Below, piece by piece: positions 1 to 64,000 of a stretch of DNA of 64,000 bases. The first letter of the stretch is position 1, and the number at the start of each line of letters is the position of its first letter. The position numbers and the translations under genes are program-made. The stretch is from Nitrososphaerota archaeon (GTDB taxonomy: Archaea > Thermoproteota > EX4484-205 > JAAOZP01), in the NCBI GenBank assembly GCA_011605725.1, contig JAAOZP010000017.1, forward strand, positions 192,001 through 256,000, given 5' to 3'. The notes under the pieces are model-generated. The model did not search any database. It was not told the origin of the DNA and worked only from the letters and a program-made list of their open reading frames with translations.

Positions 1-1
1 C

Positions 2-1045
2 CTCTCCCAGCACGATGACCCTTTTACCACCCAAGTTAAGCATGACAGGCTCCTCAACATCATCCCTAATCCTTACGTAAAGCATACCCATGTAAAGCTT
101 GGCTTCCAATGCTTCGAAGCCGAGCTTCCTCAGCTCCTCAGGTGCTTGAGCAGGCTCGCCTTTCAAGAAGGGATGGTTCAGGAAAACAGTTTCGCTCAAA
201 AGCTTCTTAACCAGCCTGGGTCTTGCGAAATGCCTCCTATAATTCATTATCCTGATTGTTCTCCTATGCATTCTGCTCCTCCTCTTCACGTACCTAGACT
301 TCTCAACCTGAATCACTCTAGTGCCTGGGTCAACACTCCTGGTGAACACCAAGGCTTTCTCCCCCTCGAGTAAAGATAACACGAAGCTTGGTTTAACGGC
401 ACGGATAAGCTCTGCTTTAAAACTTAGGCCTTTCGAGTCAACCCAGCCATCAGTGTTTAAAACTATTTTCCCAATCCCCCTTTCCGTAAGCCTTCTTAAC
501 ACCGTGGCGACAGCTTCCTCCAATTCTTTAACCCCGGATTCCGGAGCCGTGAAGCCTACGAACTCTATGACCTCAGGCCTAACCTGACTCAAGTCACTTA
601 AACCCTTGTTCACTACCCCACCACTAACCGTGCCGGGTATTCCGAGATCATTCTGCCCAGGGTCGGAATCGACGATTCCAACTTCCCCCTGGAAGTTAAG
701 ATAGTAGTTAACCAAGAAGGTCGCTAGACTCGTCTTACCAGAGTCAGCCTCGCCGACAACCATCACGACACCCCTCTCCTCAACAGCAGTCTTCGCAGCG
801 GCTTCAAGCCAGCTACCAGGTATTGTGGAACCGTCTACCACGCGGTAGTTGTTACCTTCAACAATGAGGCTGGCTTCAGACTGCTCAGCGTAGAAAGGCG
901 TCCGCCTGAAGCCTCTTACCTTCACCCAGCTGCCCTCTGCAAACACGGCTCCCATCACGTTAACCATGCCACTGACCACTTGCACTGTAGCCGGCCCGTC
1001 TACCAGGAGAGTTTTCCCCACTCGGAGAAGGATTCTCTGTCTCAC
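2..1045 (-). CDS. Clp1/Nol9-family polynucleotide 5'-OH kinase (3' end runs off the window)
   Basis: Not in the ORF track. Manual translation from GTG at 1045 gives VRQRILLRVGKTLLVDGPATV..., P-loop VVGEADSGKTS, DSDPGQNDLGIPG and NTDGWV, all typical Clp1 motifs. The frame stays open to the window edge. Confidence 0.88.
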   Translation of the reverse strand, partial: MRQRILLRVGKTLLVDGPATVQVVSGMVNVMGAVFAEGSWVKVRGFRRTPFYAEQSEASLIVEGNNYRVVDGSTIPGSWLEAAAKTAVEERGVVMVVGEADSGKTSLATFLVNYYLNFQGEVGIVDSDPGQNDLGIPGTVSGGVVNKGLSDLSQVRPEVIEFVGFTAPESGVKELEEAVATVLRRLTERGIGKIVLNTDGWVDSKGLSFKAELIRAVKPSFVLSLLEGEKALVFTRSVDPGTRVIQVEKSRYVKRRSRMHRRTIRIMNYRRHFARPRLVKKLLSETVFLNHPFLKGEPAQAPEELRKLGFEALEAKLYMGMLYVRIRDDVEEPVMLNLGGKRVIVLGE

Positions 1046-1156
1046 AGTTTTTTCCACCCTTCCAGCGTTTTAACCGTTGAGGATGATTATTTATGTTTAA
1101 ACACGGGAAGACCATGAGAAACTTTTTAAAGACCTTTTTGCCTCAAGCCCAAGTAA

Positions 1157-2410
1157 TTGTCGGAGAAAAGCCTTGCGGAAGAAGTCTTCGAAATAGTTAG
1201 GGAACACCATGCTTTCAGAAGCTGCTCGCTGAACCTTATCGCAAGTGAAAACATTACGAGTAGGGAGGTTAGGAGGCTTTTAACCTGCGACATGGGGCAT
1301 AGGTATGCAGTAGGATTTCTTTACGAAAGAATGTACAGGGGCTGCGAATACATAGATAAGCTTGAAGAGCTAACTCATTTCCTAGCTAGGAAACTCTTCA
1401 GGGTTGAGCATGTCAACACGTTGCCGGTTTCAGGAACTGTTGCAAACATCGTTGCCATAGGTGCTTTCACAAGGCCCGGAGACACCATGATGGGGTTGAG
1501 CGTGATGGACGGGGGCCACAGCAGTTTCAGAGAGGTTTCAAGGTATCACGGGGTAAGCATGGTTCCAATCCCGTTCAACGCTGAAGAGTATAATATTGAT
1601 GTCGACCAGACTAGGAAAATGATTGCAAAAGTTATGCCGAAAATGGTTATGCTCGGAGCATCTGAACTCCTGTTCCCACAGCCGGTTAAAGAGATTTCTG
1701 AGACTGCTTCAAACGTCGGCGCGACTGTTGTCTACGATGCTGCTCACGTCTTAGGCCTGGTGGCAGGAGGCTGCTTCCAAGACCCGTTGAGAGAGGGCGC
1801 GGAAGTCGTGACGGGAAGTACCCATAAAACCTTCTTCGGCCCGCAGGGAGGCATAATTCTCTGTAAAAGGCAGCATGGTGAAAACATAGACAGGGTTGCT
1901 CTAAGCATGATAAACAACCATCACATAAACAGGGTTGCAGCACTAGCGTACACGCTTGCAGAGTTCCTTGCTTTCGGGCAGGAATATTCTAGAATGGTTG
2001 TGAGCAATGCTCAAGCCCTTGCCGAATCGCTCTACAACAACGGGATTAACGTGATATGTGCAGACAAGGGTTTCACCAGGTCGCATCAAGTAATATTCAG
2101 AGTTGAAGAGGGCACCGCCCTAGAGGTTTCTAAAAGCCTTGAGAAGGCTAACATAATAACGAGCATGACTCCTCTTCCAACAGACAAGTCTGAAGCAATG
2201 GCGAGCGGCATAAGGCTTGGAGTGCAGGAGGTTACGCGGCTTGGAATGGGTAGGGACGAGATGTCTCTCATCGGAAGCTTAATAGCAAGGGTTGTGAAAT
2301 CCCCGGATTCAACAAGCGATGTTAAAGAGGAGGTTAAGGATCTGGTGGGCAGGTTCAGAAGCATCCATTATACTTTCAGCGACAACGAGCCAGCTTACGA
2401 GTGGGATTAG
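1157..2410 (+). CDS. glyA: Serine hydroxymethyltransferase (archaeal type)
   Basis: LNLIASEN, YRGCEYIDKLE, YDAAHVLGL, PLP-Lys motif GSTHKTFFGPQGG, SGIRLG. Confidence 0.95.
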   Translation: MSEKSLAEEVFEIVREHHAFRSCSLNLIASENITSREVRRLLTCDMGHRYAVGFLYERMYRGCEYIDKLEELTHFLARKLFRVEHVNTLPVSGTVANIVAIGAFTRPGDTMMGLSVMDGGHSSFREVSRYHGVSMVPIPFNAEEYNIDVDQTRKMIAKVMPKMVMLGASELLFPQPVKEISETASNVGATVVYDAAHVLGLVAGGCFQDPLREGAEVVTGSTHKTFFGPQGGIILCKRQHGENIDRVALSMINNHHINRVAALAYTLAEFLAFGQEYSRMVVSNAQALAESLYNNGINVICADKGFTRSHQVIFRVEEGTALEVSKSLEKANIITSMTPLPTDKSEAMASGIRLGVQEVTRLGMGRDEMSLIGSLIARVVKSPDSTSDVKEEVKDLVGRFRSIHYTFSDNEPAYEWD

Positions 2411-2475
2411 GAAGAAACTTCACACGGGTCTGCATAGTTAAAACAAGTCTCGTAGGCAGAATTCTTTGTTAAGCC

Positions 2476-3693
2476 TCAGGCTTTTTTCGCAACAGGCTTT
2501 AACCCGACGAGCGTAACAGTTAAGCCGGCGGCTGTTAACAGTGCAGTCACCGGAAGCACAGACAAGTATGTTCCAGTAACGTCTCTGAGAAACCCAGACA
2601 TGAACGTGCCTACTATTGCTCCGGCTCCGTAGGCTGTGAACACGAGGCCATAGTTTTCCGAGTAGTATTTGCTGCCGAAAAATATTTTCGTTATTGTCGG
2701 GGCCATCGCCAGCCATCCGCCTAGGTTTAGCCAAAGCATGCTGAAGAACACTAGGTATACTAACGGGTTTCCCTCTCCAAATAAGTATAGGACGATTGCT
2801 GAGGCGAAAACCATTGTGAAAGACAGTAGAGCACTCCTCCTGGGGCCAAGCCTATCGGTGACCACTCCGAACACTGGTCTTCCGACACCGTTGAAAACTG
2901 AGAACAACGATATTGAGAACGCTGTCAAAGTGGTGTCAAGCCTAGCAACCTCGATTCCGAATGGCGAGGCTATTCCAACAGCCATCAGACCAGACATGCA
3001 GCCGACCATGTATGAGAACCATAAGGCGTAGAAGCTTTTGGTTCGAACCATCTGGCTCATCCTTAGGTCTCCGCCTGACTGGGTGCTGAAGGTCTGCGTG
3101 GAGCCAGTGGCTGAGGAAGCATACTCTTTCGACGGGAATCTCAGAGGCAGGGAGAGAACAGTTAGAAGCACTAGGAAAGCAGACCCAGAGTAAAGGAAGG
3201 CTTGCAGAGGCCCTACTGTTTTTATGAGGCTGGTGAGGACAGGAGCCATTAATAAGCTGGAAAGCCCGAAGCCCATTACAGTTAAACCTATGGCTAGGCC
3301 GCTTCTCCTGGGGAACCATGCTGCGGTTACTGCTATTGGGCAGCCGTAGACAATCCCGACGCCCGCCCCGCCAACCACCCCGTAGAGCACTGTCAGAACC
3401 TCTATGTTTGGTGAAAACCCTGCGCCAATCCATCCGGCGGCTACTAGAATGCTCCCTAGGAGGCTTGTTTTCCTCGGCCCCCATTTACGGATTAAACTGC
3501 CTGCAACAGCCATCATTACCGCGAAAACAGCTAGGAAAACCATGAACGGTAAACCACTTTGTGTAGCACTGATCTTCCAAAGGTCTTCCAAGGGTTTCCT
3601 GAAGACGCTGAAAGAATAGATTGCTCCAAGACACAGGTTCACTAGAAACCCGGTGGCAACTAGGAACCATCCTGCTTTCTCCGAACTACCCAT
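2476..3693 (-). CDS. MFS transporter, oxalate/formate antiporter (OFA) family
   Basis: About 12 hydrophobic helices; GAIYSFSVF, WFP-RSGLAIG, FNGVGRPVFGVVTDRLG, YSENYGLVFTAYG; lies downstream of acs on the same strand. Confidence 0.88.
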   Translation of the reverse strand: MGSSEKAGWFLVATGFLVNLCLGAIYSFSVFRKPLEDLWKISATQSGLPFMVFLAVFAVMMAVAGSLIRKWGPRKTSLLGSILVAAGWIGAGFSPNIEVLTVLYGVVGGAGVGIVYGCPIAVTAAWFPRRSGLAIGLTVMGFGLSSLLMAPVLTSLIKTVGPLQAFLYSGSAFLVLLTVLSLPLRFPSKEYASSATGSTQTFSTQSGGDLRMSQMVRTKSFYALWFSYMVGCMSGLMAVGIASPFGIEVARLDTTLTAFSISLFSVFNGVGRPVFGVVTDRLGPRRSALLSFTMVFASAIVLYLFGEGNPLVYLVFFSMLWLNLGGWLAMAPTITKIFFGSKYYSENYGLVFTAYGAGAIVGTFMSGFLRDVTGTYLSVLPVTALLTAAGLTVTLVGLKPVAKKA

Positions 3694-3724
3694 TTATTCT
3701 CTTCCCCTTCCAGATGGATACCTA

Positions 3725-5761
3725 CTATTTTCTCGCCTGAAGAGCCTCCTGTATCATCCTGTATGCTTCCGCAGCCTCTTTCACAGCAGTATCGTCCTCC
3801 AACGTTGTGACGTCTCCCAAAGGCCTGTTGGAGACCACGGCTCTCAGAAGCCTCCTCATTATCTTGCCACTCCTAGTTTTAGGAACAGTGTTGATGAAGA
3901 CTATGATCGCGTCTGAAGCGACTAGAGGCCCTATGGTTGTTCTCAAGTGCATTTTCAACTCTTTCTCAAGCTCAGGTGTGCCAGTATAACCATGCTTAAG
4001 AACAGTGAATATCATCGGAACCTCTCCCTTCAGTTCATCAGGCTTCCCGACGCATGCGGCTTCTGAAACAGCCGGGTGCATAACCATCGCCGACTCAACC
4101 TCAGCCGTCCCTATCCTGTGGCCGGCAACCTTAATGACGTCGTCAGCCCTGCCGAGAATCCAGAAATACCCGTCAGGATCCTTAACAGCGTAGTCACCAG
4201 TCCAGAAGCATCCTTCCCACCTCTTCCAGTATACCTCGACATACCTGTTCGGATCCTTGTAGAGCGTCATGAGCATACCCGGCCAAGGCGTCTTTAAAAC
4301 GAAGTAGCCCCTTACGCCAGGAGGACACGGGTTTCCATCCTCATCTATAACGTCTGCCTTCACCCCTGGAATCGTGTACCCGTTTGTCCCTGGTTTGAGC
4401 GGGAATATTCTTCCAAGCCCAGGGAAGTGGCCTGTAAGTATGTGCCCGGTTTCGGTCATCCACCAAGTGCTGGAGCAGACCACATTACTTTTACAAACCT
4501 TCATGAAGAGCCATCTGAAGGCTTCTGGGTTTATCGGTTCTCCGACAGTATGCACAATCCTGAGAGTTGACAAGTCGTGCTTACTCACATACTCCTCCGG
4601 GAACCTCATCAGCATCCTAACGGCGGTTGGAGCAGTGTAGAAAATAGTTACCCCGTAACGCTCAATTATGCTCCACCATCTGTCTGGAGCCGGGTAGTCT
4701 GGAGCACCTTCATACATAAGGGTTGTGGCTCCAACCATTAGAGGCCCGTAAACTATGTAGGAGTGTCCAGTTACCCAGCCTATGTCGGCAGTACACCAGT
4801 AGATATCGTCATCCTTAACGTCGAAAATCATTTTCATCGTCGCATACAGGCCGACGGCGTAGCCGCCAACTGGTGACTGAGTACCCTTAGGAGCTCCAGT
4901 CGTACCGGAAGTATAGAGAACGTAGGAGAAGTCGTCAGACGGGCAGGGCACTGTCTCAACGCTAGCGTTCTCAGGAACATCTGCGATCAACTCATGGTGC
5001 CAAACATCCCTCTTACTGTCAAAAGGAATATCCGTCCTATCCGTCCTCCTGACGACGACAACCTTCTCAATCCGGTAGCCCCTGCTCTCAAGTATTTTTA
5101 CAGCCTCATCCACAATCTCCTTCAGCTTCACTATCTTCCCCCTCCTGTAGAGGCCGTCTGCAGTAACTATTATTCTTGAGCCAGCCGCCTCCACCCTGTC
5201 GGCCACGGCGACAGCGCTGAACCCGCTGTAGACTATGCTATGTTTCACACCTATCCTTTGAACAGCAAGCATGTATAACGGGAGCTCCGGGATCATTGGC
5301 AGGTAGAAGGTTAATACTTCCCCCTTGTTCACGTTCAGCTTCCGCCGGAGGGCGAGGGCAATCTTGTTAGAAACCCTGTAAAGGTCGTAGTATGTGAATT
5401 TCCTGACTTCCCTAGGGGCTCCAGTGGCCTCGTCAACAGGCTCACCCTCCCATATTAAGGCAAGCTTGTTCTTCCTACCGCTTTGAATCTGCCAATCAGT
5501 ACAAAGATAGGCTAGGTTCGTCTCCCCTCCTACGAACCACCTGTAGAACGGCGGGTTACTGTCGTCAAGAACCCTGTCCCACTTTTTCATCCAGGGCAGC
5601 TGCTCAGCCCACTTGCTCCACCATTTTTCAATAGCCGTCTTATCCTTAACCGTCTCCTCGTGGAAGCTTTTAAAATCCTCAGGGTCCCAAACCCTGTCTT
5701 TCCAGGAAGGTGGAACTATGTACTCTTTAAACTCTCTGTAGATTTCTGGTTTTTCTCCCAT
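3725..5761 (-). CDS. acs: AMP-forming acetyl-CoA synthetase
   Basis: YTSGTTGAPKG, WCTADIGWVTGHSY, GEPINPEA, TWWMTETG, GRADDVIKVAGHRIG, PKTRSGKIMRR. Start moved to ATG 5761 (MGEKPE), which follows a TTTTAAA box. Confidence 0.95.
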   Translation of the reverse strand: MGEKPEIYREFKEYIVPPSWKDRVWDPEDFKSFHEETVKDKTAIEKWWSKWAEQLPWMKKWDRVLDDSNPPFYRWFVGGETNLAYLCTDWQIQSGRKNKLALIWEGEPVDEATGAPREVRKFTYYDLYRVSNKIALALRRKLNVNKGEVLTFYLPMIPELPLYMLAVQRIGVKHSIVYSGFSAVAVADRVEAAGSRIIVTADGLYRRGKIVKLKEIVDEAVKILESRGYRIEKVVVVRRTDRTDIPFDSKRDVWHHELIADVPENASVETVPCPSDDFSYVLYTSGTTGAPKGTQSPVGGYAVGLYATMKMIFDVKDDDIYWCTADIGWVTGHSYIVYGPLMVGATTLMYEGAPDYPAPDRWWSIIERYGVTIFYTAPTAVRMLMRFPEEYVSKHDLSTLRIVHTVGEPINPEAFRWLFMKVCKSNVVCSSTWWMTETGHILTGHFPGLGRIFPLKPGTNGYTIPGVKADVIDEDGNPCPPGVRGYFVLKTPWPGMLMTLYKDPNRYVEVYWKRWEGCFWTGDYAVKDPDGYFWILGRADDVIKVAGHRIGTAEVESAMVMHPAVSEAACVGKPDELKGEVPMIFTVLKHGYTGTPELEKELKMHLRTTIGPLVASDAIIVFINTVPKTRSGKIMRRLLRAVVSNRPLGDVTTLEDDTAVKEAAEAYRMIQEALQARK

Positions 5762-5983
5762 GTTTCCTCGGCTCACACGATTTAAAACGACGCTTTTTAA
5801 ATGTTTCCCGTCGAAAAACTGGAACAAACCTTGGAATAAACCTGCACGGATAGGGTTTGCTTCCCCGGTTTCCCGCTTTCCGGCCGGAATAATGCTTTAA
5901 GAAGGAGCATGCTGTTTTCCAGCATTCCACAGGGAAGAAGGAAGAGCTTAAAAAGACCGTAGACGTTTCTCAAGAGATGCAGA

Positions 5984-7198
5984 ATGGCTTTAAGGTTCAA
6001 GACGATTGATGATTTCGACTTCAACGGGAAAACCGTTATCCTGAGGGTTGACATAAACTCTCCATTGGACCCTCAAACGCTGGAGATAATCGACGACTCC
6101 AGGATAAGGGAGCATTCTGAAACCATAAGGGAGCTCCTCCGTAGGAACGCGAAGGTTGTGATTCTCGGCCACCAAGGTAGGAAGGGTGATCCTGATTACA
6201 CTGATTTAAGCAGGCATTACAGAGCCATGTTAAAGTATGTTCCAAACCTAAAATACGTGAATGACATCATAGGGTTGAACGCTGTTAAAACTATAAAGGA
6301 GCTGAAACCCGGCGAAGCTGTTTTGCTGGAAAACGTTAGGACGCTGGACGAGGAGACTGAGACGAAGACCGCTGAGGAGCATGCCAAGGGAATGCTGGTT
6401 TCAACACTAGCACCGCTGGCAGACATCTTCGTTAACGATGCTTTCTCAGCATCGCACAGGGCTCATGCTTCAGTAATAGGGTTCACAGCAGTACTTCCAT
6501 CAGCAGCCGGCAGGGTTATGGAGAGAGAGTTGAGGGCTCTAGAGAAGGTTGTCGACAATCCTTCTAAACCGTGTCTTTATGTTCTAGGGGGAGCTAAGGC
6601 AAAGGAGACTTTTAAAGTGATTGAAAACGTTCTTGACAAGGGTATTGCCGACAAGGTTCTGCTGGGAGGAATGATAGCGCAAGTATTCCATGAGGCTGCT
6701 GGCTTCAGGCTTGGCACCATTAACTCTAAGTTAATAGAGGAGAAGGGTCTTGGCAAGTTCCGGGAGACAGCTTCAAAAATCTTAGGCAAACATTCTCAAA
6801 ACATAATGCTTCCGTATGATTACGCTGTCGACGTTAACGGAGAGAGGGTTGAATACATGGTTTCCCAACTGCCAGTTGAACACCTGTTGAAGGACATAGG
6901 AACCGAGACGATAAGGGTTTTCTCAAGAGAATTGCAGAAAGCCAGCACAATCGTCTTCAACGGTCCCGTCGGAGTATTCGAGGAAGATGCTTTCGCGAAA
7001 GGCACTTTAGAGCTGTATAGGGCAGCGGCTTCTTCAAAGGCTTTCACCGTCGTGGGTGGAGGCCACTCGATATCAGCGCTTGAAAAAGCTGGAGTATACG
7101 ATAAGATTGGTTTCGTAAGCACTGCTGGAGGAGCCTTAATAAGCTACTTATCCGGAGAGAAGCTTCCCGGGGTTGAAGCATTGAAGACTCAGCAATAG
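5984..7198 (+). CDS. pgk: Phosphoglycerate kinase
   Basis: LRVDINSP, HQGR, LLENVR, NDAFSASHRAHAS, GGAK, NGPVGVFE, GGGH, STAGGA. Confidence 0.96.
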   Translation: MALRFKTIDDFDFNGKTVILRVDINSPLDPQTLEIIDDSRIREHSETIRELLRRNAKVVILGHQGRKGDPDYTDLSRHYRAMLKYVPNLKYVNDIIGLNAVKTIKELKPGEAVLLENVRTLDEETETKTAEEHAKGMLVSTLAPLADIFVNDAFSASHRAHASVIGFTAVLPSAAGRVMERELRALEKVVDNPSKPCLYVLGGAKAKETFKVIENVLDKGIADKVLLGGMIAQVFHEAAGFRLGTINSKLIEEKGLGKFRETASKILGKHSQNIMLPYDYAVDVNGERVEYMVSQLPVEHLLKDIGTETIRVFSRELQKASTIVFNGPVGVFEEDAFAKGTLELYRAAASSKAFTVVGGGHSISALEKAGVYDKIGFVSTAGGALISYLSGEKLPGVEALKTQQ

Positions 7199-7302
7199 CC
7201 TAGTTGACCACCCGTTTTTTTAAAAAGTAGCGCGCGACAAAACGATTCTCAAGATTCGGAAAACCGTTTCGAAGGCTTAAGCATCCCTGTGAATGTTTAT
7301 TG

Positions 7303-7995
7303 CTACACGCTGCCTCTGGCAACCCTTGCTGTGCAGTAGCCATTGAAAGCTATTTTGTAGACAAGTATGGAGACGGTTTTGTTCCCTATTCTTTCAACAC
7401 CCCCCATAGTTATCCTAAGCAGCTTGAATCTTGAAAGCACATCGTCAAGCTCCTTCTCCTTCCTCGGCCTGAGGGAGCTGAATGCTTTCACAAGTATTTC
7501 AACAGCCTCCTTCACGTTCTTCCTCTGGGCTTCAATAGGGTCCTCCCTTCCTTCGAAGAGGAAGGATAGGGCATCCATAGCTTCAACCGCACGCTTAAGG
7601 TTGAGACAGAGGCCTGCGAGAATAATCAGTCTAGAGGCTTCTTCAACGCTTACTGAAGCTATGTTTTTAACCAGCTCCCCCATAAGCTGGTTATGCTTGG
7701 AGTTCAGCATAGCTATATTGCTGGACTGACTGCTACCAAGCCCGTCAGTAACCAACCCTATCCCCATGAGTATCTCGTTAATCTGGTTGAAGTAGTTCTC
7801 ATAAGCCTCTCCAGTAGCTTCTTCAAAAATCTTGGATAGGGAAGGCAGAATAAGATCTGGCTTCTCCTCAAGGCTTCTCGAAGGCCCTCTTTGCAGGAAC
7901 GGGGCTCTAGTCAGGTATGGGCCTGGGGGCGGCTTATAGTCTAGGCAGCATCCTCCAACGTACTCGAGAAGAGTGCATCCGTTCCTGGGGCATAC
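7303..7995 (-). CDS. Probable C-terminal part of the frameshift-split Fe-S protein (track ORF 7303..7767 extended upstream)
   Basis: The frame of 7303..7767 stays open upstream to TGA 7996-7998 and reads VCPRNGCTLLEYVGGCCLDY...EILMGIG, overlapping the end of ORF 7941..8546. Confidence 0.6.
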   Translation of the reverse strand, partial: VCPRNGCTLLEYVGGCCLDYKPPPGPYLTRAPFLQRGPSRSLEEKPDLILPSLSKIFEEATGEAYENYFNQINEILMGIGLVTDGLGSSQSSNIAMLNSKHNQLMGELVKNIASVSVEEASRLIILAGLCLNLKRAVEAMDALSFLFEGREDPIEAQRKNVKEAVEILVKAFSSLRPRKEKELDDVLSRFKLLRITMGGVERIGNKTVSILVYKIAFNGYCTARVARGSV

Positions 7996-8546
7996 TCAGC
8001 CTTGCGGAGCAAGTCTACTGCGCCCCAGAGAACCTTGTATAGAATGGATACTAGCTCCCTCTCCTCCGTCCTCTTTTCTCCAATGTTTACAGCTATCCTC
8101 CCGCCAGTTGTTACGAGGAACCTCAGGTTTCCGAAGAAAGTGTCAATAACCTCAATATTATCACCGTTAATCCGCTCAGGCTTCCACAGCAGGCTGATAA
8201 GAAGCCGGGAAGTATCGTAATCCAGGAATCTTGTTGGAAGTTTCTCGCAGCGCTCCTCAAAGTAGTTGGGGTGCGCATACTTAGTCTTGAACCCTGGGAC
8301 TGTAATTATTGAAGGAGAGGAGTGAACGACTCCCTTCCTAAGCATCTCCTCTATCCTACTTCTGTTTTCAGAGTATCCTTCGCGCTGCAGTATTGGGCAG
8401 TCTGTTAAACTGTTGACTCCAAGCAGGAGCCTACGCGCAAACGTGGCGCATGTAGCATTGCCGCAAAGCCCACAGTCGTAGCCCGGCATCATTCTTCTAA
8501 ATCCCGCGAAACCGTACGCAGCCATCTGCTTATTCTCTTTAGACAC
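7941..8546 (-). CDS. Fe-S cluster domain protein (PF04060-like CxxCx4C...CP), N-terminal part of the split gene
   Basis: MPGYDCGLCGNATCATFARRL...DCP. Confidence 0.75.
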   Translation of the reverse strand: MSKENKQMAAYGFAGFRRMMPGYDCGLCGNATCATFARRLLLGVNSLTDCPILQREGYSENRSRIEEMLRKGVVHSSPSIITVPGFKTKYAHPNYFEERCEKLPTRFLDYDTSRLLISLLWKPERINGDNIEVIDTFFGNLRFLVTTGGRIAVNIGEKRTEERELVSILYKVLWGAVDLLRKAEYAPGTDALFSSTLEDAA

Positions 8547-8575
8547 TGATTAAATAGTCTTTCCCCTTGATCCGT

Positions 8576-9751
8576 CTAAGCCTCTTTGGAAGCCTGTTTT
8601 TCAACTGTTTTCCCAACGTATGCCTCTCTTACTTCAGCGATTCTTTCCCCAACGATCCTAGCCTCCTCAACAGTGTTGAAAACCGTTGGGGATAGTCTCA
8701 GAACCTCCCTTCCACCCGTCTTACTGAGGATCAGCGGGCTGTCGAAGCTGCCGGATTCGGCGAGAATATGAAACTGGTCTTCCAGAATAGTTTGAAGAAG
8801 GCTTGAAGGAACCTGTTCGAGAATCAGCGAGAGTATCCCTGTCCTAAGCTCCTTTAAAGCAGCCTGGTAAAAAGTTATCCCCTCCCCCGCTGCAGTATTC
8901 ACAATTTCTTCAGCAAGGCTTTTCTCATGGCTTAAAATTTCTTCGAGGCCAAGCCTGTTAAGATACTCTAAGGCAGCTGCCAACGCTACGACGCCGATGC
9001 AGTTTTCCTTCTCAGCCTGTTTCACGGCGAAAAAGGCCTGGGTCTTCTCCACCCTGCTACGCCTCTCCTCTGAAACATAAAGTATGCTTAGCCCCTCTAT
9101 GCTGAACATGTTCCCAGACTTGAAAAAGGCATAGTCGACACCAATCATAGGAGGATTAAGCCGGATTCTTTGCGCAGAGTAAGTAGCATCCAGAATGGTT
9201 AGCACACCCTTCTCCTTTAAAACCGGTATTATCTTGTCTATCTGAAGCATTGTTCCAGTTGCTCCAGAAACATGAGTCAACAGGGCTGCTTTAACACTCT
9301 TCCCTGCTAACGCTCCCTTAAGCCTTTCTTCAAAACCTTCTTCCTCGAGATCCAGAACCTCAAGCCTCCCTCTCATTGTTTCAACATACTCCTTAAGGAG
9401 GTTTAAAAACCCGCCTTGAGCATTTGAAGAGACTAGGAAAACCTCGTTTTTCTTGAAATCCATGCTTTGAAGAATCAGCAGGAGGCTTTGCAGGATGCTG
9501 GAAGTGAAGATTATACTTTCCTCCCCCACTCCGAAATGCTTGAAAATCCTTCCACGAGCCTCCTCGTAGATTTCAAGAGCCCTGTGGGAAGAAGTATTCT
9601 CAAGCCCGGGTCTACTCTTAACCTCATTGTAGTAAGCAATTATTTTCTCTAAAACCGGGATAGGTATTCCTGTGGAGTCAGCATTATTCATAAAAATATA
9701 CTCTCCAGCAATACTCGGAAAATCCTCCCTTACCTTCTGAGGATCCAACAT
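8576..9751 (-). CDS. Aminotransferase class V / SufS-like protein, catalytically degenerate
   Basis: SufS-like N-terminus (VREDFP...YIFMNNA), THVSGATG, DATYS and VLRLSPTVFNTVEE. SGHK is replaced by KSGN and the RxGHHC loop by ESGSFD. Confidence 0.8.
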   Translation of the reverse strand: MLDPQKVREDFPSIAGEYIFMNNADSTGIPIPVLEKIIAYYNEVKSRPGLENTSSHRALEIYEEARGRIFKHFGVGEESIIFTSSILQSLLLILQSMDFKKNEVFLVSSNAQGGFLNLLKEYVETMRGRLEVLDLEEEGFEERLKGALAGKSVKAALLTHVSGATGTMLQIDKIIPVLKEKGVLTILDATYSAQRIRLNPPMIGVDYAFFKSGNMFSIEGLSILYVSEERRSRVEKTQAFFAVKQAEKENCIGVVALAAALEYLNRLGLEEILSHEKSLAEEIVNTAAGEGITFYQAALKELRTGILSLILEQVPSSLLQTILEDQFHILAESGSFDSPLILSKTGGREVLRLSPTVFNTVEEARIVGERIAEVREAYVGKTVEKQASKEA

Positions 9752-9985
9752 ACGGCTTTTAACACTCAGCTAGTCTGGTTAAAGCATCTTTTAAAGCTTA
9801 CAGCGGGCCTTGGGAAGCGTGGGGAAAGCAAACCATCCGTGCTTGAAGAAGTGGACAGACTTTTCGCAACCAGGCTGCTAACTATTAAAAAGCCAGGAGG
9901 GATTCACGGAATCAGGAAACAGCTTGCTGTCAAGCGGCTGCTGCGTTAAGCTTATAATATTTCTCTCCGGGATTCAGAAGGACCG

Positions 9986-10909
9986 TTGAGCCGGGAGCAT
10001 ACGGGAGAACATGTGTTAATGGGCTGTTTGCAAAGAATCAAGGGAAGCTTAAGGGTGAGGAAGGTTGAGTTTTCAGAGGGCGCTGGTTCAGTAATCGTTG
10101 AAGTCGACTCGCTGAGTTTCAATGAGCTTGCTGAAGCTCAGGTTATGGCGAACAGGGTGATCGCTGAAGGGAAAAACGTTAAGGAGCATTTCTTCGATTC
10201 GCTTGAAGATGCTCAGAAGGCTTTTCCAAGCCTCCGGGCACACGAGGAACGCATCAAGGGCCGTGTGCGAGTTGTCGAGATAGATGGGTTCGATTATTCA
10301 GCATGCACTGGCGAGCATGTTCGTAACACTAGAGAATGCGGAATGATTCTGGTTACACATGTTTCTAAAAGCGGTGGCGAGTATAGACTGGATTTCGAAA
10401 TCGGCGAGAAAGCCCTTGAGACTGCTGTGAGACTCAGCACCCTCTGCCTATCCGTCTCCTCAATACTTGGCTCACCGATTAAAAACCTTGAGAAGACGGT
10501 TCTGAACATGAGGATGGAGAACGAGGATATTCGAAAAAGGCTTTCAGCAACAACTGAGCAACTGGTCTGCAACACTCTTTCAAAAACTGTTCTGGGCGAG
10601 GTTGAGTTTCACAAGGGCCTGTTGAAAGGCGTGGACTTAAGGACAGTTATGAAGACTGTTGGCGAACTCATTGACAGAAGCCGATCCGTCTACGTTATAG
10701 GTGTTGAATGGCCCGGGGCGTGCAGCATTCTCGTAGGCAGCAGCGATGAAAGGGTTAAGGCAGCTGAACTGATCAGAGAAGTCTGCAAGGCTTTCAACGG
10801 CAAGGGGGGTGGAGACGAGAAGATAGCAGTAGGCTCACTTCCATGCGACACTTACCCTAGGGCTTTTGAAGAGGCGGAGGAAAAAGTTTTAAGGCTTTTA
10901 AGCAGCTAG
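9986..10909 (+). CDS. AlaX-type aminoacyl-tRNA editing protein with C-terminal DHHA1 (C-Ala) domain
   Basis: Zn motifs HTGEH and CTGEH, VRVVEIDGFDYSAC, coiled-coil linker, C-terminal GKGGG. Confidence 0.85.
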   Translation: MSREHTGEHVLMGCLQRIKGSLRVRKVEFSEGAGSVIVEVDSLSFNELAEAQVMANRVIAEGKNVKEHFFDSLEDAQKAFPSLRAHEERIKGRVRVVEIDGFDYSACTGEHVRNTRECGMILVTHVSKSGGEYRLDFEIGEKALETAVRLSTLCLSVSSILGSPIKNLEKTVLNMRMENEDIRKRLSATTEQLVCNTLSKTVLGEVEFHKGLLKGVDLRTVMKTVGELIDRSRSVYVIGVEWPGACSILVGSSDERVKAAELIREVCKAFNGKGGGDEKIAVGSLPCDTYPRAFEEAEEKVLRLLSS

Positions 10910-10947
10910 ACTGCTTACCCCTAATTACCCGCATCCTCACCTAGAGC

Positions 10948-12102
10948 CTACTTCACAACCACCCTTGAAGAAAGCCCAATGCTCCTGCTGACTACGGAAT
11001 CCAGGTCAATCTGTCTTTCAAGCTTCTCTACAATTTCCAGCTTAGCTCTAGTCTCAGGATGTCTAGCAATAATGCTGCAACAATCCTTATACGGCTTTAT
11101 TGAAAGCTCGTACGTGCCTATTTTCTTAGCAACGTTTACAATCTCCTCCTTGTCGAAGGCTATGAGCGGTCTGAAAACAGGTATTCTAAGACCCCTGCTA
11201 GCTGCAACAATGTTTTCAAGCGTTTGAGACGCTACTTGAGCAAGGCTTTCACCGGTAACAAGGGCTTTAGCGCCTTCAGCCTCAGCAATCCTCTCCGCAA
11301 CCTTAAACATGAACCTCCTGAAGAGGATTAAGTCATACTTAGCAGGAACGTTAACCGTCGCTATTTGAAACTCGTAAGAAGGTGTGAAGGTTACCGTGGT
11401 TTCGCCGGAGTAGGGCAGCAGTTTCCTAACTATCTCCATTATCTTAGAGTTCTCCGCCTCAGCATTATCGTGGAAAGGATGGAAATGCAGATAGCTGACT
11501 CTGCAACCCCTTTTCATCATCAAGTATGAGGCGATTGGAGAATCTATTCCTCCGGAAAGAAGCGAGAGAACTCTGCCTGAAGACCCGACGGGAAGCCCCC
11601 CTAAACCTCTTTTCTTCTCGGTGAACACGTATGCCTCCTTGCTTAAGACTTCAACATATATTTTCTTAGAAGGGTTTTTGAGGGAAACACTCACTCCGAG
11701 TTTCTCGACAAGCATTCTCCCCAGAATCCTGCTTAGCTCGAGAGAGGTTGCTGGAAAACTCTTGTCAGCCCTCTTAACCTCAACCTTAATCGGCTCACCC
11801 GGCTTAACAACCTGTGAAGCTTCCTCAACCACAGTTCTCCCTATTGATTCAACATTTGGCTCAGCAATGGTTGCGAAAGTAAACCATGATATTCCGAAAA
11901 CCTTCATGAGGCCTTCCTCAACCCTCTGGAGGTCAGCTCCGTTCAACGGTAAAACCAGCCTACCCTGAATCCTTCTAACCTTTGAGTCAACTATGCCGCT
12001 TAATAGGCGCCTAACGTTCTCGGCAAGCATTTTCTCGAAGAAAGGCCTGTTTCGACCTTTCAAACCTATTTCAGAGTAGTGGATTACGCAGACCCTTCCC
12101 AT
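10948..12102 (-). CDS. thiI: tRNA 4-thiouridine(8) synthase ThiI (THUMP + PP-loop, no rhodanese domain)
   Basis: HYSEIGLKGRNR, GLGGLPVG, LLSGGIDS, GESLAQVASQT, RPLIAFDKEEI, DCC. Confidence 0.95.
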   Translation of the reverse strand: MGRVCVIHYSEIGLKGRNRPFFEKMLAENVRRLLSGIVDSKVRRIQGRLVLPLNGADLQRVEEGLMKVFGISWFTFATIAEPNVESIGRTVVEEASQVVKPGEPIKVEVKRADKSFPATSLELSRILGRMLVEKLGVSVSLKNPSKKIYVEVLSKEAYVFTEKKRGLGGLPVGSSGRVLSLLSGGIDSPIASYLMMKRGCRVSYLHFHPFHDNAEAENSKIMEIVRKLLPYSGETTVTFTPSYEFQIATVNVPAKYDLILFRRFMFKVAERIAEAEGAKALVTGESLAQVASQTLENIVAASRGLRIPVFRPLIAFDKEEIVNVAKKIGTYELSIKPYKDCCSIIARHPETRAKLEIVEKLERQIDLDSVVSRSIGLSSRVVVK

Positions 12103-12175
12103 CTGTTTGCGAAACGATTCTCCAGATTTAAGGATTGCAACCTACACCTGCCTACAGCATGGGAATCATGATGAT

Positions 12176-12406
12176 CTAGTCGCAGAGCAGTGTCATCGTC
12201 CTTAAAACACCCTTGACACGCCTTATCTCCGACACTACTTTGTCAAGCTGCTTAATATCGTTAACCTCTATCCTAACTATAAGGTCGTATTCACCGTAAA
12301 CAGTGTCTACATCCGTCACGTTAGCCATGCTTCTTATGGTTTCCTCAACATTCCTCTCTAAACCTACTTCGCAAACTATCAGCAGATACGCCTTAAGCAT
12401 CACCAC
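12176..12406 (-). CDS. Stand-alone Lrp/AsnC ligand-binding (RAM) domain protein
   Basis: KAYLLI, VYGEYDLIVRIEV, IRRVKGVLRTMT; no HTH. Confidence 0.88.
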   Translation of the reverse strand: MVMLKAYLLIVCEVGLERNVEETIRSMANVTDVDTVYGEYDLIVRIEVNDIKQLDKVVSEIRRVKGVLRTMTLLCD

Positions 12407-12489
12407 CTATTTAATGAAACTGTTTTTAAAGTTTAAGCCGTGTAAACATAAAACATATATAACTGTGCTTAGGGGAGAACCGCAAAATA

Positions 12490-12675
12490 ATGATCAGGGC
12501 TCAACTCGACCTGTCGGTTTTCTTCCTCTTCTACATGATTGCAATATTCCTAAGTTTCCTTGCTTTTCTGATAAGCGCATTCCTGAGACATAGGAGGGAA
12601 ACTAGAAGGCTCAGGGAGAAGTTTAAAAGACTCAGGGAGAAGCCTGAGCAACCATGGTTTGAGGAAACAGACTAG
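12490..12675 (+). CDS. Small single-pass membrane protein
   Basis: One hydrophobic helix followed by a basic tail; AT-rich TATA-like box (CATATATAA) about 30 nt upstream. Confidence 0.55.
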   Translation: MIRAQLDLSVFFLFYMIAIFLSFLAFLISAFLRHRRETRRLREKFKRLREKPEQPWFEETD

Positions 12676-13058
12676 AACTTGTTTAAATCCACAGGGACAA
12701 GCATCAGGTTAAGCTCAAAAGGCTTCTCGCTAAGCCTCAGCCCCATTATCTTCAGATTTTTCCCATCCCAGCTAAGTCTGAAGCCCTCGATTCTACAGGG
12801 AAGCTCCTCTGTTACGCTTAGAACACCTGGCCCACTGTCTTCTAAAACGAGCATTTTAACCGTCGCCTCGCCTTTAAGCGTTGAAATGGAAAGCCTGAAA
12901 CCTTCCCGGGTCTTCTTCAAGCCTATTTTCAAAACGTTACCTGGGATACTTACCTCAACATAACCCGGCTCCAGGTTTTTCAGGAGAAGCACATTCTCCT
13001 CCTCCAAGTAGACGCAGCTAAGCCTGTTCAAGACTCTTTTAGAAAAAAGGATGTGCAA
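12672..13058 (-). CDS. Hypothetical protein
   Basis: 128-aa ORF with genome-typical codon use filling the gap; no recognised motif. Confidence 0.55.
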   Translation of the reverse strand: MHILFSKRVLNRLSCVYLEEENVLLLKNLEPGYVEVSIPGNVLKIGLKKTREGFRLSISTLKGEATVKMLVLEDSGPGVLSVTEELPCRIEGFRLSWDGKNLKIMGLRLSEKPFELNLMLVPVDLNKF

Positions 13059-13093
13059 GATAAGCGTTTATAGAGGGGGTTCTTATTCATCCC

Positions 13094-14383
13094 ATGCAAA
13101 CTGTCTGGGAGAAAGTGGTTGAAGAGCTTCAGCTGAGAAGAATATCCGACTGCTTGTTCATTCCAAGGTATGATGGCTTCTCCCTTCCAAACCTTTCAAA
13201 CAGCCTCATGAAACTTATGGGTGTTAAACCATCCGGGAGAACGCTTAGAAACGACGTCTTAACAGGCTTCAAAAACCCGGGTAAGATTGCTCTAGTAGTC
13301 ATGGATGCCATGGGACTTAACATGTTTGAAAAGGCTTCTGACACGCTTAAACATTTTCTAAACAGCTTTTTTACGAGGAGAGGAATACCCGTTAACGCTT
13401 TAACATCCGTCTTTCCAACGACGACGTCGGCTGCGTTGACAAGCCTCAACACTGGGTTAAGCCCTCAGGAGCACGGCGTCGTTGCTTACACGCTCTTCAT
13501 GAAGGAACTGGGCTCAATGGTTAACATGATTTCCCTAAGCCCTGTCAACGATGAAAGGAGGAACAGGGTTTTCGAACTTGGCATGGATGCTGGTAAAATA
13601 CTTGGCGTAAAGGTTCTGACAGAGAAGCTTGCTGAAGCAGGTGTTGAACCTAAAACCATAATCAGGTACGGTATCCGTAACAGTGGTCTTTCAACACTGC
13701 TCTATAAGGGTTCAGGAATAACACCTGCGTTAACCAGCGTGGATTTCGCGATAAACCTTGTTAAACAAGTTAACGAGAGGCGCACAGGCTTCATAATAGC
13801 TTACTGGGATAGTTTCGACGGACAGTCTCATTACTACGGGCCTTTCAGCACTGAGGCTGAACTCGAGCTGCTAAACACTTTCAGTGTTCTCAGGGAAGCC
13901 CTTAAAAGGGTTAAGCCTGAAGCCGCTAGGGAAACACTCCTCATAGTGACTTCCGACCATGGTCAGTCAAGGGTTAGAGACGATAAGTCAATCAGGCTCG
14001 ACAGTTTAAACTGGCTTAAGGATTCTCTCGTAATGCCTCCAGCCGGCGAGTCTAGAGCAGCCTACCTGTATCTTAAGAAGAATGTTGAAGGGTTTGAGAA
14101 AACGTTTCTCAGGAGGATTGGCGGAAACATCTCCCTGTTTAAATCGAGAAAGCTGCTGGAGAAAGGGGTTTTCGGAACAGGCGAGGTTAAGCCCTGCGTG
14201 GTGGACAGGATTGGAGACTATGCTGCGCTTTCTAAGGATGATAGCAGACTCGTTTTCCACTATGATTTGAAGGAAAGAATGGAGCCGGAGTTCGTAAGGG
14301 CGGGGGCACACGGTTCGCTGACGCTGGATGAGCTTTTAGTACCGTTCGTCGCATGCAGGCTTTCAAGCCTTTTAGAGCATTAG
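13094..14383 (+). CDS. Alkaline phosphatase superfamily nucleotide pyrophosphatase/phosphodiesterase
   Basis: VVMDAMG, SVFPTTTSAALTSLNTG-PQEHG, D-QSHYYGP, TSDHGQ, GAHGSLT. Confidence 0.9.
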   Translation: MQTVWEKVVEELQLRRISDCLFIPRYDGFSLPNLSNSLMKLMGVKPSGRTLRNDVLTGFKNPGKIALVVMDAMGLNMFEKASDTLKHFLNSFFTRRGIPVNALTSVFPTTTSAALTSLNTGLSPQEHGVVAYTLFMKELGSMVNMISLSPVNDERRNRVFELGMDAGKILGVKVLTEKLAEAGVEPKTIIRYGIRNSGLSTLLYKGSGITPALTSVDFAINLVKQVNERRTGFIIAYWDSFDGQSHYYGPFSTEAELELLNTFSVLREALKRVKPEAARETLLIVTSDHGQSRVRDDKSIRLDSLNWLKDSLVMPPAGESRAAYLYLKKNVEGFEKTFLRRIGGNISLFKSRKLLEKGVFGTGEVKPCVVDRIGDYAALSKDDSRLVFHYDLKERMEPEFVRAGAHGSLTLDELLVPFVACRLSSLLEH

Positions 14384-14506
14384 AAACATCCTTCTAGCTG
14401 TGGAACAGGCTGAAGAACATTTGAAAAGATTACAAAACACGCTGGCTGGTTTAGAGGTTTGATCCACCGGTTTTCAACAGTTAAGAAGGTTTATTAAATG
14501 TGCTCC

Positions 14507-14920
14507 TTAATACCTCCTCCTTGGACCACGGTTAAACCTTCTCGCGCCGTAGTAGCTCCCTGAAACCTCTTTCTCAGACATGTTGTTTGAAGTGTCAACG
14601 CTTTCTATCTGAGCATCACTCTTCTCTATGGAACCATACTTGCCCACGTTCAGCCTTAGAGTTCTCTGGTAAACCGTTACATAGCCGTTTTTAATCATTA
14701 TAACATCCTCCGGCTTAACCAAATCGATATTCTCATTCCAGAGTGTAAGCAGTATTGTTCCTGTTTCGTCGCCGATTTTTGCTTCTGCAACCCTGTTCGT
14801 AGAGCCTCCGTACCTAGATGCTACTTCCCTCGTTTCAGAGAGGGAGAGCACCTTGGCGAGAAGGTTTACGTGTTTAGAGTCGGTGTTAAGGTCTTTAACC
14901 TTAACAAGCTGCTCCGCCAC
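14507..14920 (-). CDS. ssb: Single-stranded DNA-binding protein (single OB fold, crenarchaeal type)
   Basis: VAEAKIGDETGTILLTLWNE, IKNGYV, LRLNVGKYGSI; Gly/Arg-rich tail. Confidence 0.92.
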   Translation of the reverse strand: MAEQLVKVKDLNTDSKHVNLLAKVLSLSETREVASRYGGSTNRVAEAKIGDETGTILLTLWNENIDLVKPEDVIMIKNGYVTVYQRTLRLNVGKYGSIEKSDAQIESVDTSNNMSEKEVSGSYYGARRFNRGPRRRY

Positions 14921-15004
14921 TTCTTCTCATCTCCATGAACTTTTTATCAAGGCTGTATTTAACCTTTCCCCCGGAGAAAAGCTTATCTGAGTCGCACACT
15001 ATTA

Positions 15005-15247
15005 ATGAACATCATGGAGGCAATAATACTCGTAAAGGTTTCAAGCAGTTTCCAGGGTAATGTTGAGAAGGTTCTTCAAATAAAAGGGGTGAAAAAGGTT
15101 TACGAGCTGACGGGAGACATAGACCTGCTGGTTGAGGTTGAAACCCCGTCTGAAACAGATCTTAGGAGAATAGTTGACGAAATCCTTAGCGTCAAAGGCG
15201 TGGAGTCAACGGACACGCGCATAGTTCTATCACACATTGTCAAGTAG
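15005..15247 (+). CDS. Stand-alone Lrp/AsnC RAM domain protein
   Basis: YELTGDIDLLVEVE...ILSVKGVESTDTRIVL. Confidence 0.85.
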   Translation: MNIMEAIILVKVSSSFQGNVEKVLQIKGVKKVYELTGDIDLLVEVETPSETDLRRIVDEILSVKGVESTDTRIVLSHIVK

Positions 15248-15286
15248 GAAAAACATATATGCCGGTTTTCCGGGTGAGTCTCAGGA

Positions 15287-15538
15287 ATGCAGGCTTTCGT
15301 GCTTGCTAAGGTGGGCAAGGCTTTCAACAGGGATAAGGTTATGGAGGAGCTTCTCAGCATTGAGGAGGTTAGGGAGGTTATGGAGCTGACGGGAGACATA
15401 GACCTGCTGGTTAGGGTGGATGTGCTGGATGTTGAGAGGCTTATGAAGACGGTTTTAAAAATAAGGAGCGTAGAGTCGATCGTTACAACAGACACCCGCG
15501 TAGTGCTCTCGGTTGAGCGCGCAGCCGTCCCTCGTTAG
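15287..15538 (+). CDS. Stand-alone Lrp/AsnC RAM domain protein (tandem paralog)
   Basis: MELTGDIDLLVRVD...IRSVESIVTTDTRVVL. Confidence 0.85.
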   Translation: MQAFVLAKVGKAFNRDKVMEELLSIEEVREVMELTGDIDLLVRVDVLDVERLMKTVLKIRSVESIVTTDTRVVLSVERAAVPR

Positions 15539-15637
15539 CACGCGTTGAAAACAATGGAGAGACACGGCCTAGTTGCCGGATCGCACGTGAAGAACTTAGA
15601 TACTGGTGTTTACGGTTTTAAAGGTGGTGAAGCTTAA

Positions 15638-16330
15638 ATGATTGAAGCAGTACTACTGGACATGGATGGTACGCTTATAGAGTTCAACTATAACTATGTT
15701 TCGGCGAGAAGACTAATCATAGCTAAACTGGTAGAGATGGGTGTTGAAGAAAGCATTCTTTCAGAGTCTAAACCGGCCCCGGTAAACGTGGAGGATGCAG
15801 TCATGTTCATGCGGAGGAAAGGGTTTAGCGAGGAAGAGCTGAGGATTCTCAGGAGGAAGGCTTACGAGGTGGTGGAGCCGATGGAGCTTGAAGCCGCCAG
15901 CAACCCGGTTTTAAGGAAAGGGGTTTCCGACCTCCTGTCATGGCTTATGGATAACGGGGTGAAGACAGCCGTCTGCACGAACAACTGTAGCACAGCCTGT
16001 GAAATCGTTCTTCGCAAAACTCGTTTAAAAAGATTCTTCACACACGTGTTAACAAGGGATGATGTCGAGAGGCTTAAGCCTTTTCCAGACATTATTATTA
16101 AGGCTTGTGAGAAGCTATGTGTTCCGCCTGAGAAAACGGTTTACGTTGGAGACTCCCCGATAGACATTACAGCAGCCAGGAGCGCAAGGGTTAAGCCGAT
16201 AGGAATAGTTTCCAGTCTCTGCAACGCTGAGAAGCTTAAGAATGCTGGTGCAGAGCTTGTGGTTTCAAGCATGGACGAGCTTAAGGAACAGTTAAAAAGA
16301 ATCATCCGTGTAAGCCCTTTGGAAAGATAG
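15638..16330 (+). CDS. HAD-superfamily phosphatase
   Basis: DMDGTL, CTNN, KPFP, YVGDSPID. Confidence 0.92.
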   Translation: MIEAVLLDMDGTLIEFNYNYVSARRLIIAKLVEMGVEESILSESKPAPVNVEDAVMFMRRKGFSEEELRILRRKAYEVVEPMELEAASNPVLRKGVSDLLSWLMDNGVKTAVCTNNCSTACEIVLRKTRLKRFFTHVLTRDDVERLKPFPDIIIKACEKLCVPPEKTVYVGDSPIDITAARSARVKPIGIVSSLCNAEKLKNAGAELVVSSMDELKEQLKRIIRVSPLER

Positions 16331-16472
16331 GGGGTTCTAACAGTTTTGAGGGATGCTGGCATCAAGCGCATGCTACAGCCCCTAACCAGGCAGGACTGGA
16401 TGTTAGCGGCTCAGCTTAGCAGGATGTCGAATCTAGGTAAAAATATATATACTGATAAAACATGCGCTACGC

Positions 16473-17528
16473 ATGGCAGGCAAGCGAATAAGGGTGGCAA
16501 TCATAGGAGTTGGAAACTGCGCTTCCGCAACCGTTCAAGGCATATACTACTATTCTTCAAACCCTGGGGGAGAAGGGTTGTGGCACCCCGTGGTTGGGGG
16601 TTACAGGGTTAGCGACATCCAGATCGTTGCAGCCTTAGACATAGATGGGAGGAAAACCGGTAAAGATGTTTCCGAGGCGATTTTCTCAGAGCCCAATGTT
16701 TTCGAGAAACGCTTAACCATGCCTAAGACCGGGGTCATAGTGGAGAAGGGGCTGCTCGAGGACGAGTTAAACCCTTACCTAGCATCAACCGTTAAACCCG
16801 TGAAACAAGACAGGGAGAAAATCGTCGAATATTTCCGTAAGAACCGTGTCGAAATAGCTGTAAACATGATTTCCAGTGGTCTCGACAAGTCTTCACTCGC
16901 TTATGCTGAGGCTGCGCGTGAGGCTGGGGCAAGCTTCATAAACGCTACTCCGACGAGCATCGCTACAAACCGTCTAATAATTGAAGAATTCGAAAACAAG
17001 GGGCTCATAGTGGTTGGAGACGATCTTATGAGCCAGCTTGGGGGAACAGCTTTACACAGGGGGCTTGTGGCCTTTCTCAAGTCTAGAGGGCTCAAGCCTG
17101 TTAAAAGCTATCAGCTTGACGTTGGAGGCGGGTTGGAGACGTTGAACACGATGCATGAGGACCTTAGGGATTTCAAGAAGCAGGTTAAAACATCCTCCAT
17201 AATTGAAGAGGCTGAGGAGGGCTGGGAGGTTGTTTCCGGAACAACTGATTACGTTGACTTCCTAGGGAACAACAGGGTTACTTATCTCCAGTTTATCGCA
17301 AAAGGCTTCATGGAGGGTGGCTTCACTATAAACGTGAACATGAGGTCTAACGACGGTTTTAACGCTGGAAACATGATACTCGATGTTGTGAGGGCTGTCG
17401 CCAAGGCTATGGATGATGGGCTCAGGGGAAATGTCCGCGAGATCTCTAACTACGGTTTCAAGAAAACGCTGGAGAAGAAAAAGCTTTTCGAAGCCACCGC
17501 CGTATTCCAATCTAAATATTGCGGCTGA
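16473..17528 (+). CDS. ino1: myo-Inositol-1-phosphate synthase family protein
   Basis: GVGNCASA, KTGKDVSEAIF-EPN, FINATP, GDDLMSQLGGT, YQLDVGG. Confidence 0.85.
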   Translation: MAGKRIRVAIIGVGNCASATVQGIYYYSSNPGGEGLWHPVVGGYRVSDIQIVAALDIDGRKTGKDVSEAIFSEPNVFEKRLTMPKTGVIVEKGLLEDELNPYLASTVKPVKQDREKIVEYFRKNRVEIAVNMISSGLDKSSLAYAEAAREAGASFINATPTSIATNRLIIEEFENKGLIVVGDDLMSQLGGTALHRGLVAFLKSRGLKPVKSYQLDVGGGLETLNTMHEDLRDFKKQVKTSSIIEEAEEGWEVVSGTTDYVDFLGNNRVTYLQFIAKGFMEGGFTINVNMRSNDGFNAGNMILDVVRAVAKAMDDGLRGNVREISNYGFKKTLEKKKLFEATAVFQSKYCG

Positions 17529-17816
17529 CTAATCCTTCTCCCCTATAAGCCTCAGGTCTATAGATTTCTCTCCGAGTCTAAGGATCTCTATTCCAATTAT
17601 TTTCAGGCTTATTTTAAGCCCCTTAGCGCGAATCCTCATTCTCTTCGGTTTTGACGGCGAAACCTCCCTAGCCTCTTTCAGGAAAATGTTGAGCGGTATG
17701 AGCTCACCACCCCATTCCACTGCTTTAGTTGGAGACTTGTCCCCGACTTCCAGGAGCCTGAGCGTCAGCTCAACCTCGTACTCTCCCCCAGCCCATCTTT
17801 TAAACATGCTTTTCAA
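17529..17816 (-). CDS. Hypothetical protein
   Basis: 95-aa ORF overlapping the stop of the upstream GIY-YIG gene. Confidence 0.55.
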   Translation of the reverse strand: MKSMFKRWAGGEYEVELTLRLLEVGDKSPTKAVEWGGELIPLNIFLKEAREVSPSKPKRMRIRAKGLKISLKIIGIEILRLGEKSIDLRLIGEKD

Positions 17817-18285
17817 GTTTAGACAGGCTTATTAAAGCCTCTCGGCTTAAAACCCTATAGCTTAAGCTGTTCCTCCTCATAGTAAGCACTATTCCTCTAA
17901 CAGTTTCTCTTAAGCCCCTGCGGGAAAACAAGAGGTGTGAGAAATCACTGGGCAAGTCGGTTGCACCAAAACCCTTAACCATTTTAACAAGGCCTGAAGA
18001 GGAAAGGATGCGTGTAAGCCTCGACTCCCCGTTTACGAGAGGAGTATAGATCACGCTTACAATCCTGACGCTCCTAAGCCTCGTCAAATAGTCTATGTGC
18101 CACCTCGCCTTCTTATCCCTCCTCAAGTGTCTCAAAACCCTTTTCTCGAAGCCTCCCGGCCCCATTGCAGAACCCACGTAAACATAGCAGCCGCGGGGAA
18201 GCCTGACCCGTGGAAGGGAGCCAGGTTTAAACCAGACGTTTCTCCGAATTGAAATGACGAGAATGTAGGAACCCTTCAAAAACAC
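17800..18285 (-). CDS. GIY-YIG nuclease family protein (DUF123-like)
   Basis: GSYILVI...YVYVGSAMG...RVLRHL...WHIDYL...GFGATD. Confidence 0.88.
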
Positions 18286-18330
18286 ACACCTGGATCAGAA
18301 TGCTTAAGAAACTCTGGACTACTGAGAAAA

Positions 18331-18846
18331 GTGTTGTTGAACGAGAGGAACGAGCCCCTGCTCGACCCTGAGAGGCTTAGAATGATTGAGGTTGCTTCAA
18401 ACCCGCATAGGATGAGGATAATGATGGAACTGCTTAACAAAGAGGGCACGGCGGCGTCGCTCTCTAAAACCCTTGGGTATTCTAGGCAGCTTGTAGACCA
18501 CCATCTGGAGACTTTGGAGAAAAGCGGGCTCGTGTTTAAAAGGAAGATTGGAAACGTAGAGGTGTATAGTGCTACGGAGAGCGCGAAGACAATAGTTTCG
18601 GAGATACTTAAGATGCACTCTGAAATAGGAAGGGCTGAGAAAGGCGAGACGGCTGTGAAGGCTGAGAAGCATAAAGCAGGTTTAAAACCCATTAGGCTCA
18701 TTCCAATGGCTGTAGGAGCATCCATAGTGCTCGTAGCATCCGCTGAAGCGATCCGCGTAGGAAAATACACTTATATTCTCGGAGGAATATTGCTGGGCAT
18801 TCTTCTCTACTTCGCGTCTTCAAGGCTCATCCGGCTTCTAGAATAG
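18331..18846 (+). CDS. Winged-HTH (ArsR-like) regulator with two C-terminal transmembrane helices
   Basis: [12 protein letters not shown]...[26 protein letters not shown], followed by two hydrophobic segments. Confidence 0.8.
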
Positions 18847-19621
18847 TGCATTCGAAACCAGCCTCATCCTTAACCATAAGGCTTAAAGCTTCCGGCCGGG
18901 TTAAGTTCCCAATAATCACTCTAACACCTTTTTCAGCAGCATACAGCCCCTCCTCGATCTTCTTGCAGATTCCCCCAGTCACGTCGCCAGGTCTAAGCGA
19001 TGCTGCGAAACCCCGTATCGTTCTCCTATTCAACCGGCGGATTAGGCTTGCATCAGGGTTAAGCCTAGGGTCGCTAGTGAAAACCCCGTCGACATCAGTC
19101 CCGTATATGAGCTTGACGGCGCCTAGTCTAACGGCGAGAAAAGAGGCCAACTGGTCTCCCGAGACTATCGTGAATCTTTTCTCAGAAGAATCCATAGCGA
19201 TATCTCCAGGAATTAACGGTACGAGACCCAGGCTCAGCATCATTCTAAGCGGCCTGGTGAAAAAGCTTTCTATCCTACCTGATGAACAGGTTAAGCAGCT
19301 TACAGGAGTAACCGGTACTGCTGGAACCCCGTGTGAAGCTAGGCTCGCAAGTATCAGCTGAGTCAGCTCGTTCATACTGAGCTTAACCCTTGATAACCCT
19401 ATGAGCTGGTTTGGCTCAAGATAACCCTCGTCAACACGATGCTCGGATGCAACAACATGCCCGTATGAGCCACCGCCGTGAACCAGAATAAAGCTGTAAT
19501 CCCGGAGTAATCCTGAAACCTGTTTTGAAACCTGCTCTATCACAAGAGTGTTAGGTTTGAAAGGCTCATCCTTCCTAGTTACCACGCTTCCCCCTAGCTT
19601 GACAACGATTAGAGGCTTCAT
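18827..19621 (-). CDS. Isopentenyl phosphate kinase
   Basis: [33 protein letters not shown]; adjacent to GGPP synthase. Confidence 0.92.
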
Positions 19622-19624
19622 TTT

Positions 19625-20650
19625 TCACTTGTTCCTATAAACCACGTAGTCGGCAAGCTCGAACAGAAGCCTCTTAGCCTCCGAATCCGGAAGCATGCTC
19701 AGCATTGATTTAGCCTTCTCGGAGAAAAGCCAAGCCTCTTTCACAGCATTCTCCTTGACGCCGGTTCGAGCCAGAATGCTTAAAGCCTCCTCCAAATCCT
19801 CCTGAGAAACCTGTTTACCTCTTAAAACACTCAGGAAAAACCTTTTGCTCTCACCATCCATTCTCTCAAGCCCTCTGAGGATCAGCATGTTGCCAAGCTT
19901 ATGCTCCAAAACGTCTTTCCCAACTTGCTTACCCGTTTCAACAGTTGAACCGAACAGGTCTAGAAGGTCGTCGACGATTTGGAAAGATATGCCGAGGTTT
20001 AAGCCGAACCCTCTGAACGCTTCCACAATATTCTCGCTTGCACCAGCCTCCACAGCACCCATCATCGCGCTCGCCTCGTAAAGAGAAGAAGTCTTATGGA
20101 TAATCATATTCAAATAGTCGTCGAAACCAATGTTCATCCTTCTATGTTCAGCAACATAAGGATCGTCTTCCCTACCGACCTGCTCGAAGAGAACGTCCAG
20201 ACGCTCACCTTCAACGAGCCTCATCACATAATAGTCGACGATGGAGAGCAGTCTGACAGCATTCCTAGACTTGAGCAGGAGCTCTGAAACAACCTCCCTA
20301 TAATGGACAGCAGCGAGAAGAGCCATTGTTAAACCATATTTTTTCCAGAGAGTCGGCCTATTTCTCCTAACCTCACCGTGGTCTATGATATCGTCTATTA
20401 TCAGAGTATAGTTGTGAATGAGCTCTACGGCCGCGGCAGCGTTTAAAGCGTTTTCAGAATTCCCGCCGGCTGCTTCACAGGACAGTATTAACACTGCCGG
20501 CCTAATCCTCTTTCCACCTGCCTTCACAGGGTAAAGCAACACTTCTTGAAACTCGGGTGAAGCGTTCTCCGAAAGCGCGTCGTAAATCACTGGTTCAACA
20601 CTCCTAGCTATCTCGTCAAGCGCCTCAGGAAGCCCTTTATCCTTCTTCAA
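19625..20650 (-). CDS. Geranylgeranyl diphosphate synthase (polyprenyl synthetase)
   Basis: GGKRIRP, HNYTLIIDDIID..RR, KT, FQIVDDLLD. Confidence 0.93.
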   Translation of the reverse strand: MKKDKGLPEALDEIARSVEPVIYDALSENASPEFQEVLLYPVKAGGKRIRPAVLILSCEAAGGNSENALNAAAAVELIHNYTLIIDDIIDHGEVRRNRPTLWKKYGLTMALLAAVHYREVVSELLLKSRNAVRLLSIVDYYVMRLVEGERLDVLFEQVGREDDPYVAEHRRMNIGFDDYLNMIIHKTSSLYEASAMMGAVEAGASENIVEAFRGFGLNLGISFQIVDDLLDLFGSTVETGKQVGKDVLEHKLGNMLILRGLERMDGESKRFFLSVLRGKQVSQEDLEEALSILARTGVKENAVKEAWLFSEKAKSMLSMLPDSEAKRLLFELADYVVYRNK

Positions 20651-20776
20651 CCTGTTAATTCAACACTGAAACATGTTTAAAAACTCTTGGACACGTGCGT
20701 CACCGCCCAAGAATGTTTAAAAATTAGGCGACTAGAATGCTGGAATGGGGTGCTAAAAAATGCGGGTTTCTCGCAG

Positions 20777-22327
20777 CTAGGCTTCAAGCTTCTTAAGCTC
20801 CATGAAATCCTCCTTGAGAGCCCCGTAGAGGCTCTTATAGATTTTATAGAGCTGCCTGTATTTTGAAGCAGCCTCCTGAACAGGCTTAATCGTCTCGCTG
20901 CTCGCCAACCATTCACGTATAACCTCGTAACCCTTAAGGGTCCCTGTTCCCACTCCTGCGAGCAGAGCATCACCGTAGGGTGCGCCTATGCTTGAAGCCA
21001 GATATTCCACATCCCTGTCTAAAACATCCGTTATTATTCTTCTCCAGACTCTCGACCTTGCCCCACCATTGACGAGTATAGCCCTCTTCAGAGGAATCCC
21101 TGTTTCCACGGCTGTTTCAACACAGTATCTTATGGCGTAAGCTATGCCCTCCAGAACAGCCCTATACATGTGAGCCTTAGTATGTTTCAGCGTTAAGCCG
21201 AAGAAAACACCCCTGACATACTCGTCCCACCAGGGCGCTCTTTCGCCGACCATCATGTGTGGAAGGAATATCAGCCCGTCTGAACCGGTTGAGATTTTCT
21301 CAGCCTCCATGTCCAGGATACTGTAGGCGCTTAAGCCAGTCTCTTTCGCAAGCATGTTTTCAACGGCTCCAAGATTGTCCCTGAACCACCTGATCGCATA
21401 GCCAGCAGTTATGATTCCTGCGAAAGAATAGAACTTCCTGTCGTCATACGCAACATGAGAATAGTTTATCAGCTTCGGGGAGAACCTGGGCTCATCCTGG
21501 ATGAAACCGTTGCACACGGATGTGCCAAGCATCATCGCAAGATCCCCGTCTCCAAGAGCCCCGACGCCGAGCGCAGACATCGGCGCGTCTATGCCTCCGG
21601 CGCAGACGGGCGTTCCTTTTGCGAGACCGCTTAGCTCAGCGCCCTCTGAAGAAACCTCGCCGACAACATCCTTAGACATGCTTATCTTCTCCGGGAAAAA
21701 GCTTCTAGGTATGCCCAGGTCGCTCATCAATTCTTCAGCGAACCTTCTCTCCTTAGGGTTGAAAATCCCACCGTAGTTGCCTATTGAAGAATAGTCCACC
21801 GATATTTCTCCAGTAAGCCTGTAAACGCAGTACGCGTTGGGAGTAACCAGCTGGTGGATCCTGCTCCAAACATGCGGCTCATTCCTCTTTATCCAGAGCA
21901 TCTTAGTGTATCCATAGTATGGGTCTATAGTGTTGCAGGTTTCTTTGAAAACTCTCTCCTCCCCTATGTTCTCCCTGACCCATCTACACTCCTCAGTCGC
22001 CCTCCTGTCAGCCCATATTAAGCATGGTCTAAGGGGCTTCATCTCCTTGTCGCAGGGAATACCAGACCCGCCGTAGAGGCTGCTTATGCAGTAGCCAGCT
22101 ATGTCACGCGGATCAATCATCGCCTTCTTTAAAACGTCTTTAATAGTCTGGCATACTGCTTGAAACCATACGTCTGGCCACTGTTCAGCCCAGCCTGTTC
22201 TAAGAGTTATTACGCCGTACTCGGCGGTTGAGCTCGCAACCTCCCTGCCCTCCGCGTCTACAAGAATCGTCTTGGTAGCAGAAGTCCCTATATCCGTACC
22301 GAGAAGGAGTCCTCCCAATCCTGACAC
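20777..22327 (-). CDS. FGGY-family carbohydrate kinase (xylulokinase-like)
   Basis: GTDIGTSATK, WAEQWP, IWADRRA, GGID, GERAPWWD, AVLEGIA, GGARS. Confidence 0.92.
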   Translation of the reverse strand: MSGLGGLLLGTDIGTSATKTILVDAEGREVASSTAEYGVITLRTGWAEQWPDVWFQAVCQTIKDVLKKAMIDPRDIAGYCISSLYGGSGIPCDKEMKPLRPCLIWADRRATEECRWVRENIGEERVFKETCNTIDPYYGYTKMLWIKRNEPHVWSRIHQLVTPNAYCVYRLTGEISVDYSSIGNYGGIFNPKERRFAEELMSDLGIPRSFFPEKISMSKDVVGEVSSEGAELSGLAKGTPVCAGGIDAPMSALGVGALGDGDLAMMLGTSVCNGFIQDEPRFSPKLINYSHVAYDDRKFYSFAGIITAGYAIRWFRDNLGAVENMLAKETGLSAYSILDMEAEKISTGSDGLIFLPHMMVGERAPWWDEYVRGVFFGLTLKHTKAHMYRAVLEGIAYAIRYCVETAVETGIPLKRAILVNGGARSRVWRRIITDVLDRDVEYLASSIGAPYGDALLAGVGTGTLKGYEVIREWLASSETIKPVQEAASKYRQLYKIYKSLYGALKEDFMELKKLEA

Positions 22328-22405
22328 CCTGATTAGAACGCGGCAACAATTTTTAAATTTACCGCGTGAAAAAACGCGAAGGGCAAGCGGGACCTTGCTT
22401 CTGCT

Positions 22406-23536
22406 TCAACCCTTAATGATAATTTTCTTCACGAAGTCTATTGTTTCAGCCTGATCTCCTTTTTCCCTAATCTTCTCAAACTCCTCTCTCCTACTGTATA
22501 TCAGCAGAGCTTTCTTCGCAAGGTTTGCGAAAATCTCTTTTGAAAGATACATGGCTTTCACAGGATCCATCCTGTACGTGAACTGATCCTCGCCGAACCA
22601 GCCTTCGTAACCCGTGTCGACCGCAGCATATATGAAGTCAACCATTCTCCAGATGTCACCTGTGCCAGCAATCCTGTCCTCATCATTACTGTGCAGCTTC
22701 GCCGTGTTAATGTGGAAGTTGACCAGCGGCACTCCGAGCTTCTTCAAAGCATACACCGTCGCAGCCGGCTCTACACCATACATCTGCTCATGACCATAAT
22801 CTATGCATACGCCCATGTTCCTCCCCCCACTCCTCTCGTTAACCGTCTTCGCAACTAGTGCTGCCAGATGGGTTGTAGGAATAACCATGTTGCCTTCCCT
22901 GGGCTCATGAAGCTTAGCCTCTATGCCGAACACGAGGCCCGCCTTCTTAGCCTCCCTGTTTATCATTTCACAGCCCTCTATGAAGAGCTCCAGCTGCCTC
23001 CCGTAGTTCACTTCAAAATTATAGTCCCAGCCATCTGAACCGGGCCAAAGCGCGACGCTGCCACACCCGATCTCCCTGGCTATCTCAACAGCCTGAAAAG
23101 CTATTTGAAGAGCATCCTCCCTTATACTCTTAGACGGGTTTGTAATGCCGCCGAGCTTCCACTTAGGGTCTGTCCAAAGATTAATATTCATATTCGTAGG
23201 GGTTAAACCCAGCTTCTCAAGCTCAGCCTTAACCATGCTTATAACACTCTCATCCCTCCTATAGCTTGAATCTATGAAGAGCACGTCGTGGAGCTCAACC
23301 CCCTTTATCCCAGCCTGCTTAACCCTTCTAAGCTGAGAGATAATGTCGCTCTTGAACTCAGGATTGTCACTATTGTACCCTCTGGTGGCAAACCTATCCA
23401 AGAAGTCTCCAGCAGCCCAGTGTCCAGCTGCAAACCTTATTCCAAAGTCTTCGAAAAACCTGTCAACAGCCTCACCCTCGAGATACCCGGCGTACTCAGC
23501 CTCGAGCTTTCTAAACACCTCCCTACTCGTCTTCAT
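22406..23536 (-). CDS. Xylose-isomerase-family (class I XylA/RhaI-like) sugar isomerase
   Basis: ELHD, GGITNP, LWPGSDG, EAKLHEPR (cf. EPKPNEPR), GHEQM, NDED. Start moved to ATG 23536. Confidence 0.85.
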   Translation of the reverse strand: MKTSREVFRKLEAEYAGYLEGEAVDRFFEDFGIRFAAGHWAAGDFLDRFATRGYNSDNPEFKSDIISQLRRVKQAGIKGVELHDVLFIDSSYRRDESVISMVKAELEKLGLTPTNMNINLWTDPKWKLGGITNPSKSIREDALQIAFQAVEIAREIGCGSVALWPGSDGWDYNFEVNYGRQLELFIEGCEMINREAKKAGLVFGIEAKLHEPREGNMVIPTTHLAALVAKTVNERSGGRNMGVCIDYGHEQMYGVEPAATVYALKKLGVPLVNFHINTAKLHSNDEDRIAGTGDIWRMVDFIYAAVDTGYEGWFGEDQFTYRMDPVKAMYLSKEIFANLAKKALLIYSRREEFEKIREKGDQAETIDFVKKIIIKG

Positions 23537-23603
23537 TTGACTCGGAAACGTTTGGAAACTAAATAAAGTTTTTCCCCAGCCTTGTGGCTTCACATGCATA
23601 TTT

Positions 23604-23895
23604 TTATGCGAGGGGGAATTCTTCATCACCCTCATAATTAAACAGGTCTACACTATCCTCAAAGGGTTCCTCAACCACCTCCTTGACCGTCGCTTGCTCC
23701 AGATAATTCTTTTTAGTAAAATCGATGAACTCGACTACACGGCCATCCCCACCCTCAACCGGAAACCTACGTAATCCTCCACACTCCTAGCTTGAAACCC
23801 CTTTAACCCGAGGGATTCAGCAGCCTAAGCGGGAAAAGCCTGTAGCCCACATCCTGCACCTTCTCCCCCTTTATCACAACCCTCTTCTTAAGCAA
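23604..23895 (-). pseudogene. Acylphosphatase-domain pseudogene (two frameshifts)
   Basis: Manual translation: TTG-LKKRVVIKGEKVQDVGYRLF / AAESLGLKGFQARSVEDYV / VEGGDGRVVEFIDFTKKNYLEQATVKEVVEE. VQxVGYR is the acylphosphatase signature. Confidence 0.8.
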
Positions 23896-24338
23896 TCTTT
23901 TTCAAAAGGATTGCATCCAACAGTGTTTTAAGCACATATTTTAATGGAAAGAAACATAGCGCGCTTACTAGCCTCGAGCCTCCTAAAAACTTCCCTACAC
24001 GTCTCCACTCGTTTTTCGACAAGGCTTAAGCTAAATAGGGTTTCCCCCGACTTATAGTTTCACGCACATCCTCCTTGTCAGCAATCCTCCTTCAGCGCGC
24101 GCTATTAGCAGTAGAATCTCGAATACTGGGTTTGGAGCATCATGGCTTATCGAGAATTGGAGATAAACCCCTCGCGTAGACAGTCTTGAGGTTTAACGGG
24201 CGCTGGGAACTGCTGGACTCTGAATAGGTTTATGAAGCCTGCTGGCGAGATTGCTTCAGCATATTCTCCAGGCTGATGCGCAGGCCTTCCCCATCTTTGC
24301 CTCTACAAGTTTAAAAACCGTTCCCTAAAACCCTTCCC

Positions 24339-24998
24339 ATGCCTGTAAGGGTCAGGGCAGTGCTGTTCGACTTAGACGGGACCCTGGTGGACACCTTTGA
24401 AGCATTCCACATCATGGTTAACGATATTTTAAGAAGGTTCAACAAGCCTGAGAGAAGCTTCAACGAGAACGCTAGGCTTGTGGGAAAAACTTCTAGAGCA
24501 ATAGCTGAAACGATCACTAGGGAAGCAGGGTTAAAAACAAACCTTGAAGAACTCTCTACGATGATGGTTAGAGAATGGATTTACACTTACATGCCTAAGT
24601 ACGGCAGGCTTTACCCTGATGCTCTCGAAACCCTTAGAGAGTTAAGTAGGAGGAGCTATCTGCTTGGAGTGGTTTCTAACACTAGTAGCGAAGAGCTGCC
24701 GAACTACTTGAACACCTTTAAAATAGGATGTTTCTTCAAAGTGACGGTATCTGCAGGAGATGCTGAGAAACCGAAGCCCTCGCCTGAACCGGTTCTGAAA
24801 GCGGTTGGAAAGCTGAACGTGAACCCGGAGGAGACTGTGATGGTTGGAGACAGGCCGGAGGACGTGGAATCAGGAAGGGCTGCAGGCACATATACAGTGG
24901 CGGTGTTAAGAGGCGTTAGGCCGAGGGTTGAACTGGAAGCAGCCAAGCCACACTTCATAGTGGACACGCTATCCGAGATACTTTCAATACTCATGTAG
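24339..24998 (+). CDS. HAD-superfamily hydrolase (phosphoglycolate phosphatase-like)
   Basis: FDLDGTLVD, VVSN, KPKPSPE, MVGDRPED. Confidence 0.92.
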   Translation: MPVRVRAVLFDLDGTLVDTFEAFHIMVNDILRRFNKPERSFNENARLVGKTSRAIAETITREAGLKTNLEELSTMMVREWIYTYMPKYGRLYPDALETLRELSRRSYLLGVVSNTSSEELPNYLNTFKIGCFFKVTVSAGDAEKPKPSPEPVLKAVGKLNVNPEETVMVGDRPEDVESGRAAGTYTVAVLRGVRPRVELEAAKPHFIVDTLSEILSILM

Positions 24999-25138
24999 CC
25001 TAGCCGGAGGATTAAGCCCGAATAAAACTCGTTTTAGAGCGGATTCCCCTGAAAAATTCGATAGCACGTGTTAAAACATGATGCGTGCTAGAAAGGGTAT
25101 GCTTAAATACCTTTCTAAAGATTCCTCCTCATAGAGTG

Positions 25139-25849
25139 ATGAACAATTTAAAAAAAGGCTTCCTCGAGCTGCTCGACAAGGATAAGGAGTTTCGCTACAC
25201 TGTGGCAGGCTACTTAGGATTGTCTGAGATTTTGAAGAGGCTGGACAGGCTGGAGGAGGGTCAGAACAAGCTGTGGGAAGGCCAGAACAGGCTTTGGGAG
25301 AACCAGAACAGGCTTTGGGAGGAGGTTAAAGCCCTTAGAGAGGGCCAGGAGAAGCTGTGGGAGGAAGTTAAGAGTTTGAGAGAAGGCCAGAACAGGCTTT
25401 GGGAGAACCAGAACAGGCTTTGGGAGGAGGTTAGGGAACTGCGTGCAACTCAGAACAGGCTTGCAACAACCCTAGACAGGCTAACGATTTCTGTTGAAGA
25501 GGAAGCGTTGGATGTAATTAGGCACAGGCTGAAGAACGAGCTTGGGCTGGACGTAGAGCTGAGAAGAATCTTCGTTGGCGAAAGGGAGATAAACGTTTAC
25601 GGTGTCTCAGCCGACACGTGCGTCATAGGCGAGGCGACGGTGAGGCTTGGAACAGGGCTGATACAGGAGCTTGAGGATAAGATAGAGGCCTTAAAAAGGA
25701 TGAGGCCGGAGTTGATAAAGCCGAGAATAATAAAGGTAATCTACACGGACTATGCTTCCCCAAGCGCGCTTGAACTGGCAAAGAAACAAGACGTATGGGT
25801 CCTAAACTGGAGGAGTGACTTCACACCCAGAAGAATAATTCAAGCCTAA
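25139..25849 (+). CDS. Archaeal coiled-coil repeat protein with C-terminal PD-(D/E)XK-like domain
   Basis: LLDKDKEFRYTVAGYLGL N-terminus, QNRLWE repeats, EINVYG...IGEAT C-terminal domain; start ATG 25139 after CTTAAATA. Confidence 0.75.
   Translation: MNNLKKGFLELLDKDKEFRYTVAGYLGLSEILKRLDRLEEGQNKLWEGQNRLWENQNRLWEEVKALREGQEKLWEEVKSLREGQNRLWENQNRLWEEVRELRATQNRLATTLDRLTISVEEEALDVIRHRLKNELGLDVELRRIFVGEREINVYGVSADTCVIGEATVRLGTGLIQELEDKIEALKRMRPELIKPRIIKVIYTDYASPSALELAKKQDVWVLNWRSDFTPRRIIQA
25262..25462 (+). repeat. Intragenic tandem repeats (21/33-nt units), including a perfect 52-bp direct repeat at 25277-25328 and 25382-25433
   Basis: GAAGGCCAGAACAGGCTTTGGGAGAACCAGAACAGGCTTTGGGAGGAGGTTA occurs twice, 105 bp apart. 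Confidence 0.92.
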
Positions 25850-25946
25850 AACCTGTAGGAGCTGTTTAAAAGAAAAAGCGTATTAACAGGCTCACCGTAA
25901 GCTCAGCATGTGCAATAACAGGGGGACTGCTGGTTATATGCTGGCA

Positions 25947-28900
25947 TCACGGCTCCCGATAAACTGGTGCGACACTAGTTATTGACGGTGCAAACTTGTT
26001 CAGAAACATCCTGTAATACATCAAGCATTCTTCAACAGCACTTTTAACAGAACTGCTAACCGTGCGCTTGTAAATGTCTCCGCCGACGATCACTTTGAAT
26101 TCCTGGGAGAGAATGAGCGTGCTGCCCGAATATATCTCGATAACACCATTCCTAACTATGGGCCTACTGGCCACGTTAAGGCTTGCAACACCCTTAGTGT
26201 TGGCTGCAGCACTGGCCAAGATGTTTCCAGCTTCATCCTTGAGGCGGACAGTCCAACCGGGTGTGAGCCCAGTCACGTTCACAAACCTTGGGTCAGCATC
26301 TGCGGAAGCTATGAAGTCGTCGAAAAACGCTGAAAGATAATTTTTATCCCTAGTCTCATCGTATATGCTGAACCCAACCCGGCTAACCTGCAGCGTGTTA
26401 TTGGTCCCGCTTAAAGTGCTCACCTGCGTGCCCCCGCTGCTGTAAACAGTCAGCCTCATCGCACCCGTGTTAACGTTACGGCTTCCGAGGAATAAGAACC
26501 AAGTGTTATCGGTCAAGCCTCCTAAGTTTCCAGTCCGAGCTACATTGGTCCATCTAGGCGGCGAGCCGGCGTAGCACCATATCCCCAGCCGCCTGTTTCC
26601 TGTGTCACGGTAGAACTCCAGCGTGTAGAAACCATTATCGGAATTGATCATCGTCAAGCCGGCGTGTTGATTCCTGTCCGTAGTGCTGAACAGTTCTTTC
26701 GAAAACACGTATATCGTTGTTGCCTCGGGCGGCGTATTGTTCGTGAAGTATGCGACGTGCGCGCCGCCCCAGCTTCCAGAAGGCGCGTTGGCGGAAACCT
26801 GTATGTAGCCGGAGGGGTTCCAGCTCCAGTTTCCCGTGTTTGTGGCGAGCCTCCCGGAGGAGAACGGGTCTGTGGAGAAGTCGTCGTAGATGAAAGCACT
26901 CCTCTTTGCTAGCACAAGCTCCCCTCCCACGGTGCCCTGCGGGTTTTCAACCGTGCGGAAGGGTAATGCATTCCGGTCAGTGCCGTTATACCATAGGCTG
27001 GCGTTGATAAACGGGGTAGCCGCTATCCCGCCCTCCGTTAGGAAACCAGCCACTTTAAACTGTATTTTGTTCGCAGGATCAGTGTCGTATGGCGTGGTAG
27101 ATGCCCTACTCCAGAAAATAGCGTCATACTCCATCACCCGCCTCTGGTAGTCAGCTGTTGTCCAGACCCACAGCTGGTCCCTTCTCACTCCCCCTATGAA
27201 GTAGCTCCGGAGCTCGTCGATGAAGTCTTCAGAGGCAAAGATCGCCATGCCCGCGTACTCGTTGTAAAGCACAGTCCAGTTACCGTATGCTTGCGCAGAC
27301 GGAATGTTAGCCGGGCTGTTGTTCCTATCCCTATGCATTATGTTCCTAACGTTGGAGTAGGTTCCGTTAACTATACTCGGGTTCTTGACGGAGGTTGCGA
27401 AAGACCCCCATTTGACTCTCAGCGGGCTTCCAGCATCTGTTTCAGTCCCGCCTATCATACCCATCAGAGACAAGTAGGGGTAATCCATGCGGACGCTTCT
27501 AAGCCACGTCGCGTTTGCAACGTAAAGGAAGTATGAAACGTTGTATGGAATGTAGAGGATGGTTTCGTAGTGCATCTCGTCGTAGCTGACAGGCCCCTCC
27601 GGAGGCCTCTCCTGAGTCCTGTTAGACTTTCTGAAAGCAACCAGTCTAACCGGGGCCTCGGCAACAAGGACGCCACCCTTATCCTGCGGCCTTGGAAGTA
27701 TCATCCAGTCGTCAGCCGGAATCTTCCTCGGGAACCACCATCCCCCGCTGGGCATCCGGTAAACATCGTAGCCAAGCAGGACGTACTCCACATGAGTCCC
27801 GCTCCTAGGGTCTTGGATGCTTATCGACCAGTCTACCCAGTAGCTCGTAGGGCTTGCCAGGAGAGTCAACACGTATTTACCGTTGTCCACTGTGGCGAAA
27901 GCCCCGCTCAACGTCATGTGTAGACGGTACTCCGGCTCCCTGACGTCAGCGTCCTCAAGCCAGGTCAATAAAACCTTTTGAAGGCTGCATCCCGGCGGAT
28001 AGTTCAGCTCGAAAACCAGCTTAGACCCGTTCATAATCCTCTTCCTCCACTCTAGGAACTTGTCGCTGTTCGGCCAGAGATACCTGTCGTCCCAGACCTC
28101 GGTCTGGTAAGGCACCTCGTAGAAAGCAGGGTCGCTAGGCCAGTTTCTAGTCGCCATCACCCTGACCTGCTTAACGGGGGGAAGGGGGATCGGAGGATTG
28201 TTCTCAGGCGATGAAAGCCTAGTGTTATACCAGTACATCGTCCCGTTGGGCAGGAGTTCAAACACGTATGTCTCCTTAACTTTAGACGGGTCTCCAGTGT
28301 AGAACGGCTCAACAGCGTTCGCCTGTATAGCGTACTCTATCCCGGCGTAGGTGTAGGACTCGACGATTATCCCCCTGTTGTCCTGAACCCTGACCAGGAT
28401 GAACTGGTAGTAGCCGGGTTGATGCGGCTGGTTGCCCTGCTGACCCTCCCATCTCCAGAAGAGCCTCACGCTGGTGTTGCTGGGATCGTAGAATCGGGGT
28501 GTGATGCTGATAGTGTAGTTGCCGCCACCGTTGTAAGTCAGCGTCATCTCGTTTACGGAAACCCTTCTCCAGCAGTACACGCCAGGTGGTACAGTTGGGT
28601 CGAACAAGTATATTTCGAAGTTCCCAGCCCTCAGGTCGCTAACGGGGATACTGTTCTCCCTGAGAACGATCACGTTCAACTCTAGGATCCCATCCTTCTC
28701 CCTGGGGATTACTGAGGTTATCGTGAGGTTTAGCAGAAGGATGTGTGCGGCCCTCCACCCGACTACTCCCCGGTAGGTAGCGTCTACGCTTATCTCAGCA
28801 CCTATGGCTGAAATACTGTTAGGCCTGTACCAGAAAAGCTTGAAAAGCCTGTCCTCCAGCCTTCTCTCAGGATAGTTGAAAACATAGTTTCTCGGCTTAT

Positions 28901-29306
28901 CCGGCTCCCCATCCCGAGTAAGATTGTAGATCGTAAGCGTCATGCCCCTAGCACTCTGCACCGGCTCATCTATCAGCCTTGTCTCAATATGCAGGCCTTT
29001 ACCCGCGTAGGCAGCCTGCGTCGAGATAAGCCAGTATGAGAAAGTCAGGTTAGCAATCCTCCTTGGAACATCCATTTCAGCAGTAAGATTGTATTTCGCG
29101 GTCGCGTTAGCAAGAATCCTTGTAAGCACCCTTCTGAAATCAGAGTCTATGTTCATAACTATCTCCCTGCTCGGATTATAGTCGAAGAACAGGTGCTGGA
29201 TTGAGGTTGAGTATATTATTGTCGAGACTAGGAGGATAATCGTTATGAGAGTGATGCTCATCACAAGCATTATCTGGCCCCTGTCCCAGTCTAAGCGCTT
29301 AATCAT
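25947..29306 (-). CDS. Giant pilin-like adhesin (class III signal peptide, large beta-rich extracellular region)
   Basis: Start ATG 29306: MIKRLDWDRG/QIMLVMSITLITIILLV; many N-x-S/T sequons; last gene of the pilin operon. Confidence 0.75.
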   Translation of the reverse strand: MIKRLDWDRGQIMLVMSITLITIILLVSTIIYSTSIQHLFFDYNPSREIVMNIDSDFRRVLTRILANATAKYNLTAEMDVPRRIANLTFSYWLISTQAAYAGKGLHIETRLIDEPVQSARGMTLTIYNLTRDGEPDKPRNYVFNYPERRLEDRLFKLFWYRPNSISAIGAEISVDATYRGVVGWRAAHILLLNLTITSVIPREKDGILELNVIVLRENSIPVSDLRAGNFEIYLFDPTVPPGVYCWRRVSVNEMTLTYNGGGNYTISITPRFYDPSNTSVRLFWRWEGQQGNQPHQPGYYQFILVRVQDNRGIIVESYTYAGIEYAIQANAVEPFYTGDPSKVKETYVFELLPNGTMYWYNTRLSSPENNPPIPLPPVKQVRVMATRNWPSDPAFYEVPYQTEVWDDRYLWPNSDKFLEWRKRIMNGSKLVFELNYPPGCSLQKVLLTWLEDADVREPEYRLHMTLSGAFATVDNGKYVLTLLASPTSYWVDWSISIQDPRSGTHVEYVLLGYDVYRMPSGGWWFPRKIPADDWMILPRPQDKGGVLVAEAPVRLVAFRKSNRTQERPPEGPVSYDEMHYETILYIPYNVSYFLYVANATWLRSVRMDYPYLSLMGMIGGTETDAGSPLRVKWGSFATSVKNPSIVNGTYSNVRNIMHRDRNNSPANIPSAQAYGNWTVLYNEYAGMAIFASEDFIDELRSYFIGGVRRDQLWVWTTADYQRRVMEYDAIFWSRASTTPYDTDPANKIQFKVAGFLTEGGIAATPFINASLWYNGTDRNALPFRTVENPQGTVGGELVLAKRSAFIYDDFSTDPFSSGRLATNTGNWSWNPSGYIQVSANAPSGSWGGAHVAYFTNNTPPEATTIYVFSKELFSTTDRNQHAGLTMINSDNGFYTLEFYRDTGNRRLGIWCYAGSPPRWTNVARTGNLGGLTDNTWFLFLGSRNVNTGAMRLTVYSSGGTQVSTLSGTNNTLQVSRVGFSIYDETRDKNYLSAFFDDFIASADADPRFVNVTGLTPGWTVRLKDEAGNILASAAANTKGVASLNVASRPIVRNGVIEIYSGSTLILSQEFKVIVGGDIYKRTVSSSVKSAVEECLMYYRMFLNKFAPSITSVAPVYREP

Positions 29307-29308
29307 AC

Positions 29309-29776
29309 TCACCACCTCCTGGCGAGCTCCAGGCGAATCTTCAAAACCCATCTCCTCCTAGTTGTGTAAGTTATTTCAGCTCCGGCAGCCTCCTTCGAAA
29401 GCCTGAAGTCCTCGGGCGAAGCGTTGGAAACACTGCCCAGCGACTCCTCTTCAACAATATCTCCCTTCTTACTCATGTTGCAGACAGTCATGTTGTAGAG
29501 AGTGTTTGCGGGAAGGAGGGCGTTCAGCATGTTCTTCATCAAGCCCTCCCAGCCGGGCCTTACCCATGTTGAGTTGAAGACAACCTCGTCGAAAACCTCC
29601 TTGTCGGCGAGGCTCATGAGGAAGTCGTAACAGTATTTTTCAAGCTCATCCCTAGCCTTAGCACTATACGGGTCCGGTGTCCTCGTCAGGTTTATCATGC
29701 TCCACATCGCCACCGCTATTATCCCGCTTGCCAGAAGCGCTTCAACGATTCTCATCTGACCCCTGCTGTCCATCAT
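29309..29776 (-). CDS. Minor pilin-like protein
   Basis: MMDSRG/QMRIVEALLASGIIAVAM class III signal peptide. Confidence 0.8.
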   Translation of the reverse strand: MMDSRGQMRIVEALLASGIIAVAMWSMINLTRTPDPYSAKARDELEKYCYDFLMSLADKEVFDEVVFNSTWVRPGWEGLMKNMLNALLPANTLYNMTVCNMSKKGDIVEEESLGSVSNASPEDFRLSKEAAGAEITYTTRRRWVLKIRLELARRW

Positions 29777-30963
29777 TCAGCCCACCTCCAAACCCTTATT
29801 TCGAAAACATAGTGGAAGGAGCCTATTTTAACCATCCTTTTCAAGACGCTAGTCTTAATGTTTCCCGAGGCCATTCCAGTCTGGCATATCGTTACGGATG
29901 GCGGCCTGTAGAAGGTGGCTACGTAGTATTTACCCCTATACTTGACAGGCATTATCATGAAGGCAACGTCCTCGTCAATCGTGCTCGTAATCCTGTAGAC
30001 ACGGTAGTTCTTAGAGCCCTTGTTTATAACCAGGCCGCTCTCACCGTTAGTCTCGTTTCTGAAAGTGCTTAGGTAAACGTAGTACGGCGGGTTGGCTAGG
30101 GCAGTCTGGTTCCTCAAGTGTCTGGCAGCCGGTATCTCCAGAGAACCCTCTATGCTTAAAATAAGGTAGTCGTCAACCGTTGTCCCGTTCAGAATATCCG
30201 TCTCGCCGAGCATGGATGAGTTAACAGCCCTAATCCCGAAGTAGTCCGCGTAAACTATGAGGGCTGAAAAACTCTTCTGAATATTCTTAACCCCTGTTTC
30301 AGCATCTCTTAAAAGGTCTGTGAAATCCAAGCTGGCTCTACCATCGATTCTCACAGGACTCGTCTTGAAAACGTAGTCGACGTAGCACACATCCTGACCC
30401 TGATCCCTATCAATAATCATGAAGACGTATACCCCGGTTAAGTTAGCGCTTACCGCCGGCCTCCCCTCGTAAGTCTTAACCGTAACCTCAACCATGCTGG
30501 GGACCTGAACACCACCTTTAAAATTATAGTAGCCCACGACGCTCGCCGTCAGGTTTAAAGCAGGAGTAATCCTTATGCTGAAGCCATACTTGTTTTCAAG
30601 CCCCAGCAGCCTGGCTACGGTCCAGGCATCTATCTGAACAGTCTCCGGAAGCTGGCCCCCACCAATGTTTATCATCCTGAGAACCTTATCCATGTCAAGC
30701 ACATATGGCTCGCCCCCTGCCTTCTGAAGCCCGAATGAGAGAAGCTGACTGCTATCTTGAATTTTAAGAATATCCCCCCAGTCCTCAGGAATACCGGTGC
30801 TTAGAAGAACCTTATCCATAATGGCTTGAGCAACCTCCTCCAGCTGGTGCTCCCTCGCAGTCGTGAAGGAGAGATAGGCTGTTGGAATAATGTACCCCAT
30901 GAAGGTTACGAGTATGAGTAGGAGGATGAAGAATGCGAACATGTTGTCGATGGTGACGTGCAT
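29773..30963 (-). CDS. Pilin-like membrane-anchored accessory protein
   Basis: N-terminal hydrophobic helix (TIDNMFAFFILLLILV), LLSTGIPEDWG motif; ATGA overlap with the next gene. Confidence 0.7.
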   Translation of the reverse strand: MHVTIDNMFAFFILLLILVTFMGYIIPTAYLSFTTAREHQLEEVAQAIMDKVLLSTGIPEDWGDILKIQDSSQLLSFGLQKAGGEPYVLDMDKVLRMINIGGGQLPETVQIDAWTVARLLGLENKYGFSIRITPALNLTASVVGYYNFKGGVQVPSMVEVTVKTYEGRPAVSANLTGVYVFMIIDRDQGQDVCYVDYVFKTSPVRIDGRASLDFTDLLRDAETGVKNIQKSFSALIVYADYFGIRAVNSSMLGETDILNGTTVDDYLILSIEGSLEIPAARHLRNQTALANPPYYVYLSTFRNETNGESGLVINKGSKNYRVYRITSTIDEDVAFMIMPVKYRGKYYVATFYRPPSVTICQTGMASGNIKTSVLKRMVKIGSFHYVFEIRVWRWAE

Positions 30964-30966
30964 CAG

Positions 30967-31500
30967 TCAACCACCCCCCTTGTTCACGAGCCTTCCAAGC
31001 CCAACCACTATGGCTCCGTCAACCCTCCTAGCCCACACCACGGGGTCGCTAACACCGGAGTGGAGAACACCCGTATAGTTTACAAGGTGGGAGCCGACTT
31101 GAAAAACACCGTCCCCGGTTTCAACAGTCACGTCGACACCCGGGTCCTTCCAAAGCGGTGAGGAAACGTTTATCGCCCTGTTCTCCTCCAGGTAGGCGAC
31201 TAGAAACCAAACCCCGTCAACCTGTTTAAACTCCATCGCGTATCCGTGTCCAGACAGCGAAACCGGGAGGCTGATTGGCTTGTAAAGATCAACGTTGCTC
31301 CTGGCCCTTTGACACATCACGTATAGCCCAGCAACCTCGTAAGCAACCTGATTAGCAACCTCGCCAAGCCTCACTCTAAGGGAGTCGATGGAAACCCAGC
31401 GGTACACCATTGAAAACATTAGTAGAAATATGAAGAGAACAGCGTATAGGGCTGTTGTCAGAATTACTGTTTCAAAAGGTGTTGAAGGCATTCTTCTCAC
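30967..31500 (-). CDS. Pilin-like protein
   Basis: PSTPFETVILTTALYAVLFIFLLMF helix, LGEVANQVA, ISLPVSLSGHGY; sits within the pilus operon. Confidence 0.7.
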   Translation of the reverse strand: MRRMPSTPFETVILTTALYAVLFIFLLMFSMVYRWVSIDSLRVRLGEVANQVAYEVAGLYVMCQRARSNVDLYKPISLPVSLSGHGYAMEFKQVDGVWFLVAYLEENRAINVSSPLWKDPGVDVTVETGDGVFQVGSHLVNYTGVLHSGVSDPVVWARRVDGAIVVGLGRLVNKGGG

Positions 31501-32309
31501 CTGATGGATATCTCGACCTCAACAATGTTCAGAAAGACCAGTGTCCCGTTACCACCCTGGTCTGTAGAATACTCGTTGAAGTATGCTCCTCTTTCAACAG
31601 TTATCGTGATGCGCGTTGAATCGATAAGCTGTATAACCCTGCTCGTCACGTTCACAACCCTTGCGGAAACATCGTAAACATTGCTCCCGCTGAAAGTCCC
31701 CGGGACAATCCTGACATAGGTTATTTCAACCACGTTAAGAGGATCCCAGTTAACCCCGTCCCTCGTAGCGTTGACGATGCCTGACGGAACAACCCTAACC
31801 CGGCCGAAATCCATTATGACCCAGGCTCCCTGCTCACGCTTCAAGTACACCCATCCCAGGGGAGCAGGGTTCTCCGGGCTGACTATCAGGCATTCCGCCG
31901 GCATAAGGGTTTGAACACCCTTTAAAACCTGGAAGTCGAGCGAAGAAACTCCTCCACCACCCCTGAACCTTACGAGGGTAACGTTGTCCTCGAAAACGGT
32001 TTCACCTTCAACCTTTATCCTCAGCTTTTCAGCACCAGGTGTCACGGCAAGCCCGCCGCTGCTTACAGCGAACCTCGTGTAGGCTGCTGAACCCTTAGCG
32101 AGGCTTAAACCCTCAATCATCTGAGCTAGGCTGATCATGCTCGCCTTACCGTTTTCAAACTCCGTGGCCTGAGCCTGCATGGAGAGGTTAAGCTGGGCGA
32201 AGAAAACCCCGGCGACGATCATGCCGAGCGTCACAGTAACCAGCATAACCGTTGCCACAACCTCTGAAACACCCTTCCCGTCAAGCCTAGTCTTAGCCAA
32301 TTTTTCCAC
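31497..32309 (-). CDS. Minor type IV pilin
   Basis: GKG/VSEVVATVMLVTVTLGMIV class III signal peptide. Confidence 0.85.
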   Translation of the reverse strand: MEKLAKTRLDGKGVSEVVATVMLVTVTLGMIVAGVFFAQLNLSMQAQATEFENGKASMISLAQMIEGLSLAKGSAAYTRFAVSSGGLAVTPGAEKLRIKVEGETVFEDNVTLVRFRGGGGVSSLDFQVLKGVQTLMPAECLIVSPENPAPLGWVYLKREQGAWVIMDFGRVRVVPSGIVNATRDGVNWDPLNVVEITYVRIVPGTFSGSNVYDVSARVVNVTSRVIQLIDSTRITITVERGAYFNEYSTDQGGNGTLVFLNIVEVEISIR

Positions 32310-34098
32310 CGCCAGTCGGCACTGGGGCGAAGGAGTAGTATGGTGCTAGCACTATCGTCGCCAGGGTGAAGATGAGGAGCATCAGGGCGTGGAAGAAGCC
32401 TGAAGAAGTCTCTCCGTACGCGATCTTGCCGCCGACTAGACCCATCATGTACACGTGGATTATGACCGGCGGGAGGAGGAGCTGCACAAGGTCTCCGAAA
32501 GCCATTGAGCGTCCAGCCATTAGAAGCATGGACCTGAAGAACGTTAAGAGGGCTATGACTGTTACGACCAGCACACCAGTACCTATGTAGGGTATCATGA
32601 GAAGCGGCTTGAGCTCAGACCTTTTCTCCTTCTCCATGAGTATTATAGACTCGTTGAACCTGGCTAAGGTTTCAAGAGTCTCGGGAGTACCTCCACCAAC
32701 CTCGATAGCGTCGAGAAGCAGGAACATGCTTATCTTCGTAAGCCATGACCTAACCTTCTTGGAGAAAGTCCTATATATTTCAGCATGGCTTATCCCCCAC
32801 GAGATCTGCGTAGCCATAGTCTTAATATGTTTCGAAAGATTGCCGTAGTTCCTCTCCGACAGGGAGATTATGCATTTCTCAGGGCTCAGCCCAGACTTCC
32901 TTATCTCAACAAGATCCCTCAGGAAGCCTGCGAAACCAGTGTCCATACCCCTCTCCTTGAAATTAATGTACATCCTGTAGGCAACCGCTGGGAGTGAAGC
33001 GATGGAAAGAGCAAGAATTAGCCCTATTGAGGGCTCGTAGCCACGTTCAAGGCCGAGATAGTTGTTAAGCCAAGTTATGAAGCCGCTTAGAAAGTTGAAA
33101 GGCGGGATCTCTTTTAAACCTGGAGCAAGGAAGGAGACGCAGAACCCAGGTATCAGCAGAGCCATTATGGGCGTAGCTGTAGCGGCGAAAACAATGTAGG
33201 GAGAATTGTCCTCCATCGGGTATTTCGGCTGAACAACATCTATGAGCCAGAGGAACAGGATGGAGAAGAAGGGTAGGAAAGCATAGCTGAACAGTATGAA
33301 GGACATTATGTTTCCGAATATTCCTCCCCCGGCTCCGGCTACAAGCTCCCCTATCGACATTTGGACAGCGTAAATAGTGTATATGCCTAGCAGGAGGAGT
33401 ATTGCGAAAACTATGTAGACCTCCATGAGCTGCCCAAGCCTCCCGCCTATAAGCTTAAGGTTTTCAAGCCTCTCCTGGAAGAGAAGCTCAGTCCTACGGA
33501 GAAGATAGTGGACAACGTCCCCACCAGTCTTAAGCGTTGAAGCATATCCCAGGAGGAGCTCCCTGAACTCCTTGGAGGGAAGCTTCTTACCAATCTCCTC
33601 CAACGCTGTAACAGGATCGTAGCCAAGACCCCTAACCATGATGTCTAGAAGCTTAGCAGTTTCGGAGAAAGTTGGGAGAAGAGGGACGCGTGAAAGCCTC
33701 ATTATGCTGACGTAGGGAGAGATTCCTCCTGTCGACATTACTGCAGTATAGGCAGCAGCATACGGAACCTCTGAGGAAAGCGAGGCCTTAATGCTTGAAA
33801 TCTTCATCCTGGGCCAAGCGACTCCGAGGAGGAAGACGATGACCGGGAGGCAGAGGAGAAGCACAGGGATAAGGTAGAGCTCGAAACCAATGTTCACAAC
33901 AATCAGGCTGTAGCTGACGATCAGTATGCTTGACAACGCTACTGAGACGATTGCTGTTATGAGCGTCGCCAAGAGCACTATCGAGCCGTAGGCCCTCGGG
34001 TATATTCTTATGCCTGAGGCCTCAAGGTCTCCACACATCTTTGCAACCCTGTCTCCAAGCGGGCCGAAGAGCCATGCGGCGAAGCTCGATATGGACAA
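32293..34098 (-). CDS. Type IV pilus platform membrane protein (TadC/FlaJ, T2SS-F family, duplicated domain)
   Basis: EVPYAAAYTAVMSTGGISP, LKTGGDV, FLRDLVEIRKSGLSPE, AIEVGGG; multiple TM helices. Confidence 0.92.
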   Translation of the reverse strand: MSISSFAAWLFGPLGDRVAKMCGDLEASGIRIYPRAYGSIVLLATLITAIVSVALSSILIVSYSLIVVNIGFELYLIPVLLLCLPVIVFLLGVAWPRMKISSIKASLSSEVPYAAAYTAVMSTGGISPYVSIMRLSRVPLLPTFSETAKLLDIMVRGLGYDPVTALEEIGKKLPSKEFRELLLGYASTLKTGGDVVHYLLRRTELLFQERLENLKLIGGRLGQLMEVYIVFAILLLLGIYTIYAVQMSIGELVAGAGGGIFGNIMSFILFSYAFLPFFSILFLWLIDVVQPKYPMEDNSPYIVFAATATPIMALLIPGFCVSFLAPGLKEIPPFNFLSGFITWLNNYLGLERGYEPSIGLILALSIASLPAVAYRMYINFKERGMDTGFAGFLRDLVEIRKSGLSPEKCIISLSERNYGNLSKHIKTMATQISWGISHAEIYRTFSKKVRSWLTKISMFLLLDAIEVGGGTPETLETLARFNESIILMEKEKRSELKPLLMIPYIGTGVLVVTVIALLTFFRSMLLMAGRSMAFGDLVQLLLPPVIIHVYMMGLVGGKIAYGETSSGFFHALMLLIFTLATIVLAPYYSFAPVPTGGGKIG

Positions 34099-34274
34099 GA
34101 CTAAGTATAATCTTTGAAGTGTTTCTTATATTCTTTTTCCCCGTATTCATATAAGGACATGCATGTCGGAAACACGACAACCGGTGTTTCGCTCTAGTGA
34201 CGAAAATCGCACTCCGTCAATCTAGAGTATGAAGACGAGTCTTTTAAACAAGTGCTTTTCAGAAGAGTTTTACA

Positions 34275-34412
34275 GTTCAATATTGTTCAATATTGTTCAA
34301 AACGGTTCAGCAAGGTTTAGGGAACCTGTTCTTCGAGAGCTGTAAGTCGGTTTTTAACGTTAAAAAAATTTAAATACTATCTTTAATACAGGTTTAATAC
34401 GGAAAGAGGTGA
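34275..34412 (+). promoter_or_regulatory. Major-pilin promoter: 10-bp-phased GTTCA array, 16-bp palindrome, TATA box and Shine-Dalgarno
   Basis: GTTCA at 34275/85/95/305 and GTTTA at 34315; TTTTTAACGTTAAAAA 34351-34366; TTTAAATA 34369-34376; GAGGTGA 34406-34412. Confidence 0.7.
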
Positions 34413-34419
34413 AACAGGC

Positions 34420-34911
34420 ATGAAAATGCTTAACGACAGGAGGGGCGTAAGCCCAGTGATAACGACAGTAATCATCGTCGCAGTAGGCATAACCATCGCG
34501 ATAGCGGTAGCACTATGGATGACAGGCCTAGTGGGAGCATTCATGGGGTATGAGAAGGTTGAGATTAGAAGCTGCTTCGCAGCGCCATATGGAACTAATG
34601 GGTGGAACATATCCATTACTTATTTAAACACTGGATCGACACCTGCCAAGGTAGATAATGTTTTCATTAATGACGTTCCATACAATAGCTGGACTGGCGG
34701 GACCATATCCTTGAAGTGGGCTGAAGAGGGAGGCTCAACAGGCACTACTCTTCCTGCACCTGCGAATATAGGTAAAAGCGTGAATCTTGCCATAACTATA
34801 TCTGCACCTGTTACATTCGGCAACCAGAAGCTAGTGAGCGGTGTCACGGTTACAATTAAGCTTCACTCGACAGGTGGCAAGGAATACTATACTAGTGTAG
34901 TCCTTCCTTAA
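34420..34911 (+). CDS. Major archaeal type IV pilin
   Basis: RRG/VSPVITTVIIVAVGITIAIAVALW, ITYLNTGSTPAKVDNVFIND; strong SD and its own terminator. Confidence 0.92.
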   Translation: MKMLNDRRGVSPVITTVIIVAVGITIAIAVALWMTGLVGAFMGYEKVEIRSCFAAPYGTNGWNISITYLNTGSTPAKVDNVFINDVPYNSWTGGTISLKWAEEGGSTGTTLPAPANIGKSVNLAITISAPVTFGNQKLVSGVTVTIKLHSTGGKEYYTSVVLP

Positions 34912-34916
34912 GATAG

Positions 34917-34944
34917 CCCCTCTCCCCCCATCCCTCTTTTTCTC
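34917..34944 (+). terminator. Pyrimidine/T-tract terminator after the major pilin
   Basis: CCCCTCTCCCCCCATCCCTCTTTTTCTC just after the stop codon. Confidence 0.6.
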
Positions 34945-35083
34945 ACGTTCTTAAGCCGGTGGCCTAGTATTGAATGTTAAAACCGGGTTGGTTTGGAGCA
35001 TTCCGGACTCCCTATTAGGCGGTTTGGAAACAGTATTGTTTAACAAACTTTATAAAACTCTTCCCGCTTCGAATCATCGTCAA

Positions 35084-36736
35084 ATGGGTTCTGCGAAGAC
35101 TGAGGAGAAGAAGGATAATCCTGCTGTCGCAGAGGCTAAGGTTGAGCCTAAGCCTGTGGCGGTTGAGAAGAAGGAGGAGAAGCCTAAGCCTGTGAAGGAG
35201 GAGAAGAAAAAGAAGAAGGAGGAAGAGAAGGAATTAGTTGAATACGTTTTCGAGCCCGTGCCTGTTAACGCTAAGCCTATAGACGAGTACTGGATTGAAG
35301 AGCCTTTCGTAAGAATCCTGATAGTTCCAATCCCGGGCAGGGGTGGTGAGAAAGGATACTTCGTAGACGAGGTTTCTCTCGACAAGACTGAGAGGAGTGC
35401 TTTCAATAGGCTTAAGGATATTCTGAGCAGGGAGCTTAAGCCTCCTGAAGACATGTCTGTGGAGGCGAGGAGCTACGTTATGGAGGAGGCTCGAAGACTG
35501 ATGAAGAAGTATAGGAGCATACTGGGCTCCCTGAACGAGGAGTCCATGAGGAAGGTTGAATACTATATTAGGAGGGATCTTATAGGCTACGGGCCGATAA
35601 ACCCGATCGTGGAGGATAAGAATGTTGAAGACATTTCTTGCGACGGTATTGATAAGCCTGTTTACGTTTGGCACAGGAGGTATGAGAGCCTCCCTTCAAA
35701 CCTGAGGATCGTCGACAAGGGTTATTTCAACGACTTCATTATTAAGCTGGCGCACTTCGCTGGGAAGCATATTAGCGCAGCATTCCCAATCGTGGACGCG
35801 ATGCTCCCTGGGAGGCATAGGCTTGCAGCAACCTATGGGGACGAGGTTTCAACGTTCGGCTCAACCTTCACGATAAGGAAGTTCAGGGAGGAGCCTTTCA
35901 GCATCATCGACCTGATTAAGCTCGGCACGCTAAGCCCCTCTTTAGCAGCTTACTTCTGGTTCATTCTTGACAATAGGCTTACCGTCATGGTTATAGGCGG
36001 CACGGGCGCGGGTAAAACGTCTTTCCTAAACGCTTTAACAAACCTTTTCAAACCAGGGTTGAAGATCGTCACCGTCGAGGAGACTGCTGAGCTGAACATT
36101 CCGCATGACAACTGGGTCCAGTTCGTAACCAGGGAGAGCTACGGCCTCGGAACCTCTAAGATAGGAGAGATAACGATGTACGACCTGGTCAAGACCTCTT
36201 TAAGATATAGGCCTGACTACCTTATCGTCGGAGAGATCAGGGGTGCTGAAGCCTTCGTCTTGTTCCAAGCCATGGCGACGGGTCACGGTGGCCTTAGCAC
36301 TGTTCACGCTGAGAACATTGACTACGCTATTAAAAGGATGACCAGTCCGCCTATGAACATCGCAGAGTCATACATTCCGCTTATGAACGTCGCCTGCCTC
36401 ATCGAGAGGGTTGTCCTGCCTAAGAAGGCTGGAGTACCGTTTGGAAGAAGAGTTAGGCACGTCTGGGAGCTTGACCCCGAGGGGAACAGGATTACGATTG
36501 CACACTGGGACCCGATGGAGGATGTTCACGAGGTTGACTTCAGCAGGTCGGTGCATCTTCCCAATGTGTGCAGGAAGATAGGCATGCCTCCGGACTGGTA
36601 TGTTAGGGAGCTGCAGGTTAGGGAGAGCGTTATAAGGTGGATGATGGATAACAACGTGACGCATTTCAGGGATGTTGCGAGGGTTGTGACGGAGTTCCAT
36701 GTTAAGAGGGCTGAAGTGCTTTCAAGACTAAGGTGA
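35084..36736 (+). CDS. Type IV pilus assembly ATPase (FlaI/TadA/VirB11 family)
   Basis: EDISCDG, FTIRKF, Walker A GGTGAGKT, VEETAEL, LRYRPDYLIVGEIRG, TGHGGLSTVHA; start ATG 35084 after TTTATAAA. Confidence 0.95.
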   Translation: MGSAKTEEKKDNPAVAEAKVEPKPVAVEKKEEKPKPVKEEKKKKKEEEKELVEYVFEPVPVNAKPIDEYWIEEPFVRILIVPIPGRGGEKGYFVDEVSLDKTERSAFNRLKDILSRELKPPEDMSVEARSYVMEEARRLMKKYRSILGSLNEESMRKVEYYIRRDLIGYGPINPIVEDKNVEDISCDGIDKPVYVWHRRYESLPSNLRIVDKGYFNDFIIKLAHFAGKHISAAFPIVDAMLPGRHRLAATYGDEVSTFGSTFTIRKFREEPFSIIDLIKLGTLSPSLAAYFWFILDNRLTVMVIGGTGAGKTSFLNALTNLFKPGLKIVTVEETAELNIPHDNWVQFVTRESYGLGTSKIGEITMYDLVKTSLRYRPDYLIVGEIRGAEAFVLFQAMATGHGGLSTVHAENIDYAIKRMTSPPMNIAESYIPLMNVACLIERVVLPKKAGVPFGRRVRHVWELDPEGNRITIAHWDPMEDVHEVDFSRSVHLPNVCRKIGMPPDWYVRELQVRESVIRWMMDNNVTHFRDVARVVTEFHVKRAEVLSRLR

Positions 36737-36737
36737 A

Positions 36738-37508
36738 TTGTCCTACTGGCTCTGGCTGGAGAATGCTCGCAACATAGTCTCCATAATACTCCTCTCCATA
36801 GCCTCGATCCAGGATGTTAAGAGCAGGGAGATAGATGACCGTGTATGGATCGTCTTCACAGCCTCAGCCCTACTCATAAATATTCTAAGTGTTTTAAACG
36901 GCTCCGTCGAGCCTTTCTGGTGGATTGTTTTCGCAGGCCTTCAGTCAGGCCTCTTCCTCCTCCTGTATTACGGCGGTGTCTATGGGGGTGCTGACGCAAA
37001 GGCCCTTATGTGTCTAAGCCTAATGTACCCTTCCTCCCCAACGGGTTTCCTGACTGACCTGAGCATGGCGAGGCTTCCCGTCGCCTTCTCAACGATGAAC
37101 AACGCCCTATTGTTGACAACCCTATACCTCCCTTTAAACCTGTTTTGGAACCTCCACGTTAAGCTTAAAGGGGTTGAGCTTTTCAAAGGCTTGGGGAAGG
37201 AAAGCGTGTTGCGGAGGATTGCAGCCCTCCTCCTTCTCAGGAAGGTTAGGTTTTCACAGTACCGTGCTGAGAACACTAGGTTCGTTCTCGCCGAGAGGAG
37301 GAGCAGGAGCGGGCTTAGGAGGATAGTCTTCGCGAGGAGGCTGGACGAGGATAAGGCTGAACAGTCTTTCGACGAGGATGAGCATGTTTTCACAAGCTTC
37401 CTCATGCCCCTGCAAACCCTGATACTTCTCGGCCTTGTTGCAAGGCTCTTCTACGGCGATATTCTGCTCTCGCTCTCGCTCCTAGCCGCCAGCCGCCTAG
37501 CAGGGTAA
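36738..37508 (+). CDS. Prepilin peptidase (A24, PibD/FlaK-like)
   Basis: SIQDVKSREIDD and YGGADAKAL catalytic Asp motifs; multi-TM. Confidence 0.9.
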   Translation: MSYWLWLENARNIVSIILLSIASIQDVKSREIDDRVWIVFTASALLINILSVLNGSVEPFWWIVFAGLQSGLFLLLYYGGVYGGADAKALMCLSLMYPSSPTGFLTDLSMARLPVAFSTMNNALLLTTLYLPLNLFWNLHVKLKGVELFKGLGKESVLRRIAALLLLRKVRFSQYRAENTRFVLAERRSRSGLRRIVFARRLDEDKAEQSFDEDEHVFTSFLMPLQTLILLGLVARLFYGDILLSLSLLAASRLAG

Positions 37509-37544
37509 CCCGGTTTTTGAAAAGCATAAAAGCTTCGCCTACTG

Positions 37545-38156
37545 GTGGAACCCCTGTTGAGGGTCTTCGCCTGCTCCGATATTCATCTGCGGCTTAAACT
37601 TTTAGAGGAGACTTTGAAGACCTCGAGAGATGCTGACTTAGCTGTGTGCCTCGGCGACCTCACAGTCTACGGCAAGGGTTTAGACGCTGCCCTGGAGAGG
37701 CTCAGGGCTTTAAACGAGCATGTTTTCACAATACCTGGGAACAATGAGAATCCTGAGGAGCTTAGGGAGAAGGCTTCCGCAATGGGTATTGTTTTCCTCC
37801 ACGGTGGGAAAACTGTTTTCAAAGGCTTCACGCTGGCGGGCGTAGGCGGGAGTCTCCCAACACCCTTCAACACCCCGTTTGAAATCAGCGAGCAAGAGTT
37901 TAAAAGGATCCTCTCAGGCTTCAAGGGGCTGAGCAGCCTCATCCTGCTTTCGCACACTCCTCCCTTCAACACGTCGCTAGACCTTACTTCAACACGTGAG
38001 CACATAGGCTCCGCCGAGGTTAGAAGATTCATAGAGGAGGAGTCTCCGCTAGCATGCTTATGCGGCCATGTTCACGAGAGAGCAGGCCTGTCTGAAAAAA
38101 TCGGGGGCACGCTCGTCATCAACCCTGGGCCCAGGGGGATGGTGATAGAGCTATGA
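37545..38156 (+). CDS. Metallophosphoesterase (calcineurin-like)
   Basis: SDIH, GDLT, PGNNE, SHTPP, CGHVHE, INPG. Confidence 0.9.
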   Translation: MEPLLRVFACSDIHLRLKLLEETLKTSRDADLAVCLGDLTVYGKGLDAALERLRALNEHVFTIPGNNENPEELREKASAMGIVFLHGGKTVFKGFTLAGVGGSLPTPFNTPFEISEQEFKRILSGFKGLSSLILLSHTPPFNTSLDLTSTREHIGSAEVRRFIEEESPLACLCGHVHERAGLSEKIGGTLVINPGPRGMVIEL

Positions 38157-38686
38157 GGATCCTTGTGACGGGTAGGCCTGGGATAGGTAAGACGACGGTT
38201 GTCTCAAAGCTCGCCAAGATGCTGAAGGATAGGAGTGTGAAAGTAGGCGGCATGATAACCTACGAAATCAGGGAGAAGGAGGTTAGAACAGGCTTCCTTG
38301 TTGAGGATTTGAAAACCGGCTTGAAAGGGCTTATGGCTAGCGTCAACTACAGCTCCGGCCCGAGGGTTGGAAGGTATTTCGTCAGCCTGGCGGAGATTGA
38401 GAGAGTCGGTGTCAAGGCTATACGGGATGCTGTCGAGAATGCTGAGGTGGTTATCATCGACGAGATAGGCCCTATGGAGCTCTACTCAGAACCATTCCGG
38501 AAAGCAGTCTCCGAGGCTTTCTCCTCAGGCAAGAGTATTGTCGCAACAATCCATGAGAAGGCTTCTCAACATTCTTTCTGCAGAACTATTCTTTCAGCCA
38601 GCGGTGTTTCAACCTTCGTCGTTACTTTTGGAAACAGGGATCTGCTTCCAAAAATCATCCTCGACAAACTGCTACCTTCCTCTTAA
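38153..38686 (+). CDS. THEP1-like nucleoside triphosphatase
   Basis: TGRPGIGKTT, GPRVGRY, IIDEIGPMEL, ATIH. Confidence 0.92.
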   Translation: MRILVTGRPGIGKTTVVSKLAKMLKDRSVKVGGMITYEIREKEVRTGFLVEDLKTGLKGLMASVNYSSGPRVGRYFVSLAEIERVGVKAIRDAVENAEVVIIDEIGPMELYSEPFRKAVSEAFSSGKSIVATIHEKASQHSFCRTILSASGVSTFVVTFGNRDLLPKIILDKLLPSS

Positions 38687-38879
38687 AAGAGTGTTTAACG
38701 AATAGTTAATAATGTTCTGCTGGTTTAAACACGGATTCTCAGCCTCAGAATGGTTTAAACTCTGAAAGCAGCGCTGGGAATAAGCATAGAGCAACCGTTT
38801 CAAGCATGCTCCGGAAAGGCTTGCGGAGGCTTCTTCCAACCTAAAAGTTTAAAACTGTTAGCCTGTAGGTTTTTCAAGA

Positions 38880-39485
38880 ATGGTTCTGATCGGTGAGCCG
38901 GCTCCTGATTTCGAAGCTCAAACCACAAGGGGCAGGTTCAGGCTTTCCGAGCTTAAAGGCAGATGGGTTCTCATCCTGACGCATCCGTCAAGCTTCAACC
39001 CTGTTTGCACGACTGAGATGATTGCTTTGTCCCAGAGGATTGACGACTTTAGGAAGACTGGGGTCGAGGTTTTCTCAATATGCCCGGAGAGCCTTATGAG
39101 CGTAATATCCTGGGTTAGGGATGTTGAGGAGAAGTATGGGTTGAAAATAATGTTTCCAGTTGCAGCCGATCCCGATCGGAAAACTATTGGTCTCTACGGG
39201 GCTACGGATGCTAAGGGAGGCGTTGCTAGAAGCGTTTTCCTAATAGACCCGGAGGGAGTTGTAAGGCTTACAGCCCAGTATCCTGTTGAAGTCGGGAGGA
39301 ACGTGAAGGAGCTTGCCAGGGCTACTAGGGCTGTTCAAACCTCTGTTAAGTCGAGCCTCCTTGCTCCTGCGAACTGGGAGCCTGGTGAGCCGATGATTAT
39401 CCCCCCACCGTCCACCGTAGAGGAGGCTGACAAGAGGGTTAAGGATGGGGCTGAACGCTGGTATATTCAGAGGAAACAGGTTTAG
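38880..39485 (+). CDS. Peroxiredoxin (Prx6/AhpC family)
   Basis: HPSSFNPVCTTE, RSVFLIDP, YPVEVGRN, PANWEPG. Confidence 0.9.
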   Translation: MVLIGEPAPDFEAQTTRGRFRLSELKGRWVLILTHPSSFNPVCTTEMIALSQRIDDFRKTGVEVFSICPESLMSVISWVRDVEEKYGLKIMFPVAADPDRKTIGLYGATDAKGGVARSVFLIDPEGVVRLTAQYPVEVGRNVKELARATRAVQTSVKSSLLAPANWEPGEPMIIPPPSTVEEADKRVKDGAERWYIQRKQV

Positions 39486-40366
39486 ACGAGCCTCTTTCTT
39501 CTAGCGGTGTTCGAAATAGTTTCGAACAATATTCTGACTGCTGCCGCTGCTGAGGCGCTTCCAGGGTCGAGCAGGGGGTTAAGCTCAACAAGGTCGAGCC
39601 CTACAAGCTTTTCGTTCACCGTGTTCTCCAGAAGGCTGAGAAGAATGCTGGTTGATACTCCACATGCCTCTGGATTAGCTACTCCAGGAGCGTAGGCAGG
39701 GTCTAGAACGTCAAGGTCTATGCTAACATAGGTGCTTCCCGCTTTATCAACAATGCTTCTCAGCATCACGCATGCTTCCTCAGGATTCCTGAGGATCTGT
39801 TTCGATGAAACGAAGGTTTCGCCGCTCGCGTACTCAACCTCCTCTCTGCAGGCTGCCCTGACGCCGACGTGCACGACTCTGCAAACCTCCTCCCTCACTC
39901 TTCTCATGACTGTAGCGTGGCTAACCTTAACATGCTCAGGATACTCATTCCTATAGTCGAAGTGAGCGTCGAAAGATATTATTGTCTCCGGCGTAAGGCC
40001 TCTCGCAGCCCCAAGGGTTATTGTGTGCTCTCCCCCGAGAAGAACAGGAGTCTTAGAGTCAGCATTGATCTCCCTGCATACTTTCTCAACCCTTTTCAAA
40101 ACCTCGTCGACGTTGAACGTTACTGAAACATCCCCCAGGTCTGAAACCCTAACATTCTCGAAGTCAACACTGTTTCCAAGGCTGATGGTTTCAGCCTCAG
40201 CTGAGAAATGCCTTATGCTGGCGGGCCCGAATCTTGAACCCGGCCTGAAGCTCGTCGTCCCGTCGAAAGGCACCCCTACGATGGCGAACCAGGACTCCTC
40301 ATAGCTATGCTTAATCCCGGAGAAGAAATACGGGTTTTCAACCAAGTATAGCTTAGCCTCGTCCAA
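39482..40366 (-). CDS. speB: Agmatinase
   Basis: PFDGTTSFRPGSRFGP, GGEHTIT, DAHFD, SIDLDVLDP. Confidence 0.9.
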   Translation of the reverse strand: MDEAKLYLVENPYFFSGIKHSYEESWFAIVGVPFDGTTSFRPGSRFGPASIRHFSAEAETISLGNSVDFENVRVSDLGDVSVTFNVDEVLKRVEKVCREINADSKTPVLLGGEHTITLGAARGLTPETIISFDAHFDYRNEYPEHVKVSHATVMRRVREEVCRVVHVGVRAACREEVEYASGETFVSSKQILRNPEEACVMLRSIVDKAGSTYVSIDLDVLDPAYAPGVANPEACGVSTSILLSLLENTVNEKLVGLDLVELNPLLDPGSASAAAAVRILFETISNTARRKRLV

Positions 40367-40452
40367 GCCTGTTTGCAGAAGAACTTGAAATAGATAAAGG
40401 TTCCTCCGCGTGGAGGCTTAAAAGCCTTTACAGCGTTTTAAACAGGTGGAGA

Positions 40453-41109
40453 ATGGATTTAAACCAGTTTCTACAAGCATTCGCATGCTTTAAGACGGTT
40501 CTTGAAATACTTCTGCTCTGCCCAGCTGTTTTCCAAGACCTGGAGAATAGGGAGCTTGACGCCTCCGCGTGGCTCCCAATCCTCTTGCTAGGGGTTTCAG
40601 CCTTAACCCTTGAGCTAGCCTCAAACATGCTCCTAGAAACTGTTTTAAAGACTGTTCAAACCCTGAGCCTCCTAGGATTGCTGCTTCTCCTAGGTCTCTA
40701 CGGGCCTGGGGACGCGTTGATACTGGTAGGCATATGCCTAACCCATGTTTCAACAACTAGCCCCCTGCTGCAAGGCAGCCTCCTGAGGTTTTCCAACCCT
40801 GATTTCAGCCTGACTGTTCTTTTGAACGCTGAAATCCTGTCTTCAGCAACTGTTGCTTCAAACCTTTTCCACAACCTGCGCTCAGGAGCCTGGAGCTCCT
40901 CCCAACCTGGAGAGCCTTTTAGAAGGAGGGTTTCTCGTATGCTGCTGCTCAGGGCTGTGGGTGAGGAGGAATCGTCTCGAAAAAAGCTTGCCCAGAGTAC
41001 TCTTAGCAGGAAAGTATTCGTTAAAAAGACTGTTCCCCTAACTTTTTTCATCCTTATAAGTTACGGGGTGACGCTTCTCTTCGGAAGCCTCGTTCCACTC
41101 CCAGCGTAG
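40453..41109 (+). CDS. Second, divergent A24 prepilin-peptidase-like membrane protein
   Basis: FQDLENRELD and LYGPGDALIL Asp motifs; C-terminal VP-TFFILISY. Confidence 0.7.
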   Translation: MDLNQFLQAFACFKTVLEILLLCPAVFQDLENRELDASAWLPILLLGVSALTLELASNMLLETVLKTVQTLSLLGLLLLLGLYGPGDALILVGICLTHVSTTSPLLQGSLLRFSNPDFSLTVLLNAEILSSATVASNLFHNLRSGAWSSSQPGEPFRRRVSRMLLLRAVGEEESSRKKLAQSTLSRKVFVKKTVPLTFFILISYGVTLLFGSLVPLPA

Positions 41110-41156
41110 GCTGAAAGCCTTCAAGCGCTCCGAAGCATTGGAAACACTGCTTCCTG

Positions 41157-41714
41157 CTAAGGTATGAATACTGCTGCCGCGACGACTGTTGTCCACATAC
41201 CGTCCTTGTTTCCCACTGCGGACTGGGTTATGCTCATCGTCTTAACCCTGCGGCCACTTATCTTCCATATTTCTTTCTGTTCATCCCAGCTCTTATCTAT
41301 GTCGAACGGAACACCGAGCGTGGAGGCAAGCATGAAGGCTGCAAGATCCTCAGCGTAGTCTCCAGCCTTCTTCTCAGTCTGGCCGAAGGAATGGTGCTCA
41401 CTCAAATAGCCGTAGCTCTCGTCGTCGAGAGGCTTAGCCATGCCTATTGAAGCCGCTATGAGCCTGTTAGGCTCGTTCGTCTCATTCTTAGCCAGCACTA
41501 CGAAGATTATCTGTCCAGGCTTAAGCTTGCTTAACCCCTCCTCTCTGCTTATCACTTTGCATCCAGGCGGTATTATGCTTGAAATCGGAACAAGGTTGAA
41601 CTGGGCTATGCCAGCATCCCTAAGAGCTATTTCGAAGGATGCGAGCCTCTCCCTGTGCACGCCCACCCCCTTCGTGAAGAATACTTCCCTCGGCACGAAA
41701 CCAAATCCTTCCAT
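41157..41714 (-). CDS. pdaD: Pyruvoyl-dependent arginine decarboxylase
   Basis: VPREVFFTKGVG, SFEIALRDAGIAQFNLVPISSIIPP (S-S cleavage site), GYLSEHH. Confidence 0.93.
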   Translation of the reverse strand: MEGFGFVPREVFFTKGVGVHRERLASFEIALRDAGIAQFNLVPISSIIPPGCKVISREEGLSKLKPGQIIFVVLAKNETNEPNRLIAASIGMAKPLDDESYGYLSEHHSFGQTEKKAGDYAEDLAAFMLASTLGVPFDIDKSWDEQKEIWKISGRRVKTMSITQSAVGNKDGMWTTVVAAAVFIP

Positions 41715-41872
41715 TCTCTAACTATTGGAAAAGGAGGTGTGAGAAAGGTTTAAGATAAAGTTTTCTCTTCACGTGTAAGCCGTGAGAGGCACTGGTCTAC
41801 TGCGTCTAGGAGTCGGCCACTGAACAACCGGGCGGCGTCCCGTTGGAAGTGTTGCTTAAAATGGTTGACAGC

Positions 41873-42532
41873 ATGGTGGAAACCGGGAGGTTCGACCTCC
41901 ACGTACACACTTTCTTCTCTAGGGACTCGCTCCTAGACCCGAGGCTGCTGCCCAAGGTGGCTGCTTCAAGAGGACTCGCCGGCTTGGCTGTGACTGACCA
42001 TAATTTTTTCGGAGCTCACAGGATGCTGGAGTCAAGCAGCCTCATAGTTGTACCAGGAATGGAGATAAGGACTAGCGCTGGGGATATAATAGTCCTCTTC
42101 ATACAGGAGCCGGTTCTGTCCAGAGATCCTCTCGAGGTTTATGAACTGGTTAAGAAGCAGGACGGCATACTGATTGCGGCGCATCCTTTCGGCTTCCCGA
42201 GGCTTAGCAGTATGATTGAGGAGTTTACACGGCTTCTAGACGGTGTTGAAGTGGTTAACTCCAGAAACCTTTTCAGAAGGCAGAACCAGAAGGCGCTTGA
42301 GCTTGCCAGGAGGCTTGGAAAGGCTGAGACAGGAGGGAGTGACGCTCACACTTTATACGAAGTCGGTAAAGCATATACTCTTGCAGCTGCTTCCAGCCTT
42401 GAGGAACTGCGTGCAGCGATTAGAAGCAGGATGACGAAGGGTTCAGGAGGCTTAAGCATCCCCCTGGTGCACTTGGCAAGCTTTTCAGCAAGCATTGTTC
42501 ATAAGCTAGCCCGCCGGCCTCCATTTTTCTAA
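41873..42532 (+). CDS. PHP-domain phosphoesterase
   Basis: DLHVHT, AVTDHN, PGMEI, AHPF, GGSDAH; start uncertain (41843/41861/41873). Confidence 0.9.
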   Translation: MVETGRFDLHVHTFFSRDSLLDPRLLPKVAASRGLAGLAVTDHNFFGAHRMLESSSLIVVPGMEIRTSAGDIIVLFIQEPVLSRDPLEVYELVKKQDGILIAAHPFGFPRLSSMIEEFTRLLDGVEVVNSRNLFRRQNQKALELARRLGKAETGGSDAHTLYEVGKAYTLAAASSLEELRAAIRSRMTKGSGGLSIPLVHLASFSASIVHKLARRPPFF

Positions 42533-42625
42533 TCGTCGCTCAACATGTTTGGCGAATACTGGTTTAAACACGTAGGGCTCAGCATCAACATTATAATCGA
42601 AACTGTTGAAGCGTTTTAAGTTTTG

Positions 42626-42648
42626 AAAAATAAAAAAAGGAGGAGGGG
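42626..42648 (-). terminator. C-rich plus T-tract terminator of the Lys-rich microprotein gene
   Basis: Minus strand CCCCTCCTCCTTTTTTTATTTTT beginning 14 nt after the TGA. Confidence 0.65.
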
Positions 42649-42661
42649 TTTAAAAGTGCGG

Positions 42662-42718
42662 TCAACACTTCTTAGTCTTCTTAGCCTTCTTCTTAGTTGC
42701 CTTCTTCTTAGCAGCCAT
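42662..42718 (-). CDS. 18-aa lysine-rich microprotein MAAKKKATKKKAKKTKKC
   Basis: ATG..TGA, 10 Lys all encoded by AAG, TATA-like box about 30 nt upstream, T-tract terminator downstream; below the ORF-track cutoff. Confidence 0.75.
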   Translation of the reverse strand: MAAKKKATKKKAKKTKKC

Positions 42719-42744
42719 CTTCAAGAAGAAGTTATGCAAGCATA

Positions 42745-42758
42745 CACTTAAACTTTTT
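42745..42758 (-). promoter_or_regulatory. BRE/TATA promoter of the microprotein gene
   Basis: Minus strand AAAAAGTTTAAGTG, with TTTAAG 29-34 nt upstream of the ATG. Confidence 0.6.
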
Positions 42759-42787
42759 GTTTTTTAACTTTTTAACCAGCTATTGAT

Positions 42788-43954
42788 TCAGCCGACTAGG
42801 CTGTCAAAGGTTTCTAGAAACTCTCCTTCCAATCCGACAGGTATCACTCCTGAAGCTGCAACACTGTGACCATCTCCAAACCCTCCGTGCCCAGCGCATG
42901 CTTCAGGAAGAATCCTCGATAATGGTGGCTTAACACCCTCCTCTATCATCTTTCTCAGTCTTAAAGGTGCTCTCGCAGACACTTTAACATAGTCTTTACG
43001 AAGCAGACCGTAGCCAGGTATTTCCCTCGGGATCCTCATGAAGCCAATCAAGTATTTACTGTCGTCAACAATCCTCTGATAGCTTAAGAAGGATGTGAAG
43101 CTTCCAAGAACTTTACTGCCCATTCCTTTGAAAAAACCTCCGGAGTCGAACCATTGCAGGCTCCTCTTCTCCCCCAGCCCCTTCCTGATTATCGTGGCTA
43201 GAAGAGCCTTGTTAGCCCTCCTCCTCTCCTCCTCAAGTTTCTCCGAGAAGCTAAGAACCTCCTGGTTGAAGCCCTTTAAACAGGCTTCAAGAGCCTTCTC
43301 CACACCCCCCTTGTAATATCCTACTGAGGCCAGTATAGTGAGGATCTGGGAGGCATTAACCCTTGAAAGGCCGAAGCCCTCGGCAACTATCTTGAAGTCT
43401 CTTCCCGACTGTTTCACAACACCCTCCTTCAAAGAATCTTCAAAGGCGATCTTGTTGAGGCCAGCTGCTTCCCCGGGTATTTCAACCGAGCCTATCACAG
43501 CCAGATGGGAAAGCCTGCTCAGGCTCCTATCAGCCATCTTGGCGAAAAGATAGGCGACTGTTGAGGCTGAAGCGTCTCTCTCACCAAGATAGCCGTAGAG
43601 CTCAGGATTCAGGTTTAGAACATTGTTTTTCCGGGAAGGCTTAGTATCGTGGTGGTCTAGGATAACCGCCAAGCATTCTTTCCCAATATTCTCCTCTATC
43701 TTCTCAACATGCGCTGAGCCGATGTCGGTGAAAACTGCCACAGGATACTTGGAGAGGGTTTCCACCAGGACCTCTGGGAAAAGCTTGTCTAGGCAGAGGG
43801 TGTTAATGTTGAAACCCATTTTCTCAAGAGCTGTTTTAACTATCGCCGCTGAGCAAACCCCATCGGCCTCGTCATGATGAATTAAAACAGCCTCACCCAC
43901 CCTGCGCCTAAGCTCTTCAACAGCCTTCACAAGGCTTGCTTCAAACTGTTCCAA
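42788..43954 (-). CDS. DHH-family phosphoesterase (RecJ/Cdc45-like)
   Basis: HHDEADG, TDIGS, ILDHH, NLNPE, KVSAR, GDGHSVAAS. Confidence 0.9.
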   Translation of the reverse strand: MEQFEASLVKAVEELRRRVGEAVLIHHDEADGVCSAAIVKTALEKMGFNINTLCLDKLFPEVLVETLSKYPVAVFTDIGSAHVEKIEENIGKECLAVILDHHDTKPSRKNNVLNLNPELYGYLGERDASASTVAYLFAKMADRSLSRLSHLAVIGSVEIPGEAAGLNKIAFEDSLKEGVVKQSGRDFKIVAEGFGLSRVNASQILTILASVGYYKGGVEKALEACLKGFNQEVLSFSEKLEEERRRANKALLATIIRKGLGEKRSLQWFDSGGFFKGMGSKVLGSFTSFLSYQRIVDDSKYLIGFMRIPREIPGYGLLRKDYVKVSARAPLRLRKMIEEGVKPPLSRILPEACAGHGGFGDGHSVAASGVIPVGLEGEFLETFDSLVG

Positions 43955-44350
43955 GCCTGTTTATTGATGAACAGAAGGAGGAAATAAATGTTAGAAACGA
44001 GTATGACACCCTACAACCGAGGCTTGAAAGCTCCTATTCATCGTTCCAGCGGCTCACCCTGCCTGGTTAAGGGCTGTGTTAAACAAGCTTTGCTGTACCC
44101 GTATACTCATGGTCAGGCTTTATCATTTTGGTTACATGATTATGGTCTAGTTACAGGAGTAGTTGCAGCGCGGACATTTAGCTACGTCAAGAACCAGTAG
44201 GCGTGCAGAAATTTTACAACACGCGCTACATCATTTATCGTGAGCATGCTAAAGCAATTAATCGTTTAAGACAAGCTTGAGAAAATCAAGGCTCGCCCCG
44301 GGTGGGGAAACAGATATAAGCATACGCATAGAGCTTTTCACTGAGGATTC

Positions 44351-45292
44351 TTGCTGAGCGAGGATATCGTTAAGGCTGTTGAAAAAGTTAAGCCAAGCAT
44401 TGTTAACGTGAGCACTGTTAAAATGGTTTACGAGTTTTTCTTCTACGCTTTCCCTGTTCACGGCGTTGGCTCAGGCATAGTTGTCGACGAGGACGGGCTT
44501 TTCCTCACGAACCATCATGTGATAAGGGGCTCAGAACGTATTCAAGCATCCTTCTACGACGGGCTTATGGCGGAGGGCAGGGTTGTGGGTGTTGACCCGA
44601 GTCTGGACATAGCCTTGGTCAAAGTTGACGACGTGAGCCTTAAGCCCGCTGAACTAGGAGATTCGGACACGCTTAGAGTTGGCGAGATAGTTATCGCGGT
44701 GGGGAACCCGCTGGGGCTCGCCGGCGAGCCGACTGTAACCATGGGTGTTGTAAGCGCTTTAGACAGGCAGATAGTTTCGAGAGAACTTTTCTTCCCGGAG
44801 CTTATTCAGACGGATGCTGCGATAAATCCTGGGAACAGCGGTGGCCCCCTGGTCAACCTTAAGGGAGAGGTTGTAGCAGTTAATACTGCAGTAATACCCT
44901 TCGCCCAAGGCATAAGCTTCGCAATACCGATAAGCTCCGTAAAGCCTCTGGTGGAGTCTTTCAAGAAGTATGGCAGGATTGTTAAGCCTTGGCTTGGAGT
45001 CAAGTCGATAGATGTTAACAGGCAGATTGCAACCTATTACTCGCTCGGTGTTGACTATGGGGCGCTCGTCGTAGAGGTTTCTCCGAAGAGCCCTGCTGAG
45101 AGAGCTGGCCTAAGACCCGGGGATGTTGTCACGATGATAGACGGCAAGCCTGTTAAAAGCTCAGCTTCCCTAGTGAAGGAGCTTAGGAGGAAATCTGTCG
45201 GCCAGAGGATAGAGCTCCTTATCTACAGGGGTTACAGCAGGTATGTTGCTTCACCGGTTCTCGAGGAAGCCAGGTTTCAAACTCTTGGCTAA
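44351..45292 (+). CDS. HtrA/DegP-like serine protease with one PDZ domain
   Basis: GSGIV, TNHHV, DIAL, IQTDAAINPGNSGGPL, SPAERAGLRPGDV; no signal peptide or TM helix. Confidence 0.93.
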   Translation: MLSEDIVKAVEKVKPSIVNVSTVKMVYEFFFYAFPVHGVGSGIVVDEDGLFLTNHHVIRGSERIQASFYDGLMAEGRVVGVDPSLDIALVKVDDVSLKPAELGDSDTLRVGEIVIAVGNPLGLAGEPTVTMGVVSALDRQIVSRELFFPELIQTDAAINPGNSGGPLVNLKGEVVAVNTAVIPFAQGISFAIPISSVKPLVESFKKYGRIVKPWLGVKSIDVNRQIATYYSLGVDYGALVVEVSPKSPAERAGLRPGDVVTMIDGKPVKSSASLVKELRRKSVGQRIELLIYRGYSRYVASPVLEEARFQTLG

Positions 45293-45307
45293 AACTTACC
45301 TAAGCAT

Positions 45308-45796
45308 CTACCTGGAGGCAAGCTCCTGCACGAGGATCTGAACAGCCTTCTTGCTAAGCTCCCTAGCAGCCTGGTCGAGAGTAACGTATTTTAAAGCATC
45401 CTTCGGACAGTATTCGACGCACATCGGGTAACCATGTTTCTCACAGTAATCGCAGACTACGACCTTTCTCTTGTCGAGGTGCATCCTTACAACGCCGAAG
45501 GGGCATGTTTCAACACACCAGCCACACCCGTTACACTTGTTCTCATCCACAACTATGACTCCGTTAGGCTTCTGGGTTAAAGCGTCTCTCGGACATGCTT
45601 TAACACACAGAGGATCCTCGCATTTCCTGCAAGTTACAGCAAGATTCAGGAAGGGCTCTATTCTGACAACCCTTATCCTGGACTTCTTAATGTTGAGGAC
45701 GCCCTCGCTTGCAAAAGAGCACACGTATTCACATATCCTGCACCCGTTGCACCTGTCAGGGTCGCAAACAATTATCTTCCTAAGCCTCGACTCCAA
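45308..45796 (-). CDS. 4Fe-4S dicluster electron-transfer subunit (AOR small subunit)
   Basis: CNGCRICEYVC, CRKCEDPLCVKACP, CNGCGWCVETCP, CDYC...CVEYCP; overlaps the AOR stop. Confidence 0.92.
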   Translation of the reverse strand: MESRLRKIIVCDPDRCNGCRICEYVCSFASEGVLNIKKSRIRVVRIEPFLNLAVTCRKCEDPLCVKACPRDALTQKPNGVIVVDENKCNGCGWCVETCPFGVVRMHLDKRKVVVCDYCEKHGYPMCVEYCPKDALKYVTLDQAARELSKKAVQILVQELASR

Positions 45797-47630
45797 CCTC
45801 TTCCGCCTCCCTGGATAAGCCGAGCTCTAAAAGCTTGCGTTTCAACGGTATTCCATCCCTGCTCCAGCCCCTGCACTCGTAGTAACTGTCTAAAGCCTCC
45901 TCATACTCCTCCCTTTTTATAACCGCCCCCTTGACAACGTCGTCTGGCAACGGGTCTTCAAAAGCCCTTGGAGGAGGATAGTCATCCTTCCTAGTTACGC
46001 CGCACTTAACGTTGAAGCATCTCGCAACGTTATGTATTCTCTCACCCGCCCTCACTATCTGCTCGCCAGTCATGCTTAAGCCTGTTACAAGCGTGTAGAG
46101 CTTCGCAAGCTCATCCATGGATTGGAATATTCCTCTGGTGAACTTGCATATTATCAGGGAGTCTATCACAGCATACTGGTTTTCACCATCGTAAACTATC
46201 TTCCCCCTGCTCTTATCAAGCCTAAGCCTGTCAACCTTGCCTTTAACATCAACCTGGTATGAGCCCGACCTAAGATAGTCCGCACCCCTGTTGGAGACGG
46301 CGAAGCCCAGGGTTGAGGTTTGGAGAGACCTTAACTCGTACGCTGCCCACTCCAAACCCTTACAATGAACAGCGAACCTTTCAGAACCCTTCCCGACTAT
46401 TTGAGAAGCCCTCCTAACCCCCTCGCTGAGAAGTTTTCCAAGCCTACCCTCCTTGAGACACATTCTTCTTAGAGCCTCAAGCAGAGCCTCGTTACTGCCG
46501 AACCTGAGCTCAACACCGTCAGTATCCTCCTTCGTCAGAATACCCTTCTCGAAGCACTCCATAGCCCATCCCACTACGTTGCCCGCGGAAATCGTGTCGA
46601 CACCAAGCGTGTCGCAAATCTCAACAGCCTTGGTTATAGCGTCTAGGCTACGGATGCCACAGTTAGGCCCAAGAAGCGCCAGGCTCTCGTAGTCTACGCT
46701 TGAAACCGTGCCAGCGTAATCCTCCCTAGCCTGGTTAACATGGTCGCAAGCTATGGGGCATCCTGCGCACGCAATAATCTTCTTAACATGCGTCTTAAGC
46801 ATCATCTCGCCGGAGACTTCCTCAGCATACTCGAACGTACCCTTCTGGAAATTGTACGATGGTAGGCATCCCAGCTTGTTATGCACAAGAATGTTTGCAG
46901 GCGTCCCATACACCCTGTACTTCTCCGTCGCAGGCCCCTGGCAGCGCTCGTTCAACTCAGCTATGAACCTTACAAGACCCTGCGGGTCCGCGACCTCAAC
47001 ATCCCTAGTTCCTCTTACTGCGACAGCCTTAAGGTTTTTAGAGCCCATTACCGCGCCTAGGCCGCATCTACCTACCTGCCTGTTCCTCTCGTTCGTAATG
47101 TTCGCAAGCCTAACCATCCTTTCTCCAGCCGGACCTATTGAAGCTACTGTGAAAGACTCGTCTCCAAGCTCCTCCTTAATCATCTCTTCAGTCTCCCAGG
47201 TTGTCCTACCCCAGATGCTTGAAGCGTTTCTAAGCTCAACATTGTCATCGTCAATCATAAGGTAGACTGGTTTCTCAGACCTGCCTGTGAATACAACACC
47301 ATCCCAGCCTGCACTCTTAAACTCTGACGCGAAAAGGCCGGAGGAGATTCCGAAGCCGAAGATGCCTGTTAAAGGTGATTTCGCGAAAACAGCATACTTG
47401 TTGCCGGCTGTCGAGATGGTTCCTGCCAGCGGACCTGTCCACCAGATTAAAACGTTCTCCGGCGATAAAGGATCAACCTGCGCAGGGTTTGGAAGCATGT
47501 CATACAGGGTTCTAGCTCCAAACCCGTAGCCGCCTATGTAGTTTAGAGCCATTTGCTCCTCGATCTTCCCCACAGACGTCTTGCCGCGTGTCAAGTCAAC
47601 CATCAAGTATTTCCCAGCGTAGCCCTTCAA
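45780..47630 (-). CDS. Tungsten aldehyde:ferredoxin oxidoreductase (AOR/WOR family) large subunit
   Basis: KSPLTG, SIGPAGE, GRCGLGAVMGSKNLKA, CAGCPIAC, CDTLGVDTIS, DSLIICKF, YYECRGW. Confidence 0.95.
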   Translation of the reverse strand: MKGYAGKYLMVDLTRGKTSVGKIEEQMALNYIGGYGFGARTLYDMLPNPAQVDPLSPENVLIWWTGPLAGTISTAGNKYAVFAKSPLTGIFGFGISSGLFASEFKSAGWDGVVFTGRSEKPVYLMIDDDNVELRNASSIWGRTTWETEEMIKEELGDESFTVASIGPAGERMVRLANITNERNRQVGRCGLGAVMGSKNLKAVAVRGTRDVEVADPQGLVRFIAELNERCQGPATEKYRVYGTPANILVHNKLGCLPSYNFQKGTFEYAEEVSGEMMLKTHVKKIIACAGCPIACDHVNQAREDYAGTVSSVDYESLALLGPNCGIRSLDAITKAVEICDTLGVDTISAGNVVGWAMECFEKGILTKEDTDGVELRFGSNEALLEALRRMCLKEGRLGKLLSEGVRRASQIVGKGSERFAVHCKGLEWAAYELRSLQTSTLGFAVSNRGADYLRSGSYQVDVKGKVDRLRLDKSRGKIVYDGENQYAVIDSLIICKFTRGIFQSMDELAKLYTLVTGLSMTGEQIVRAGERIHNVARCFNVKCGVTRKDDYPPPRAFEDPLPDDVVKGAVIKREEYEEALDSYYECRGWSRDGIPLKRKLLELGLSREAEEVGVEA

Positions 47631-47632
47631 CC

Positions 47633-47926
47633 CTATCCTCCTCCAGCTACCGATGGGGCTAGAACAATCCTGTCGCCAGGGTTAACACGGTGCTCGCTGA
47701 CCCTGTTAAGGTCCACAACCCTCCCGTTAACTATTATCAGGGATGATTCCTCCATAGGCTTGCCGTCAGCCCCTATGAACTCTGAGCGTAAATCAGTGTT
47801 CGCGACCCTGCTGAGCTCCTCAAGGATCTCCAGCAGGCTGGCGCCGGGTTTCACACTGATCCTCATACTCCTCCTATTGAAGATTTCACGGAACCTTCCC
47901 ACCAGCTCCAGCTCCACCTCGTTCAC
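47633..47926 (-). CDS. MoaD/SAMP ubiquitin-like sulfur carrier
   Basis: IIVNGR...GDRIVLAPSVAGGG with C-terminal GG. Confidence 0.9.
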   Translation of the reverse strand: MNEVELELVGRFREIFNRRSMRISVKPGASLLEILEELSRVANTDLRSEFIGADGKPMEESSLIIVNGRVVDLNRVSEHRVNPGDRIVLAPSVAGGG

Positions 47927-48036
47927 GGCAGGTTAGAATGCCTTCAAGCATAATATAAGATTTTTCTAAGGTTTCCACACGCCCCCTAGGCATGGTAAAA
48001 GTTTTTCTACTGCTTTACTAGGTTTCCCCAGGTTAA

Positions 48037-48858
48037 TTGGCGACGAGGCTGGTTGAGAACGCTACGCTGCTGACTGTTGAGAAGCGTTTCTACACTGATT
48101 ATGTTCAACTAGTCCTCGACAGGAGCAGGTGTGTTTTCTGCGACGTCTGCATAAAGGTGTGCCCCAAGAGTGCGATTAGGCTTGCGAGGAAGGAAGACGG
48201 TTCGCTAACCCTTAAAATAGGGGAGGAGTGTAGCCTATGCGGCGCGTGCGAACCGTTCTGTCCGACTGGAGCGATAACAATAATGGTTAACGGTAAGCGT
48301 GTTAACCCTCTGGTCTCCTCAGGAGGATTCCCACTTCCTCTGCCTAAGATAAGGGTGGACCAGGCGAGATGCAGGATCGACTGTTTCGAGTGCTTCAAAG
48401 CCTGTCCCACCGGGGCTTTAAAAATAGACTCTGCACACAACGTTAAGGTTGACGAGGAAAAGTGTTTAAGATGCCCATGGTGTGAAGACGTTTGCCCCGA
48501 GAAAGCGATAAAAGTAAACCCATTGTTTGAGGGAACAGTCTTCATAGATGAGTCTAAATGCGACGAGAAGTGTGACGCCTGTGTTGAAACCTGTCCGACT
48601 AAAGCCATCGCTAAAACAGGTGGAAGAATAAGCATCAACCCTAGGTATTGCATACTATGCAACGCCTGTATCCATCTGGATGTCTGCAGGAACCATGCGA
48701 TAACCGTAGTCAGGCGGAGAGTCCTGCACGGGAAGGGTTTCTCAGCAGTCTGGGTTAACGCTGTCGAGAATCTCCTGAGTGGAAAAACCTTGGCGAGAGA
48801 GCTGGATTCTGAAGGCTACCGGAGGATAAGGAGGCTTATTGAGGAGGCGAGGCTCTGA
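48037..48858 (+). CDS. Polyferredoxin (about six [4Fe-4S] motifs, FwdF/MvhB-like)
   Basis: Six CxxCxxCxxxC(P)-type motifs; translationally coupled (TGATG) to hdrA. Confidence 0.9.
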   Translation: MATRLVENATLLTVEKRFYTDYVQLVLDRSRCVFCDVCIKVCPKSAIRLARKEDGSLTLKIGEECSLCGACEPFCPTGAITIMVNGKRVNPLVSSGGFPLPLPKIRVDQARCRIDCFECFKACPTGALKIDSAHNVKVDEEKCLRCPWCEDVCPEKAIKVNPLFEGTVFIDESKCDEKCDACVETCPTKAIAKTGGRISINPRYCILCNACIHLDVCRNHAITVVRRRVLHGKGFSAVWVNAVENLLSGKTLARELDSEGYRRIRRLIEEARL

Positions 48859-51293
48859 TGAGCGGGGAGCCGAGAATAGGAGTATTCGTGTGCCACTGCG
48901 GGAAGAACATAGCTGGCACTGTAGACGTCGCGAAGGTTGCCGAGTACGCTAAGACTCTTCCAAACGTCGTTTACTCCACCCATAATCTTTACACGTGTTC
49001 AGAAGCTGGACAAGCTGAGGTAAAGAGGATAATTAAGGAATACGGGCTTAACAGGGTTGTCGTAGCAGCCTGCAGCCCGAAGATGCATGAGCCGACTTTC
49101 AGAGCATGCGTCTCAGAAGCAGGTTTAAACCCTTACCTATTCGAAATGGCTAACATAAGGGAGCATTGCTCCTGGGTTCACATGAGCGACCCTGAGGGCG
49201 CCACTAGGAAGGCTATCGACCTTGTCAAAATGGCTGTTGCTAAAGCACGGTTGCTTGAGCCTCTTGAGCCGATAATCGTCCCAGTTGAGAAAACGCTGCT
49301 CGTCATAGGCGGGGGAATAGCTGGAATGAGAACAGCACTAGACGTAGCGGACTCAGGGTACAACGTGATACTCGTCGAGAAGTCTCCGAGACTGGGAGGC
49401 AAGACAGCGATGCTGGGGAAAACTTTTCCAAAAGTGGATTGCACATCCTGCTTGGTAAACGAAATGATAAGCAGAGTATTGACACATCCGAGGATAAGGG
49501 TTTTAACGCTTTCTGAAGTCGCCAGCGTAGACGGCTACGTTGGAAACTTCATCGTCACGGTGAAAAGATCCCCGTCGAAAGTCTCTGTAGAGTGCACAGG
49601 ATGCGGGAAATGTGTTGAAGCATGCCCCGTAGAGGTTGAGGAAGAGTTTACACGCGGCCTCTCAAAAAGAAAAGCAATATATCTTGTTGAGAAAACCTGG
49701 AGGAATGCTGGTTGCGAATACGGGTATGAGAAGGTAGTCCACATACCGGGACTAGTGGGAAGCCCGATGACAGCCCTGGTTGACGTGAAAAACTGCAGTA
49801 AATGCGGGAAATGTGTTGAAACATGCCCAGTCAAAGCAATAGACCTTGAGGCACCAGGATTACAGGAAACATTCAAAGTCGGCGCGATAGTAATAGCGAC
49901 AGGATTCGACCTTTTCAACCCTGGGAGAAAACCGGAGTATGGCTACGGAAGACTGAGAAATGTCTTGTCAAGCATGGAGTTCGAGAAAATGCTAACACCA
50001 GACGGGCCGACGAAAGGAGAAGCAGTAAGGCCCTCAGACGGGAAGCCGGTTGGGAAAATAGCGTTTATACAGTGCGTGGGCTGCAGGGATGAACAGACAA
50101 ACATCTACTGCTCAAGAATATGCTGCATGATAACCCTTAAGCAAGCGCTCCTCCTGAAGAGGAAAAACCCTGATGCTGAAGTAACCGTGTACTATATTGA
50201 TGTTAGAGCAGGCGGGAAAGAGTATGAAAGAATATTCAGAATGGCGAGGGAGAAAGGAGTGAGGTTCATCAGGGGCAGGCCCAGCAGAGTCGAGGAGGAA
50301 AACGGGATGCTGAAGATACGTGCAGAGGACACTCTGAGCGGAGAGAGAATAGAGGAGCAGTATGACCTCGTAGTCCTAGCGATAGGAATGCAGCCCTCGG
50401 AAGGCACGGATAGGCTTGGAGAAATACTTAGAGTGCCAAGGGACCAGTATGGCTTTTTCATGGAGGCACATATCAAGCTTAAACCGGTTGAAACAGTCGT
50501 AAACGGCATATTTCTAGCGGGATCGTGCGCAGGACCGACAGACATACCCATGACGGTAGCCAGGGGGCATGCGGCAGCTTCGAAAACACTAATGCTTTTC
50601 TCAAAAGACTTCATGGAGCTTGAGCCGATAACAAGCTACGTGGACCCGTTGAAATGCAAAGGATGCCTAGCGTGCACAAAAATGTGCCCGTTTCAAGCGT
50701 TGAAACCGGTGGAAACCGAAGGTAGGAGAACAATACAGGTCACTCAGTCGATGTGCGCTGGATGCGGAACATGCACAGCAGGCTGCCCCTTCGGAGCCTT
50801 AAACCAATACCACTTTACAGATGAGCAGATATTTGCACAAATCGATGCAGCCCTTGAGGAAAACCCGAGGGAAAAAATCATAAGTTTCAATTGTAATTGG
50901 TGTTCATACGCTGGCGCGGATATGGCTGGAGTCTCAAGATTCGAATACCCGTCGAGCGTGAGGATAATCAGAGTGATGTGCTCGGGTAGAGTCAGCGAGA
51001 AAATGATTCTGAGGGCGTTCGAGAAGGGGGCGGGAATGGTTCTAGTAGCACCGTGTCACCCTGCTGACTGTCACTACATAAGCGGCAACGAGTGGGCCCG
51101 TAGAAGGGTTGAGTCGCTTAAGAAGAGGCTTGGCAAGATGGGTATTAATCCTGAGAGGCTTTGGTTCGTCTATGTTTCCGCCGCAGAGGGCAATGTTTAC
51201 CAGAACACGATTATTAAAATGAATGAATATTTGCAGAAGCTTAAGAACGGCGAGGTAAGCTGGGGCGTTGAAGAGGCTAAGGCAGTAGCCTAG
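48858..51293 (+). CDS. hdrA: Heterodisulfide reductase subunit A-like flavoprotein fused to MvhD
   Basis: VCHCGKNI, AACSP, REHCSWVH, GGGIAG, KTFP--DC--C, YCSRICC; C-terminal MvhD motifs CNWCSYAGAD, RVMCSGRV, CHPADCHY. Confidence 0.93.
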   Translation: MSGEPRIGVFVCHCGKNIAGTVDVAKVAEYAKTLPNVVYSTHNLYTCSEAGQAEVKRIIKEYGLNRVVVAACSPKMHEPTFRACVSEAGLNPYLFEMANIREHCSWVHMSDPEGATRKAIDLVKMAVAKARLLEPLEPIIVPVEKTLLVIGGGIAGMRTALDVADSGYNVILVEKSPRLGGKTAMLGKTFPKVDCTSCLVNEMISRVLTHPRIRVLTLSEVASVDGYVGNFIVTVKRSPSKVSVECTGCGKCVEACPVEVEEEFTRGLSKRKAIYLVEKTWRNAGCEYGYEKVVHIPGLVGSPMTALVDVKNCSKCGKCVETCPVKAIDLEAPGLQETFKVGAIVIATGFDLFNPGRKPEYGYGRLRNVLSSMEFEKMLTPDGPTKGEAVRPSDGKPVGKIAFIQCVGCRDEQTNIYCSRICCMITLKQALLLKRKNPDAEVTVYYIDVRAGGKEYERIFRMAREKGVRFIRGRPSRVEEENGMLKIRAEDTLSGERIEEQYDLVVLAIGMQPSEGTDRLGEILRVPRDQYGFFMEAHIKLKPVETVVNGIFLAGSCAGPTDIPMTVARGHAAASKTLMLFSKDFMELEPITSYVDPLKCKGCLACTKMCPFQALKPVETEGRRTIQVTQSMCAGCGTCTAGCPFGALNQYHFTDEQIFAQIDAALEENPREKIISFNCNWCSYAGADMAGVSRFEYPSSVRIIRVMCSGRVSEKMILRAFEKGAGMVLVAPCHPADCHYISGNEWARRRVESLKKRLGKMGINPERLWFVYVSAAEGNVYQNTIIKMNEYLQKLKNGEVSWGVEEAKAVA

Positions 51294-51904
51294 TTAGAAC
51301 AGGCTCCTTTTTAACTGCATGCACCATATTGCTGTCAGCTTCCTGTTTTACCAACAATATCTTTATGAAGCCCCTTATACTCTTTCTTTAAACTTCGTCA
51401 TGTAGTTTTCGTGCACCCGAGACTGCTTCAACCCCCCTTCTTTATTTCCTCGAACTTCCTGTCTTCATCCATGTTTCCAGAGTAAAACGAGGAAACGAAA
51501 CACGTTTTCCAGTGACGGCTCATCTTGCTTATCAATACTCCTCCTGTTTTCAAATCGTTAAGCATCGATGCCTTCTAGCGTGCTGCCAATGTTCTTAGCC
51601 CACCTTTATTCCTGCATAGATCCCCCTTCCATGAACCATATTTTCTCCGTTAGCGCGCTTCCTCCCCATCATTCACTAAGGCGAGCAGGCTAAATACCTA
51701 TTGGCGAGTAAGCGAAGAATTTACGCCAGCTTAAAAAATTCCTACAGAAAGAATTTACCGTGCTAAAATAACTTTTTAACCCTCTGGCGGGCATTTTCAT
51801 ACCTGCTCATGCGTCTCTGAGCCAGCTTTAATGCTGACGCCCCCCCCCCAAAAAAGATATAAAAAAGTAAACTTTAAATATAATTTAGGATACTAGAATT
51901 TGAA

Positions 51905-52666
51905 ATGTACGACGAATTATCGCTCAGAATAATGCTGTTTTTAAGGAGGAGGAAAACAGCGAGGTTCAAGGATCTTAAGACGGTCGTCAGCAACCCTAGG
52001 ACGCTCACGATAAAGCTGAAAAAGCTTAAGCATCTGGGGCTTGTAAAGTCTGAAAATGGGACGTATGAGCTGACTTCTAAAGGCCTTGAGGCAAGCAGGG
52101 TTCTTGAAGATTTACATAGGATTCTTTCCTCTTCTGAACCAGTGATTAGGAACGTGGAGAGAATACCTCACCACTACTATGCTCCTGTGATAAGAAGGTA
52201 TTGTGAACTGTTGATGGGCCTGTTAGGGGAAAGGCTTCTTAGCATAATGCTTTTCGGCTCTGTCGCCAGAGGAGACTGGAAAAGGGAGAGTGATATAGAT
52301 ATTCTTATAGTGGCTGAGGGCTGGGAGGATAAGCCTGCTTGGGTTAGGATTGAAGAGCTTAGAAGGGCTAAGGAAGCCCTGGAGGAAAGCCTGGAGTATT
52401 CAGAGGCTTTAGGAGCCGGCTACTTTCCGATTATTCAAAACTACGCGCTTAGCGTTGAGGAGGCTAAAGGGTTTAACAGAATATTCTTAGACGCGGTGGT
52501 CGACGGCATAATTCTTTACGATAAGAACGGGTTTCTAACAGGAGTGCTTCAATCTTTAAGGAAAAGACTTGAAAAAATGGGTTCAGTAAGGGTTACGCTT
52601 CCAGATAAAAAGTTCTACTGGGTTCTGAAGGATGTGAAGGCGGGGGAGGTAATAACGCTTGGATAG
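51905..52666 (+). CDS. Winged-HTH fused to minimal nucleotidyltransferase (MNT), putative antitoxin
   Basis: N-terminal RFKDL...PRTLTIKLKKL..LGLV..YELTSKG; MNT motif FGSVARGDWKRESDIDIL. Confidence 0.88.
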   Translation: MYDELSLRIMLFLRRRKTARFKDLKTVVSNPRTLTIKLKKLKHLGLVKSENGTYELTSKGLEASRVLEDLHRILSSSEPVIRNVERIPHHYYAPVIRRYCELLMGLLGERLLSIMLFGSVARGDWKRESDIDILIVAEGWEDKPAWVRIEELRRAKEALEESLEYSEALGAGYFPIIQNYALSVEEAKGFNRIFLDAVVDGIILYDKNGFLTGVLQSLRKRLEKMGSVRVTLPDKKFYWVLKDVKAGEVITLG

Positions 52667-53105
52667 CACTACAAACATAGATCTTGCTGCGTCAGCCATA
52701 AGAAGGAGCGCGCGATGGTTGAGAAGCGCCTTAAGGGCTCTGGAGGACGAGAGGTGGGATGACGTCGTCTACTCTTCACAGATGGCTGTTGAACAAGCGT
52801 CTAAAGCAGTGTTGATAGCGCTTGGAATAGAGTATCCTAGGGAGCATGATGTTAGCGCTGTCTTCAAGCGGATCTCAAGAATAGAGAATGTTCCAGAATG
52901 GTTCTCATCCATTGTTCCTGAGCTTGCTGACAATATTTCTGAACTGGCTGAGTTAAGAGGGTTAGCCGGCTACGGTTATGAGAAGGGTTTAGACGCTGAT
53001 TATTTTAAAGGCTATGCGCCAAAGGCGTATGAAATGGCTGTGAAACATTATGAGGCTTGTGCCAAATTTCTCTCTGAGGTTTACGGTATAGATGTGAAAA
53101 AGTGA
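52659..53105 (+). CDS. HEPN-domain protein, putative toxin
   Basis: SQMAVEQASKAVL, PREHDV, LRGLAGYG; overlaps the MNT gene. Confidence 0.88.
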   Translation: MDSTTNIDLAASAIRRSARWLRSALRALEDERWDDVVYSSQMAVEQASKAVLIALGIEYPREHDVSAVFKRISRIENVPEWFSSIVPELADNISELAELRGLAGYGYEKGLDADYFKGYAPKAYEMAVKHYEACAKFLSEVYGIDVKK

Positions 53106-53127
53106 TCCTCATTCTTACAGCTCCTGA

Positions 53128-53406
53128 TTACTTTAGGCAAATGAAGCGCGCTTTATCCTCAGATGTGGTTTCAAGGTCTGAGCCTATGTAGACGACCCTC
53201 CTCTCATGGTCTTTAGAGAACACGGCTGCTGGCGTATTCTCGATAATGCTTAAGCCCTCTGGTGGTTTTCCCCATAATGCGATGGTTTCACTCCAGTCCC
53301 TTAGTTTTAACCCTGCATGCTCTGAAACCGTCTTCAGACTCGTACATGGATAGCGCGCGAGGAACTCCCAGTCCACCGGTATGTCTATGTCAGCGCGGGC
53401 ACTCAT
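53128..53406 (-). pseudogene. Probable gene fragment, unassigned
   Basis: 92-aa ORF with TPAAV...RRVVYIG, weakly reminiscent of a GATase-like/beta-galactosidase trimerisation C-terminus; surrounded by decayed DNA. Confidence 0.3.
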
Positions 53407-53602
53407 GCGGTTTAGCAGCGAACCTTAGGGTTCGCGCGCGCTAAACAGTTTTAGGATTCACAAGTAAAGAAGCTTTAGCCAAGTGTTTGATTCACAGCCG
53501 ATTGCTTCAACGAATCACATCTACGCTACGACAGTAGTCTCAACACGGTTGATTAAGATGTCTCTAAAGATATAAATCCCGTTTCATCCTAGGAATGCCG
53601 AA

Positions 53603-54847
53603 TTGTCCGAGGATGGTTTCTGGGGCTTGGATCTGGATTCAATCGTGAAAGAACATGGGACCCCGACATACGTTGTGAACCTTGATCTGGTTGAGAAGAA
53701 TTTTGAAGCTCTTTCCAGCACGGTTCGACGGATCTACAGTAGGTTCAAGATTTTCTACGCGGTTAAGGCAAACCCTTTGATAACTATACTGAAGCTCGTT
53801 AGAGAGCTGGGAGGCGGAGCTGAAGTGGTTTCCATGGGTGAGCTTGAGGCTTCCAGGAGAGCAGGCTTAAATGGTGGGGAAGTATTGTTTAACGGGCCTG
53901 GTAAGACTGAGGTGGAGATTGAGGCTGCAATAGGCTTCGGAGTCTACTCGGTAAACGTTGAATCTGTTGAAGAGCTTATGACGGTGAGGAAGGCGGCTGA
54001 ACGGCTCAGGGTTAAGGCTAGAGTGGGGTTCAGGGTTAACCCCGGTGTAAAAGCTGCTACTCACAAGTATCTTGCGCTGGGCTTCCAGGGAAGCAAGTTC
54101 GGGCTTGACGCCAAGTCTTACAGGGCAGCGTTGCATGAAGCCAAAAGAACCAGAAGGTTTTTGCCAATGGGGGTTCAGATGCATGTTGGGTCGCAGGTTT
54201 TCAGGGAGTCTGATTTCCAGAAAGGGTTCCTCAACTTATTGAGGTTTGTGAACGTGTTTAAATCGGTTCTAGGCTTTCCCCCGGAGTTCATCGATATTGG
54301 AGGCGGAATAGGGCTTAACTATGAGACTGGAGACACTTCCATCTCCCTAAACCGTTTTTCCAGAGCCCTGTCTAAACTAGTCAACAATCCCGATTGGCCG
54401 GATGGAACAACCCTAGTAATGGAGCCCGGCAGGGCTCTCGTTGGGAATGCTGGAATCCTGTTGACAAGGGTTCTTTACGTTAAAGAGTCTAACGGTAGGC
54501 TGTGGGCTATTGTCGACGCCGGGATGAACGACTTCATGAGGACCGCGCTATACGGTGTTAAGCATAGGGTTGTAAGCCTCACGCCTAGACGGGGCAGGCC
54601 TGTCAAATACGCGTTAGGAGGCCCAGTGTGCGAGTCCAGTGATGTTTTCGGCGAGTATGTTCTGCCCCCGTTGAAGAAGGGCGACCTGTTGGCTCTGCTG
54701 GATGTTGGAGCATACGGGTGCTCAATGTCCAGCAATTATAATGGACGGCCTAGGCCTCCAACCCTTGTTTCAAGGTTAGGCAGGGTCCACGTGGCTGAGA
54801 GGCGTGAAACCATAGATGATATTTTAAGAAGGCAGGCAGTCGGCTAA
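53603..54847 (+). CDS. lysA: Diaminopimelate decarboxylase (group IV PLP decarboxylase)
   Basis: YAVKAN, FNGPGKT, SKFG, HVGSQ, DIGGG, EPGR, DAGMND, GPVCESSD, GAYG-SMSSNYN. Confidence 0.88.
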   Translation: MSEDGFWGLDLDSIVKEHGTPTYVVNLDLVEKNFEALSSTVRRIYSRFKIFYAVKANPLITILKLVRELGGGAEVVSMGELEASRRAGLNGGEVLFNGPGKTEVEIEAAIGFGVYSVNVESVEELMTVRKAAERLRVKARVGFRVNPGVKAATHKYLALGFQGSKFGLDAKSYRAALHEAKRTRRFLPMGVQMHVGSQVFRESDFQKGFLNLLRFVNVFKSVLGFPPEFIDIGGGIGLNYETGDTSISLNRFSRALSKLVNNPDWPDGTTLVMEPGRALVGNAGILLTRVLYVKESNGRLWAIVDAGMNDFMRTALYGVKHRVVSLTPRRGRPVKYALGGPVCESSDVFGEYVLPPLKKGDLLALLDVGAYGCSMSSNYNGRPRPPTLVSRLGRVHVAERRETIDDILRRQAVG

Positions 54848-55042
54848 GCCTGAATGAAAACCATGCGGTTCCGACAGATGTTTAAGAAGAACCGGCTTAA
54901 TGCGATATGGATACTTAATGGTTATGCTGCAATCCAGTGCTTGCAATTCAAGTACGAACACGCCAATGTCATGAGTCAGCAAATGGTTAAAGGAATTTCT
55001 GAATCTAAAACATGAGATTTAACCACGCTGCTCTAGTTTGGC

Positions 55043-56380
55043 TTACTTGCTTGCGATCGTTACGCTTCGGAACTTGAGGGAGGGCGCTGAAACACCGTAG
55101 TCGTGCCTCGTATCTTTACCAATCATCTCTAAACCTTCTTTAAACATCTCGTAGAAATTGCCTGAGACAACCCCGTTCTTCACAGGCTTAGCTATCTCTC
55201 CGTTCTCAACCATGTAAGCATGGGTTATCGTAGCGTTCAAGTGCCCGCTCACAGGGTTAGACATCCATTCTCCTATCGTGCTCATCACTAGGACACCATT
55301 CTCAGTCTCCTCGAGGAGTTCTTCGAAGGTTGCGTCCCCGGGTTTAAGGTGGAGATGATGCGGGGAAGGTCTCGGAGCTGTGGAGAAGCCTCTGGACGCG
55401 TTCCCCGTGGATTCCCTCCCCTCCCTGTTTGCAGTGTAAGTATCGTAGAGAAAAGTTTCTAAAACACCCTTACCCACTATGGTCAGGTTCCTCGTAGGAT
55501 GGCCCTCGTCGTCGAAAGGCTTTGAGCCAAGCGTGTTCACACTGGCACCCAGGTCTTCAACAGTAACGTTGTCCGACATTATTTCTAAACCTATCTTACC
55601 GGCGAGGGGCGACCTGCCCTCCTGAACGTTCAAAGCTGAAACAGCTGGGTTAAGCATGACGGGCAGCAGCGAGTCTGAAACCCTGTTAAGCGTTATAACC
55701 CCATACTTCCCGTTGGGTATTGCGCCTGCTTTAACGAACTCCCTTGCTCTCGAACCTGCTTCAACACCCGTCTTCCAAGGCTCAAGCTTCCTGTAGCTTC
55801 TAGCTATGCTGTAATCCGAGTAGGTGCCTACTTCCCCAGCCTCGTCAACCCTTGCCTCCACATCTAGGAACGCCAGGGTCTCCCTTCTTTCAACCGGCCC
55901 CCCGTAAGTATTCGCGTAAATCACCTCCAAGGCTCTAGACGTGAGAAACCCGCGTACAGGCTTCGCTTCCCTACAACCCTCTTTAACAGCGTCCAAGAGT
56001 CCCCTAGCAATCGGCAGCAGGTCCTCCGGAGTAGCCTCGGCAGTAGCCTTGTCAAATGTTTCTCCAACTTCCCTCACACTGATATTCCCGTTCATCCTTA
56101 CCCATCTTGGGTCCGGAGGAGAAACCCTTGCTATTGAAACAGCAGAATTCACAGCGCTCTCAATACCCGTGTCGCTCACATCCTGAGTGCCGACGACGGC
56201 TGTAGACTTTCCAATGGCAACTCTGATCCCGAAGGATTTCAGCCTAACGGTCTTCGAAGCCTCCACTTCCCCAGCGAGGGTTAACGATGTTTCAGCCGTG
56301 TTAAGGAGATAGGCCTCGGCCTCGGAGGCGCCTAGTTCAACAGCCCTCTTAACCGCTTTCTCAACATCCATTTCAACCAC
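55043..56380 (-). CDS. TldE/PmbA family protein
   Basis: PFDDEG, STGNASR, NPVSG; no HExxxH; downstream of tldD. Confidence 0.9.
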   Translation of the reverse strand: MVEMDVEKAVKRAVELGASEAEAYLLNTAETSLTLAGEVEASKTVRLKSFGIRVAIGKSTAVVGTQDVSDTGIESAVNSAVSIARVSPPDPRWVRMNGNISVREVGETFDKATAEATPEDLLPIARGLLDAVKEGCREAKPVRGFLTSRALEVIYANTYGGPVERRETLAFLDVEARVDEAGEVGTYSDYSIARSYRKLEPWKTGVEAGSRAREFVKAGAIPNGKYGVITLNRVSDSLLPVMLNPAVSALNVQEGRSPLAGKIGLEIMSDNVTVEDLGASVNTLGSKPFDDEGHPTRNLTIVGKGVLETFLYDTYTANREGRESTGNASRGFSTAPRPSPHHLHLKPGDATFEELLEETENGVLVMSTIGEWMSNPVSGHLNATITHAYMVENGEIAKPVKNGVVSGNFYEMFKEGLEMIGKDTRHDYGVSAPSLKFRSVTIASK

Positions 56381-57770
56381 CCCCGACGATGAGCTCCCTA
56401 ATCATCACATGAGGCCCTCCATCCCCAACTCTGGCGAGCTGATTATCCTTGCCACAGCCGCCGAAGGCTGAAGTAGTTATCTTAAGGTCTTTCCCAACAG
56501 CCTCCACCCCTTTGAGCGTTTCAAGTATTGAGCCGGATATGACCACGCCCCTGACAAGTTCCGCAAGCTCCCCGTTCCTTATCATTCTTGAAGGCCCCGC
56601 GGAGAAAGTGAAGGTTCCGGAGGCTGTGTCAACCTGGCCTCCCGTAGCACCCCTTCCAACGATGTATATCCCTTCTCCAGCCTCTTCAACAATCTCCTCA
56701 AAGCCATGGTCCTTAGGCATCATGAAGAAGTTTGTCTGCCTCACAATCGGGAAGTGAGTAAAGTCCTGCGCCCTACTGTTACCTGAAACCGGAAGTTTAA
56801 GAATACCGGCTGTCTCCCTACCGGTCATGAAGGATTTTAAAACTCCTTCTTCAACAGCCAAAACCCTCGTCTTAATGCTACCCTCGTCGTCGAACGGGAC
56901 GAAGTACCCTCCCTCAGCAAGACCATCGTCAACTATCGTGACCAGGGGTGAAGCAATCTCGCCTCCAAGCTTACCGGATAGTATTGAGTCTCCTGAGGAA
57001 ACCAGGTCTCCCTCGCACGCGTGTCCAAAAGCCTCGTGAAGTATCAGGCCGACCATCTCCGGGTCAGCCACAGCCTTAAGCCTGCCGGACGGGGGCAGTG
57101 GTGCTTTAACAGCCTCCTTAGCCAGCCTGCTGACACTTGCTGAGAACTGATTCCAATCCTTGCCCTCTATGAACTCCCAGCCGGCTACAGCAGACTCCTG
57201 GTCACTAACCCTCTCCATCGCCCCGGCTTCGAAAGCCACGCTCATATGCGCGAAACCCAGCAGTGATGATTCATATTCCAAGTCTACCCCGTCGCTCGTA
57301 GCAATGTACCTCCAGTCACGCTGGATGCCGAGCCTTGTAACAGCCGACTTTATTCCATCCAAGCCCAGCCCAGCCTTATTAACATCCATGGTGAGGCTGA
57401 CCTTAGTCCCGTCGGAAACATCCTCAGGCTTTTTCCTCCAGGCTGATTTGAAAACACCTTTGCAGGCTTCTCTTTCACCCAGCTTCTCTACGCGTCTAGA
57501 GGCTTTAGCCGCGGATATGGCTTTCTCAACAGCCTCCCTAACGCTTTCACGGTTAAGAACGTTCGTCGAAGAGAAGCCGAACCTATTGCCGTAAAAAACC
57601 CTGATGCCCAACCCAGCTGAGAAAGTTTTAGAAAACTCCTTAAGAATCCCGTTGTCAACCGTGATCAACTCGTAGCTTGCCCGTTGCGCCCTGGCTTCAA
57701 CATAGGTCGCGCCCAATTCCTCTGCTGTGCTCAACCCATATGCTGCCAGCTCCTTCAACATTGCAACCAT
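56373..57770 (-). CDS. tldD: TldD family metalloprotease
   Basis: LHEAFGHACE, PFDDEG, RQTN, GGCGK..Q...VG.GGP; start probably 57770 or 57761. Confidence 0.92.
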   Translation of the reverse strand: MVAMLKELAAYGLSTAEELGATYVEARAQRASYELITVDNGILKEFSKTFSAGLGIRVFYGNRFGFSSTNVLNRESVREAVEKAISAAKASRRVEKLGEREACKGVFKSAWRKKPEDVSDGTKVSLTMDVNKAGLGLDGIKSAVTRLGIQRDWRYIATSDGVDLEYESSLLGFAHMSVAFEAGAMERVSDQESAVAGWEFIEGKDWNQFSASVSRLAKEAVKAPLPPSGRLKAVADPEMVGLILHEAFGHACEGDLVSSGDSILSGKLGGEIASPLVTIVDDGLAEGGYFVPFDDEGSIKTRVLAVEEGVLKSFMTGRETAGILKLPVSGNSRAQDFTHFPIVRQTNFFMMPKDHGFEEIVEEAGEGIYIVGRGATGGQVDTASGTFTFSAGPSRMIRNGELAELVRGVVISGSILETLKGVEAVGKDLKITTSAFGGCGKDNQLARVGDGGPHVMIRELIVGGG

Positions 57771-57907
57771 CGTGAAAAAACGGTTAAACAGGGTATTAAG
57801 TCTTCCCATGGGCAGCCTGCATCATACTTAGAGTATCTGGACGCGGAGGTTTTAAATGGGAAATAGTTTATATCTGGTCTTCGCATTAAATGTGGCAGTG
57901 TTGAGCG

Positions 57908-59578
57908 TTGGCCGGCGTCACGTCTGACACTCCTGTTTCAGAATTAAGGCAGACGGGTGTGGAGAAGGGTTTCAGTTTTTCCTCAATACTTAAGTCTCGT
58001 AGAAAGATATTGTTTCTAAGCCTCATAATCATCCTGCTTTTCTCCACCGCCGCTTATTTTATGATAGGATTTGCCACGAGGCCCAGCATGATAGGGGTTT
58101 TAGAAGTTAAGGGGGCGCTGCTCACAGAGGACCAGGCCACCCTATATTCTCGAGCCATAATGGAGGCTATGTTGAACGAAAGCATACGGGGGGTAGTGCT
58201 TAAAGTGGATTCCCCAGGCGGTTACGCCGACTTGGTTGAGCAGGTTTACCTAGGCCTTCTGGAGCTTAAAAGCAGGAAGCCGCTTGTCGCCTCAATAACA
58301 ATGGCCCTGTCGGGCGGATACTATGTTTCTGTCTCATCAGACTACATTTATGCACATCCGAGCTCAATGGTTGGGAACATCGGAGTCATAGGAGTTGGCC
58401 CCCAGATCCTAGTGCCATCGGAAACAGTTCTGGAAACCGGTGTGCACAAGGTGACTGGATACTCGAGACTACTGTTTCCCTTCAACTTGAGCCGGGCCCT
58501 CGACAATTTTGTTAACGCTGTTGAGCGTGGAAGGAGAGGAAGGCTTAGGCTTCCGCCTAACGTGCTTCGCAGGGGCTCCATATACATGGGGAGCGAGGCC
58601 TTGGAGGCTGGGCTTGTAGACGAACTGGGCACGGTTGAAAATGCTCTTAAGAGAGTTGCTCAAGAGGCGGGAATCGTTAAGTACTCCGTCGTCGACCTAG
58701 TGGAATCAGTGAAGAACAAGCTTACTATGATGAAGCCCGGAGTTGAGGAACAGGATTCCTGGGTTAACCTGACGGTGGCTAAGCTGAACGAGATTCACCC
58801 CCCGCCCTCGATCTATTATCTTTACCTACCTACTAATGCTTCACCATACTCTTCACTAACTATTACTCAAACTTTCGGCGGATGGGTTGGCGGAGAAGGC
58901 AGGGGCCTAGTTCTAGTAGACAAGTCGCACGGCAACCTAGTCTCCTACTGGGACCTAGAGGTTTTAGCAAGGGAGCTCGTGTTAAGGAACACGAGCATCT
59001 CCTTCGCAACGAGCTGGAGCTCGCTTGAATCTAAGCTTGACTCGGCTGCAGCAGTAATAATAGCTGCTCCAACAATGGAATACTCTGAGGAGCAGGTTAA
59101 GAGATTGAGGAGCTTCGTGGAGACAGGGAAGACGCTGGTGATAATGTATGACCCTGCGGAGGAATACGTTAGGATTCCGGATCTAACATGGCCGGTTAAC
59201 TCTCTCTCAACACGCTTCGGCATCTTCTTCAACAGCGGCTACCTTTATGATGAGGAGAAGTACTTCGGCATGTATAGAAACATATATGTTAAAGACTTCC
59301 TGAATCATACGCTAACCATCAATGTCTCAAGAATAGTTCTTTTCACCCCAACCAGTATTTGTTCAGCCGGCAAAGGCGTCGCCTGGACTTTTAACACCAC
59401 TTTCTCATCGGTAGCTGAACGGGCAAACAAGTATGAAGTTATTAGCGTTGTTAACCTGAACGGGGTTGTTATAGCTATCGGTGACCTAACTTTCATGCAG
59501 GAGCCGTACTGCTACGTTGAGGACAATTATAAGCTTTTGCAAAACCTGGTCTACATAATGACTTCCAGAGTGAAATAA
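57908..59578 (+). CDS. S49 (SppA-like) membrane peptidase fused to a C-terminal GATase-like/DUF4350-type domain
   Basis: N-terminal TM, VDSPGG, ALSGGYY, GNIGV, GLVDELG; second domain VLVDKSHGN...LRSFVETG. Confidence 0.82.
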   Translation: MAGVTSDTPVSELRQTGVEKGFSFSSILKSRRKILFLSLIIILLFSTAAYFMIGFATRPSMIGVLEVKGALLTEDQATLYSRAIMEAMLNESIRGVVLKVDSPGGYADLVEQVYLGLLELKSRKPLVASITMALSGGYYVSVSSDYIYAHPSSMVGNIGVIGVGPQILVPSETVLETGVHKVTGYSRLLFPFNLSRALDNFVNAVERGRRGRLRLPPNVLRRGSIYMGSEALEAGLVDELGTVENALKRVAQEAGIVKYSVVDLVESVKNKLTMMKPGVEEQDSWVNLTVAKLNEIHPPPSIYYLYLPTNASPYSSLTITQTFGGWVGGEGRGLVLVDKSHGNLVSYWDLEVLARELVLRNTSISFATSWSSLESKLDSAAAVIIAAPTMEYSEEQVKRLRSFVETGKTLVIMYDPAEEYVRIPDLTWPVNSLSTRFGIFFNSGYLYDEEKYFGMYRNIYVKDFLNHTLTINVSRIVLFTPTSICSAGKGVAWTFNTTFSSVAERANKYEVISVVNLNGVVIAIGDLTFMQEPYCYVEDNYKLLQNLVYIMTSRVK

Positions 59579-59648
59579 GCCGCGCGCTGAAGGCGGTCAC
59601 GGAGCATGTTTAAACCCTTTTAAACGCGTACCATATTGAAGGCAAGGA

Positions 59649-60821
59649 TTATGTCACTATCTCTTCAAGCCTATCTTTTTCAGCAGCATACTTTATCTCC
59701 AGCATTGGAAGATCCATGGGGGTTTCAATCCTCTCTAAACCATATTCCTTCAGGAGACTGAGGTATTTTAACGTGAGCCTACGCATCTCAGGCGAAGTAG
59801 GCCCCACACAGGGGCAGCCGGGTATCCTTGGGCTAACGTCGAAAACATAAAAATCAAGCCTCTTCTGCTCAGGATCCTCAGCATCATACGCTATCGCGCC
59901 CTGCAGCGCGAATAGCCCTATCATTCCTGGCGGATACTCAGCCTCACATATCCTCCTGAATCTTTCCGCAGCCCTGTAGACAAGGGGTTTGAGAGATTCT
60001 CTCATCGTTAAGCCGTAGTGGCCAACCTCCTCATTCTTAATAGGCGTGTCGAGGGACATTTGGTCTCTGGCTGGAAGCCCAAGTATTCCGTGCAGGTTTG
60101 TCTGCTTCCTGTCGTCGAACCCGAGCAGGTCGAAGTCGTCGAAAACATCCTTCAAGGCCCATCCTTGGAAGTTAGCGTTAAACTTCTGACCCAGCACATA
60201 CTCCTCTATTCTGGCTTTCTCCAACCCTTCCTTGCTTATCACGTCCCTCTTAACAAGCTCCTCAGCCCTCCTGTAGTATTCCCCGGGTGAGGACGCGTAG
60301 AAGAACGCTCTTTCAAGCGGCTTCTTCTTCTGCTGAACCTTAACTATAACAAGCCTGTCAATCTCCTCAGGACTATTGAACTTCCGCGGCGTCTTTACCC
60401 CAGCTTTCTCGAGAAGCCAGTACTGATTCCTCTCCTCGTTACGCTCCTCAGCCCTCAGGATCATCCTGTTACCGTATATTGGAACAATAAGGTTGTTCTC
60501 AATATTGTCATACCCAACGTAGACGGAGAAAGACCTGTTCGGAATGAATATGGTGCTGAGGCTCCTCATCTTCTCCTGAACATCATCCCTAACAATGTCT
60601 GAAAACTTGTCAACCATTACCACGTGGTCGAAAAGATGCCTGTTATACTTCGCGTAGAGCTCCTCCCTGCCTTTCTGACATACAACGAGTGTTTTGAACC
60701 CTAAGGATTTAGCGGATATTCCCACTTCCTCCGCGGAATGCGAACCCAGTACGCCGATAGTAATATTCTTAGCATCGTATTTTGAAACAATACTCTGGAT
60801 TTCCCCTCTCTTAACCACCAT
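59649..60821 (-). CDS. PurP-like ATP-grasp protein (formate-AICAR ligase family paralog)
   Basis: GSHSA, IFIPNRSFSVY, ERAFF, NEEVGH, GLFALQ, FDVSPRIPG. Confidence 0.88.
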   Translation of the reverse strand: MVVKRGEIQSIVSKYDAKNITIGVLGSHSAEEVGISAKSLGFKTLVVCQKGREELYAKYNRHLFDHVVMVDKFSDIVRDDVQEKMRSLSTIFIPNRSFSVYVGYDNIENNLIVPIYGNRMILRAEERNEERNQYWLLEKAGVKTPRKFNSPEEIDRLVIVKVQQKKKPLERAFFYASSPGEYYRRAEELVKRDVISKEGLEKARIEEYVLGQKFNANFQGWALKDVFDDFDLLGFDDRKQTNLHGILGLPARDQMSLDTPIKNEEVGHYGLTMRESLKPLVYRAAERFRRICEAEYPPGMIGLFALQGAIAYDAEDPEQKRLDFYVFDVSPRIPGCPCVGPTSPEMRRLTLKYLSLLKEYGLERIETPMDLPMLEIKYAAEKDRLEEIVT

Positions 60822-60921
60822 TCTGCAGCACCACTATTCATACGTTGCTGCCAGCCTTAATATTTCTTCTTTTCCCCACCATATTTATCCTAAGCACGGT
60901 TCCCGCCTGGAGCTATTAGGG

Positions 60922-61461
60922 TCAGAGTTCAAGATACATTCTGATTACATCGTCATACCCCTCTCTTGTATGCGCCATTTTCGGTACGACTCCTGCTTCC
61001 CTAAACCCGATTTTCTCATATACGTGACGCGCTCTAGTATTTGTAGACAATACGTCCAGTATTAACAGTTTTAAGCCAGCTTTCCTCGCCTCCTCTATAA
61101 GAGTTTCCAACATCCTGGTTCCTATTCCCCTATCCCTATATTCTCTCGCAACAATAATCCCGAGAAGCCCCACGTGGCTTTGATGCCCTCCTAGCCTGTT
61201 TATCTCCGAGTTCCCGACAACTTTACCATTAACCTCTGCTACAACCATTATTGTTCTGCCTTTTTCTATATTCGATAAACGGCCAGCCAGCCACTCCGCC
61301 TCCTCCTCCCTCGTAATTATCCTGTCCATCGTGATGGGAGCTCCTTCTTCAACAAGCGAGTTGATAAGCTTCGTTAAGTCGTCGAGATCCTCCCATCTCG
61401 GGCTTCTCAAAACAACCTTAGAACCATTTTCCAAAAAGAATTCGCCATACACTTTTGCCAA
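60922..61461 (-). CDS. GNAT family N-acetyltransferase
   Basis: YRDRGIGTRML, NTRARHVYEKIGF. Confidence 0.9.
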   Translation of the reverse strand: MAKVYGEFFLENGSKVVLRSPRWEDLDDLTKLINSLVEEGAPITMDRIITREEEAEWLAGRLSNIEKGRTIMVVAEVNGKVVGNSEINRLGGHQSHVGLLGIIVAREYRDRGIGTRMLETLIEEARKAGLKLLILDVLSTNTRARHVYEKIGFREAGVVPKMAHTREGYDDVIRMYLEL

Positions 61462-61505
61462 ACCTCTTCCCCTGCATTCTGACCCCCATGTTTTTAAACT
61501 TCACA

Positions 61506-62501
61506 TTAACCCAGTATTTCTTCCAGCCTACCCTGCTCAATAGCCTCCCGTATCTCCAGGGCTATTCTCCTGCCCGTAGTCATAGGTATGCCGTGCTTCA
61601 GATAAGCATAAGGAGAGCCCTCCATAAATACGTTAGTGCCGGCAACTATCCTGGCTGAAATCTCGAAAACGTAGAATTTCAAGTCCGGTGTGACAACAGT
61701 CTCCAGGCAGAATGGCCCGAAAATGCCTGGCTCGCAGACTTCCCTAGAGGCTTCGACAACCCTCTGCCCCATTTTGAAAACCTCCGGCAGGAGTGATTCA
61801 CGCAGGAACAGTGGGAAATTCCCGACAATAGTGTAGGTCACGTCAATGCCCTCCTGCAGGCCGGCAGGAATCCTTGATATCGCGTCAACATTCGACTCGT
61901 ACCTTCTGTCGAAACCCATCAGCTCAAGCTCCCCCCTGATTACGGAGTAGAAGTAGTGAATGTAGACTGGGATGCCTACCACATACTCCTGGATGGAATA
62001 ATCCTTTAAGCCCCCTATCTTCTGGCGGAACTCCTCGCTGCTTCTCGCCAGAAAATACCCCTGCCCGCCTTTAGCGCCTTGAAACTTAACTATGCACAGC
62101 CCATCTATCTCATCAGGATCCTCATAGACCCTAGGAAGGTTAAGCCCAGCTTTCTCCAGCCATTTCCTCTGCCTATCCCTGTCGCTCTCCCATAGGAGGA
62201 TCCTCCTGTTACCGTAATAGGGGACCCTGATCTTCTCAACAGCATCCAGGCTCATGTATGCTATTAGGGACGCGTGGGGAACTAGGATTGCGTTCTCCCT
62301 TAGGAGCTCATCCTCCGCGGTGTGGAACTCGCTGTAAGAGGGGATCTCGACAACCCTGTCAGCGACTCTGAAATGACGGTATACGGAGCAATGCTCCTTT
62401 TTGCAAACAACTATCGTCCTGAAGCCCTCGTCCTTCCCTCCCCTGAGTATCTGAAGCGCTGAATGGCTTCCAAGGGTTGCGATGGTGTATTTACTCTTCA
62501 C
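61506..62501 (-). CDS. purP: Formate-dependent FAICAR synthetase
   Basis: TLGSHSALQI, GAKGGQGYF, DRRYESN, GPFCLE, FEISARIVAGTN; start probably GTG 62501. Confidence 0.92.
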   Translation of the reverse strand: MKSKYTIATLGSHSALQILRGGKDEGFRTIVVCKKEHCSVYRHFRVADRVVEIPSYSEFHTAEDELLRENAILVPHASLIAYMSLDAVEKIRVPYYGNRRILLWESDRDRQRKWLEKAGLNLPRVYEDPDEIDGLCIVKFQGAKGGQGYFLARSSEEFRQKIGGLKDYSIQEYVVGIPVYIHYFYSVIRGELELMGFDRRYESNVDAISRIPAGLQEGIDVTYTIVGNFPLFLRESLLPEVFKMGQRVVEASREVCEPGIFGPFCLETVVTPDLKFYVFEISARIVAGTNVFMEGSPYAYLKHGIPMTTGRRIALEIREAIEQGRLEEILG

Positions 62502-62774
62502 AAGCAGTTTAACGAAGCTCCCTAATTTTAAATCTTGCTTAGAAAACGAGTTGCGACGCGGGTCGGATAGCATGAATGCTTAAGCATTTTTAGAAGCTTA
62601 ACTGGCGAAGAGTCTGTAATGGTTTAGCTTTTTTCACTCCCTTTGACGCACGTATCTTCCTAATGTTTCGGAGAATCGCCCTTCACTGTTCTTTTTTCTG
62701 CATTACAGTAGATTTATAAATGAGCATTTTTCGTCTCACATAGTCTACTTAAAGGAGCACGAGAGGGATAAGCC

Positions 62775-64000
62775 ATGGAGTGGTTCCAGATAACGCCGAT
62801 AGCCGGCTTGGCTGCCGTGGGGTTGGCTGGCTACCTCTACAGGTACGTTGCGAAGGAGGAGAGCGGGACTGAAAGGATGAGGGAGATTGCGAACGCTATA
62901 AAGGAGGGTGCGAAAGCCTATCTTAAAAGACAGAATTTAACGCTGGCTGTTTTCGCACTGGTGATGGCGACTGTTCTCGGAGTGTTATACGCTTTCTCCC
63001 AGGCGAACTTTTACTATGGTTTGAGTGTTGCTGCAGCATATCTCCTCGGCTCGCTGTGCACAACCGTTGCCGCCTACGTCGGGATGATGGCTGCTGTCGA
63101 GGCGAACGTTAGAACAGCAAACGCTGCTAAACAGGGTTTGAAGAAGGCTTTTCCAGTTGCTTTCTACGGTGGTGCGGTCATGGGGCTGTTCGTCGTCGGC
63201 CTGGCTCTCCTAGGCATAAGCTTTCTCTTCTACCTTTATAACAGTGTCTTAGGCTGGAGTGCTTCAGATGCTTCGAACATTGTTCTAGGTTTCAGCTTTG
63301 GAGCCAGTGCCCTCGCGCTTTTCGCTAAGGCTGGTGGAGGAATATACACGAAGACGGCTGACATCAGCGCTGACCTCGTGGGGAAGGTTGAACTAGGGAT
63401 TCCTGAGGATGACCCTAGGAATCCAGCGGTTATCGCGGATAATGTTGGAGACAATGTTGGGGATGTTGCTGGAATGGGTGCCGACCTGGTTGACTCATAC
63501 ATAGCAAGCATTGTTGCAACCATGATCATCGGCTCAGAATTGGGTGAAAGCGTGTTGACAACGCTTCCACTGATGATAGCTGCCGTTGGGCTTTTCGCCT
63601 CGCTGATAGGTGTCCTCATAGTTAGGCAGAGCATAAGGGGGAACCCTGGTGCGGCGCTTAACAGGGGCTCGTTCGCCACATGGCTGGTCTTCGCAGTATT
63701 CCTCCTAGCCGTAACATATTTCTCAGGACTGGAGGGTAGCAGGTGGCTTGGAGTCTTCCTTCCAACAGCCGCGGGCTTAACAGCAGGAGTAATCATCGGA
63801 ATCACTTCCGACTACTTCACCTCCATAGACAGGATGCCGGCTCAGAAGGTGGCTCAGGCTTCGACAACCGGGGCTGCGATAAACATACTCACAGGCTTCT
63901 CCTACGGGATAATCAGCATAGTTCCCCCTGTAATAGGAATCTGCGCCGCTACTCTTGCAGCCTGGTACCTTGCTGAGGCCTTCGGCGTAAGCCCGTTCTA
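62775..64000 (+). CDS. hppA: Membrane-bound H+/Na+-translocating pyrophosphatase (truncated by window end)
   Basis: Not in the ORF track. Manual translation from ATG 62775 gives GTERMREIA..IKEGA, GGGIYTKTADISADLVGKVE.GIPEDDPRNPAVIADNVGDNVGD. Confidence 0.95.
   Translation, partial: MEWFQITPIAGLAAVGLAGYLYRYVAKEESGTERMREIANAIKEGAKAYLKRQNLTLAVFALVMATVLGVLYAFSQANFYYGLSVAAAYLLGSLCTTVAAYVGMMAAVEANVRTANAAKQGLKKAFPVAFYGGAVMGLFVVGLALLGISFLFYLYNSVLGWSASDASNIVLGFSFGASALALFAKAGGGIYTKTADISADLVGKVELGIPEDDPRNPAVIADNVGDNVGDVAGMGADLVDSYIASIVATMIIGSELGESVLTTLPLMIAAVGLFASLIGVLIVRQSIRGNPGAALNRGSFATWLVFAVFLLAVTYFSGLEGSRWLGVFLPTAAGLTAGVIIGITSDYFTSIDRMPAQKVAQASTTGAAINILTGFSYGIISIVPPVIGICAATLAAWYLAEAFGVSPF

Follow-up and report, generated by a model that had tools for sequence, protein, structure and literature searches.

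Between two convergent genes of an uncultured hot-spring archaeon there is a 255-nt gap that houses an extremely lysine-rich reading frame of only 18 codons, and the question it raises is whether this frame (hereafter the micro-ORF) is a real gene with its own transcription unit or a simple AAG microsatellite and, if it is a gene, what a peptide of this size and charge could do in the cell. The window analysed here, a stretch of 64,000 nucleotides, belongs to a metagenome-assembled genome of 2.2 Mb with roughly 49% GC. The neighbour on the upstream side, encoded on the same strand, is a DHH-domain, RecJ-family-like protein of 388 aa (42788..43954, minus strand; PF01368), whose best NCBIfam match, NF053576 (RecJ_archaeal, E 6.6e-51), stays under the curated cut-off of that model; on the downstream side lies the convergent gene for a PHP-domain metallohydrolase of 229 aa (41843..42532, plus strand; PF02811 and PF13263). 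Gene callers do not see microproteins of less than about 30 residues, and hardly any are known from uncultured archaea. An earlier, sequence-only reading of this DNA had expected gene callers to miss the micro-ORF, and the public contig of a close relative indeed carries no call between the DHH and PHP genes.

The micro-ORF occupies 42662..42718 of the minus strand, with its ATG at 42718-42716, the Cys codon TGT at 42667-42665 and the TGA stop codon at 42664-42662. Its product is MAAKKKATKKKAKKTKKC, which contains 10 Lys, 4 Ala and 2 Thr, has no Asp or Glu, ends with a single Cys and carries a net charge of +10, in agreement with the ten lysines, the lack of acidic residues and the terminal Cys described earlier. 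This composition is extreme, and the peptide is the most lysine-dense stretch of the genome: no 18-residue stretch with at least 10 Lys was found in the called proteins (those of at least 120 aa were scanned), and nowhere else in the 2.2-Mb genome is there an intergenic ATG-initiated ORF that compares with the micro-ORF in length and Lys density. The word AAGAAGNNNAAGAAG, which reads AAG-AAG-x-AAG-AAG at the DNA level, occurs twice in the window, both times within the micro-ORF, against an expectation of 0.06 in shuffled sequences. Inside the ORF, Tandem Repeats Finder detected imperfect repeats with periods of 9 and 15 nt, corresponding to units of the Ala-Lys-Lys type, and no further copies of the micro-ORF were found elsewhere in the genome. 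All ten Lys codons of the window copy are AAG. The share of AAG among Lys codons is 56% genome-wide, rises to 79% where three or more Lys follow one another in called genes, and reaches 84% when summed over the orthologous micro-ORFs of the genus; codon use in the micro-ORF thus resembles that of translated Lys runs of the same genome, which is consistent with coding without being a proof of it. The AAG preference in Lys runs presumably serves to avoid slippery A-tracts.

Comparison with relatives answers the first part of the question. The orthologue of the DHH gene was located in 40 related genomes, and short basic ORFs, with or without a Cys, were sought at their loci. In all 17 species genomes of the genus, the micro-ORF is present in frame, immediately after the DHH gene and facing the PHP gene in convergent orientation, so that the synteny of both neighbours around it is complete; the neighbouring proteins themselves are 69-86% (DHH) and 64-86% (PHP) identical to those of the window across the genus. 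The gene is also present on seven further metagenome contigs of the genus type, together with its promoter, including the 23-nt block described below, and its neighbours. When a sequence pattern was searched for, each of the 16 other genus genomes had a single match, and reversed-pattern controls had none; the window copy itself was missed by this pattern, because it has a Thr at a position that had been fixed as Lys. The case that would have spoken for a plain AAG microsatellite, namely a frame not conserved in relatives, was thus checked, and the frame between the PHP and DHH genes turned out to be conserved.

The way in which these copies differ is as informative as what they share. The ATG is kept in 17/17 genomes, and the Cys codon with an immediately following stop in 16/17, the one exception (locus L010) having a Lys and then the stop, without a Cys. 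Among the genus species the stop codon may be TGA, TAA or TAG, while the Cys codon varies synonymously between TGT and TGC, the second codon (Ala) among GCT, GCC and GCA, and the Lys codons between AAG and AAA. The spacer residues interchange among Ala, Ser, Thr and Gly, with Ser codons drawn from both the TCN and the AGY families. Indels among the genus copies comprise whole codons throughout, a pattern that slippage on the internal 9- and 15-nt repeats could also yield without any selection at the protein level. The length of the peptide ranges from 15 to 23 residues, yet it always contains 10-12 Lys and has a net charge of +10 to +12. With its start, frame and stop conserved in the face of synonymous variation, the micro-ORF is almost certainly a protein-coding gene under purifying selection. 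What is selected is no exact sequence: it is an N-terminal Met-Ala-x-Lys-Lys-Lys, a total of 10-12 Lys with small spacers, and a C-terminal Cys.

The micro-ORF also has a promoter of its own. Alignments of 17 and 14 genus loci revealed a block of 23 nt (42746..42768, minus strand) that consists of two tandem A-rich/TA units and is identical or nearly so across the genus, with flanks that cannot be aligned. Within it, a TATA element TTTAAG (42747..42752, minus strand), the first T of which lies 34 nt before the ATG, is abutted on its upstream side by a BRE-like AAAAAG (42753..42758, minus strand), the whole BRE/TATA stretch reading AAAAAGTTTAAG. We have compared it with a promoter model derived from the genome itself by an iterated weight matrix on 1029 upstream regions of its own genes, 642 of which built the consensus AAAAAGTTTAAATATT. 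The BRE-like element fits positions 1-6 of this consensus, and the promoter score of the micro-ORF stands at the 89th percentile of the 1029 gene upstream regions, a value reached by 0.3% of shuffles. Genome-wide, TATA-like hexamers are most frequent between 40 and 26 nt ahead of start codons, the TATA element of the micro-ORF sits at the modal distance for the genome, and the TATA-to-ATG spacing is kept at 32-36 nt in 17/17 relatives. The A-rich BRE and TTTAAG about 30 nt upstream that had been pointed out before are therefore real features, placed 34 nt from the start and in line with the genome consensus.

The position of AAAAAGTTTAAATATT at 40 to 26 nt before starts indicates that mRNAs in this genome are mostly leaderless; in a minority of genes, the start is preceded by a GGAGG or GGTGA at a distance of about 11-15 nt. 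An archaeal TATA box is located approximately 26-30 nt before the transcript start, so that a TATA element 34 nt before the ATG predicts transcription to begin about 4 nt before the start codon, and we infer a leaderless or near-leaderless mRNA for the micro-gene. Between the TATA element and this predicted start there is an inverted repeat, TATGC-TT-GCATA (42733..42744, minus strand). Arms of at least 5 nt are found in 13/17 relatives in two versions, TATGC..GCATA and ATGTT-N-AACAT, meaning that both arms have changed together, and the repeat may be a candidate operator for a dimeric regulator. Neither the promoter block nor the palindrome has a second occurrence in the genome, and a regulon sharing either of them was rejected on this ground.

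At the other end, a C-rich stretch past the stop codon is followed by a T7 run (42638-42632) and a T5 run (42630-42626), which together make up a terminator region at 42626..42661 of the minus strand. A T-run of at least 5 starts 3-25 nt past the stop in 17/17 relatives. A C-rich stretch and then a T5 run also follow the pilin gene (about 34912-34945), a resemblance that the sequence-only reading had noticed; its claim of an independent transcription unit is likewise well supported, with a consensus promoter at modal distance on one side and a T-tract found in every relative on the other. Other transcripts may pass through this region as well. On the plus strand (42533-42770), no T-run of at least 5 follows the PHP gene until the T5 and T6 runs as which the promoter block reads on that strand, and the PHP transcript may run antisense over the micro-ORF; the invariant block may then be dual-purpose, a promoter on the minus strand and a terminator on the plus strand. 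There is also no T-run between the DHH stop and the micro-ORF, and DHH read-through transcripts may cover it too.

Other readings of the same DNA were tried and rejected. A Leu/Ser-rich antisense frame has no conserved start, at least five relatives being without any, the Arg-rich +1 sense frame also lacks a conserved start, and more generally start codons are not conserved in the other two sense frames or in any antisense frame. Read-through or a C-terminal extension of the DHH gene is not compatible with the gap between the two, which contains stops and across the relatives falls in all three frame phases, and the DHH orthologues outside the genus have neither a Lys-rich tail nor a micro-ORF downstream. 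A structured RNA was discarded on an RNAalifold consensus of -0.1 kcal/mol (14 loci), and searches at the locus gave no Rfam match and no tRNA. Elsewhere in the window, at 40178-40213 (plus strand), in or antisense to the agmatinase gene, there is a match to the C/D-box sRNA family sR60 (Rfam) with 20.8 bits against a gathering threshold of 50 and an E-value of 0.2, which is probably due to chance.

How far does the gene extend beyond the genus? The collection searched has no more than 26 species genomes for the class of the source genome. Pattern and profile searches did not find the micro-ORF in the nine genomes that represent the three sister families within the order, and it did not turn up downstream of the DHH orthologues there either. 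A wider survey with a peptide HMM on 150 genomes of the phylum and with three DNA patterns on 400 + 105 genomes, all insensitive to diverged forms, gave one credible look-alike among the 400 sampled phylum genomes, in genome G377 (locus L061 1501-1554; contig 17, 6920-6973). It has 17 residues, a Met-Ala start, ten Lys, Gly/Ser/Ala spacers and a terminal Cys, the last of which was required by the pattern that found it, and a TATA-like box lies about 41 nt upstream. G377 belongs to a distant family of the phylum, and the look-alike has different neighbours, with a xylose-isomerase-like TIM-barrel gene on one side and an acetoacetate-decarboxylase-like gene on the other; after it comes a stretch of about 850 nt that has no long ORF. 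The same pattern returned no counterpart in relatives of G377 from its own order (105 genomes), and the look-alike can be read as homology or as convergence. Matches to KKxKKC-stop without an N-terminal requirement appeared at about the rate of the controls and were dismissed as chance or as lying inside larger genes. Diverged homologues may exist outside the genus. As it was not found in the sister families or in about 500 other phylum genomes, the one look-alike aside, the micro-ORF is no core part of a universal machine; its product is a new, narrowly distributed family from one genus of uncultured hot-spring Thermoproteota, within the known class of tiny polybasic proteins.

The gene is surrounded by genes for the RecJ-like DHH, PHP and HtrA proteins and by pdaD. 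The DHH and PHP genes are genomic context, and adjacency to a RecJ-like nuclease does not by itself speak for a shared function. Because pdaD and speB lie close by in the window, a genetically encoded polyamine mimic had been suggested. This idea gained no specific support: the whole block is collinear in relatives across the genus, and the genome also has genes for spermidine synthase (speE) and SAM decarboxylase (speH), which with pdaD and speB complete the spermidine route and leave no polyamine gap for the peptide to fill. The speE and speH genes are adjacent to each other (contig 7, 43150-44161), about 190 kb from pdaD/speB on the same contig. As to chromatin, the genome encodes an ordinary tail-less histone of 76 aa and two Alba proteins, so that there is no obvious chromatin-protein gap either.

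Databases gave no homologue for the peptide. Its orthologues of 21-23 residues have no match in Pfam or NCBIfam even at E = 10, and a peptide profile found none among PDB chains, solved ribosome chains included. The earlier suggestion of an eL41-like protein thus gains nothing from the Pfam, NCBIfam or PDB searches; the eL41 model itself (PF05162) has no match in the genome at E-values up to 10, a result obtained with a short model that a control showed to be insensitive. As to the description as histone-H1-tail-like, the Lys/Ala/Ser/Thr-rich composition without acidic residues is that of an H1 tail, and the likeness is one of composition only, as linker histone H1 combines a winged-helix domain with basic tails and the peptide, having 18 residues and no Pfam match, is too short to contain any globular domain.

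Several known systems nevertheless help to frame what such a peptide may do. The ribosomal protein eL41/eS32, with 25 residues, is present in eukaryotes and archaea and, like mycobacterial bL37 and like bS22, is tiny, extremely basic, fold-less, often unannotated and in electrostatic contact with rRNA. The product of the micro-ORF is likewise a tiny, extremely basic peptide from a small, overlooked gene; these proteins, however, are Arg/Lys-rich and of fixed length with conserved positions, whereas the peptide here has Lys only, varies in length, ends with Cys and is limited to one genus. H1 tails are disordered and act through charge, with an acid-free make-up of Lys, Ala, Ser and Thr. The peptide shares its composition, and presumably disorder, with the H1 C-terminal tail and with the repeats of bacterial Hc1 and of the AlgP type, but has no globular domain and no Pro, and stands alone with 18 residues. 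Protamines and the adenovirus mu peptide are very short polycations that condense nucleic acid, and mammalian protamines are cross-linked through Cys disulfides. They resemble the peptide in being short polycations, but are Arg-rich, eukaryotic or viral and show no homology. Finally, a Lys run directly before a C-terminal Cys is also found in the polybasic, lipidated-Cys anchor of the K-Ras4B type; the peptide here lacks a CAAX box and an attached protein, no modifying enzyme was identified for it, and this likeness is a pure analogy.

We consider the micro-ORF very probably a real translated gene, judging from the comparative evidence above, and the reading as a whole, a genuine, independently transcribed micro-gene whose product acts as a polycation, has in our estimate a probability of roughly 0.5. 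In this reading, the consensus BRE/TATA would drive a leaderless or near-leaderless mRNA of about 90-100 nt that ends at the oligo-T terminator and would be translated into the 18-residue peptide. Methionine aminopeptidase removes the initiator Met from a Met-Ala start, and a mature form of 17 residues is predicted. A peptide of 18 residues with 56% Lys should not be able to fold alone and would be a diffusible polycation looking for a polyanion. The most plausible polyanion would be nucleic acid (rRNA or the ribosome, or DNA), about ten backbone charges of which could be neutralised by each peptide. Selection on the charge dose and not on the identity of the spacers points to electrostatic binding of a polyanion, and the specific claim that the peptide works by charge-based binding to nucleic acid comes, in our judgement, close to an even chance while staying tentative. 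Two peptides could be joined by a disulfide between their terminal thiols into a dimer with a charge of about +20, or the thiol could make a metal or covalent link. Dimerisation through the Cys is plausible because this residue is kept in 16/17 genomes, and its near-invariance suggests a second function for the peptide, be it a disulfide dimer, metal binding or covalent attachment. A bolder proposal, which we regard as unlikely, sees in the peptide a gene-encoded oligolysine cofactor, a polyamine-like counter-ion or "tail in trans" of about ten positive charges that at high temperature would keep nucleic acid protected or compacted, with the thiol switching it by redox between a monomer and a cross-linking dimer, or serving as a lipid tether.

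Of the other explanations, the one nearest to nucleic-acid binding, and in fact a special case of it, is a lineage-specific small ribosomal protein threaded into rRNA in the manner of eL41/eS32 or bL37/bS22. In its favour, the gene stands alone behind a strong consensus promoter and its product is tiny and extremely basic, and there is a precedent in aS33 and aS34 of Saccharolobus, lineage-restricted archaeal ribosomal proteins that had been unannotated until they were recently found by cryo-EM (PMC11698992). The length range of 15-23 residues and the freely changing spacers would, however, be unusual for fixed rRNA contacts, and with no match to a solved ribosome chain, Pfam or NCBIfam and a distribution of one genus plus one look-alike, we think this reading improbable. 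The conserved Cys could alternatively be the centre of the function, in a metal-handling peptide or a lipid-modified or conjugated polybasic membrane anchor that would not be a ligand of nucleic acid. The Cys is last in 16/17 genus members that were found without requiring it, and in the G377 look-alike, where it was required; there is, however, a single Cys and no cluster in the window peptide, one genus member has none, and no transporter, prenyltransferase or CAAX-type signal was found near the micro-ORF. To our knowledge, protein prenylation of the K-Ras4B kind is not established in archaea. We regard a device of this type as quite improbable.

The polycation reading also has to be weighed against explanations in which the peptide does not matter or is a different one. 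If the ORF were incidental to a purine-rich small RNA, to a 3' region or terminator common to the convergent DHH and PHP genes, or to an AAG microsatellite, the imperfect 9- and 15-nt repeats would be readily understood, the plus-strand T5 and T6 of the promoter block could end plus-strand transcripts, and antisense overlap would be possible given the stretch free of T-runs from the PHP stop to the ORF. An RNA or DNA element, however, would not be expected to keep an ATG, a Cys codon and an adjoining stop while the stop switches and the Cys and Ala codons vary synonymously, nor does a lack of conserved secondary structure and of an Rfam match, together with a promoter at the modal distance from the ATG, speak for it, and we hold a non-coding origin to be very unlikely. 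Translation of the Lys run could itself be the function, through Lys-tRNA sensing or ribosome stalling with the peptide as a by-product, an idea that dense Lys codons and the leaderless layout would accommodate. It meets the difficulty that no same-strand gene lies downstream before the terminator, the next gene being convergent, that neither the conserved Cys nor the Lys count is needed for stalling, and that AAG is preferred over slippery AAA; the odds are heavily against it. Least probable of all, and barely worth entertaining, is a type-I-toxin-like, Leu/Ser-rich hydrophobic peptide from the plus strand, starting with a GTG at 42657 after GGAGGAGGGG. The source genome does have a Shine-Dalgarno-like GGAGG 8 nt before this in-frame GTG, and the frame is open in all relatives, which follows from the fact that Lys, Ala, Thr and Ser codons give no stops when read in antisense. 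The start, however, is missing in at least five relatives, the antisense product of Ser-rich relatives contains Arg and loses its hydrophobicity, and the GGAGG is the mere complement of the C-rich terminator.

Taken together, promoter, start, stop, terminal Cys and Lys count conserved across a genus amount to unusually clean comparative evidence for a gene of this size. Should the peptide bind nucleic acid or the ribosome, it would be an added component of archaeal chromatin or translation; constraint on the charge dose over the sequence would also make it a simple, synthesisable model for short polycations in thermophiles. If the oligolysine-cofactor proposal were true, it would represent a class of small cellular polycation that is made by the ribosome and not by polyamine enzymes. 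The peptide is cheap to synthesise, and the main hypotheses are directly testable without culturing the organism.

A scan of metagenomes returned other Lys-rich, Cys-ending peptides in unrelated contexts, with a pattern that demanded Lys-Cys-stop and thus has no bearing on any enrichment of Cys. Two groundwater contigs of 38-40% GC (L083 and L135) carry on their minus strand a Lys-rich ORF of 23 codons that ends with Cys-Cys-Gly-Lys-Cys and starts at reverse-complement positions 1932 and 4094, respectively; about 35 nt past it, a second ORF, which like the first opens with Met-Ala-Lys-Lys-Lys-Lys, continues for about 140 residues. Six freshwater contigs (L100, L108, L120, L128, L130 and L144), in a context unrelated to that of the archaeal gene, share the same Lys/Cys-rich ORF of 17 codons with five Cys, which lies in a region dense in other Lys-rich short ORFs.

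Follow-up and report, generated by a model that had tools for sequence, protein, structure and literature searches.

The window, a 64,000-nucleotide stretch of DNA from a hot-spring archaeon whose genome is a Brockarchaeota-like metagenome-assembled genome (93% complete), contains the five-gene layout claimed in the original prediction. MoaD-like, AOR and iron-sulfur (FeS) subunit genes on the minus strand diverge from polyferredoxin and hdrA::mvhD genes on the plus strand, as follows.

45308 to 45796, minus strand: WorS/AorA-type small (FeS) subunit, 162 aa, Fer4 families, four [4Fe-4S] Cys motifs
45780 to 47630, minus strand: AOR-family pterin catalytic subunit (predicted tungsten type), WorL, 616 aa, AFOR_N and AFOR_C domains
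47633 to 47926, minus strand: MoaD/ThiS-like (WorX-like) protein, 97 aa, PF02597 and TIGR01687/SAMP1, C-terminal GGG
47927 to 48036, no strand: divergent promoter region, two A/T-rich boxes conserved in an alignment of 14 relatives
48037 to 48858, plus strand: FwdF/FmdF-like polyferredoxin, 273 aa, six [4Fe-4S] motifs and a C-terminal tail of ~60 aa
48858 to 51293, plus strand: HdrA::MvhD fusion, predicted HdrA2 type, 811 aa, NF040770 and PF02662

The divergent gap measures the 110 bp originally reported. In the alignment of 14 relatives, its two boxes, ATATAAGAYTTTTC and AAAGTTTTTCTAC, were conserved, and each lay 25 to 40 bp from its own start codon; these two promoter-like boxes were the only elements seen in the 110-bp gap, with no shared palindromic operator. 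The genes on either side are tightly packed, as the FeS subunit and AOR genes overlap by 17 bp and the last base of the polyferredoxin gene is shared with the hdrA::mvhD start. The statement that the window lacks hdrB and hdrC also held when this genome's own HdrB and HdrC were used as tblastn queries, and the lack of a match ruled out a hidden copy or relic 3' of hdrA::mvhD.

The catalytic subunit belongs to the AOR/WOR family, since it contains both AFOR domains (AFOR_N PF02730, 239 bits; AFOR_C PF01314, 410 bits) and the CxxCxxxC...C ligands of the [4Fe-4S] cluster (equivalents of C288, C291, C295 and C494). Among PDB entries, it scored 402 bits against 1AOR over its full length, 397 bits against 9mqx_D, and 360 bits against AorB. 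A BamB-type ring reductase was considered and rejected, given that the match to BamB (4z3w_A) was partial (234 bits, residues 6 to 421 only) relative to the 402 bits to 1AOR and that the FeS subunit carries four clusters. Membership in this family suggests that the bis-pyranopterin cofactor contains tungsten rather than molybdenum. The equivalents of T243, E313, Y427, and D489 were all retained, and the equivalent of His448, a conserved second-shell residue, is a tyrosine (codon at ~46275 to 46277). Although Thr, Glu, and Tyr are thus kept, the change at His448 sets the protein apart from AOR sensu stricto, the aldehyde-oxidizing clade. Tyrosine occupied this position in all 15 members of the clade that includes the window AOR, and histidine was present in every other AOR examined, including the three AOR paralogs of this genome.

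The closest PDB matches of the FeS subunit were 9mqx_E (WorS of AmWOR1), the WOR5 small subunit, and AorA. A four-cluster WorS-type subunit encoded beside WorL is the arrangement of Class II WORs (WorLS), and no NuoE/F/G-like genes lie beside the AOR gene, in contrast to the Class IV bifurcating type (WorLSABC). The MoaD/ThiS-like protein resembles WorX, which has been described previously (PMC13328260), and probably acts in maturation of the pterin cofactor rather than as a subunit. Its gene was kept upstream of the AOR gene in all Brockarchaeota-like loci, in a Hadarchaeota locus (L060), and in an Actinomycetota locus (L088).

On the plus strand, the polyferredoxin matched FwdF best among NCBIfam models (NF042909, 120 bits) and FmdF (7bkb_K, 9sfi_T) and FwdF (5t5i_F) best among PDB entries. 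The fusion protein scored 997 bits against the HdrA2 model NF040770, which falls below the curated cutoff of 1100, and 157 bits against the FlpD/MvhD family PF02662. Residues 4 to 665 aligned with HdrA (5odc_A, 716 bits) and residues 672 to 787 with MvhD (5odc_D), the latter domain containing five Cys. The fold of the bifurcating flavoprotein HdrA is full length, includes the ferredoxin domains, and retains equivalents of C194/C197, E356, and K409; the Glu of the SMEFE motif and the Lys of the CCMITLK motif, both singled out in the original prediction, align with E356 and K409 of HdrA in 5ODC. K409 contacts N5 of the FAD (PMC6405883). An insertion of ~20 residues in the ferredoxin domain inserted in HdrA was found in the Brockarchaeota-like lineage only, and it was rejected as a marker of AOR linkage because other AOR-linked HdrA::MvhD proteins lack it.

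The genes that would ordinarily complete an Hdr complex are present elsewhere in the genome. A separate contig (C4) holds one HdrBC pair, a second HdrA (HdrA'), a second MvhD (MvhD'), and a Flx-type NAD(P)H module, encoded as HdrC, HdrB, HdrA', MvhD', a 274-aa Fer4 protein, a Fer4_22 HydB/AsrA-like protein, and a NAD_binding_1/FAD_binding_6/DHODB_Fe-S (HydG/AsrB-like) protein. By composition alone, this block would qualify as FlxABCD-HdrABC. In relatives, hdrA::mvhD is followed directly by the seven genes hdrC-hdrB-hdrA'-mvhD'-flxCBA, with 4-bp overlaps. Since the seven-gene block is intact on another contig in this genome, the operon has been split, and the original view that the system operates without HdrBC is not supported. 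Another CCG protein, on contig C3, proved to be a member of a GlcD/GlcF-type FAD-oxidase cluster rather than HdrB.

In contrast to hdrBC, a hydrogenase of the MvhAG type was not found in the genome-wide search suggested in the original prediction, and neither were the other usual partners of MvhD, FdhAB and F420 modules. The 93%-complete genome contained no PF00384 (Fdh-type/FwdB) gene, no FrhB/FdhB-type F420 module, and no detectable mcrA, so that a Mvh-type hydrogenase, Fdh, or F420 module was rejected as the true MvhD partner; only two MvhD domains were present. The window itself is free of mvhA/G and fdh, as predicted, and the [NiFe] hydrogenases lie 10 to 18 kb before its start. These comprise a group 3b enzyme and a HoxEFU-linked 3d-like enzyme, each with its own NAD(P) module, and the sole HoxEFU set of the genome is part of the hydrogenase operon ~57 kb from the AOR gene. 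With HdrBC on C4, no Mvh-type hydrogenase, and no mcrA in this 93%-complete genome, the gene content departs from that of HdrABC-MvhAGD.

A search of conserved neighborhoods bore out the prediction that the AOR module and the polyferredoxin/HdrA::MvhD module form a recurrent pair. FeS-AOR-MoaD diverged from polyferredoxin-HdrA::MvhD in 17/17 Brockarchaeota-like loci with an upstream flank, and the reverse query, starting from the AOR and restricted to loci flanked by at least 4 kb on each side, recovered HdrA::MvhD in 6/6 loci at an AOR identity of at least 85% and in 5/6 loci at 60 to 85%. Near-identical contigs (L106 and L120) also occur in hot-spring samples. Among 26 genomes of the class, the AOR ortholog and HdrA::MvhD were ~1.2 kb apart on one contig wherever both were assembled; the pair was never separated, whereas HdrBC often was. 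In the three genomes of one genus (g5) and in genome G019, the AOR ortholog, HdrA::MvhD, and HdrB are all missing together.

The pairing extends beyond this class. The Hadarchaeota locus L060 showed the identical divergent layout plus HdrCB, and the Actinomycetota locus L088 had the co-directional order polyferredoxin-HdrA::MvhD(Sec)-HdrA'-MoaD-AOR-FeS. Metagenome operons carried the pair in other gene orders, namely, AOR..FeS-polyferredoxin-HdrA::MvhD-HdrC-HdrB (L127), AOR-FeS-HdrA::MvhD, the FeS and hdrA::mvhD genes overlapping by 4 bp (L143), and AOR-FeS-GltD-like-HdrA::MvhD-polyferredoxin (L167). Recurrence across several phyla in varied gene orders points to a type of energy-coupling enzyme. 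Nevertheless, most HdrA::MvhD homologues at 46 to 53% identity had no AOR nearby, and many AOR-FeS relatives at 44 to 50% identity had no Hdr nearby; since each module is often found without the other, neither strictly requires its partner. In the AOR tree, a 15-member clade (100% SH-aLRT) contained the window AOR, and Hdr linkage was seen for 11 of its 12 assessable members; the clade member L124 had no HdrA within 7 kb. In the HdrA::MvhD tree, AOR linkage appeared in at least three separated lineages, and the AORs of L060 and L127 clustered with the window AOR while their HdrA::MvhD proteins did not. Given this incongruence between the two trees, a single origin of the linkage by co-inheritance was rejected. 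No paper describing the AOR–HdrA pairing was found in the literature searched.

Taken together, we somewhat favor the reading that the two divergent operons form one functional unit, in which electrons pass between the tungsten site and the HdrA flavin through the FeS subunit and the polyferredoxin. Its first part would be a WorLS-type tungsten aldehyde:acid oxidoreductase consisting of the AOR, the four-cluster FeS subunit, and the MoaD/WorX-like maturation protein, and its second part would be the FwdF-like six-cluster polyferredoxin with the HdrA::MvhD flavoprotein. We infer that the two parts associate physically, their iron-sulfur chains joining the tungstopterin site to the HdrA flavin. 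Such a connection would make the acid/aldehyde couple (~-580 mV), the presumed substrate, one arm of a complex that bifurcates or confurcates electrons at a flavin; its other arms may be formed by the one HdrBC pair together with the Flx-type NAD(P)H module, which has an HdrA' and MvhD' of its own. In the favored wiring, modeled on the solved Hdr-Fwd/Fmd supercomplexes, MvhD would be the entry point for the input module, in this case NAD(P)H via Flx, and the high-potential electron would pass to HdrBC. The polyferredoxin would dock on the ferredoxin domain inserted in HdrA, and the low-potential electron would travel through WorS to the tungsten site; electron flow may reverse during aldehyde oxidation. 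The nearest solved relatives of the polyferredoxin, FmdF and FwdF, wire the low-potential exit of HdrA to a tungstopterin enzyme and so provide a precedent for this arrangement, as in solved methanogen supercomplexes Fwd/Fmd sits on the low-potential arm of HdrA behind the polyferredoxin (PMC13518236). In AmWOR1, the WorS chain feeds a bifurcating "plug," and aldehyde electrons are bifurcated (PMC12318220). Aldehyde at -580 mV can reduce ferredoxin without bifurcation, which counts against the favored reading.

A more specific proposal, which we offer tentatively, is that the locus represents a further class of tungsten oxidoreductase. In it, the FwdF-like polyferredoxin would hard-wire an AOR-clade WorLS, its proton relay remodeled (His448 to Tyr), to an HdrA-type bifurcating core at the low-potential arm, thereby bypassing the free ferredoxin pool, and NAD(P)H (Flx) oxidation plus HdrBC disulfide reduction would drive acid to aldehyde, or aldehyde oxidation would be confurcated into NAD(P)H. 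If true, this class would correspond, in non-methanogens, to the Hdr-Fwd super-assembly.

Alternatively, the two modules may merely be neighbors, an explanation that we regard as possible but doubtful: an ordinary Class II (WorLS) ferredoxin-dependent AOR beside a Flx-Hdr-type NAD(P)H:ferredoxin:disulfide bifurcating enzyme, co-located and co-regulated through the ferredoxin pool, with no complex formed. Since the two gene sets are separate transcription units here, each with its own promoter-like box, electrons could pass between them on a diffusible ferredoxin. Ferredoxin is the partner of Class II WORs (PMC13328260), the composition of the C4 block is HdrCBA plus FlxDCBA, and many homologues of either module occur without the other. 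A shared ferredoxin pool has likewise been proposed for Adh/AOR and FlxABCD-HdrABC in Desulfovibrio, where Flx-Hdr is linked to ethanol metabolism (Ramos 2015, as cited in PMC5296606; PMC5861303). This explanation fits poorly, however, with the single tight operons found elsewhere, in which the FeS and hdrA::mvhD genes overlap by 4 bp or AOR-FeS lies between Hdr genes, as interleaving of this kind would be unusual for proteins that meet only through a soluble carrier. The unbroken AOR/HdrA::MvhD pair in the 26 class genomes, in which HdrBC is separated, and a FwdF-type polyferredoxin in a genome without Fwd/Fmd also argue against it.

The exact model of the original prediction, in which the W enzyme docks on the MvhD domain in place of a hydrogenase or Fdh, HdrA bifurcates aldehyde electrons without HdrBC, and the polyferredoxin is the low-potential output, now appears unlikely. 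Exchangeable input modules (Vhu or FdhAB) are known to attach through MvhD (PMC13518236), bifurcation of aldehyde electrons does occur in AmWOR1 (PMC12318220), the AOR–HdrA link is more conserved in the class than the HdrA–HdrBC link, and L143 and L142 carry only polyferredoxin, AOR, FeS, and HdrA::MvhD in the available sequence (short contigs). Nevertheless, HdrBC is encoded in the genome and is adjacent in relatives, the aldehyde is already below ferredoxin in potential, and without HdrBC or another high-potential acceptor the flavin would have nothing to split toward. It is very improbable that HdrA::MvhD instead docks a [NiFe] hydrogenase encoded 57 to 65 kb away on the same contig, with the AOR unrelated, since, although MvhAG is the classical MvhD partner and one hydrogenase large subunit matches VhuA best (418 bits), that hydrogenase is encoded in a HoxEFU-small-large operon, its small subunit is HoxY-like and short (177 aa), and it has its own NAD(P) module, the other enzyme is a sulfhydrogenase (beta, gamma, delta, and alpha subunits) that also has its own NAD(P) module, and no hydrogenase genes lie beside HdrA::MvhD in any Brockarchaeota-like locus.

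The AOR–HdrA unit that we favor shares parts with several known systems. The methanogen Hdr-Vhu/Fdh-Fwd(Fmd) supercomplexes (PDB 7BKB, 9SFI, and 9SW6) also combine HdrA and MvhD with a FwdF/FmdF-type polyferredoxin, which leads to a tungstopterin enzyme working near -500 to -580 mV; their input is exchangeable, and HdrBC is the high-potential arm. However, the pterin enzyme here belongs to the AOR family and has a WorS subunit, whereas Fwd/Fmd is of the bis-PGD type; HdrA and MvhD form a fusion, an additional HdrA' and MvhD' occur, and the input is probably NAD(P)H via the Flx-type module rather than H2 or formate. Since mcrA was not detected, no CoM-S-S-CoB chemistry is expected. The Class II benzoyl-CoA reductase BamBCDEFGHI of Geobacter metallireducens likewise joins an AOR-family W subunit and an FeS subunit to HdrA-, HdrBC-, and MvhD-like subunits and a NAD(P)H module. 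In contrast to Bam, the catalytic subunit here falls in the AOR clade, the FeS subunit has four clusters rather than three, the NAD(P)H module is of the Flx/sulfhydrogenase type rather than NuoEFG-like as in BamGHI, and there is also a polyferredoxin. Class IV WorABCSL of Acetomicrobium mobile (PDB 9MQX) resembles the locus in WorL (397 bits), WorS (111 bits), and a WorS chain leading into a bifurcating flavoprotein, but its bifurcating module is BfuABC (HydABC type, FMN), whereas the one here is of the Hdr type (HdrA FAD, MvhD, and HdrBC), and no WorABC genes are adjacent.

The HdrA2B2C2 and polyferredoxin system of Methanosarcina acetivorans (PMC5296606) shares the fused HdrA::MvhD encoded in an operon with a polyferredoxin, and hdrB2C2-type genes may sit elsewhere. 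The protein here nevertheless scores 997 bits, below the HdrA2 cutoff of 1100, in a genome in which no F420 module or mcrA was found, and AOR linkage has not been reported for the Methanosarcina system. Desulfovibrio FlxABCD-HdrABC (Ramos et al. 2015) has a physiological tie to alcohol/aldehyde metabolism, and the C4 block matches its composition of HdrABC plus FlxDCBA. The block of the relatives differs from it in having an extra HdrA::MvhD, the polyferredoxin, and the AOR operon attached.

HdrA-type bifurcating cores take exchangeable modules, including hydrogenase, formate dehydrogenase, Flx, MetFV, and the Bam ring reductase, and the coupling partner of tungsten AORs is ferredoxin, NAD, or a bifurcating plug of the Bfu type. 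The two would be newly combined in an Hdr-type core that carries a canonical-clade AOR, and a 2026 classification of >4,000 WORs lists no AOR–Hdr-core type. Such an enzyme would allow the acid/aldehyde couple, with its very low potential, to be handled independently of the ferredoxin pool, which bears on alcohol/acid fermentations of uncultured archaea and on acid reduction in biocatalysis. The Brockarchaeota also gain a Hdr/Flx-based energy-coupling system that was absent from the original description of the phylum. Finally, the clade-wide His448-to-Tyr change offers a concrete, testable handle on catalysis.

The divergent gene sets of the window comprise the following genes:

45308-45796, minus: FeS protein of the WorS/AorA type (162 aa) with four [4Fe-4S] motifs; its gene overlaps the AOR gene
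45780-47630, minus: tungsten-type aldehyde oxidoreductase (AOR) family gene, AFOR_N plus AFOR_C
47633-47926, minus: MoaD/ThiS-like gene whose product has the C terminus GGG
48037-48858, plus: polyferredoxin (273 aa) with six cluster motifs, best named family FwdF
48858-51293, plus: HdrA::MvhD fusion (811 aa), starting on the last base of the polyferredoxin gene

The fusion protein scored 997 bits against the Methanosarcina HdrA2 model (cutoff, 1100) and 157 bits against FlpD/MvhD. Its HdrA part aligned over its whole length with the HdrA structure 5ODC (716 bits), and the C194/C197 motif and the equivalents of E356 and K409 are kept; K409 is in contact with N5 of the bifurcating FAD (PMC6405883). 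In gene calls, domains, and HdrA residues, the original prediction of a bifurcating complex thus described the window genes correctly in every testable detail. HdrA residues ~275 to 305 (window ~49680-49775) contain a 20- to 24-residue insertion with one conserved Cys in the inserted ferredoxin domain; this insertion is confined to the Brockarchaeota-like class and is missing from other AOR-linked HdrA::MvhD proteins. The 110-bp gap between the gene sets (47927-48036) contains two conserved boxes, ATATAAGAYTTTTC and AAAGTTTTTCTAC, which have the core AAG(N)TTTTTCTA in common, oriented alike; each lies 25 to 40 bp from its own start codon. The boxes are probably promoters placed back to back that give leaderless or short-leader transcripts. 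A gene for an HtrA-like serine protease with a PDZ domain (44351-45292, plus) is convergent with the FeS subunit gene, a position kept in the closest relatives.

When 80 genome loci encoding HdrA::MvhD relatives were fetched, FeS-AOR-MoaD diverged from polyferredoxin-HdrA::MvhD at 17 of 17 Brockarchaeota-like loci with an upstream flank (60 to 88% HdrA identity), such that the proposed association of AOR with HdrA::MvhD proved to be a conserved neighborhood. In 26 class genomes (all compared genomes are MAGs or metagenome contigs, and counts over related genomes overstate independence), the AOR ortholog and HdrA::MvhD shared a contig, at a distance of ~1.2 kb, wherever both were assembled, while HdrB adjoined HdrA::MvhD in some genomes and was on another contig in many. 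Inside the class, the AOR-HdrA linkage outlasts the HdrA-HdrBC linkage. One genus (g5, three genomes) and one further class genome (G019) are without the AOR ortholog, HdrA::MvhD, and HdrB, all together; because related genomes are not independent samples, we count this joint absence as a couple of independent losses at most.

The claim that the complex operates without HdrBC was not supported by this comparison, since HdrBC is encoded on contig C4 of the source genome and directly after hdrA::mvhD in relatives. The C4 block reads hdrC-hdrB-hdrA'-mvhD' (the latter two being second, separate copies), followed by genes for a 274-aa FeS protein, a HydB/AsrA-like protein, and a HydG/AsrB-like FAD/NAD(P) protein, the same composition as the FlxABCD-HdrABC complex. 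In three more divergent Brockarchaeota-like loci (L096, L038, and L075), hdrA::mvhD is followed by hdrC-hdrB-hdrA'-mvhD'-X274-AsrA-like-AsrB-like, with many gene junctions being 4-bp overlaps, and the order at L040 agrees as far as its contig reaches. Since these seven genes are those of the C4 block in identical order, the window shows a split operon, which demonstrates that its HdrBC-less look results from the split. No hdrB or hdrC relic was found in the window, including the place where relatives carry hdrC. At the hdrC position of the unsplit relatives L040 and L125, the window carries a toxin-antitoxin-like nucleotidyltransferase/HEPN pair (51905-53105, plus), which is common only to the closest relatives (L030, L106, L108, and L120) and may be a trace of the rearrangement behind the operon split. 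The sole CCG-domain protein besides the C4 HdrB was set aside as part of a GlcD/GlcF-like oxidase cluster.

The source genome, in which the window spans 192001-256000 of contig C7, is a 2.23-Mb MAG, and absences from it hold for its 93% completeness; its closest public relatives, labeled Candidatus Brockarchaeota or Thermoproteota, are of hot-spring origin. Neither mcrA, a PF00384 enzyme, nor an FrhB/FdhB-type module was found in this 93%-complete genome, and without a PF00384 enzyme it has no Fdh or FwdB/FmdB. Its only two MvhD domains are the fused one and the one on C4. A back-to-back pair of [NiFe] hydrogenase operons is located 10 to 18 kb before the window start (G000:C7:173658-182566), one with the order HoxE-HoxF-HoxU-small-large and a VhuA-like large subunit and the other a sulfhydrogenase ordered beta-gamma-delta-alpha; given these subunit sets, each hydrogenase has its own NAD(P) module. 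These two types match groups 3d and 3b as assigned in the Brockarchaeota paper (PMC8065059), where Hdr goes unmentioned.

We also queried metagenome contigs with the AOR, counting only loci flanked on each side by at least 4 kb. HdrA::MvhD was present at 6/6 loci with AOR identity of at least 85% and at 5/6 with 60 to 85%. Outside the Brockarchaeota-like lineage, a Hadarchaeota locus (L060) shows this divergent arrangement as well, with hdrC-hdrB coming next, and an Actinomycetota locus (L088) encodes, all in one direction, the polyferredoxin, HdrA::MvhD, HdrA', MoaD-like, AOR, and FeS proteins. The L088 hdrA::mvhD gene (7965-10400, plus) contains a single in-frame TGA at the position of one MvhD CxxC cysteine; it probably encodes selenocysteine, a residue that VhuD and BamF also have, and on this reading HdrA::MvhD is intact. 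Lower-identity AOR relatives show the orders polyFd-HdrA::MvhD-MoaD-AOR-FeS (L114) and AOR..FeS-polyFd-HdrA::MvhD-HdrC-HdrB (L127); others among them show AOR-FeS-HdrA::MvhD with a 4-bp overlap of the last two genes (L143), AOR-FeS-GltD-like flavoprotein-HdrA::MvhD-polyFd (L167), and AOR-FeS-HdrA::MvhD-HdrD-like (L181). That the pairing recurs although several of the gene orders are unrelated is, short of experiments, the best evidence for a functional link.

Both FastTree and IQ-TREE placed the window AOR in a clade of 15 sequences defined by one split with 100% support, consisting of the Brockarchaeota-like sequences plus L088, L060, L126/L127, and L124; 11 of the 12 members with enough flanking DNA are Hdr linked. 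In the HdrA::MvhD tree, the AOR-linked proteins fall into at least three lineages that are well separated, with unlinked sequences of Desulfobacterota, Spirochaetota, Archaeoglobaceae, and Bathyarchaeia interspersed. Moreover, L060 and L127 have AORs of this clade, yet their HdrA::MvhD proteins come from the other half of that tree. The association is therefore modular, having been re-formed or exchanged rather than inherited once.

By sequence, the window AOR is closest to Pyrococcus furiosus AOR (402 bits), AmWOR1 WorL (397 bits), and A. aromaticum AorB (360 bits), and the nearest matches of its FeS subunit are WorS of AmWOR1, the WOR5 small subunit, and AorA; a BamB identity was rejected on a weak and partial match (234 bits). 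Thr243, Glu313, Tyr427, and His448 are conserved across aldehyde-oxidizing AORs according to reviews, with Glu313-His448 the proposed proton relay (PMC12096430; PMC13328260). The window AOR keeps the cluster cysteines and the equivalents of the first three residues, but its His448 equivalent is Tyr (SNRGADYLR versus NNRGGCHIK) and a Gly aligns with Tyr452. The His448-to-Tyr change is common to 15/15 members of the Hdr-linked clade and was found in no other AOR examined, including the source genome's three paralogs; it genuinely departs from what is normal in the family.

Of the five WOR classes in a 2026 classification, none joins AOR-clade WorLS to HdrA::MvhD, a polyferredoxin, and HdrBC/Flx; its bifurcating Class IV comprises either WorLS with BfuABC-type WorABC or the Bam complex, and its rules would place the window enzyme in Class II (PMC13328260). 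We found no description of an AOR-HdrA pairing in the literature searched on AOR, HdrA/HdrA2, polyferredoxin, tungsten, bifurcation, and Brockarchaeota. The system joins known types of module in a new way, and the window contributes the Brockarchaeota case, the operon-split explanation, the AOR-HdrA linkage that outlasts HdrA-HdrBC, and the His448-to-Tyr signature.

On balance, we slightly favor physical and electronic coupling of the AOR and HdrA modules. The usual partners of both MvhD and FwdF-type polyferredoxins are absent from the 93%-complete genome. Alternatively, in line with the plug-in module of the original prediction, WorS may dock on the fused MvhD domain, with aldehyde as the donor. 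In AmWOR1, WorS chains feed the bifurcating plug (PMC12318220). In methanogen complexes, polyferredoxins (FmdF; VhuB plus FwdF) attach to the ferredoxin domain inserted in HdrA and carry low-potential electrons to the tungstopterin site (PMC13518236). The closest solved relatives of the window polyferredoxin are FmdF and FwdF; given this likeness and a genome with no Fwd/Fmd, its likeliest partner is the only pterin enzyme encoded beside it. Along this polyferredoxin route, electrons would pass between the HdrA flavin, inserted ferredoxin domain, polyferredoxin, WorS, WorL cluster, and tungsten (the presumed metal). The mid-potential port would be NAD(P)H via Flx-MvhD'-HdrA', with HdrA::MvhD and HdrA' as possible heterodimer partners, and the high-potential port would be HdrBC, the acceptor of the high-potential electron. 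In one direction, NAD(P)H would drive acid reduction coupled to disulfide reduction; in reverse, aldehyde and dithiol would confurcate to NAD(P)H.

At five loci in the 69 to 72% AOR identity group (L096:3163-5096, L115, L116, L122, and L141), sulfhydrogenase beta/gamma-like (AsrAB/FlxBA-like) genes directly follow the FeS gene on the AOR strand, which gives the AOR operon itself a second module of the NAD(P)H type. At L167 (18-5399), a gene for an RnfD-like membrane protein with a fused ferredoxin domain is upstream of AOR, and the GltD-like flavoprotein (Fer4 plus Pyr_redox_2) is encoded between the FeS subunit gene and hdrA::mvhD; together, these genes resemble a version of the AOR-HdrA core with membrane and NAD(P)H links.
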